Virus record (IMG/VR): IMGVR_UViG_3300038492_000407
Coordinates: 1 to 25,424 of that record
Direction: 5' to 3' (one strand)
DNA from: a virus
Taxonomy: Duplodnaviria; Caudoviricetes
Length of the DNA: 25,424 bases
Below the pieces are notes generated by a model, which made no database searches, had not been told where the DNA came from, and saw nothing but the letters and a program-made list of their open reading frames with translations. The translations under genes and the position numbers were made by a program. Below, piece by piece: positions 1-25,424 of the stretch. Numbering within the stretch: the first letter of the stretch is position 1; every line of letters begins with the position of its first letter.

Positions 1-17
1 GTTTCCCAGTCACGATC
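1..17 (+). other. Random-amplification (Round A/B, SISPA) primer tag; library artefact
   Basis: Exact GTTTCCCAGTCACGATC at the 5' end; its reverse complement is at the 3' end. Confidence 0.95.
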
Positions 18-45
18 CAAGCAGCAGTAGTTTTGTCAGTTCCAT
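18..45 (-). CDS. Truncated N-terminus of a leftward gene (MELTKLLLL...)
   Basis: AAGGAG RBS overlapping the exonuclease stop; ATG at 45; runs into the primer tag. Confidence 0.5.
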
Positions 46-56
46 AGTCGTACTCC

Positions 57-713
57 TTACGCTGCCATCCTGTTGTCGATGGCGTGCTCCATCTCCGCGA
101 CCTCGCGAAGAAAATCATCAATGTCTCGCTCGACTGCGACCCGCTCTTCGGGCGTCATGGCAAGCCGCTGAACGAACAACTGGGCATTGCCGGGCATCCG
201 GGGATCGAAGCTCACAAAGTCGCACCATTGTCTGCCGGTACAGACCAGCTGCAGATGAACCTGAGACACATATTCGGGTGGCACTTCCTCGGTCAGCAAG
301 TATTTCGCATGCGTCGCCGACTTCGGACACTTGATCTCGATCAATCCGTCTGGCTGGTTGTCGTTCGCTGCTATCAGCCGATCCGGGCTCGCTAAGACCC
401 ATTCCTTCGATGGGTGTTTGAAAAGTCCGCATTTGATTGGCTCCACGTCCCGCGTGAACGCGTACATCTGCGCGGCTTCATCTTCGTGCTCAATTCCCCA
501 CTGCATTTCTCGAGTGGTGAAGAAATCCTCGGCTTCTCCAGTCAGGCGCTCGCACACCAACTCGATAGCGTAGTCCTTGCGAGACGCGGCGAAGTTTTTG
601 TTCTTCAACCGCTTCATCGCGTCGTGCATGCGGCTGGCGGTCAGATGACCGAGCCGTGCCGCATGCCACTCGGGCGAGCCCTGTTCGACTTTCAGTTCCA
701 TCGGTTCAGACAT
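57..713 (-). CDS. YqaJ-like / lambda-type phage exonuclease
   Basis: QGSPEWHAARLGHLTAS, MQWGIEHEDEA, ASPDRL, IEIKCP and WCDFVSFDPR motifs. Confidence 0.93.
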   Translation of the reverse strand: MSEPMELKVEQGSPEWHAARLGHLTASRMHDAMKRLKNKNFAASRKDYAIELVCERLTGEAEDFFTTREMQWGIEHEDEAAQMYAFTRDVEPIKCGLFKHPSKEWVLASPDRLIAANDNQPDGLIEIKCPKSATHAKYLLTEEVPPEYVSQVHLQLVCTGRQWCDFVSFDPRMPGNAQLFVQRLAMTPEERVAVERDIDDFLREVAEMEHAIDNRMAA

Positions 714-721
714 TCAGACTC

Positions 722-1150
722 CTACGACACAGCTAGAAAGCGAAGCACGTCTTCGATTGAGACGCATATCCTTGTTGCCATCTTGGCCATCAACTCGGGC
801 TCTTCGCCATCGCGAGTCAGGATCACGGTGCGCTTGCCAGCGCCGCACATCCAGCCCAATTCGAGGTGGGCACTGCGCCCGCAGGGAAGTACGAGCACGC
901 ACGTGTCAGCCCACTGCATTGCCCCCATATCGGCCGCGAAGCCTTCTTCGGCCCGATGGGTGCGGAGCGCGGCGAGGTATTGGTCCGCGGTCCAGTTCTG
1001 CCAGTTGGCGTCGATCTCTTCCCAGCCGAAGCCCGCACCATTGGGCGGGTTCCGGAAGTCGTAGCACTCGTGGCCAGCCTTACGTAATCGCTGGATCACT
1101 TCTGGCTGGTAGTCGTTACGCCACGACGAGGCGACATAAATTCTAGCCAC
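722..1150 (-). CDS. Nucleoside 2-deoxyribosyltransferase-like (NDT/TIR-like fold) phage protein
   Basis: IYVASSWRN start; DMGAMQWADTCVLVLPCGRSAHLELGWMCGAGK resembles the NDT D...aD.vv...ElG.a...gK pattern. Confidence 0.6.
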   Translation of the reverse strand: MARIYVASSWRNDYQPEVIQRLRKAGHECYDFRNPPNGAGFGWEEIDANWQNWTADQYLAALRTHRAEEGFAADMGAMQWADTCVLVLPCGRSAHLELGWMCGAGKRTVILTRDGEEPELMAKMATRICVSIEDVLRFLAVS

Positions 1151-1994
1151 TCTTCCGACGCTCCTCTGATCTACGCTGGGCTATCTTGGCTTCCAACATG
1201 CTCTTGGCCTTCTTGAATTTGGCGGCGGGCATGTCGGCGAAACTCGCGGCCTTGAAGTGGCCGAGAAACTTTTTTATGTCGGCGCCAGCTTGACTACACA
1301 GCGCCTTCAAAACTTCCTGATCAGCATCAGAGATAGTTGATTCGCCGGCCGCTTGTCCGTCGTCGTCGAGCGGATCACCTTTGGTGACGAAACCTATCAA
1401 TTCCTTAGCCGTGTAGCGCTGGCCGTAGCTGATCGAGGAGCCGACGGCTTGCACGCCATTCTTCGAGCCGGTGCTATCGTGCTGCAGGATAATCTCGGCC
1501 GTCTCGGTGTGGCCCGATCGATGGCCGAGTGTTCCGATCACGGTGATTGGTTCGCCTTTGGGCTGCACCGTCTTGTGGCGGATATTGAAGCCGTATTTCG
1601 CCATGTGGGGCTTAATGGCTTCCTTGATGTCCGCCCAGTAAGCATAGGACGATTGCTTCTCGCCTGCCGTGTTGCGAATGAAGCCCTTCTCGTCAATGAC
1701 TGGCAGTTCGGCCTGCATCTCCGACAGCGCACCCTCAAACTCAATGCGCGCCTTCTCGGCTTGACTGTTCATGTACAGCGTGTGCAGTCGCTCCAACTTC
1801 TCGATATCGATTTCTGGGTTCGTCAGCGTTGCTTCAAGCATGGCGAGCAGCGGGTCGGCCGGCTGTTGGGACTTGGCCGGCAAAGGTTGGACCCGCTGCC
1901 CTACAACCTCACCACCTGGGATTTGGGGGGATTCGGTGAGGTGTCCGTTGTCGAGCACTGGGGCTCGCTCATCCATTGTAATCGTTTCCGTCAT
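1143..1994 (-). CDS. erf: ERF-family single-strand annealing protein
   Basis: ERF motif QAVGSSISYGQRYT..LIG....D.DDDG; start placed at ATG 1994 behind GAGGAG; next to the exonuclease. Confidence 0.88.
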   Translation of the reverse strand: MTETITMDERAPVLDNGHLTESPQIPGGEVVGQRVQPLPAKSQQPADPLLAMLEATLTNPEIDIEKLERLHTLYMNSQAEKARIEFEGALSEMQAELPVIDEKGFIRNTAGEKQSSYAYWADIKEAIKPHMAKYGFNIRHKTVQPKGEPITVIGTLGHRSGHTETAEIILQHDSTGSKNGVQAVGSSISYGQRYTAKELIGFVTKGDPLDDDGQAAGESTISDADQEVLKALCSQAGADIKKFLGHFKAASFADMPAAKFKKAKSMLEAKIAQRRSEERRKSG

Positions 1995-2424
1995 CGGTGG
2001 TAGTCTCCTCGTGGTTGTGGGCACGCGGTACTAATTCTCGATCGGGAAACACGGATTGAATGTGCCTCGCGATTTGTGTTTCAAGCGCATTAATCTGGCG
2101 CTCAGCTTCGACCCTGCGGTCGGTGAAGGTCTGTCGCTTTTGGTCGACCTCCATATTGTATTCGCGCTCTTCAGCGGCGAGGTTCACGAGTGTAGCTTTG
2201 TAGGCGTTGAGATTGTCGCGAAGCTTCTCGAACGATGTTAGCTGGGTGATCTCGGCCGGTTGTGTGATCTCATCCGGCTCGATAATATCTTCTTTCGGTT
2301 TGCGCGAGCCGAACAACGCATTGACTAATCGGCCTTCTGGTTCGTTGGACATCTCACTCACTCGAAAATGTTCACGGCCGGGCTCCACGTACAACGGTTC
2401 TGCCACAGCAAACTCCACTACCAC
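1969..2424 (-). CDS. Hypothetical coiled-coil protein (start may be ATG 2352)
   Basis: Fills the leftward operon; heptad-like charged helix. Confidence 0.6.
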   Translation of the reverse strand: MVVEFAVAEPLYVEPGREHFRVSEMSNEPEGRLVNALFGSRKPKEDIIEPDEITQPAEITQLTSFEKLRDNLNAYKATLVNLAAEEREYNMEVDQKRQTFTDRRVEAERQINALETQIARHIQSVFPDRELVPRAHNHEETTTDDGNDYNG

Positions 2425-2645
2425 TCGTGACGTTCAATCTGTACTTTCGCAATGAAATATCCTGGTGGTCGATGCTTCAACCACATGTCGTGAATGACGT
2501 TTGGCGTTGCGCTTTCATCGGGCCACAGATTGCAAACAATCGCGAGAGCGTTTGCTTTGCAGCCCTCCATGCACGTCGAGCACGTGTCGACGAGAATTTT
2601 TCCTTCAGCAACTGCTGCATAAGCATGGCCTGGCTGATCCGTCAT
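2418..2645 (-). CDS. Hypothetical protein, 75 aa (MTDQPGHAY..., CxxCxxxC)
   Basis: AAGGAG RBS; ATGA overlap with the upstream ORF. Confidence 0.6.
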   Translation of the reverse strand: MTDQPGHAYAAVAEGKILVDTCSTCMEGCKANALAIVCNLWPDESATPNVIHDMWLKHRPPGYFIAKVQIERHEW

Positions 2646-2821
2646 GGGCGTTTGCTCCTTACGTGATGGTGGAATGCAGCGTCGTATAGTTCTGGAAACC
2701 AGCGCATGATTAGCCAGTCGCGCACTCGTTCCCAGATCGACAGCGCGCACCAAAATATCGCAAAACACAGCAAAGTGCCGATCATCGCGTACAATACGGC
2801 CCATCCGATATGTTCGGTCAT
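2642..2821 (-). CDS. Small membrane protein, 59 aa (MTEHIGWAVLYAMIGTLLCFAIFWCALSIW...)
   Basis: Read manually (below the ORF-track cutoff); GAGG RBS, one TM helix, ATGA coupling to the next gene. Confidence 0.6.
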   Translation of the reverse strand: MTEHIGWAVLYAMIGTLLCFAIFWCALSIWERVRDWLIMRWFPELYDAAFHHHVRSKRP

Positions 2822-2835
2822 TGCGGCCTCGCAGG

Positions 2836-3204
2836 TTAGTAGATTGGAAGCTTGTCGCGGACGCTCTGAAAACTGTCGTCGTCAGCAAGAAGGCGGTCGC
2901 GCTCTTTTTGATTGAAGATCCGCTTGGTCAGGATCTTCTCAATCCAACGCATGCCGTATGGACGCTCGGGTACTGCCGGTATTCCCGTGTTCGGGTAAAA
3001 CACCGCGCGTCCTGACTCGTCGGTGTGGTGATAGCCATCAAGATCGATGACGACTTGTTGCGTCGAGTAGCAATACGAAAGATAGACGTGCGCTACGAGG
3101 ACGTCCAAAAAATCGCCCTCTTCTGTGATTATTGGTATTTGCTGCTCGACAAACTTACACAACTCCTCGCCGTTTTGCGGCGTGTATCTTGGCGTTGCCA
3201 ACAT
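2836..3204 (-). CDS. Hypothetical protein, first gene of the leftward early operon
   Basis: AAGGA RBS before ATG 3204; no HTH or peptidase S24 motif visible. Confidence 0.65.
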   Translation of the reverse strand: MLATPRYTPQNGEELCKFVEQQIPIITEEGDFLDVLVAHVYLSYCYSTQQVVIDLDGYHHTDESGRAVFYPNTGIPAVPERPYGMRWIEKILTKRIFNQKERDRLLADDDSFQSVRDKLPIY

Positions 3205-3215
3205 GATTTGATCCT

Positions 3216-3282
3216 TGCCCAAGGTTCAATGGAGCCAGTTGAGACGGCTTTGGAGTCGTCGGTGCAATCCGCCTCAACTGGC
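3216..3282 (-). promoter_or_regulatory. Leader hairpin plus TCCATTGAACCTTGGGCA element
   Basis: 14-bp stem 3234-3247/3269-3282, followed on the - strand by a motif shared with 3797-3816. Confidence 0.5.
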
Positions 3283-3380
3283 CTTGTCGACTTCAGCTGA
3301 ACAAGAGTTCCCCGCATTACGCTCTGATGCGACTAAAGCCGTTACCGGTAGGGTCCGATCGTGTCCTGCCGGTTTTCAAG

Positions 3381-3409
3381 ACGTAGCTTAGTTCGAATCG
3401 AAGTGCAAG
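3381..3409 (-). promoter_or_regulatory. Putative leftward sigma70 promoter
   Basis: CTTGCA-N17-CTACGT, resembling the alphaproteobacterial CTTGAC-N17-CTATAT consensus. Confidence 0.45.
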
Positions 3410-3432
3410 GGGGTGTGCCAAAAAAAATTAGA

Positions 3433-3460
3433 TTGCCTTTTGCGGCCGTTAATTTTAAAT
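3433..3460 (+). promoter_or_regulatory. Putative rightward promoter in an AT-rich tract
   Basis: TTGCCT-N16-TTAAAT upstream of the HTH gene. Confidence 0.35.
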
Positions 3461-3545
3461 GTAAGTATGATCTTGTTTGATAGAGTGGATGTGTTTAGAT
3501 AGTGCGAATCAACCAGCCGGGATACGCAACATGCTCGAGGCAACA

Positions 3546-3752
3546 GTGCCGCACAAAAAGCCCTTGAACATCAGGATTAAAGAGGCGCGAGAGAGGGCAA
3601 AACTCTCACAAAGCGAATTGGCTATTGAGCTTGATGTTAGTATCGGAACTGTGAGGTCGTGGGAATACGGGATCTCTGAACCGAAGCGCGAAACGCATAT
3701 AAAAATGGCAAGTGTGCTCGATGTGCCACTATCGCGTTTCAATCGCTTCTAA
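3546..3752 (+). CDS. XRE/Cro-like helix-turn-helix regulator
   Basis: RIKEARERAKLSQSELAIELDVSIGTVRSWEYGISEP; GAGG before GTG 3546 (ATG 3531 is an alternative). Confidence 0.9.
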   Translation: MPHKKPLNIRIKEARERAKLSQSELAIELDVSIGTVRSWEYGISEPKRETHIKMASVLDVPLSRFNRF

Positions 3753-3757
3753 AGCAA

Positions 3758-3821
3758 AAGGGTCGCTCCCGATACGCAACGCTGGGTAGCGACCCTTCCA
3801 TTGTCGACCTTGGGCAGGTCG
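3758..3821 (+). promoter_or_regulatory. Hairpin plus TCCATTGTCGACCTTGGGCA element after the cro-like gene
   Basis: AAGGGTCGCT/AGCGACCCTT stem, then the CGACCT-TGGGC-AGGTCG hairpin. Confidence 0.5.
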
Positions 3822-3929
3822 TATGCACAGAGCCAAACTCACTACTCACGCGGCTCGAGATCCCCGGTGCGAGGACAGGTCAAAGATGATTAGCATTCTG
3901 GGCAATTTCAAGGCCGCGAGGTGCGGCCG

Positions 3930-4667
3930 ATGAGCAATAAGCTCCAGGGAATGGTCTGGGATATCCCATGCCCAACGCCGTCGCAAAAACTTCTTCTCCT
4001 GCGGTTCGCAGACTTTGCGAGTGATTCCGGAGATAGCATTTTTCCATCGAACGACCGGCTTGCGGCCGAGTTGCAGTGTTCAGCGCGCAATGTTCAGTAC
4101 ATCCTGTCGGGTTTTCGGAAGATTGGTTTGATCGAGCTTCTGCACAAAGGCGGCGGCGGTCCCGGTGACACGAATCACTACCGCCTCAATGTCGGGATTC
4201 TGAGTCAACTAGCAAATGGCTATGTTCGGCTCGACGGTGCACAACAAGGTGTACAACTGGTTGAACAACCAGTGGAAAAAAAGGGTGAACTGAGTGCGCC
4301 CTTAGACCCCGCAAGGGTGAACTCAGAGCTGAATAAGGGTGAACCCCAGTTCACCGAATCCACCAATATAGACTCACCACTTAGCGCGCATGCGCGCGCG
4401 AGCGATGGGGCTCGCGCTTCATGCGCTCAGGGGAAAACTTTTCTGCCGAGCTTCACGCTTACTCCTGGTGACCCGCAGTGGCGCGTCTGGATGGATTATC
4501 TCGCTGAGGCTTATTCGGACATGCACGACACCGTCATTCGCCAAGGGTCGATCGAAGTCACGCGTAAGTGGCCTGGACCGGACGCACGAATCCTGACCAA
4601 AGAAAAGCCGCGGAAGTCGAACAACGCCGACCGCATCACGGGGGATCAATCGGATGGCATTGGGTGA
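3930..4667 (+). CDS. Phage replication initiator with N-terminal HTH (lambda O-like position)
   Basis: QKLLLLRFADFASDSGDSIFPSNDRLAAELQCSARNVQY winged-HTH signature; internal repeats. Confidence 0.8.
   Translation: MSNKLQGMVWDIPCPTPSQKLLLLRFADFASDSGDSIFPSNDRLAAELQCSARNVQYILSGFRKIGLIELLHKGGGGPGDTNHYRLNVGILSQLANGYVRLDGAQQGVQLVEQPVEKKGELSAPLDPARVNSELNKGEPQFTESTNIDSPLSAHARASDGARASCAQGKTFLPSFTLTPGDPQWRVWMDYLAEAYSDMHDTVIRQGSIEVTRKWPGPDARILTKEKPRKSNNADRITGDQSDGIG
4281..4355 (+). repeat. Iteron-like repeats, probable replication origin
   Basis: AAGGGTGAAC at 4281, 4313 and 4335; inverted GTTCACC at 4349-4355; all inside the initiator gene. Confidence 0.7.
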
Positions 4668-4857
4668 TTTCGTGAGAGGCTTAGTCACAGCAACCGGCAT
4701 GATGACGTCGATGATCTTGATTGCTTGGCTCTATCAAACCTGGGTTGGCGATGACGATTGCCAGAATACCTACATCCTCAAGCCGGCTGTTGAAGTTCGA
4801 GGAGTGCAGACCATTCAAATTCCGATCGATAAATCGCAGTGGGAGCGCGTCAAATGA
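4654..4857 (+). CDS. Small membrane protein
   Basis: N-terminal hydrophobic helix; overlaps both neighbours. Confidence 0.55.
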   Translation: MALGDFVRGLVTATGMMTSMILIAWLYQTWVGDDDCQNTYILKPAVEVRGVQTIQIPIDKSQWERVK

Positions 4858-5189
4858 GAAAAGTTAACGGCATTCAGATTCCGTTTACAAACGAGCTTGA
4901 TTTATCCGATCGAGGAAACCGACAGGCAGCTTTCAACCAATGCTGTCAGGTGGTGGCGACTGCACTGGAATGCGACGGCGTGGACCGCGCGCAAGGGCTC
5001 CTGATGCTGTGCGTGGATATGCTGGCGCCCTACGGCGATTGTGAGCGCAAGGATGCATTCGAGGCGTTTGACAAGCTCGCCGATCGATTGAAGCAATCGT
5101 TCGATGAACGGGCTGAGGTCTACCAAATGCAAGAAGCCGAAAAGAAAGCTGCAGAATGTTTCGGCTACGAACACAGGCAGGCGAACTGA
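4854..5189 (+). CDS. Hypothetical protein
   Basis: ATGA coupling at 4854; GGAG RBS. Confidence 0.65.
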   Translation: MRKVNGIQIPFTNELDLSDRGNRQAAFNQCCQVVATALECDGVDRAQGLLMLCVDMLAPYGDCERKDAFEAFDKLADRLKQSFDERAEVYQMQEAEKKAAECFGYEHRQAN

Positions 5190-5350
5190 TGTTTGTTTGG
5201 GCATACGTCGTGATCTGGCGGCAATGCAAAGACACGATTGATGTTGGTCAGGCGGTAGCGCCGTTGTTCTATTTCGCGTGCATGGACATCTGCGCACTGG
5301 CTTGCATTGCCGCCGGTCTGGCTGGATTGGGTGGGGGGAAGATCTTGTGA
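5189..5350 (+). CDS. Small hydrophobic protein
   Basis: TGATG coupling upstream and GTGA coupling downstream. Confidence 0.45.
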   Translation: MFVWAYVVIWRQCKDTIDVGQAVAPLFYFACMDICALACIAAGLAGLGGGKIL

Positions 5351-6021
5351 GCTGGTATTTCGACCCTCTGACGATGTTCGGCTATGACCTGATCATGATC
5401 GACTGCGCGTGGGAGATTGAGCTTTATTCCGACAAAGGGCTCGGCAAGGCACCACAGGCGCACTACGAGTGCATGCCGATCGAGGAAATCAAGGCGATGC
5501 CAGTTGGCCATCTCGCCTCGCCTGACTGCTTGCTGTGGTGCTGGTGTACGGCTCCGATGGTCGATCAAGCTCTCGAAGCTGTCGCCGGCTGGGGCTTCAA
5601 ATATTCGACCATGGGAACTTGGGTGAAGACGACGAAAAACCGGAAGCTTTGCTTTGGCACTGGTTACCGTCTGCGTTCGTGTGCGGAGTTCTACATCATC
5701 GCGACCGTAGGTCGTCCCAAGACGACCAAGGGAACGCGCAATGCAATCCTCGGTCTACGTCGCGAGCATTCGCGCAAGCCGGAACTCGCATATCAGCACT
5801 GCGAACAGCTGATGCCCGGCGCGCGGAAAGTGGACGTGTTCTCGCGCGAGAAGCGCAAGGGCTGGGACAACTGGGGTAAAGAGAGGTTCAAATTCAATGT
5901 CGATTCGACTGAGCCTATCAGACCGCTTGATATCGATACTACCATTCTGGATCTCAAACGATCTATCGAATTGGATATGCGCGATCTATTTCGCTTGGAC
6001 GAATTACAAGAAGGTAATTGA
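5347..6021 (+). CDS. MT-A70 family (N6-adenine) methyltransferase with variant motif DCAW
   Basis: YDLIMIDCAW, HYECM, LWCWCT, WGFKY, WVK, GTGYRLRSCAE, REHSRKPE, DVFSR and GWDNWG. Confidence 0.88.
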   Translation: MSWYFDPLTMFGYDLIMIDCAWEIELYSDKGLGKAPQAHYECMPIEEIKAMPVGHLASPDCLLWCWCTAPMVDQALEAVAGWGFKYSTMGTWVKTTKNRKLCFGTGYRLRSCAEFYIIATVGRPKTTKGTRNAILGLRREHSRKPELAYQHCEQLMPGARKVDVFSREKRKGWDNWGKERFKFNVDSTEPIRPLDIDTTILDLKRSIELDMRDLFRLDELQEGN

Positions 6022-6034
6022 TTTTGAGGAACGG

Positions 6035-6232
6035 ATGTCGGCTGTGATTTGGTACGCTACTGACGGTAGAATGTCGAAGCCGTACTATGAGATCGGAACC
6101 ATGGAAGCAGAGATCGACGATGCATTCGAGCGGAAATGGGAAGAGGCGTATAGCCAAGCAATCGAGGACAGCAATGAAACCGATGCAAGCGTCACTCGAG
6201 AAGCGATCAATAGTGTTTTGGCCAAGAAGTAA
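6035..6232 (+). CDS. Hypothetical acidic protein, 65 aa
   Basis: GAGGA RBS before ATG 6035. Confidence 0.5.
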   Translation: MSAVIWYATDGRMSKPYYEIGTMEAEIDDAFERKWEEAYSQAIEDSNETDASVTREAINSVLAKK

Positions 6233-6297
6233 TTGAACCTCTTTTGTATGCCGATGGCGCGTTAGTGTCTGACAACAGCTAAGCAATGGAGATGGTA

Positions 6298-6432
6298 ATG
6301 CGGATTGTCATGATAGCGTTTGTGGCTGTCGCAATGACGGCATGCGGTGCGGGATCGCCGGGTTACTTCTGCGGCGGGCCAACGTGCCACCAAGCGGAAA
6401 CCAGCGTGCACGGACCCTATGCGAGTCCTTGA
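6298..6432 (+). CDS. Small putative lipoprotein, 44 aa (MRIVMIAFVAVAMTA-CGAG...)
   Basis: Read manually; GGAG RBS, signal peptide with lipobox-like MTAC, two further Cys. Confidence 0.5.
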   Translation: MRIVMIAFVAVAMTACGAGSPGYFCGGPTCHQAETSVHGPYASP

Positions 6433-7123
6433 TCTGTTCTCAGGAATTGGCGGTTTCACACTTGGCTTAGAGAGAGCTGGGATGGAAACCGTCGCATTCT
6501 GTGAGAGCGAACCATTTTGCCAAGATGTTTTGCGAAAGAACTGGCCCTATGTTCCGATCTATTGCGATGTCTGCACGCTCACGGCCGACACTCTTCGACG
6601 AGACGGAATTGCCGTTGATGTTATCGCCGGCGGGTTTCCGTGTCAGGACATCAGTATTGCTGGCGAGCAGGCTGGTCTCCAGGGTGAAAGATCTGGCCTC
6701 TGGTCGGAGTTCAGGAGACTTATTCGGGAGATGCAGCCGCAGTGGGTTATTATCGAAAACGTTACAGGAATTCTTAGTGAAGGCGGAACCGTCGTCGTTA
6801 ATGACATTGCCACGAGCGGGTATGATTGTCTCTGGGAATGCATACCAGCGTCTGCCATTGGCGCACTCCACAGACGGGACCGCTGGTGGTGTATTGCCCA
6901 CCGTAACGGCGTCGGACTTCAAGCGCGGAAGTCAAGCCAGTCGCGTGAACTCGAAAACTGGAATTCCCCTACCGCAGGCGATTGGTGGACCACCGAACCC
7001 AACGTGGCTCGAGTGGTTCATGGGATTCCCAATAGGGCACACCGAATTAAAGCCCTCGGCAATGCCGTTGTGCCGCAGATCACGGAAATGATTGGGCGCG
7101 CAATCATGGAAGCAGCTAAATAA
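6419..7123 (+). CDS. DNA cytosine-C5 methyltransferase, main polypeptide (motifs I-VIII and X)
   Basis: VLDLFSGIGG (I), GGFPCQDIS (IV), IENV (VI), HRRDRWW (VIII), KALGNAVVP (X). Confidence 0.92.
   Translation: MRVLDLFSGIGGFTLGLERAGMETVAFCESEPFCQDVLRKNWPYVPIYCDVCTLTADTLRRDGIAVDVIAGGFPCQDISIAGEQAGLQGERSGLWSEFRRLIREMQPQWVIIENVTGILSEGGTVVVNDIATSGYDCLWECIPASAIGALHRRDRWWCIAHRNGVGLQARKSSQSRELENWNSPTAGDWWTTEPNVARVVHGIPNRAHRIKALGNAVVPQITEMIGRAIMEAAK
6549..7091 (+). CDS. Overprinted alternative-frame ORF carrying a TRD-like segment and motif IX of the C5-MTase (start uncertain: 6501/6549/6567/6618)
   Basis: Open frame of about 590 nt inside the MTase; LPTVTASD and NPTWLEWFMGFPIGHT at 6996-7043. Confidence 0.65.
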   Translation: MFRSIAMSARSRPTLFDETELPLMLSPAGFRVRTSVLLASRLVSRVKDLASGRSSGDLFGRCSRSGLLSKTLQEFLVKAEPSSLMTLPRAGMIVSGNAYQRLPLAHSTDGTAGGVLPTVTASDFKRGSQASRVNSKTGIPLPQAIGGPPNPTWLEWFMGFPIGHTELKPSAMPLCRRSRK

Positions 7124-7626
7124 TGCACTGGTTCATCTTCGAGTGCCGCAATGGTCACGAGCACAAGGCCGAAAACGAGCTTCGATCCTGTGGTCTTCAA
7201 ACCTTGTTGCCCATTGGCAAGGCTTATCGACAGCGCAAGCGAGCCGGTAAGTCGTCGGCGCTCGTGACCTATCCTCTGTGGGGTGGCTACATCATGGGCG
7301 GCGGCAAGCAAGTGCCGTGGCCTGCCTTGCGCTCGCGGTTCGAAAACGAGCACTGCGCGCTGTTTGGCGTCCTTTGCCTGAACAAGGACAATGAGCCAAG
7401 CCCGATCGGCCCTCGTCTTCTCGATGAGATCCGCAATAGATCGTGGCTGGCCGACCAATCTCCGTTCGACATTGGGGACGAAATCAAAGTGACCGAGGGT
7501 CCATTCGTCGGACGACTCGGTAAACTCGTAGATATCGACGACAGCCAGGCGGAAATCGTTTTGGACATGCTCGGCAAGAGCGTGAGGGCGACTTTTCATC
7601 CGGCGCATTTGGAGAAAGTGGCGTGA
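7123..7626 (+). CDS. NusG/RfaH-family transcription antitermination factor
   Basis: NGN domain (WFIFECRNGHEHKA...PLWGGYI) and KOW motif (IGDEIKVTEGPFVGRLG). Confidence 0.88.
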   Translation: MHWFIFECRNGHEHKAENELRSCGLQTLLPIGKAYRQRKRAGKSSALVTYPLWGGYIMGGGKQVPWPALRSRFENEHCALFGVLCLNKDNEPSPIGPRLLDEIRNRSWLADQSPFDIGDEIKVTEGPFVGRLGKLVDIDDSQAEIVLDMLGKSVRATFHPAHLEKVA

Positions 7627-7805
7627 TAAACAAGATCGATGTTATTGTGGGAGCAATTGTGCTCGTTATTTTAATCGGAGCAATGGTTTTTTCTATGGTT
7701 AGTTATTTCAATCGACCAACCGATAATATTTGCGCACTTCAGAATACACCTACGCCATTCTGTGCAGCCTATATCAAGCAACTAAAACTCAAAAGGAACG
7801 ACTAA
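7623..7805 (+). CDS. Small single-TM protein
   Basis: Hydrophobic stretch VIVGAIVLVILIGAMVF; coupled overlaps. Confidence 0.55.
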   Translation: MINKIDVIVGAIVLVILIGAMVFSMVSYFNRPTDNICALQNTPTPFCAAYIKQLKLKRND

Positions 7806-8131
7806 TGGGACGGCCTCGCCAGTTAATGCCGTGGGAAACATCGGATGATCGTCGCCAGCCAATTACAGACGATCCAAAACCGGTCGAAGGACAGCGGGTA
7901 ATTCGTGCTTCTGAGTTCATGCGAGAAGTAATCATGAAGTCTCGCACCGATCGAGAAATGAAACTTCACTTTTTCGGTTGGCCAATAGTGGTAAATTCAC
8001 AATTGCCGCAAAATGTCATTTGCCTACAGCCGTCGGAAGATCCGGATTCGTGGAAATGGTTTCGATTCCATGGCGAGAAGTTCATTGAGTTCAAATGGCC
8101 CAATCCTAACAGAAGTGTCTCTAAGTCCTAA
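7805..8131 (+). CDS. Hypothetical protein
   Basis: AAGGA RBS; TAATG coupling. Confidence 0.6.
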   Translation: MGRPRQLMPWETSDDRRQPITDDPKPVEGQRVIRASEFMREVIMKSRTDREMKLHFFGWPIVVNSQLPQNVICLQPSEDPDSWKWFRFHGEKFIEFKWPNPNRSVSKS

Positions 8132-8150
8132 CTATTTCCGCGGTGGAAAA

Positions 8151-8423
8151 ATGGTAAATCTGGAACTTTTCGGACATCCGCCTTTGAAACACGAGGCAAA
8201 AAAGTACAAGCGCAAGCCGACTCGACCAAACGGCTATGCCGGCAATCCTGGCCGCGGTCCGCAAGGTGAAACCTGCCGTTCATGCGAGCACTACGTACTA
8301 AAGAACAGTCACAGCCGGGTGTATCGAAAATGCGGCTTGTGTGAAGCGAGTTGGACGCATGGGCCGGGGTCCGACATTCTCGCTCGATCGCCGGCCTGCG
8401 AATATTGGGAGAAGTGTTTATGA
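8151..8423 (+). CDS. Cys-rich (putative Zn-binding) phage protein
   Basis: GPQGETCRSC...KCGLC...DI....PAC..W pattern. Confidence 0.65.
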   Translation: MVNLELFGHPPLKHEAKKYKRKPTRPNGYAGNPGRGPQGETCRSCEHYVLKNSHSRVYRKCGLCEASWTHGPGSDILARSPACEYWEKCL

Positions 8424-8542
8424 AAATCAGTGAGCAAGGCTTATACTATGCATTGGGTTCTCGCGCCGAATGCGAGGCTGCCACCCTCCAGGAAATCGAC
8501 AACACAGATCCAACGCGAGCGGCAACGGCAAGATTGCTGTAA
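8420..8542 (+). CDS. Small hypothetical protein
   Basis: GGAG RBS; ATGA coupling. Confidence 0.3.
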   Translation: MKISEQGLYYALGSRAECEAATLQEIDNTDPTRAATARLL

Positions 8543-8548
8543 GCTGCT

Positions 8549-8797
8549 ATGCCCGTTCATCAGGGATTTTTGGATGATTGCCAGGAGCGAGGATTGACCC
8601 CAGGGGACGCAATCGTGGCAACCGTTCATACGGTAACTTCAATGCTCGGGACAACACTTCTCCAGCTGCGTGAGTCTGACCGAGCGGAAGCAATTGTTGA
8701 TGTTCGAGCGCATTGTCTGAATCTCTACGATGCGATGTCGGATCATATACTTGAAGATCAAGGCGAGGACGAGGAGCGATGCGAGCCCACCACATAA
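8549..8797 (+). CDS. Hypothetical protein
   Basis: Co-oriented ORF filling the operon. Confidence 0.5.
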   Translation: MPVHQGFLDDCQERGLTPGDAIVATVHTVTSMLGTTLLQLRESDRAEAIVDVRAHCLNLYDAMSDHILEDQGEDEERCEPTT

Positions 8798-9654
8798 TTG
8801 AAAGTATGCATCAGGTTGTGGCAGCTGCGGCGAAAGCAGGTAAGACGGATGTTTTCGAGCGCGATACGTGGGACTGCCTTTTCGATGCTTATAGGATGGC
8901 GGTTAACTTCGATCTTGGAGATTTGAAGCCCACGCTTGAACAAGTCGAATTCGGCCGAGAGCTGCACGAAAAGGACATGCTCGCGTTTCCGTTTCCACTG
9001 ATGTTCATATCATCTAAGGCGCTGGGCCAAGGCCACTCGATATTGGTCAGCGATCAGGTTCGAAAAATGGAGCGCGTCGGAATGAACGATCTTCCCGATG
9101 ACGAACGGGCGTTCGCAATGTTTTCGACGAGTGCCGTATTTATGGGGGGAGCTATTGATCCAAAACATGGTCCGCCAAGGCAAATTGGTAACGTCGCTTG
9201 CCCTGTCTGCGGCATGTGGGTGACAAAAGATCGAGTGAATTGGAAACACATTCTCAATCTTCGATCAGCCTCACGAACGACAGGAGAGCCACGGGAATTT
9301 TCAGGCGAGACATACGCCCCACACGTTGAATTCGTCTATGGTGTCGTTGCTATGCTGATGTCGAAAGACGTTGAAGTGACTGTCAGCCCCAAACCAACCA
9401 AACTCAACGCTGCGCGTGAGAAGAAGGGCAAGGTGCCGATCGGCGAGTCGAGAATAATCAAGATCCGGGCTGAGGCACGTGTTCGGTATGAGGGATCGGG
9501 CGATGGCACACACGCGAGCCCACGCATGCACTGGCGCCGCGGGCATTTTCGAAAATTGGCGTCCGGCAATATTATCCCGGTGGCGCCGTCGCTGGTAAAT
9601 GCAACGGACGAGGCAAAGGAAGTTGCCAGGAAGGACTACGAGGTGGTGGCGTGA
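8779..9654 (+). CDS. Conserved phage hypothetical protein with C-terminal HASPRxHxRRGH motif
   Basis: KLNAAREKKGKVP...THASPRMHWRRGHFR; GAGGAG RBS. Confidence 0.75.
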   Translation: MRAHHIIESMHQVVAAAAKAGKTDVFERDTWDCLFDAYRMAVNFDLGDLKPTLEQVEFGRELHEKDMLAFPFPLMFISSKALGQGHSILVSDQVRKMERVGMNDLPDDERAFAMFSTSAVFMGGAIDPKHGPPRQIGNVACPVCGMWVTKDRVNWKHILNLRSASRTTGEPREFSGETYAPHVEFVYGVVAMLMSKDVEVTVSPKPTKLNAAREKKGKVPIGESRIIKIRAEARVRYEGSGDGTHASPRMHWRRGHFRKLASGNIIPVAPSLVNATDEAKEVARKDYEVVA

Positions 9655-9956
9655 TGCCAACAGAACTGGAAGAAGAGGTCGGCGAAGCTCTGGCACAGGA
9701 ATGTCGGGAGATTTTCGGCTCGTCGTGGTCGAATGAGATAAAATGGAAGCTCGCTCGAGCTGCTATCGCTGCTGTTGGCCGCAATCTACTGGGAGACTTC
9801 GACGAGATTAAACGCCGTGAGAACACTGAACGCCTGTATCATAAGGCGAAAGCTGCAGGCTTTCCGATCTCGACTGAACCTGGATCTGTCAACGTGGTGC
9901 CAAGACCAAAAGACGGCGGGCCAGTGTTCCCTAGGTCGGAAGATGATCCACTGTGA
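9651..9956 (+). CDS. Hypothetical protein
   Basis: GAGGTGG RBS; overlap coupling. Confidence 0.55.
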   Translation: MMPTELEEEVGEALAQECREIFGSSWSNEIKWKLARAAIAAVGRNLLGDFDEIKRRENTERLYHKAKAAGFPISTEPGSVNVVPRPKDGGPVFPRSEDDPL

Positions 9957-10035
9957 CGGTACTGACACAGCACGCCACAATTAGGCGTGCTACTCGATTC
10001 GGGTTGCAACGCAGTTACCATATGGGAAAATCAAA

Positions 10036-10695
10036 ATGCGCAAGCTACTCACGATAGCGGCGCTCCTCGCGGTCTTCGCGTCGGCGCCAATCCATGCTGC
10101 TGATCTCGGCGGAAAGGCTGTCGCTCAACAGCCAGCAGAGCCGCGAGCGGTATCGCGCACCGGCTGCTATTTTGGCGTCCATGCTGGCGTCGTATCGCAA
10201 TCGGTCGACATCGAGGCAGGTGGCGCGAACATCTTCACTCTTGGACTGGATGGGACGTTCATCGGCGGTCAAGCGGGCTGTGACGCTCAGGCAGGCCGTA
10301 TCGTTGGCGGCCTCTATGGCGAGTATAATTTCTTCCAGGCGGAAGGTGAGAACGCGTTTCTCGCGATCAACGACATCGAGCTTGATAGCAAGTGGTCGCT
10401 CGGCTTGCGTCTCGGCTTCCTGCTCAACCAGCACACGCTGTTGTACGGCAAGGCAGCATTCACGAAAGCGAAGGGCGACAACAACGATCTGACAGGTTGG
10501 GATTTCGGCGGCGGTCTCGAGCTTGACTTGACGAGAGCGCTATCACTTCAGCTGGACTACACCGGCACGAAGTGGAACGATGACGATAACGCGTTCGGTC
10601 TCACGGGTGTGACGGCAGAGTCGCTAGCGCATGCTGGGCGGATCGGACTTATCTACAGGTTCGGCGCCAACAATGGAATTAACTGGTGGAACTAG
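10036..10695 (+). CDS. Outer-membrane beta-barrel protein, Omp25/RopB-like
   Basis: Signal peptide then AADL; TGCYFGVHAG, GGQAGCD, RLGF...LLYGKA, GWDFGGGLE and RIGLIYRF strands. Confidence 0.88.
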   Translation: MRKLLTIAALLAVFASAPIHAADLGGKAVAQQPAEPRAVSRTGCYFGVHAGVVSQSVDIEAGGANIFTLGLDGTFIGGQAGCDAQAGRIVGGLYGEYNFFQAEGENAFLAINDIELDSKWSLGLRLGFLLNQHTLLYGKAAFTKAKGDNNDLTGWDFGGGLELDLTRALSLQLDYTGTKWNDDDNAFGLTGVTAESLAHAGRIGLIYRFGANNGINWWN

Positions 10696-10724
10696 TATAG
10701 TCCGTGCTAGGAGGCTCGCTGCGG

Positions 10725-10762
10725 AGGGGTCGCACTGTCGTCGTGCGGCCCCTTTGTCGTTT
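10725..10762 (+). terminator. Intrinsic terminator between convergent units
   Basis: AGGGGTCGCAC/GTGCGGCCCCT stem followed by TTGTCGTTT. Confidence 0.6.
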
Positions 10763-10992
10763 CAGTCGCTGTTGTTGATTTCGCGTCTTAGTTGCGGATT
10801 GATCGTGTCGCGAAACTGGAGCACGACGGCCAATGCTGCACCCCATACGAACCGATCATCAACAGGCAGATCTGATGCTCGAATGAGCGCGCGGCACTGA
10901 TCAGCAACGCCCATGCCGTGCACGCTGGCGATGTCGTCTTCGATGGTTGGCAGCCTTACCAAAGTCTTCGCGTTCTTGCCTTCGTAGGCCAT
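10762..10992 (-). CDS. Hypothetical protein
   Basis: AAGGAG RBS. Confidence 0.65.
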   Translation of the reverse strand: MAYEGKNAKTLVRLPTIEDDIASVHGMGVADQCRALIRASDLPVDDRFVWGAALAVVLQFRDTINPQLRREINNSD

Positions 10993-11394
10993 GTGTCACT
11001 CCTTAGTAGTTGCAATCAATCTTCGGCCAGCCGAGCTTCCATTCGTCCGTCTGCTCTACTGCGGCGTCGAGAAGTCGCTTAACAAGACTGGGCTCTGCCT
11101 CGTGTCCCTGGTCGCTATAGATTTTAAGACGGCGCTGAACGATGTCGGTTGCTTCTTCGGGTGTGCCATCCCGGAAAAAGCGCTGACCTTGGTGCAGCTT
11201 GTGGTCCGGGTCGCATCTGTCGAGCTTCCATTGCACATGGTTTAGCGATAGCTCGCCGCAGCTGGGGCAACCAAGACAGAACGGAGTCACGCCGTCGCGA
11301 CTGTTCCAGATGATTTCATGGTGGCCGCACTTCTCGCAGCCGTAGCGCATCAACGCGAAAGCTTCCTTGTGTTTGTAGGCCATGTGTCACTCCT
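10984..11394. repeat. 20-bp direct repeat GTAGGCCATGTGTCACTCCT (10984-11003 and 11375-11394)
   Basis: Exact copies, each covering the RBS, start and first codons of adjacent - strand genes. Confidence 0.9.
11003..11383 (-). CDS. Zn-ribbon phage protein
   Basis: CEKC...IWNSRDGVTPF...CPSC. Confidence 0.7.
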   Translation of the reverse strand: MAYKHKEAFALMRYGCEKCGHHEIIWNSRDGVTPFCLGCPSCGELSLNHVQWKLDRCDPDHKLHQGQRFFRDGTPEEATDIVQRRLKIYSDQGHEAEPSLVKRLLDAAVEQTDEWKLGWPKIDCNY

Positions 11395-11445
11395 GCAATG
11401 CGTTGTCTTCGACTATTTCGACGAATGCCTTGTGGCTGTGGGCCA

Positions 11446-11739
11446 TCAAACATCCTCCACAAGTTCGACATCTTCAGGCGTTGTCCAGTACGATCCGGCG
11501 TGCGGGTTGGTCTCGTAATCAAGGGGTGACGTGTAGAACACATCGTCGTATTTCGTGTGCAATCCCACAATGATCATGATTGCGCCTTTGCGCCACGCCC
11601 ACTCGGTGTCTGTGATCATGCGAACCTTCTGGCCAACGCGCCAGCGATCAGGCAGTGGCCTTTCGTCGAACGCCTCCTGCTTCAGCCGTTGGCTTTCTGC
11701 GGCATGCCAGTCTGCCTTGTCGAGCTTCTCTTGGTTCAT
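11446..11739 (-). CDS. Hypothetical protein (possible SH3-like barrel)
   Basis: GAGGTGG RBS, ATGA coupling; WRVGQKVRM pattern. Confidence 0.65.
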   Translation of the reverse strand: MNQEKLDKADWHAAESQRLKQEAFDERPLPDRWRVGQKVRMITDTEWAWRKGAIMIIVGLHTKYDDVFYTSPLDYETNPHAGSYWTTPEDVELVEDV

Positions 11740-12593
11740 GCCGACCACCTCAACCAGTAGTTCTCAGGAGTTGGCTGAGCTATCACCCATTCACACGTTT
11801 CGATCACAATGCGAAGGCTGTCGAGATACGACTCCAGAACCTCGTCCGTGCCTTTGCAGATAACGTAAGTGACGACTTGTTTTGTGCCGAGCCAGTGTTT
11901 TTCAATGCCCATTACTACGCCGACGGCTTCCAGCGGCTTGCCGATAAACCAGTGCCCAGAGATGTTCGAATACCCGGATTTGCGCGCGTCTTCATGGATC
12001 TCCGCTTGACGCGAGTATTCTTGGCGGTAGAGTTTTAGTGCGTCTTCTTTCGACGAACACATGTGCTCAACGTCTGCCGGGTCGACAAACGGATTTACCG
12101 AAGACTCGATGACAAACATGTGCCCGCCTTGGTCTTCGGTTTTTGCTTTCATCTCGGCAATTAGCATCTGTGCCCGGTTAGCGGCACGGGTCCAGTTTGG
12201 TTGAAAAGTGTATTCGTTGTCTTCTTTCTCAAAAACCCAATTGAGACCTTCTTTGCCAGTCATCTGTCGCACGACTGAGTTGATGCCGCCTGCGTTGTAG
12301 CTGGAGCGGAAATACCCGATTTTGAACAGGTGCTCTGGGTTGATTGTTGACTCCGGGGTTTCGGGATCGCGATTTAGATGGAGAGGTAAGGTGCCGTGCT
12401 TGCCCATTCCAAGCTCTTCGGCGACTGCATCGCATTTAGCCCGTATCTCTTCGATTTGAGATTGGGGAATGTCTTTGTATTCTAGATGGCGAGTTTCGGC
12501 CCAAATGGCATCGGTGCGCTCCTCGTATTCAGTCTCGAGTCGTTCGCATTCTGCCTTGTCGCTCATCCATGTGAGATATACGTCTAGTCCCAT
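11736..12593 (-). CDS. Conserved phage hypothetical protein (MGLDxYL type)
   Basis: 285-aa ORF with AGGAG RBS; MGLDVYL and IGYFRSSYN. Confidence 0.75.
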   Translation of the reverse strand: MGLDVYLTWMSDKAECERLETEYEERTDAIWAETRHLEYKDIPQSQIEEIRAKCDAVAEELGMGKHGTLPLHLNRDPETPESTINPEHLFKIGYFRSSYNAGGINSVVRQMTGKEGLNWVFEKEDNEYTFQPNWTRAANRAQMLIAEMKAKTEDQGGHMFVIESSVNPFVDPADVEHMCSSKEDALKLYRQEYSRQAEIHEDARKSGYSNISGHWFIGKPLEAVGVVMGIEKHWLGTKQVVTYVICKGTDEVLESYLDSLRIVIETCEWVIAQPTPENYWLRWSA

Positions 12594-12607
12594 AGGTGAA
12601 GTCTCCT

Positions 12608-12639
12608 AAAAAAGCGCCCCACTGGCGAACCAGCGGGGC
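12608..12639 (-). terminator. Intrinsic terminator with UUCG loop inside the leftward accessory unit
   Basis: GCCCCGCTGG-TTCG-CCAGTGGGGC followed by GC and a T-run on the - strand. Confidence 0.7.
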
Positions 12640-12654
12640 AGTTGGAGGAACAGG

Positions 12655-12954
12655 TCAAGCGGTCCGCGTGTCGAGTGCTGTTCGAATGCGGCGCTGGGCT
12701 GTGGTCTGAGGCAGGTTGAACTTGTCCATCACTTCTCGGACCTTCGGCTTGCCCCTTAGCTTGTTCTGAGCCTTCACCCAATCGACAACAACGTCGGTTT
12801 CAACAATTTCCTTCGGTGCAGGCTTCGGCTTGTTGGCGATACCGGCTGGCACTACCGAAAAGTAGATGAGCCGGGGTAGGAACATGACGAGCGGCTGAAT
12901 CATTTGTTGACCGATAATCTTGCTCCAGGGGTCGTGCGGTGCTTCGCATTGCAT
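12655..12954 (-). CDS. Hypothetical protein with C-terminal HTH-like segment
   Basis: AAGGA RBS; PKVREVMDKFNLPQTTAQRRI. Confidence 0.6.
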   Translation of the reverse strand: MQCEAPHDPWSKIIGQQMIQPLVMFLPRLIYFSVVPAGIANKPKPAPKEIVETDVVVDWVKAQNKLRGKPKVREVMDKFNLPQTTAQRRIRTALDTRTA

Positions 12955-13010
12955 GGTGAATTCCTTTGGTTCGACTTCGGTAGCAGGTACAAACTGCGAC
13001 CTTGACCCTA

Positions 13011-13038
13011 ATATAGTCTTAAAATGGGGTCATGTCAA
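13011..13038 (-). promoter_or_regulatory. Leftward sigma70 promoter
   Basis: TTGACA-N16-CTATAT on the - strand. Confidence 0.75.
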
Positions 13039-13046
13039 TAGGGGGG

Positions 13047-13074
13047 TTGACATATTTCGACCCCACGCTATATC
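13047..13074 (+). promoter_or_regulatory. Rightward sigma70 promoter
   Basis: TTGACA-N15-CTATAT(C), back-to-back with the leftward promoter. Confidence 0.7.
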
Positions 13075-13100
13075 CATTATAGAGCCAAAGGGAGATTAAA

Positions 13101-13349
13101 ATGCTTTATCGTGCAATTTTGATAGTTGCGTTGCTTGGGTTGACTGCCTGCACAGATCAAAAGGGCGCGCAGCGCGTGCTCGAAGAGCAGGGCTACACGG
13201 ATATTAAGACGACTGGATATAGTTTTTTTGCTTGCAGCGAAAACGACACTTTCGCGACGGGCTTTGAAGCCATGTCTCCGGCTGGCAAGTCGGTCAAAGG
13301 TACAGTTTGCTCTGCCTTCTGGAAGGGCAAAACCATCCGTCTACATTAG
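13101..13349 (+). CDS. Small phage lipoprotein
   Basis: Lipobox LTAC; GYTDI..TGY..F.CS..D.F.TGF.A....G..V.G.VC pattern; GGGAG RBS. Confidence 0.8.
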   Translation: MLYRAILIVALLGLTACTDQKGAQRVLEEQGYTDIKTTGYSFFACSENDTFATGFEAMSPAGKSVKGTVCSAFWKGKTIRLH

Positions 13350-13360
13350 GAGCTTACGCC

Positions 13361-13537
13361 ATGGGCGCACCGGCAAGGCCGAAAAACACTGCAGAATTCA
13401 ACGTCCGCATGCCGGCCAAGATCCGCGATGCGCTCGATAAGATGGCTGCGAAAAACGAACGCTCGCGCAATGCCGAGGTCGTTTACGCGCTCAAAGTGCA
13501 CTTGGGTTTGGTTGAGGGGAGCAAGGCCAATGGGTGA
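13361..13537 (+). CDS. Arc-family ribbon-helix-helix repressor
   Basis: FNVRMPAKIRDALDKMAAKNERSRNAEVVYAL; AGGAG RBS. Confidence 0.88.
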   Translation: MGAPARPKNTAEFNVRMPAKIRDALDKMAAKNERSRNAEVVYALKVHLGLVEGSKANG

Positions 13538-13673
13538 CTATCTTCGCGAACAGTACGGGCATAGAGCGCCAAGGCGGGTTTTTCCGCGCGGTGGAGCGCT
13601 GGGCTGGATATTTGTTTGCATGGTGCTCGCATGGTCCGCATTCGCCGCCGTCTACGGCTACGGACTCGGGTAG
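13530..13673 (+). CDS. Small single-TM protein
   Basis: GGGGAG RBS; hydrophobic C-terminus. Confidence 0.5.
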   Translation: MGDYLREQYGHRAPRRVFPRGGALGWIFVCMVLAWSAFAAVYGYGLG

Positions 13674-13727
13674 AGGCAACCTTCTAAAACAACGATGAAA
13701 TCAGTTGTTTGTGTGATTCTTCTGCAC

Positions 13728-13756
13728 TTGACGAAAGGGGCAAATCACTTGATTAA
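13728..13756 (+). promoter_or_regulatory. Putative late promoter with GGGCAAATCAC spacer motif
   Basis: TTGACG-AAAG-GGGCAAATCAC; the same motif occurs at 19059-19080. Confidence 0.5.
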
Positions 13757-13859
13757 CGGATGTTCATACGTGTTCGGGGTGCGAGCGTGCTGTCTGTATG
13801 CCTTTGCCGCGCCCCAAGGCTGCTTTCCGCCACGATGGCGAAGCTGTGCCTGCTGAACT

Positions 13860-13875
13860 TGTTTCACGTGAAACA
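13860..13875. promoter_or_regulatory. parS: parS centromere-like site (perfect chromosomal consensus)
   Basis: TGTTTCACGTGAAACA, a 16/16 palindrome in an intergenic region. Confidence 0.85.
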
Positions 13876-13978
13876 TCCGATCAATCCCGTCAACGCTGGT
13901 TATGTCGCCCGTTCCCCAATCCGGGTTCAGGCATTGGGTTGAGCCAGTGTTGGCGGGGCTTCTACAGGGGACCGTGCC

Positions 13979-15208
13979 ATGTTTAGTCGCAAAGCTCCAA
14001 AGCCAAACCCGCTCGGCCTGCCGCCGCAGGTAGCGCGGTTTTTCACGATCCTGGCGCTGCTCGGGTTGGTTTGCACCGTTGTCGACACCACCTATTCCGG
14101 TCGCTTCGGCCTGACCTATGACGAGATCTCAGGGATTGGCATGGGTGCTGTATCACTCGCGTCCGGTTGCCTGCTTGTGGTTGCTATTGCACTCTACCGC
14201 ATGGGCTTCATCGATATCGCAAAGGGGCTCGCCGCCGTTTGGGCTTGCTGCTTCGTGTTCAACATCTTCACGAATACCGGCGTTGCAACTGCAAACCGTA
14301 TGGCAGAGGTCCAGGAAGCCAAGCATACCGCTGGCACGTTCAAGGATCACACCAAAACTCGCGACGAAGCCGAAGCCAACCTGAAAACCTTCGGCGCTCA
14401 ATTGGCGCGTTTGCACAGCGATTTCCGAGATCTGACGGCAGTTAAGGTGGGCGATTGGACAGCAACAGCTGTGCCGGCGTCGGTGCCTGATCTGGAAGTT
14501 CTGATCGTGGAGAAGGAAGCCGAGCGCGCACGGGAAGCCAACCGCGTTAAATGTGGTCCGATCTGCGAACAACGGGCTCGTGAGAAGGCGCACTTGATCA
14601 AGCTCAAGGGCGTAGCCGTCAAAATCGCGAAGCTTGAAGGCCAGATCACAGCAACCAAGCGCGTGCTCGAGGATGCCCGAAAGACGGTCGCGACGGCTGA
14701 TACGGGTATCTCGAACGTTGCGAATGCATCCGGTCTGGTTGCACGCTGGACAATCGGTTGGTTCACCGACGGCAACACCGATTCAGCCATGCAGAACACG
14801 AACGAAGGTCTCGGTATCGGCTTGGCCTTTGTCATCGCTGTTGCGGCCGCGGGCACGAACGTTGCTGGGGCATGGCCTTATTTGATGCAAATTCGGCCCA
14901 TGGAAGCTATGCCGTTGAAACCACAGGGATTTGAACCGTCGGGTTCTGGCAGTATGGTTCGACCAGAATTCCCGACGCAAGCGCCGCTCGACCCACCCCG
15001 CTCGACACAGGGAACTGAGCTGGCTGCCGCCGCTGTGCCTGGTACAACCGGAGGTGCCCCCGCGGCTCCGGCAGGTGCAGCGGCCCCTCAACATGCGACC
15101 ACCTACAACGTGGGTGTCATGAACGACGAAGAGACGCGTCAGATGCTAGCCCGCATCAGTGCAGGCATTCATGGCGCCATCAAAGGACACATGCAGAGGG
15201 CCGCATGA
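13979..15208 (+). CDS. Membrane protein: 3 N-terminal TMs, long coiled coil, C-terminal TM (DUF4407-like architecture)
   Basis: Hydrophobic segments at about residues 20-100 and 275-300; heptads flanking KCGPIC. Confidence 0.75.
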   Translation: MFSRKAPKPNPLGLPPQVARFFTILALLGLVCTVVDTTYSGRFGLTYDEISGIGMGAVSLASGCLLVVAIALYRMGFIDIAKGLAAVWACCFVFNIFTNTGVATANRMAEVQEAKHTAGTFKDHTKTRDEAEANLKTFGAQLARLHSDFRDLTAVKVGDWTATAVPASVPDLEVLIVEKEAERAREANRVKCGPICEQRAREKAHLIKLKGVAVKIAKLEGQITATKRVLEDARKTVATADTGISNVANASGLVARWTIGWFTDGNTDSAMQNTNEGLGIGLAFVIAVAAAGTNVAGAWPYLMQIRPMEAMPLKPQGFEPSGSGSMVRPEFPTQAPLDPPRSTQGTELAAAAVPGTTGGAPAAPAGAAAPQHATTYNVGVMNDEETRQMLARISAGIHGAIKGHMQRAA

Positions 15209-15879
15209 CGCCAAGAGAAATCGTCCAGATCATCAAAGAGCAGCCGACCGAGACCGGAATTCGGCTGCTCTTAACGCTGTTCAGCGACAAGTTCACCGTT
15301 GCGAACAGTGCTATCGACCCTAAGCCTGACCCGCGTGACAAGACTGGCGTGCCGATACGGCCTGAGAGCGGCCGGCAAGGTTTCAAGGGTCCGCAGGTTC
15401 GCACCTCGAGCGGTAGTACTGCTACGGGCATGACAGGTCGGCAGACCTTGCGCAATATCGTCGATAACATGGGCTCATTCGAAGTCCGGCCTGGCGTTGA
15501 TCCAAATCACCCCGATCGCCACTACAAGGTGCACAAAAATCCGCCGATCAAGATCGAAGACATTCGCCCATGCGAGCGCTGCCGCACGCTCTACGTGCCA
15601 GAAATTGAGGGCGGCACCGAGTGCCGCGGCTGCGGCCACACCCTCGGAACCGAGTTCAAAAGCGAGACATTCAAAGAGCCTGGCGTCACGATCGACGGTC
15701 GAGAGCCGACACAGGAAGAATTCGACGAGGCGACGCGCAAGATGAACGAAGACACGAAGCGCGACCTCCAGGCAATGCGGGACGGAACCTATGTACCAGT
15801 TGATCGCAAGGGCGTTAACCCGGACTCCACACATCCGACGTTTCCACAAAGCCCGCGGCCTTTCAAAGGCTCTACTTAA
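15205..15879 (+). CDS. Hypothetical protein with Zn ribbon
   Basis: CERC...CRGC; ATGA coupling. Confidence 0.7.
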   Translation: MTPREIVQIIKEQPTETGIRLLLTLFSDKFTVANSAIDPKPDPRDKTGVPIRPESGRQGFKGPQVRTSSGSTATGMTGRQTLRNIVDNMGSFEVRPGVDPNHPDRHYKVHKNPPIKIEDIRPCERCRTLYVPEIEGGTECRGCGHTLGTEFKSETFKEPGVTIDGREPTQEEFDEATRKMNEDTKRDLQAMRDGTYVPVDRKGVNPDSTHPTFPQSPRPFKGST

Positions 15880-16219
15880 GTGGTTCGACTATGAGGGCGT
15901 CATCTGGCCAGACGGCAATATCTATCTGCTCGAGCCGTACTTCGAGGACGGGTGGATTCGCCGTCATGAATTCTGCCACCTCAAGCAGTGGCGCCGTTAC
16001 CCTTGGACGTTCTGGCTTCGGCTCTACTGGCAGTATTGGAAGTATGGGCACGATCTCGCGCCATTCGAAGTCGCAGCCGACGACTATGCCTGGAAGCACT
16101 ACGATAAGCTTCGGGCGAATTCGCCGGAAAACATCGTTACTCGAGTTGGCACGTGGCAAGGGCCGATATTCTACGCTCCGACGAAGACACTTCGAGCATT
16201 CTTGGACCCGCCAGCATGA
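15791..16219 (+). CDS. HExxH zincin-like metallopeptidase-family protein
   Basis: RHEFCHLKQ...YG....PFEVAA. Confidence 0.7.
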   Translation: MYQLIARALTRTPHIRRFHKARGLSKALLKWFDYEGVIWPDGNIYLLEPYFEDGWIRRHEFCHLKQWRRYPWTFWLRLYWQYWKYGHDLAPFEVAADDYAWKHYDKLRANSPENIVTRVGTWQGPIFYAPTKTLRAFLDPPA

Positions 16220-16455
16220 ACCGTGAAAGACGCATAGTTAGTCCGATGATCCGGGTGTACTGTAGTTCGAAGGGCTATGGCACTCCGAAAATCGATTGGG
16301 ACGACGGCGGCCTGACATTCACGCTCCCTGGATGCCAGCCGTATTCGATCGCTCAATCGGTGCTCGAGAACAATAGTCGGGCCGGCCGTAAGCCGCTCGA
16401 GAAGCTTATACAAAACTCGATCGATGTCGCGAAAGGGCTTAAGAAACCAGAATAG
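16216..16455 (+). CDS. Hypothetical protein
   Basis: ATGA coupling at 16216. Confidence 0.5.
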   Translation: MNRERRIVSPMIRVYCSSKGYGTPKIDWDDGGLTFTLPGCQPYSIAQSVLENNSRAGRKPLEKLIQNSIDVAKGLKKPE

Positions 16456-16530
16456 CGCGGTGGTAGAACACCTTGCTAGCCAGGGCCGGTCGTCGTTGTT
16501 CCACTGCTTCGGCGGCCGGTTCTCGAATTC

Positions 16531-16606
16531 AGCAGAGTAGAGCAGCGGTTAGCTCGTCAGATTCATGATCTGAAGGTCGCAGGTTCGATCCCTGCCTCTG
16601 CTTCCA
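16531..16606 (+). tRNA. tRNA with CAT anticodon (fMet-like body), encoded CCA
   Basis: AGCAGAG/CTCTGCT acceptor, GAGC/GCTC D stem, TCAGA-TTCATGA-TCTGA, GCAGG-TTCGATC-CCTGC, T-CCA; 76 nt. Confidence 0.93.
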
Positions 16607-16612
16607 AGTTCA

Positions 16613-16763
16613 GGCGCCGATAGCCGGTAACGCTCCGAGACTGCAAGGGCTATTGCAGCGGAGGGCCAGAAAATATCCCCCAGGCGGCTGGAGCCGCACT
16701 GTCGCCCGTAAGTCGACTCTGACGGCGATAGTCCTGGTTCGATCCCAGGCTCCGGGGTGCCCA
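16613..16763 (+). ncRNA. Unassigned tRNA-like structured RNA with canonical T arm
   Basis: CCTGG-TTCGATC-CCAGG T arm in a four-way junction, plus a 5' hairpin domain. Confidence 0.55.
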
Positions 16764-16903
16764 CATGACCGCAGAGAGAGAGCAGTATGCGTAGTTGAGC
16801 CGGGGCGACTGTAACCTCGGCACTTATTCATCGCAGAGCCGAGCCATTCGGGCTCATACACGCGAAGAGTGGTCATGCCGGGCTGACCGTAAAAATGCCC
16901 GGC
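16764..16903 (+). ncRNA. Putative structured RNA
   Basis: Closing stem 16764-16772/16869-16877 enclosing two hairpins; a further hairpin at 16877-16903. Confidence 0.4.
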
Positions 16904-16922
16904 GCTAACACGAGGGACTACG

Positions 16923-17087
16923 ATGAACGCCAAGTCTATTGCTAACTTCGCCGCTCCGGTCTTCCTGCTACTCGGTATCGGCACAATGCTGGCCAAGTAC
17001 GTGCCCGGGTTCTCGGTGCCAGGATCACCGATGGAGTGGTTCGTCGCGGCCGCTGCATGCGCCATCTACGCAGGCAACCTGAAGTAG
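16923..17087 (+). CDS. Small two-TM protein, 54 aa (holin-like topology)
   Basis: Read manually: MNAKSIANFAAPVFLLLGIGTMLAKYVPGFSVPGSPMEWFVAAAACAIYAGNLK; GAGGG RBS. Confidence 0.6.
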   Translation: MNAKSIANFAAPVFLLLGIGTMLAKYVPGFSVPGSPMEWFVAAAACAIYAGNLK

Positions 17088-17092
17088 ACACC

Positions 17093-17329
17093 ATGGCAGG
17101 CAAGAAAACACTCGATTATGACAGGATCGAAAAGCTCTGGAAGCAAGGACTCGATCGCAAAACCATTGCGCTCAGATTGGACTGCAGCCCTGCATCAATC
17201 ACGCGCGTACTCCAAGCGCGCGGATATGAAGGTGACTGGCGCAATAACGTGGCTGGCGTTGAAGTTGGCGTCCCGTCAGAATTGCACCACAGACAGCCGA
17301 GAGCCGAAGACGTAGAAAGCCTGATCTGA
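17093..17329 (+). CDS. Small HTH protein
   Basis: IEKLWKQGLDRKTIALRLDCSPASITRVL. Confidence 0.7.
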   Translation: MAGKKTLDYDRIEKLWKQGLDRKTIALRLDCSPASITRVLQARGYEGDWRNNVAGVEVGVPSELHHRQPRAEDVESLI

Positions 17330-17535
17330 TGGCGATCAACATGACAAATCGCAATATGGAGCTCGAGGAGCACCGTTTGGAGCTCGGCCGCGAGCTCTAT
17401 GTGCGATATTTGGAAGACCGGATCCGGGAATTAGAATCGAAAGGATCCTTGTTTTGCGCTCGAGCCCGCCTAGTTTCGGGAATTCAGATCGCGCTCGGGG
17501 AAGCCTACGAGCAAGGGAAGCACAGCAATGACTGA
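17329..17535 (+). CDS. Hypothetical protein, paralog of 17623-17886
   Basis: RLELGRELYVRYLED...ARARLVSGIQIAL..AYEQG. Confidence 0.7.
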   Translation: MAINMTNRNMELEEHRLELGRELYVRYLEDRIRELESKGSLFCARARLVSGIQIALGEAYEQGKHSND

Positions 17536-17617
17536 CGGCATTGGGCTGGTTGTAGCGTTTCACGTCTGCTGGATAGTGGCCTGTGGGTTCGCTCTTGGCT
17601 GGCTCGTTTTTGGGTAG
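17528..17617 (+). CDS. 29-aa hydrophobic peptide
   Basis: Read manually: MTDGIGLVVAFHVCWIVACGFALGWLVFG; fills the gap between the paralogs. Confidence 0.4.
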   Translation: MTDGIGLVVAFHVCWIVACGFALGWLVFG

Positions 17618-17622
17618 GTGCA

Positions 17623-17886
17623 ATGACAGTAACGAACAAGCCGCGTGACTTAGGCCAAGGTGGCGATCGTCTTGATATGGGGCAAGCTCTCTACAGGCGA
17701 TATCTCGAAGATCTTATTCAGGACGACGAACGGAATCTGCACGGTATGGCCAAGGCTCGGCTCATTTCCGGCATGCAGGTGGCCATGGAGATAGCCTATC
17801 AGCAGGGTTTCGACCATGGCTGCAAAGCTCGGAGCTTGGACGATCGACGCGGGGAGAAGTACGAGAGGACAGTTTCTAATGAGTGA
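17623..17886 (+). CDS. Hypothetical protein, paralog of 17329-17535
   Basis: RLDMGQALYRRYLED...AKARLISGMQVAM..AYQQG. Confidence 0.7.
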   Translation: MTVTNKPRDLGQGGDRLDMGQALYRRYLEDLIQDDERNLHGMAKARLISGMQVAMEIAYQQGFDHGCKARSLDDRRGEKYERTVSNE

Positions 17887-18367
17887 CACTGGTTGCGAAT
17901 TCGATTTCAGCGATCGCAAAGGCCGGGAAGATTGCGCCGAAGCCATCACGAAGGCCGTAATGGGCCAGATCCTCGAAGGCATCGGCATGATGACGTCAGT
18001 GGGCCGCAATCAGATCATCGCCGCGCTCGATCACTGCTATGCCCAAGGCAAAGCCGACGGCATCATGGTGGCCCACGGTGAGCGCTTCAAATGCCGGAAC
18101 AACGAAAGCACCAATTCTGAGCCCGACGACCCGTGTGACTGGCCACACTGCAGCTGCGACCCGGTTGCCGAGCGTGTTGTCGATGCCCTCAGCGAGCAAG
18201 GCGTGTTCTACCGTGAGGAGCCCAAGGAGCTTCCCCAGGCCGAATTCTGCCCGGAGTCGCGACAGAAGTGCACCTATCCGCACTGCGGCTGTGTTGATGC
18301 GGATGACAAGAGATGCCCAGCTCACCCGCTGACCGCCAATTACCAGACCAAGGAAGCTGAGGCTTGA
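17879..18367 (+). CDS. Cys-rich hypothetical protein
   Basis: GAGGA RBS; repeated CDWPHCSC / CTYPHCGC. Confidence 0.65.
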   Translation: MSDTGCEFDFSDRKGREDCAEAITKAVMGQILEGIGMMTSVGRNQIIAALDHCYAQGKADGIMVAHGERFKCRNNESTNSEPDDPCDWPHCSCDPVAERVVDALSEQGVFYREEPKELPQAEFCPESRQKCTYPHCGCVDADDKRCPAHPLTANYQTKEAEA

Positions 18368-18588
18368 AGAGCTACACAACAGTGGATTTCGTCCCGATGC
18401 ACAGGCGAGTAGAGAAGACGAAAAGCCAGATAGCACCGGAAAGATCAGCTTCCCGGACGTCACGTCCTAAGATCACGCCCGGCCTGCGCTGGGACCAGCT
18501 CAAAGGCAAGTACAACTGGCACAAGATACGACGGCGAGAAGAAATCGAAATTATCGCCAAGCGAAAGCGAGACCGTAATGGCAAGTGA
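18364..18588 (+). CDS. Basic hypothetical protein
   Basis: TTGA coupling; GAGG RBS. Confidence 0.5.
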   Translation: MKSYTTVDFVPMHRRVEKTKSQIAPERSASRTSRPKITPGLRWDQLKGKYNWHKIRRREEIEIIAKRKRDRNGK

Positions 18589-18883
18589 TGAAATGACGTG
18601 GTGTGGTGAAGCCATCCCCGTAGTCAATAAGGTTTCGAACCACGGGATCAGCAGCAGAGTCGGCGAGATGTTCCGAGCAGGACTGAGCCCTAGCGATATT
18701 GCTGCGGATCTCGACTGTCACGTGGACTCAATAACGACAATCCTAGATTTCCACTCGAACGGGCTCTGGAGATTGGTTCAAGAGCAGCGCGACAAAGCCA
18801 ATGCTGCTTCAGACGCAGCAGAATTTCCCGCTCAAGCTCTGAAATTTGGCACTGGTGGCATTCTCAGCGCCGTAGGACGGTAG
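18578..18883 (+). CDS. HTH-like protein
   Basis: MFRAGLSPSDIAADLDCHVDSITTIL. Confidence 0.6.
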   Translation: MASDEMTWCGEAIPVVNKVSNHGISSRVGEMFRAGLSPSDIAADLDCHVDSITTILDFHSNGLWRLVQEQRDKANAASDAAEFPAQALKFGTGGILSAVGR

Positions 18884-18884
18884 A

Positions 18885-19070
18885 ATGGGCAAACCGAAGT
18901 TCACTCGGGTCGAAAATCCGACAGAACCAAAGCTGACAGAGGCACAGAAGGCCAAATCAGCTCGTCGCGCACTGATCCGCTCAACTCCCAAGAAAGGCGC
19001 TCCAGCCGGCCGTATTGCGCGAGATCCACACACCAGCGACAGAACCGAGCCCGCAGGCTTGCCAGATTAG
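18885..19070 (+). CDS. Small basic protein
   Basis: AGGA RBS; immediately follows the previous stop. Confidence 0.5.
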   Translation: MGKPKFTRVENPTEPKLTEAQKAKSARRALIRSTPKKGAPAGRIARDPHTSDRTEPAGLPD

Positions 19071-19165
19071 GGCAAATCACAGTAGGGGGGAATACCCCCT
19101 TCGCTGGGGGTAATACCCCCCTCGTGGCGTGAATCGATAGTGAATCTAGGGGGGAACGTTCACCC
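19059..19165 (+). promoter_or_regulatory. Putative late promoter and G/C-tract palindromes upstream of terS
   Basis: TTGCCA-GATTA-GGGCAAATCAC, then GGGGG(G)AATACCCCC and GGGGGTAATACCCCC. Confidence 0.5.
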
Positions 19166-19181
19166 ATAGGGGCACTGGGAA

Positions 19182-19691
19182 ATGACGCCACAGCAGCAAC
19201 AATTCGTCGAAAACATCAAGGTTCATCGGATGTCTAAGTCGGACGCATACCGCGCGGCTTACGACAAGCCGGATTACTCCCCAAAGCAGGCAGGCAACGC
19301 CGTCACGAAGCTGATGTCCAAGCCGTACATTGCCGAAGCTTTGGCTCAGTACACCGAGGCGATCGTCAACAAGGTGGCCGAGAAGAAGGCCGAAATCGTC
19401 GTTGACCATCAAGAGGAAGTCCGGCAGCACCTTCGCCGCATCATCGACGCTGCGGTCGAAGACAACAATATGGATGCTGCTATCCGTGCCACTGAGCTGA
19501 TGGGCAAGATGGACGCGTGCGGCAACTTCATCGAGCAGCCGGCACCACAGGAAGGCGGATCGGCTTCAGGCGTCACGGTTAACGTCAATCCAGGCGAGCC
19601 GAGCCCACTGTCTATGATTGCCGCGACGATCAAGAAAGGCGGGCCAGCGAAACAGATCGAAGCGCAGGCGACCGAGGTCGAGGCGGCGTAA
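19182..19691 (+). CDS. terS: Terminase small subunit
   Basis: TPQQQQFV.....MSKSDAYRAAY.......A...KLMSKPYI HTH and AAIRATELMGK; upstream of TerL. Confidence 0.82.
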   Translation: MTPQQQQFVENIKVHRMSKSDAYRAAYDKPDYSPKQAGNAVTKLMSKPYIAEALAQYTEAIVNKVAEKKAEIVVDHQEEVRQHLRRIIDAAVEDNNMDAAIRATELMGKMDACGNFIEQPAPQEGGSASGVTVNVNPGEPSPLSMIAATIKKGGPAKQIEAQATEVEAA

Positions 19692-19885
19692 TGGCCTTGC
19701 TGAATGGAACTACCGACGGTGTTCGGATGGCGCTGGACCGAGCCGTCGAAGAGCTGAGAAAGATCGCTCAGGGCCGCAAGGACGGCGGCGAGCCATTGTC
19801 CGGTGAGGTGGCAAGGCAGGGCGCGCGCAAGGCTCTAAGGGAAATCGGGCAGAGCTGGGCCGGGGGGCGCTCTGGTGGAAAATAA
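19691..19885 (+). CDS. Hypothetical protein
   Basis: TAATG coupling; GAGG RBS. Confidence 0.55.
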   Translation: MALLNGTTDGVRMALDRAVEELRKIAQGRKDGGEPLSGEVARQGARKALREIGQSWAGGRSGGK

Positions 19886-20027
19886 GGATCAGATTCGGCT
19901 GGTACTCGAGCAGTGCGCGCATTTCAACAATGGATGGGGCTTGATTGTGCCACCAACATTGGCTCGAAAGCTGCGGGCCATGGGAATTCACGGCCCATAC
20001 ACGATTCGGCCAGACTTGCCGGAGTAG
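19875..20027 (+). CDS. Small hypothetical protein, 50 aa
   Basis: Read manually; GTG start, fills the gap to terL. Confidence 0.35.
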   Translation: MENKDQIRLVLEQCAHFNNGWGLIVPPTLARKLRAMGIHGPYTIRPDLPE

Positions 20028-20030
20028 GAT

Positions 20031-21707
20031 GTGGCAGTTGCCGAGCAGATCTCCGAATTCCAGCTATGCGATGATCCTTGGGAACTCGAGGAGCTTGTCC
20101 GGGCGATAGAGTTGCAGCCCGAACACATCAAGCGAGAAGCTTACCGGGAACTGTTCTCCCACGATCTCTATGCCCTGCTGCGCTACGGCCTGGCCCGACG
20201 AGATCTTATCGAGGTTGAGGTTCAGGACGAGGAGACGGGCCGCAAGTGGAAGGAACCACGACGGCCAGACCAGATCAAATGGCTGTTCGACCGAGCCCGC
20301 GAGTACCAAGCAGCGCCGAACGGGTATCTCGATCTCTGGGCACGTGAGCACTACAAGTCGACGATCATCACCAATGCGGGGCTGATCTTCCGCATAATCC
20401 AAGACCAGAATATATCGATCGGCATATTCAGCCACACCAAGGCGATCGCCCGAACGTTCTTGCGCGAGATCAAGGTCGAACTCGAACAAAACCCCGTATT
20501 CCCTTATCTTTGGCCGGAAATCTTCTGGGAAAATCCACGCAAGGAAAGCCCGAAGTGGACCGAGAACGAAGGTATCGTCGTCAAGCGGACCGAGAACTCC
20601 AGGGAAGCGACCGTCGAAGGCTGGGGGCTCGTAGATGGACAGCCGACGTCAAGGCACTTCACGCACCTGCACTACGATGACGTCGTGACACTCGAGTCTG
20701 TCACTGGGCCGGAGATGATCAAAAAGACGACCGCGGCTTTCGAGATGTCCTCGAACCTTGGGTCTGAAGGCGGTACTCGAGTAATCGTCGGCACGATCTA
20801 CCACTTCGGCGACACGTACATGCAGCTGATCCGCAGAAATGCGGTCAAGACGCGGATATATCCCTGCACGCACGACGGCGAAGAGAACTTAGACGACCCC
20901 ATGAACTGCGTGTTGCAGTCACCTGCTTACCTCAAGATGAAGCGGGTCGATCAGGGGCCATACACGTTTGGAACTCAGATGTTGCTAAACCCGAAGGGTG
21001 ATGGGGCTCAGACCTTCAAGCCTGAATGGCTGAAATGGATCACGAACGAGCTTTCACCGGACGAAGCCGAAGAAATGTTCCGGATCTTGATTGTCGACCC
21101 GGCGAACGAGAAGCGAAAGCACAATGACTGGACGTCGATGTGGGTGTTCGGATGCGACAGCAACCGCAACTACATTCAGCTGGACCATATCCGAGACCGC
21201 TTCGGCCTGACTGAGCGCACGGATGCAGTGTTTCAGCTGCACGAATTCTGGAAACCACAGCTGACAGTCTACGAGCACTACGGCATGCAAGCCGACACGG
21301 CCCATATCACGGCCGAGATGGAGCACACGAACTACCGTTTCGATATTCTCGAGGTTGGCGGTACGACACCCAAGAATGACCGCATCAAGCGTCTACAGCC
21401 GATCTTTGCTGCGGGACGCATCTATCTTCGTCGCGCGCGACACTACACGGACTACGAGGGCACGACCTCGAACCTGATGGAGCGGTTCGTCGAGGAAGAA
21501 TACAAGGCATTCCCGGTCATGGCCTTCGACGACGGTCTCGATAGCATGGCACGGCTCGAAGATCCGGACGTACAGGCACAAATCACCTGGCCCAACCGGA
21601 AGCAGAAGGGCGACATCAGGGTTGTAACTGAGGCGCCTGACAGAGCGTCGACACGCAGTCGACGCAGAGGTTCGCAGCCTGGACCAAGGGTTATCACTAG
21701 AAGGTAG
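20031..21707 (+). CDS. terL: Terminase large subunit
   Basis: Walker A variant REHYKST, TSRHF..LHYDD Walker B, VGTIYH, nuclease VDPA...D and DDGLDS. Confidence 0.92.
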   Translation: MAVAEQISEFQLCDDPWELEELVRAIELQPEHIKREAYRELFSHDLYALLRYGLARRDLIEVEVQDEETGRKWKEPRRPDQIKWLFDRAREYQAAPNGYLDLWAREHYKSTIITNAGLIFRIIQDQNISIGIFSHTKAIARTFLREIKVELEQNPVFPYLWPEIFWENPRKESPKWTENEGIVVKRTENSREATVEGWGLVDGQPTSRHFTHLHYDDVVTLESVTGPEMIKKTTAAFEMSSNLGSEGGTRVIVGTIYHFGDTYMQLIRRNAVKTRIYPCTHDGEENLDDPMNCVLQSPAYLKMKRVDQGPYTFGTQMLLNPKGDGAQTFKPEWLKWITNELSPDEAEEMFRILIVDPANEKRKHNDWTSMWVFGCDSNRNYIQLDHIRDRFGLTERTDAVFQLHEFWKPQLTVYEHYGMQADTAHITAEMEHTNYRFDILEVGGTTPKNDRIKRLQPIFAAGRIYLRRARHYTDYEGTTSNLMERFVEEEYKAFPVMAFDDGLDSMARLEDPDVQAQITWPNRKQKGDIRVVTEAPDRASTRSRRRGSQPGPRVITRR

Positions 21708-21712
21708 GAACG

Positions 21713-22060
21713 ATGTCTAAGCTCAAAGAAGGTCAAGAATTGCAGTCTGATGCCGAGGCAGTCGCCGAAGCAGAAGCCGCCGTCAACAAGGAATGGCTTG
21801 TCGGCGATGCCTGCGTCATCAACGGCAAGACGTGGTTCATTCGCGAGATCGGCAGGGGCCGTGTGCATTTCAACGAAAGCCCGAACTTCGATCGAGCAGA
21901 GATGTGCATGAACTATGCGGACTTTGCTGCCAAAGCTGAGAGGGCAAAGGAAGCCGCGGCCGATGTGGCCACAGAGCAGGCGAACCGCAAGTCGAAAGCC
22001 AATCAGGCATTGGCTGATGCGGCTGCAGATGGGCCAGCACCAGCAGACGAGGACGAATAA
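21713..22060 (+). CDS. Hypothetical protein
   Basis: AGGA RBS; lies between terL and the head genes. Confidence 0.65.
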   Translation: MSKLKEGQELQSDAEAVAEAEAAVNKEWLVGDACVINGKTWFIREIGRGRVHFNESPNFDRAEMCMNYADFAAKAERAKEAAADVATEQANRKSKANQALADAAADGPAPADEDE

Positions 22061-22062
22061 CC

Positions 22063-22308
22063 ATGGGATTCGGCGGCGGCAGTCGAACGCCCCTTCCTGA
22101 ACCGGAGCCGGTCACGCCAGTTCCACAGGAAGAGGGCTCGAACAAGATCGAAGCGCAGAGACGTGCTCGCCTGGCTGCTGCCGATCGCGAGGGCTTCTCC
22201 GAGCATCGTAAATCCGGTCAAGGACGTGGCACTCGGTCTGAACCAAACAGGCAGGGTGCCACGGGCTCGACCATCCAGGGCAAACGCACAGCGAGGATGA
22301 TGTACTAA
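22063..22308 (+). CDS. Small pre-portal virion-type protein, paralog 1 (MGFG...ARMMY)
   Basis: Termini shared with the next two ORFs; position before the head-tail connector. Confidence 0.75.
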   Translation: MGFGGGSRTPLPEPEPVTPVPQEEGSNKIEAQRRARLAAADREGFSEHRKSGQGRGTRSEPNRQGATGSTIQGKRTARMMY

Positions 22309-22568
22309 TGGGATTCGGTAAGAAATCTTCGCAGCCACAGCCGGCTGCCCCAGTCGACAACACGCCGCAAGTCACCAGCAACCAAGTCGAGCAAGGCGAG
22401 GATGCTGGCCGGCCCGGTACTCGGCGTGTGGCCCGCTTCCGCTCGATCGAGCGCGATAGGGACGCATCCTTGAATGATCCTGGCTCGGAAACGGGCGGGG
22501 ATGATCCTATGGGCGGAAGCCGACGACCGAGGGCGAGCGGGCGAAAGTCCGCTGCGATGTTGTACTGA
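22308..22568 (+). CDS. Small pre-portal virion-type protein, paralog 2 (MGFG...AAMLY)
   Basis: TAATG coupling; shared termini. Confidence 0.75.
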   Translation: MGFGKKSSQPQPAAPVDNTPQVTSNQVEQGEDAGRPGTRRVARFRSIERDRDASLNDPGSETGGDDPMGGSRRPRASGRKSAAMLY

Positions 22569-22801
22569 TGGGGTTCGGAAGCAAATCGTCGTCGACTCCG
22601 AAGAAAGATCCGGAGCCGACGTTCAAGCAGGTTGAGACCACGAACGACCCTCAACAGCGTAGAACTCTTGGTGTTAGGCGTGCTGAACGCTTCCAAACAC
22701 GAGACCAACCAGCGGCTCATATGCTTGAGGGGGATGAGAGCGGCTACGGCTCGCCGGCTCCTCCAGGCACAGCGACCCGCAAAGCTCGCATGATGTACTA
22801 A
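22568..22801 (+). CDS. Small pre-portal virion-type protein, paralog 3 (MGFG...ARMMY)
   Basis: TGATG coupling; shared termini. Confidence 0.75.
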   Translation: MGFGSKSSSTPKKDPEPTFKQVETTNDPQQRRTLGVRRAERFQTRDQPAAHMLEGDESGYGSPAPPGTATRKARMMY

Positions 22802-22811
22802 GGGACGGTGC

Positions 22812-24629
22812 ATGCCTCAGCTTCACGACATCATCAGGCAAGGCCAAACCAAGCGGGATAACCGCCACGGTTGGATTACCACCTGGGAAGAACTCGCCGA
22901 AACCTTCCTGCCTGTGAGGGAAGGTTTCACGGGTGAACTCACGCAGGGTCAAGAGCGTGGATATCGCAATTTCAGCGATGCCCCGCAATTGGCTCGGCGT
23001 GGGCTCTCGACTGCGCTGTCGACATTCAATAGGCCGGCCGGCAAGATCTGGCTCAAGGCCGTCACGTCGAACCGAGGACTGATGAGAGTGCCTGAGGTCA
23101 TCGCATGGTGCCAGGCAGTAACGCAGATCACATATGACGCGCTCTACCATCCGGACGCGCATATGGAACGCAATATGACCGAGGCTGATAACGATCTGAT
23201 CACCTTCGGCACCAACTGCGTAAAGATCGGCTGGAACCAGAAAAAACGGCACCTGACCTACAAAACCTACCACCTGAAAAACATCGTCATTGGTGTCGAC
23301 GAATTCAACAATGTTATCGCGGTCTGGTACTTCTGCAAGCTGCCACTGCGCGACATCGTTGAGATGTTCGGAGTGGACAAGCTCACGCAGCAAATGAAAC
23401 GTGCGTATCAGGAAAGCCCACCGCGGCTCGACGACAAGTTCGACATCGTTCACGCTTGCGTGCCGAACAAGGATTGGGCTGGCAGGTTCAGGCCGGGTGA
23501 TGGCGACTCTATGCGCCCGCCCGACATGCCTTACCTGTCGCTCTGGTGGGCCGAGAAGGACAAGGAACCACTAGACGTCGGCGGATATTGGGATTTCCCG
23601 TATCTGGTCGCGCGCTGGGACACTCAGAGCCAAGAGGACTACGGGCGGTCGCCGTCCATGGTTGCGCTCGATAGCGCACGACTGATCAATGAAATGGCGC
23701 GCGACATGGCTGATGCAGGCGCCAATGCCGTCAGGCCGCCCCTCGGTGCTTGGGGGGACTTCATCGCAGGTGATGTGCAATTGCACTCAGGCGGTCTGAC
23801 GCTCTTCGATAGCCAAGGCAAGTGGGATCGCAACGGCAACCCTATCTGGACGATCGAGACTGGCGCGATGCCAAAAGAGATCTTCCAGATGATGGAAATC
23901 ATCCGCGAAGACATCAAGGCCGCGTTCTTCCTGCACGTGCTCGAGCTTCCCGATGCTCGCGATACCGACATGACCGCAACCGAGGTCAATGCGCGCTATG
24001 ATGAATTCCTGCGCAACGGTGCCCCGACATTCTCGCGCGTTGAGAGTGAGTACAACGGCGGTCATCTGAACCGGGTATTCAGCATCTTGAACCGAGAGGG
24101 GATGTACCCGCCAGTTCCGGAAATACTCCGGGCAACGAACGAGAACATCGAATTTGAGTATGAGTCGCCGCTAAAGCAGCTGCGCAAGCGTGCCGAAGCC
24201 GTCAAGACGCTCGAGGGCATGTCCATGATTGGCGAGGGTGCCATGGTCATGGGCGAAGAAAAGGCTCTGGAGGTGTCCGACAACTTCAGCGCTGACGGAT
24301 ATGCCAGATACATGGCGGACAAGCTCGATATGCCAATGGAGCTTGTGAAGCCGTTCGAAGAAGTCATGGCAATACGCAAGCAGCGTGCAGAGCAGGCCGA
24401 AATGGCAATGATGGCAGAGATGGCCAACAAAGCCGCGCCAGCTGTTGCTGCAGCCGGAAACCTGCCGTCACAGCTTCTCGGTCCGGGCTCGCCTGTGGCT
24501 GAGGGTGGTGCGCTCGAAGGTGCCGACGTGCCAGGTGCTCTCGAGGCCGGCGCAGATGAGGCGGCTAACGTGTTCGGCGATGATGGCGGCGAGCCGATCG
24601 ATGCTGAATACGAGGACGTTGCAGCATGA
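22812..24629 (+). CDS. Portal / head-to-tail connector protein (T7 gp8 / BPP-1-like podovirus type)
   Basis: WEELAETFLP, DLITFGT, FPYLVARW....EDYGRSP.M.AL, MTATEV and EYESPL motifs. Confidence 0.92.
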   Translation: MPQLHDIIRQGQTKRDNRHGWITTWEELAETFLPVREGFTGELTQGQERGYRNFSDAPQLARRGLSTALSTFNRPAGKIWLKAVTSNRGLMRVPEVIAWCQAVTQITYDALYHPDAHMERNMTEADNDLITFGTNCVKIGWNQKKRHLTYKTYHLKNIVIGVDEFNNVIAVWYFCKLPLRDIVEMFGVDKLTQQMKRAYQESPPRLDDKFDIVHACVPNKDWAGRFRPGDGDSMRPPDMPYLSLWWAEKDKEPLDVGGYWDFPYLVARWDTQSQEDYGRSPSMVALDSARLINEMARDMADAGANAVRPPLGAWGDFIAGDVQLHSGGLTLFDSQGKWDRNGNPIWTIETGAMPKEIFQMMEIIREDIKAAFFLHVLELPDARDTDMTATEVNARYDEFLRNGAPTFSRVESEYNGGHLNRVFSILNREGMYPPVPEILRATNENIEFEYESPLKQLRKRAEAVKTLEGMSMIGEGAMVMGEEKALEVSDNFSADGYARYMADKLDMPMELVKPFEEVMAIRKQRAEQAEMAMMAEMANKAAPAVAAAGNLPSQLLGPGSPVAEGGALEGADVPGALEAGADEAANVFGDDGGEPIDAEYEDVAA

Positions 24630-24805
24630 CGAAGGATACAATCATCCTGACGGCCGTTATGCTTGTCCGCAAAGGTGACTATGTGGCCGTCGAAGTTGAG
24701 ATAGATGGTCGGTGGGTTGAGGTCATCCGGGAACGTTACGACGGTTACTTCTCGCATATCGTCGAACCGGCTGGCATTCGCAGAGCCAAGGACAAGGCGG
24801 CGTGA
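24626..24805 (+). CDS. Small hypothetical protein, 59 aa (MTKDTIILTAV...)
   Basis: Read manually; GAGGA RBS; ATGA and GTGA coupling on both sides. Confidence 0.55.
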   Translation: MTKDTIILTAVMLVRKGDYVAVEVEIDGRWVEVIRERYDGYFSHIVEPAGIRRAKDKAA

Positions 24806-25026
24806 TTAAGTTCGAAGTGGTGGCTCTGGCACACATTACCGAGCCTCTTTACTCGCCAGCTGCAAGGATATCTGTGATCGAGCCCAACATTGTTGGAATT
24901 GAGGTGTTTGGTCCAACAGGTTTGCGCGCTGTTTTCGATTCTCGCGATGATGCTGAAATGTTTGCGGCTGATTGCAACAACACTTCAAACGGTCCAGTCT
25001 TTATCGTTAGGCCAATGAGGCAGTGA
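24802..25026 (+). CDS. Hypothetical protein
   Basis: Coupled overlaps. Confidence 0.55.
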   Translation: MIKFEVVALAHITEPLYSPAARISVIEPNIVGIEVFGPTGLRAVFDSRDDAEMFAADCNNTSNGPVFIVRPMRQ

Positions 25027-25247
25027 TGACAGACAACGTTGTCGACCTTCCTGTGATTACTCGGCTCGATATACCGCCTGAAAAGGTGCTCAGCCGCGCA
25101 CTTGAAGCCGGCCTGACTGACGTAGTGGTCATTGGATACGATGCCGATGGCCAGGAATACTTTGCAAGCAGCAAGGCGGACGGCAAAGACGTCTTATGGC
25201 TGCTGGAACGTGGCAAAATTTGTCTATTAAGGACGGTTGAGGAATGA
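25023..25247 (+). CDS. Conserved phage hypothetical protein
   Basis: TRLDIPPEKVL..A....LTDVVVIGYD.DG.EYFASS.....VLWLLER pattern. Confidence 0.7.
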   Translation: MMTDNVVDLPVITRLDIPPEKVLSRALEAGLTDVVVIGYDADGQEYFASSKADGKDVLWLLERGKICLLRTVEE

Positions 25248-25407
25248 GCGGACCATTTCCACACAAGAGCGTGCGAGACGCGCGCCGGCTGCGCACAGAT
25301 CGCGTAGGGCCGGCTGCTCAGTCAGTCGAAGAGGTCGAGCAGCGCAAGGACGATGAACTCAAGCTCGCGAAGTCTTTCCGCAACGTCTACGGCACACCCG
25401 ACGGGAT
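25244..25407 (+). CDS. Truncated Bbp19-like protein downstream of the portal
   Basis: Read manually: ...LAKSFRNVYGTPDG; position after the connector; cut by the primer tag. Confidence 0.5.
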
Positions 25408-25424
25408 GATCGTGACTGGGAAAC
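25408..25424 (-). other. Random-amplification primer tag (reverse complement); library artefact
   Basis: GATCGTGACTGGGAAAC is the reverse complement of positions 1-17. Confidence 0.95.

Follow-up and report, generated by a model that had tools for sequence, protein, structure and literature searches.

A phage C5 DNA methyltransferase gene that encloses a second, selected reading frame carrying motif IX: a probable two-chain enzyme

The window, a stretch of 25,424 nt that comprises positions 1 to 25,424 of the IMG/VR record IMGVR_UViG_3300038492_000407, is a tailed-phage fragment with Pfam matches to YqaJ, ERF, and HTH proteins, a terminase small subunit, and a head-tail connector. Its plus strand contains an open reading frame of 705 bases (6419 to 7123), here termed alpha, for a predicted C5 methyltransferase catalytic chain of 234 amino acids with motifs I to VIII, a linker, and motif X. 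A gene for an MT-A70-family (adenine-type) methyltransferase (5278 to 6021, PF05063) is located about 400 bases 5′ of alpha, and the ATG of a NusG/KOW antiterminator-like gene (7123 to 7626, Pfam and PHROGs) overlaps the alpha stop codon. Neither neighbour was found in the 1.5- to 2.5-kb flanks of the other loci fetched in this study.

In the alpha translation, motif I reads LFSGIGG (FxGxG; 6434 to 6454), motif IV reads GGFPCQD and includes the catalytic cysteine (6629 to 6649), motifs VI (ENV, from 6755) to VIII (HRRDR, from 6869) occupy 6755 to 6883, and motif X (RIKALGNAVVP, from 7043) and the C-terminal helix occupy 7043 to 7123. The initial annotation had described a main frame with motifs I, IV, VI, VIII, and X and without motif IX; our reading of 6419 to 7123 agrees with it and places motif IX in the +1 frame. 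A Pfam search matched PF00145 to alpha residues 1 to 173 only (E 6.7e-46), and a PHROGs search matched phrog_363. An AlphaFold (AF2) model from 42 sequences (pLDDT 84.4), with a confident core and confident last helices, shows a Rossmann-like fold and superposes on the large domain of M.HhaI (172 columns, rmsd 1.8, TM 0.66 by query), whereas the small domain of M.HhaI and M.HaeIII, which are both single chains, is missing from the model. Most of the linker (residues 166 to 210, 6914 to 7048) has a pLDDT below 50. The entire interval from motif VIII to motif X spans only 62 codons, is poorly conserved, and is modelled with a pLDDT of ~50. Fold and motifs predict that alpha is the catalytic chain of a C5 DNA methyltransferase of the PF00145 family, with neither a target recognition domain (TRD) nor motif IX of its own.

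The +1 frame is open from stop to stop over 206 codons (6471 to 7091, plus strand), wholly inside alpha and slightly longer than the second frame first described, which had been given a start at 6501. We term it beta. Its coding sequence is likely to begin at the ATG at 6549 (180 amino acids) or at 6567 (174 amino acids), and a third candidate ATG is present at 6618. The starts of the closest gene-called homologues (P0001, 83% identical, and P0002 to P0005) fall in the 6549/6567 zone. Motif I is located 5′ of these starts and served as a single-coding control stretch; motif IV and the segment from VI to VIII are dual coded, the latter with the conserved middle of beta. Shine-Dalgarno pairing at the candidate starts of the window is poor (-1.5, +0.3, and -3.5 kcal; -3.2 kcal for alpha itself). 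Among the 113 loci described below, a suitable beta ATG was present in 82, and the best Shine-Dalgarno site had a median of -4.9 kcal compared to -3.5 kcal in controls, a best-of-several figure. Beta would be translated from such an internal start.

The initial annotation had recognised TRD-like "PT" and motif IX signatures in the second frame, and both were found: LPTVTASD (6894 to 6917) and, at 6990 to 7043, PPNPTWLEWFMGFPIGHT. The motif IX segment, NPTWLEWFMGFPIGHT, is encoded by the same bases as EPNVARVVHGIP of alpha. Its family consensus is LNPxWxEWLMGFP without the usual RE..R start, and its match to solved enzymes is weak. In one relative (L090), in which the motif is carried by alpha, it aligned to residues 270 to 321 of M.HhaI with 5 bits, weakly but colinearly; comparison with the plant DRM motif gave a weak E of 0.47. 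Window beta had no Pfam or NCBIfam match, so that the proposed PF00145 search succeeded for alpha (residues 1 to 173) and failed for beta. A methylase match was likewise absent from 47 of 47 beta sequences, and the beta profile, when compared to the sequences in the PDB, returned nothing significant (best E 0.26, unrelated). Window beta did match phrog_1008, "DNA methyltransferase" (E 2.7e-12, PHROGs). Motif IX was present in all of the 150 top beta-profile matches, and catalytic motifs were present in none.

Alpha queries identified 186 viral and at least 593 genome relatives, of which the 80 best of each kind were fetched, and removal of entries with more than 85% core identity and of rows without a recognisable motif VIII left 113 non-redundant loci, including the window. 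Using a null model that holds the amino acids of alpha constant, we counted two +1 stops in the region PC+30 to VIII+30, which takes in motifs VI to VIII and the linker after them, compared to an expectation of 265 with own and of 310 with flanking codon use. Between PC and motif VIII there were 16 stops compared to 279 to 327 expected, whereas upstream of the beta start, in motifs I to III, stops occurred at the expected rate (247 to 262 compared to 210 to 229). The core overlap had no +1 stop in 112 of the 113 loci, whereas the +2 frame was open there in 2. Relatedness among the loci and their ranking by likeness to window alpha restrict these counts to this subfamily; they do not stand for all C5 methylases. 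In the window alone, codons 50 to 222 contain no +1 stop compared to 5.1 expected with alpha residues held constant and codon use taken from 20 other ORFs of the window (P=0.002). Of 80 genome loci outside the build set of a beta HMM, all 80 reached 30 bits or more in the +1 frame and one did so in the +2 frame. Third-base agreement at four-fold sites of alpha, relative to expectation, was 0.98 to 1.31 for codons 1 to 60 and 1.19 to 1.86 for codons 61 to 160. About 100 codons of the catalytic core are dual coded. Third-base agreement thus rises from about alpha codon 60 onward. The first refuting condition of the initial annotation, stops in the second frame of homologues, did not hold for 112 of the 113 loci. 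These results confirm that a second ORF in another frame is nested inside alpha, is real, and is under selection.

The same data bear on the idea that compensating indels, from assembly error or in a pseudogene, put the TRD and motif IX out of frame and that alpha coding leaves the +1 frame open as a shadow. Much of the middle of beta can indeed be read as a shadow of the alpha motifs, and GC-rich genes yield long +1 runs (the longest in 14 other window genes were 44 to 144 codons). However, the null model with fixed alpha amino acids still predicts hundreds of stops, and the nested layout recurs over many phyla and in cultured phages. Contigs from two runs, which are possibly the window's own source and in that case not independent of it, cover 2.5 kb with no differences and no gaps at a depth of ~70, and the indels named in the initial annotation as a refuting observation were not seen. 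We regard an artefact or decay as already largely refuted and give it hardly any credence.

The distribution of the motifs over the two frames was compared across the 113 loci. Motif IX is on beta and motif X on alpha in 98 of them. In four (L013, L090, L130, L140) motif IX is on alpha and beta is still open; in another four (L078, L102, L148, L153) motif X is on beta, which still overlaps alpha from motif IV; two (L134, L138) are EcoHK31I-like, and five are truncated or unclear in architecture. The places at which coding passes from one frame to the other thus vary among the loci, but the dual-coded core is retained. A distance of 14 codons from motif IX to the GN of motif X is seen in the window and for 53 of 92 loci, compared to 21 residues in M.HhaI and L090. 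With so short a spacing, motif IX has bases in common with the beginning of motif X: the conserved G-W-T of beta and the start of the motif X helix of alpha are encoded by the same nucleotides. In L164 (2219 to 3358), L073, and L074, 100 to 140 additional alpha codons separate the beta stop from motif X, and the segment preceding motif X appears to be duplicated.

In principle, one chain could be made from such a locus by two programmed frameshifts, with alpha providing motifs I to VIII, a +1 shift leading into the TRD and motif IX, and a -1 shift leading back into motif X. Such a chain would restore the canonical motif order, and the lack of a good Shine-Dalgarno site at the beta starts of the window would agree with it. 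However, the +1 frame is cleared of stops ~90 codons 5′ of any useful shift; alpha would not need to be open between the shifts, yet it is open in 98 of the 113 loci; none of the 11 loci without a contiguous motif X has this motif in the alpha frame past a stop; and the IX-X spacing with its shared bases differs from that of single chains. We consider the double frameshift very improbable. The simultaneous openness of both frames and the nucleotides shared by motifs IX and X argue against frameshifting and assembly error alike, and we hold it to be highly probable that two separately translated chains make up one enzyme.

Ahead of motif IX, the beta chains of the relatives carry zero to six units of the type [WL]PTPxAxD, and the span of this region rises with the number of units from ~47 to 221 codons. 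LPTVTASD is the only unit of the window, whose gene is among the shortest seen. Alpha stays open over the 30 to 221 codons of the beta units, with no stop observed in 92 loci compared to 308 expected, a result that is partly due to classification. The alpha linker would be a passenger that becomes longer each time beta gains a unit. A PWM of the beta unit scored 15 to 21 on beta and 3 to 12 on alpha-borne TRDs, with no clear match to the latter and no confirmation of a TRD role. The variable region of C5 methyltransferases mediates target recognition, as stated in an excerpt of PMC3404938. From its position, the PTxTAxD unit is a putative TRD element and may act as the TRD of the enzyme.

Beta could also be real and selected but merely accessory, with alpha alone acting as a relaxed-specificity methylase that beta tunes, localises, or inhibits. 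Such a role would fit three relatives (L013, L090, L130) in which motif IX is on alpha and beta nevertheless persists, so that beta would have a function beyond motif IX, and the enrichment of a QxxLF peptide described below, which hints at localisation by beta. The alpha tail of the window, moreover, holds WNSPTAGD, which resembles a beta unit. We considered this string as a TRD retained on alpha and rejected it as a likely shadow: of 98 loci, 54 have a unit-like string on beta and one has it on alpha. Window alpha has just 62 codons from motif VIII to motif X, modelled at a pLDDT of ~50, and the alpha chain of M.EcoHK31I on its own gave no protection according to an excerpt of PMC2836561. 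An accessory beta is in our view very improbable.

M.EcoHK31I is an E. coli enzyme that recognises YGGCCR and is listed together with M.EaeI as an alpha/beta C5 methyltransferase. In excerpts of PMC2836561 and PMC3404938, its beta chain is described as encoded inside alpha, alpha bearing motifs I to VIII, motif X, and the TRD, and beta bearing motif IX; alpha alone is inactive and is rescued by beta in trans (PMC2836561). The window gene resembles M.EcoHK31I and M.EaeI in that beta is wholly within alpha in another frame, with motifs I to VIII and X on alpha and motif IX on beta, and in the orthologous loci L134 and L138 beta likewise occupies the +1 frame. The beta of L134 shares 59% identity with the beta chain of EcoHK31I and 60% with that of EaeI. 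The beta profile of the window family aligned with M.EcoHK31I beta over 61 columns (probability 90.5, E 1.3e-6), a stretch that is partly dictated by the alpha motifs, and within beta RAGMIVSGNAY (6813 to 6845) aligns with NSGMAFRGEY; pairwise BLAST of the two beta chains was not significant (E 0.38). By analogy with M.EcoHK31I, alpha and beta would bind each other.

The window differs from M.EcoHK31I in several respects. The predicted TRD of M.EcoHK31I is on alpha, whereas window alpha has no room for it and the PTxTAxD units are on beta. In addition, window beta begins ~50 codons farther upstream, and no restriction enzyme was recognised next to the gene, which is situated in the replication-to-late part of a phage. 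EcoHK31I-like cores formed a separate branch with three other loci (SH-aLRT 98) in a quick tree without an outgroup; this tree was midpoint-drawn, with unlabelled rows counted as window-type, and is no guide to the order of events. The nested EcoHK31I-type design that had been proposed for the window holds with respect to the +1 frame and the homology of beta but not with respect to orthology or the location of the putative TRD. Judged from sequence and by analogy, the window enzyme would work like M.EcoHK31I as a homologue rather than an orthologue, in another and far larger phage/prophage subfamily. Peptide matches resembling EcoHK31I beta (H47 to H51, H41 to H46) were also noted under "Dam family" genes of ~96-kb E. 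coli/Pantoea plasmids and, on megaplasmids of Bifidobacterium, under dcm genes.

Two further systems were compared. M.AquI is a two-polypeptide C5 methyltransferase in which the distal variable region and motif IX belong to the small subunit according to an excerpt of PMC3404938; motif IX is likewise on the smaller chain in the window, but the AquI subunit also has motif X, which in the window is on alpha. The ShiLan case (PMC11855218) concerns an HNH insertion that lies out of frame in methylases of actinophages. According to excerpts of that paper it is a hidden other-frame ORF in a phage methylase gene whose own frame is still open, as in the window, but it is a sporadic homing endonuclease insertion, and no subunit is mentioned there. 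Excerpts of PMC3925955, PMC5537653, and PMC6536676 describe relaxed-specificity prophage m5C enzymes of ~700 amino acids, and a second chain is mentioned neither there nor in excerpts of PMC9957025. No description of a phage two-frame family was found in a full-text literature search, the coverage of which leaves out most subscription papers. A nested design with both chains made and needed is shown only for EcoHK31I, an E. coli enzyme, in the excerpted text of PMC2836561.

The family is large. The beta profile matches 48,523 representative proteins, an estimated 7000 stretches of the genome collection fit the alpha patterns, and alpha matches 1521 phage records, 189 of them over 80% of its length. 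The three intact GenBank phage genes that we inspected (Hades gp69, Ssp-JY42, Harrison_72) have an open +1 frame that is unannotated; Hades is a mycobacteriophage that can be cultured in M. smegmatis. The expectation that annotation pipelines miss beta was therefore correct for these three genes, but gene callers emitted tens of thousands of beta-like proteins. In cultured DNA, no close relative of the window was found, only seven short matches. In the same samples (runs X1 to X3), the motif IX stretch at window positions 6995 to 7062 has a diverged counterpart on a second contig with comparable depth (67 and 53), which represents another family member. In mycobacteriophage Llama (genes 74/75; L184, 2001 to 2760), alpha slips into the +1 frame soon after motif VI, and several cluster F phages match alpha in two pieces, possibly as a common broken allele.

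At the start of beta, QxxL[FWY] occurred in 42 of the 113 loci compared to 4.1 expected, 29 times in one register and 13 times in others. The window has RPTLF (6582 to 6596), a degenerate version of this clamp-motif-like peptide without Gln, where its close homologues read QATLF, QPTLW, or TPTLF; QLTLF also occurs in relatives. Clients of the sliding clamp carry a QL[S/D]LF pentapeptide according to an excerpt of PMC9690074. Because any conserved beta motif would exceed the QxxLF null expectation, clamp binding by beta is a lead only.

Because the gene sits between the MT-A70 and NusG-like genes without a restriction enzyme, anti-restriction self-methylation is its likely purpose, and the enzyme would be an orphan phage methylase that protects newly copied phage DNA from host restriction. 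More broadly, and tentatively, the nested layout may be both old and standard in a very large phage/prophage methylase family of which M.EcoHK31I is a side branch; beta would be a modular specificity subunit that gains and loses PTxTAxD units (zero to six) while the catalytic chain is undisturbed, and its QxxLF start would attach the enzyme to the sliding clamp of the host, with methylation of phage DNA in step with its copying, in analogy to DNMT1 on PCNA. We consider this wider scenario less likely than not. A layout treated as a rare exception in the literature excerpts at hand seems to be the norm across a large phage/prophage family, and phage methylases annotated as "short" would each be half of an enzyme. 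Recoding a nested gene for expression would likely kill the enzyme, and specificity would have to be read from the hidden frame. Naturally split methylases serve as scaffolds for targeted methylation, as stated in an excerpt of PMC2836561. The 705-base, one-unit member of the window offers a simple test case.

Word counts over the window showed a clear depletion of CTAG and GANTC and no usable cytosine signal; given the specificity of CcrM, the depletion of GANTC suggests an alphaproteobacterial host. Elsewhere in the window, a nucleoside 2-deoxyribosyltransferase-like gene with a weak Pfam match (722 to 1150, minus strand) adjoins the ERF/YqaJ recombination pair, and a phage-borne outer-membrane beta-barrel protein (PF13505) is encoded at 10036 to 10695. 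Two adjacent small ORFs (17329 to 17886) have the common pattern LY.RYLED.I...AR L.SG.Q.A...AY.QG and are likely a tandem duplication. Three successive small ORFs with MGFG starts and RMMY or AMLY ends precede the head-tail connector (22063 to 22801) and are probably paralogues.

Follow-up and report, generated by a model that had tools for sequence, protein, structure and literature searches.

A perfect bacterial centromere site lies on a genome fragment of an uncultured, aquatic tailed phage without visible ParA or ParB genes, which raises the question of which protein reads this site and what the phage gains from it. The DNA analysed here (the window, 25,424 nt) is the whole of record G000, a linear fragment with a CheckV completeness of 36%. 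At positions 13860-13875 it carries the 16-bp palindrome TGTTTCACGTGAAACA, which agrees with the consensus chromosomal parS at 16/16 positions. The same 16 letters are printed as the parS consensus in PMC7383237, and they are also the sequence of the Caulobacter parS oligonucleotide described in PMC10547168. The window site is very likely a borrowed host centromere, representing a variant of the phi29 arrangement in a host that probably does not sporulate.

The parS site and its surroundings

The preliminary description of this DNA claimed an exact, single and intergenic palindrome that was very unlikely to have arisen by chance, and both claims were borne out. The window contains no other perfect 16-bp palindrome, no further site was found at up to four mismatches, and the number of chance copies expected per window is 3e-6 to 7e-6 under Markov models (orders 0-4) fitted to the window itself. 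It is located between an Arc-like gene on the left and the gene of a 409-aa protein on the right, and its neighbourhood contains the following features:

13361-13537, + strand: gene of a 58-aa Arc-like ribbon-helix-helix regulator (PF03869; called start), 320 nt upstream of parS
13699-13755, + strand: two IHF-like motifs (13699-13711 and 13743-13755), 44 nt apart, from a pattern match
13728-13756, + strand: putative promoter-like stretch read from the sequence, with a good -35-like hexamer (13728-13733) and a poor -10
13860-13875, no strand: consensus parS, perfect palindrome, single copy (sequence and consensus of PMC7383237)
13885-13958, + strand: stem of 17 pairs, some of them G-U, within the leader that separates parS from the 409-aa gene (folding z = -2.25 for 13700-13985)
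13979-15208, + strand: gene of a 409-aa membrane and coiled-coil protein, starting 103 nt after parS (sequence, phage relatives)

Two short open frames (13760-13942 and 13798-13986) overlap parS, while neither is a called protein in a collection of 15 billion or has a match among 50,697 phage records; a coding reading of this stretch was therefore ruled out. A repeat search detected no iteron or tandem centromere around the site. Phage genes flank parS without any joint, and it is neither in a chromosome origin region nor near parAB.

The promoter-like stretch is the putative start of the rightward gene run towards the terminase and portal genes, and the promoter scan made no call there. The IHF-like motifs, which overlap this stretch with one of their two copies, are two of the only three matches in the window to the IHF-like pattern; near parS in loci L001-L080, such motifs are not enriched (0.22 vs 0.23 per kb). 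No CtrA-like full site is present in the window. The leader stem, outside which parS lies, had no match in Rfam and may be a regulatory RNA element for the NusG-like antiterminator. The family of the 409-aa protein comprises 326 clusters at E <= 0.001, with no Pfam or PHROG match and no family in the atlas search, and is characterized by three N-terminal membrane segments, a coiled coil and a conserved CxxxC. In most relatives, its gene adjoins or neighbours the small terminase gene.

Gene content, host and assembly check

To the left of parS, the window encodes a YqaJ exonuclease, an Erf annealing protein, a helix-turn-helix repressor-like gene, an O-like initiator, two DNA methyltransferases (MT-A70 and C5), NusG and an outer-membrane beta-barrel protein. 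To the right, the 409-aa gene, a tRNA-Met, small genes, both terminase subunits and a podovirus-type portal follow on one strand. The genes referred to below are as follows:

10036-10695: outer-membrane beta-barrel gene, common to several relatives (PF13505)
19182-19691, + strand: terminase small subunit, 5.3 kb downstream of parS (phrog_51, PF03592)
20031-21707, + strand: terminase large subunit (phrog_38)
22812-24629, + strand: podovirus-type portal / head-tail connector (PF12236, phrog_332)

Several other features were observed in the window. The beta-barrel protein is possibly a receptor-masking or exclusion protein. A near-consensus sigma-70 promoter (11/12; 13010-13038, - strand) drives the leftward gene run 10762-12954, a nucleoside deoxyribosyltransferase-like gene (722-1150, - strand) lies between Erf and the exonuclease, and three tandem, apparently paralogous small genes starting with MGFG precede the portal gene (22063-22801). 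GANTC is found 58 times, where base composition predicts 97 copies.

The site might have belonged to a host-derived chimera, and this objection was removed by public assemblies, since one unbroken phage contig covers parS with zero differing letters and no joint in each of two runs (11836-15624 in X1, which is possibly the source run, and 12306-15488 in X2). Another X2 contig (29,865 bases) begins at 15701 and continues about 20 kb beyond the right end of the window, which places the genome at about 45 kb or more. The depth steps of the public contigs are not the same in the two runs and are uninformative about genome ends. No RNA holder of the window sequence was listed.

An alphaproteobacterial podovirus had been proposed from the sequence. 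A podovirus-like head is plausible from weak protein matches, and an alphaproteobacterial host is plausible from likewise weak matches at 23-30% identity. The 20 plasmid records matched by the beta-barrel protein all came from Rhizobium, Cereibacter, Methylocystis or Bradyrhizobium (25-30% identity), and NusG matched one Sinorhizobium phage at 23% identity. A prophage search in GTDB returned four distant loci and no host. The beta-barrel gene and the Pseudomonadota matches suggest a Gram-negative, probably non-sporulating host, which does not fit the endospore entrapment that goes with the borrowed parS of phi29-type phages.

No match to ParB_N, HTH_ParB, ParA, tyrosine integrase or resolvase was found in the contig, and the plasmid-prophage type of cassette with parA/parB genes beside the centromere is absent. 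The preliminary description, which reported no visible ParA or ParB, is thus correct for the contig, and it applies to this part only, because at least 20 kb of the genome lies outside this fragment, and a parS-binding ParB could be encoded there. ParB_N was found in none of the 10 own and related records, including the complete or near-complete parS-bearing G001, G021 and G109, and ParA is absent from G001 and G021. The profile search did find ParB in the Caulobacter control genome.

parS in related phages

No close DNA relative was found among cultured phages (tRNA matches only), so relatives were gathered by protein. Single-protein scans returned one and two loci. The search with the 409-aa gene gave 16 loci, which were grouped by shared sequence into 11 phages, and G109, which was found via its terminase and has this gene too, raised the number to 12. 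Five of these 12 (L151, L153, L154, G001 and G109) carry parS or a variant with one or two mismatches, and the site of G109, the best terminase relative, is perfect. Leaving out G109, the loci with the 409-aa gene contain four sites within two mismatches in 159,859 bases, compared with a mean of 0.05 and a maximum of 1 for 40 shuffled palindromes. parS was not found in the other seven groups, most of which are short, but one of them (G002) is 99% complete.

In 938 kb from 80 loci of the terminase family, four sites were found; control palindromes averaged 0.25, and one of them likewise reached 4. The whole-record searches took in 50 of the 80 portal and 50 of the 80 terminase loci, while all 160 stretches were scanned by script. 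Among whole records of the terminase family, 4/50 carry a site (0/5 of the near-complete ones; 0 for the reversed-pattern control). The portal family also gave 4/50, with all four sites inside open frames; these are weak and may be due to chance. Five further related records have no parS (0/5). The site is patchy among relatives, yet far above chance in the nearest family sharing the 409-aa gene.

What has been retained in these relatives is the sequence rather than a hairpin, because the changes are non-compensatory and mostly fall at two positions. In 11 imperfect sites, which are partly related so that their mismatches are not independent events, half-site positions 1 and 5 account for 14 of the 18 mismatches. 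Position 5 is the degenerate position of the general parS consensus. According to PMC10547168, it also differs in the natural parS of Bdellovibrio, and position 1 is outside the 14-bp parS core given in PMC7383237. None of the seven two-mismatch sites is a symmetric pair, in a search that hairpins with more than two changes would escape. A conserved hairpin or structured RNA, which the preliminary description had set against a true parS, was ruled out for sites within two mismatches by this result together with the lack of an Rfam match. The flanks of the sites have nothing in common beyond the 16-mer. The window parS is, judging from these comparisons, real and under selection as a sequence.

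Phage-borne parS in sequence collections

The rarity implied by the preliminary description was overrated, since phage contigs with the same word number in the thousands and records of cultured phages with it in the hundreds. About 5,700 IMG/VR stretches contain the exact word (an estimate from 2/64 parts), whereas chance would give tens, even if all 2.9 million contigs were 50 kb long. ParB_N was detected in 0/50 exact-parS virus records, including 0/11 of those at least 90% complete, and the idea of a parS phage without its own ParB therefore extends to parS-bearing phages generally in the records tested.

Queries of 30 bases with parS at their centre hit 407 and 436 records of cultured phages. 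The commonest names were Listeria, Clostridium, Microbacterium, Arthrobacter, Bacillus and Gordonia, with some of the Listeria records resembling host contigs, and no enterobacterial name was in the top ten. Enterobacteria are not known to have ParABS, and their phages are numerous in the cultured collection. Two cultured alphaproteobacterial phages have intergenic sites, and neither has ParB_N (0/2): Pelagibacter phage HTVC027P carries one parS about 630 nt from its gene for the small terminase, and Ruegeria phage RpAliso carries a pair close to an end of its genome.

The motif was also seen in other settings. Small single-stranded DNA phages (Microviridae and inovirus-like records, e.g., L009) match it, often in several places, and in L359 three copies (2501-2608) form in-frame repeats where a small phage gene starts.

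Position of parS and its lean towards terminase genes

A syntenic position of parS in relatives was not borne out, for the base position is not kept and most relatives lack the site. In three relatives (G109, G001 and G110) it lies inside coding sequence, in G109 within the gene of a 2,372-aa structural protein, a long way from where the operon starts, and in G001 within a short frame of the structural module. Such in-gene sites fit a tag for the whole molecule.

Other sites are close to packaging genes. In L153, L296, L301 and L328, parS touches the ATG of the gene directly before the large terminase, which is by position a probable small terminase although its PHROG match is an unnamed family. 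It lies 80 nt before the corresponding gene in L154, and about 450 nt before the membrane gene that precedes the small terminase in L151. In L296, parS is preceded by a gene distantly homologous to the one that encodes the 409-aa protein of the window. Since the 409-aa-type gene of G109 is one small gene away from the small terminase, the window looks like a G109-like module into which about 4 kb of small genes was inserted.

This tendency was also counted in exact-parS records. Of the genes that point away from an exact site, 77 were scanned (100 had been picked; duplicates and some short frames were dropped), and 13 of these were terminases. Among 22 records with a large terminase, the site lies within 2.2 kb upstream of it in 11 (null mean 3.9, p 0.00025), and after collapsing kin the count was 6/15 to 7/16 (p 0.01-0.03). 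The excess within 600 nt of the terminase disappeared after the same step (2/16, p 0.26).

A scan for parS followed by ATG gave 124 matches, 54 of them with a frame of at least 50 aa, and 4 of the 18 representatives scanned were terminase-family genes. One representative stands for a 19-locus phi29-type clade (L345, L346 and 17 more) with genomes of about 16 kb, in which parS lies at the 5' end of the packaging ATPase gene; an upstream start may place it inside this gene. In the unrelated phages L353, L366 and L385, parS abuts the terminase ATG. Because an ATG directly beside exact parS is not enriched overall (6/178 sites), what stands out is only that the abutting genes are terminases. These data suggest that the position of parS is free, but leans towards terminase genes.

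Possible function of the phage-borne parS

The ParB-parS complex engages ParA, the pole anchor PopZ and SMC. According to previous studies, ParB nucleates at parS and slides along DNA as a CTP-closed clamp that is lost at free ends (10.1101/816959), its spread in Caulobacter is about 2 kb (PMC5815017), and SMC is recruited at parS (PMC10197239). One strong plasmid-borne parS was reported to lower the viability of Caulobacter 100- to 1000-fold, since the cell segregates the plasmid instead of the chromosome, and one parS alone gave poor chromosome segregation in Bacillus and Pseudomonas (PMC5815017). Host ParB is, with high probability, the reader of the window site. After injection, circular or concatemeric phage DNA would load host ParB at parS and thereby be hitched to the chromosome-segregation machinery of the host. 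It would then be kept near the origin or pole region during replication and packaging, or alternatively be inherited by a daughter cell, in a carrier state without integration. Provided that host ParB is the reader, the balance tips slightly towards positioning or partition as the main benefit, with rivals that overlap; it is the likeliest benefit because one site anywhere seems to be enough and because the function is evidenced for phi29, as described in PMC2731898. The whole reading, a host-ParB docking site that hitches free phage DNA to the segregation machinery, appears to us about evenly poised. Against partition stand the lack of the site in most relatives, including the 99% complete G002, and the poor segregation of Bacillus and Pseudomonas chromosomes with a single parS; nor does simple partition explain the lean towards terminase genes.

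Titration and a packaging role, which are not mutually exclusive with positioning, were weighed against it. As phage copies rise, their sites might draw ParB, along with ParA and MipZ, off the host centromere, which would stall segregation and division and turn the cell into one large factory. The viability loss in Caulobacter (PMC5815017) agrees with such a sponge, the window site equals the Caulobacter consensus (PMC10547168), and any position would suit it, as observed in relatives. However, a sponge would favour several sites, whereas phages of the 409-aa-gene family have one per genome, and presence is patchy in portal- and terminase-family records, so that we regard titration as the main role as rather unlikely. 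A role closer to the terminase genes is suggested by the sites that touch or shortly precede the gene before the large terminase, those abutting terminase ATGs in unrelated phages and the phi29-type clade, and the count within 2.2 kb upstream (half of 22 records, with 6/15 to 7/16 left without kin); in addition, phage ParB-domain genes adjoin terminases according to PMC8256090. ParB bound there might mark the packaging start, or damp the packaging operon until replication has diluted ParB. The window site is 5.3 kb from the small terminase, which exceeds the 2-kb spread of ParB described for Caulobacter (PMC5815017), the sites of G109 and G001 are in structural genes, and the closer excess (600 nt) was lost with kin collapse, while spare non-coding DNA before the operon and selection of contigs by hallmark genes could bias the count; this role is accordingly judged unlikely. 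The preliminary description had also raised silencing of late genes from this site, which lies about 100 nt behind the promoter-like stretch. This is possible from the layout, and it was weakened by the perfect site of G109, whose distance from the operon start disfavours a purely local role. In a broader and quite speculative version, which we would not expect to hold, parS would be an element of the packaging-and-entry cycle read by host ParB and SMC in many tailed phages of non-sporulating hosts: planted repeatedly beside the terminase, it would mark the start of concatemer packaging, and ParB clamps would grip and draw in the entering genome, because DNA just upstream of pac is packaged last and likely ejected first.

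Two further explanations dispense with host ParB. The reader could be a phage protein, either a ParB in the part of the genome beyond this incomplete contig or the Arc-like protein using parS as its operator. Over about 40 residues, the Arc-like protein resembles PHROG families annotated as 'partition protein ATPase', but this match spans the ribbon-helix-helix part only, and no homologue of its gene was found in relatives with sites. G001 has a resolvase without a tyrosine integrase, a plasmid-like trait, whereas the complete or near-complete relatives named above lack ParB_N (and, in G001 and G021, ParA), and an operator has no cause to equal the host consensus at 16/16 positions; a phage-encoded reader is very unlikely on these grounds. 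Least credible of all is chance or a neutral relic from a host origin region. About 250,000 windows would yield about one exact chance match, and the patchy presence in relatives would suit this explanation, but the IMG/VR count runs to thousands where tens would be expected by chance, variants in relatives are far above control palindromes, and no host genes, foreign flank or joint surround the site.

Comparison with known systems and implications

Plasmid-prophages of the P1, N15 and RedRock type carry cassettes with their own ParA and ParB and their own centromere sequences. The window phage shares with them a centromere on a phage genome, while no own ParA/ParB or own centromere was seen in the window or in complete relatives. 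The closest precedent is provided by the Bacillus phages phi29 and Nf, whose genomes carry host-type parS read by host Spo0J (PMC2731898), just as host ParB is the proposed reader here. Unlike phi29, which has five sites and Spo0A boxes on a linear, protein-primed genome and can enter a spore, the window phage has one site, belongs to the terminase-portal type, encodes recombination and O-like replication genes, and probably infects a non-sporulating alphaproteobacterium. Its benefit must therefore differ from that of phi29, given the likely host, the other genome type and the single site. Chromosomal ParABS of Caulobacter and other bacteria offers the identical 16-bp consensus, and the variants in relatives fall at positions it tolerates (PMC7383237, PMC5815017, 10.1101/816959, PMC10197239); unlike chromosomal sites, the window parS is single rather than clustered, away from a chromosome origin and without adjacent parAB. 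Phage ParB-domain genes adjoining terminase and DNA-modification genes, as described in PMC8256090, show a similar recurring ParB-terminase neighbourhood, with a phage protein domain there and a cis site, presumably for a host protein, here.

In the openly accessible literature searched, phage use of host parS was found for phi29 and Nf only, and it was tied only to spore entrapment of Bacillus phages. The window alone is a modest example, with one site on a partial genome, and its value lies in the free position, the ParB-type variation and the terminase lean seen in its family. Cultured phages growing on laboratory hosts, such as Ruegeria phage RpAliso and the phages of Microbacterium foliorum, make the question directly testable. 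If host parS is used in this way in alphaproteobacterial and other non-sporulating hosts, centromere piracy would be a general phage strategy, which would bear on the location of phage DNA in the cell, persistence in a carrier state and the arrest of division by infection.
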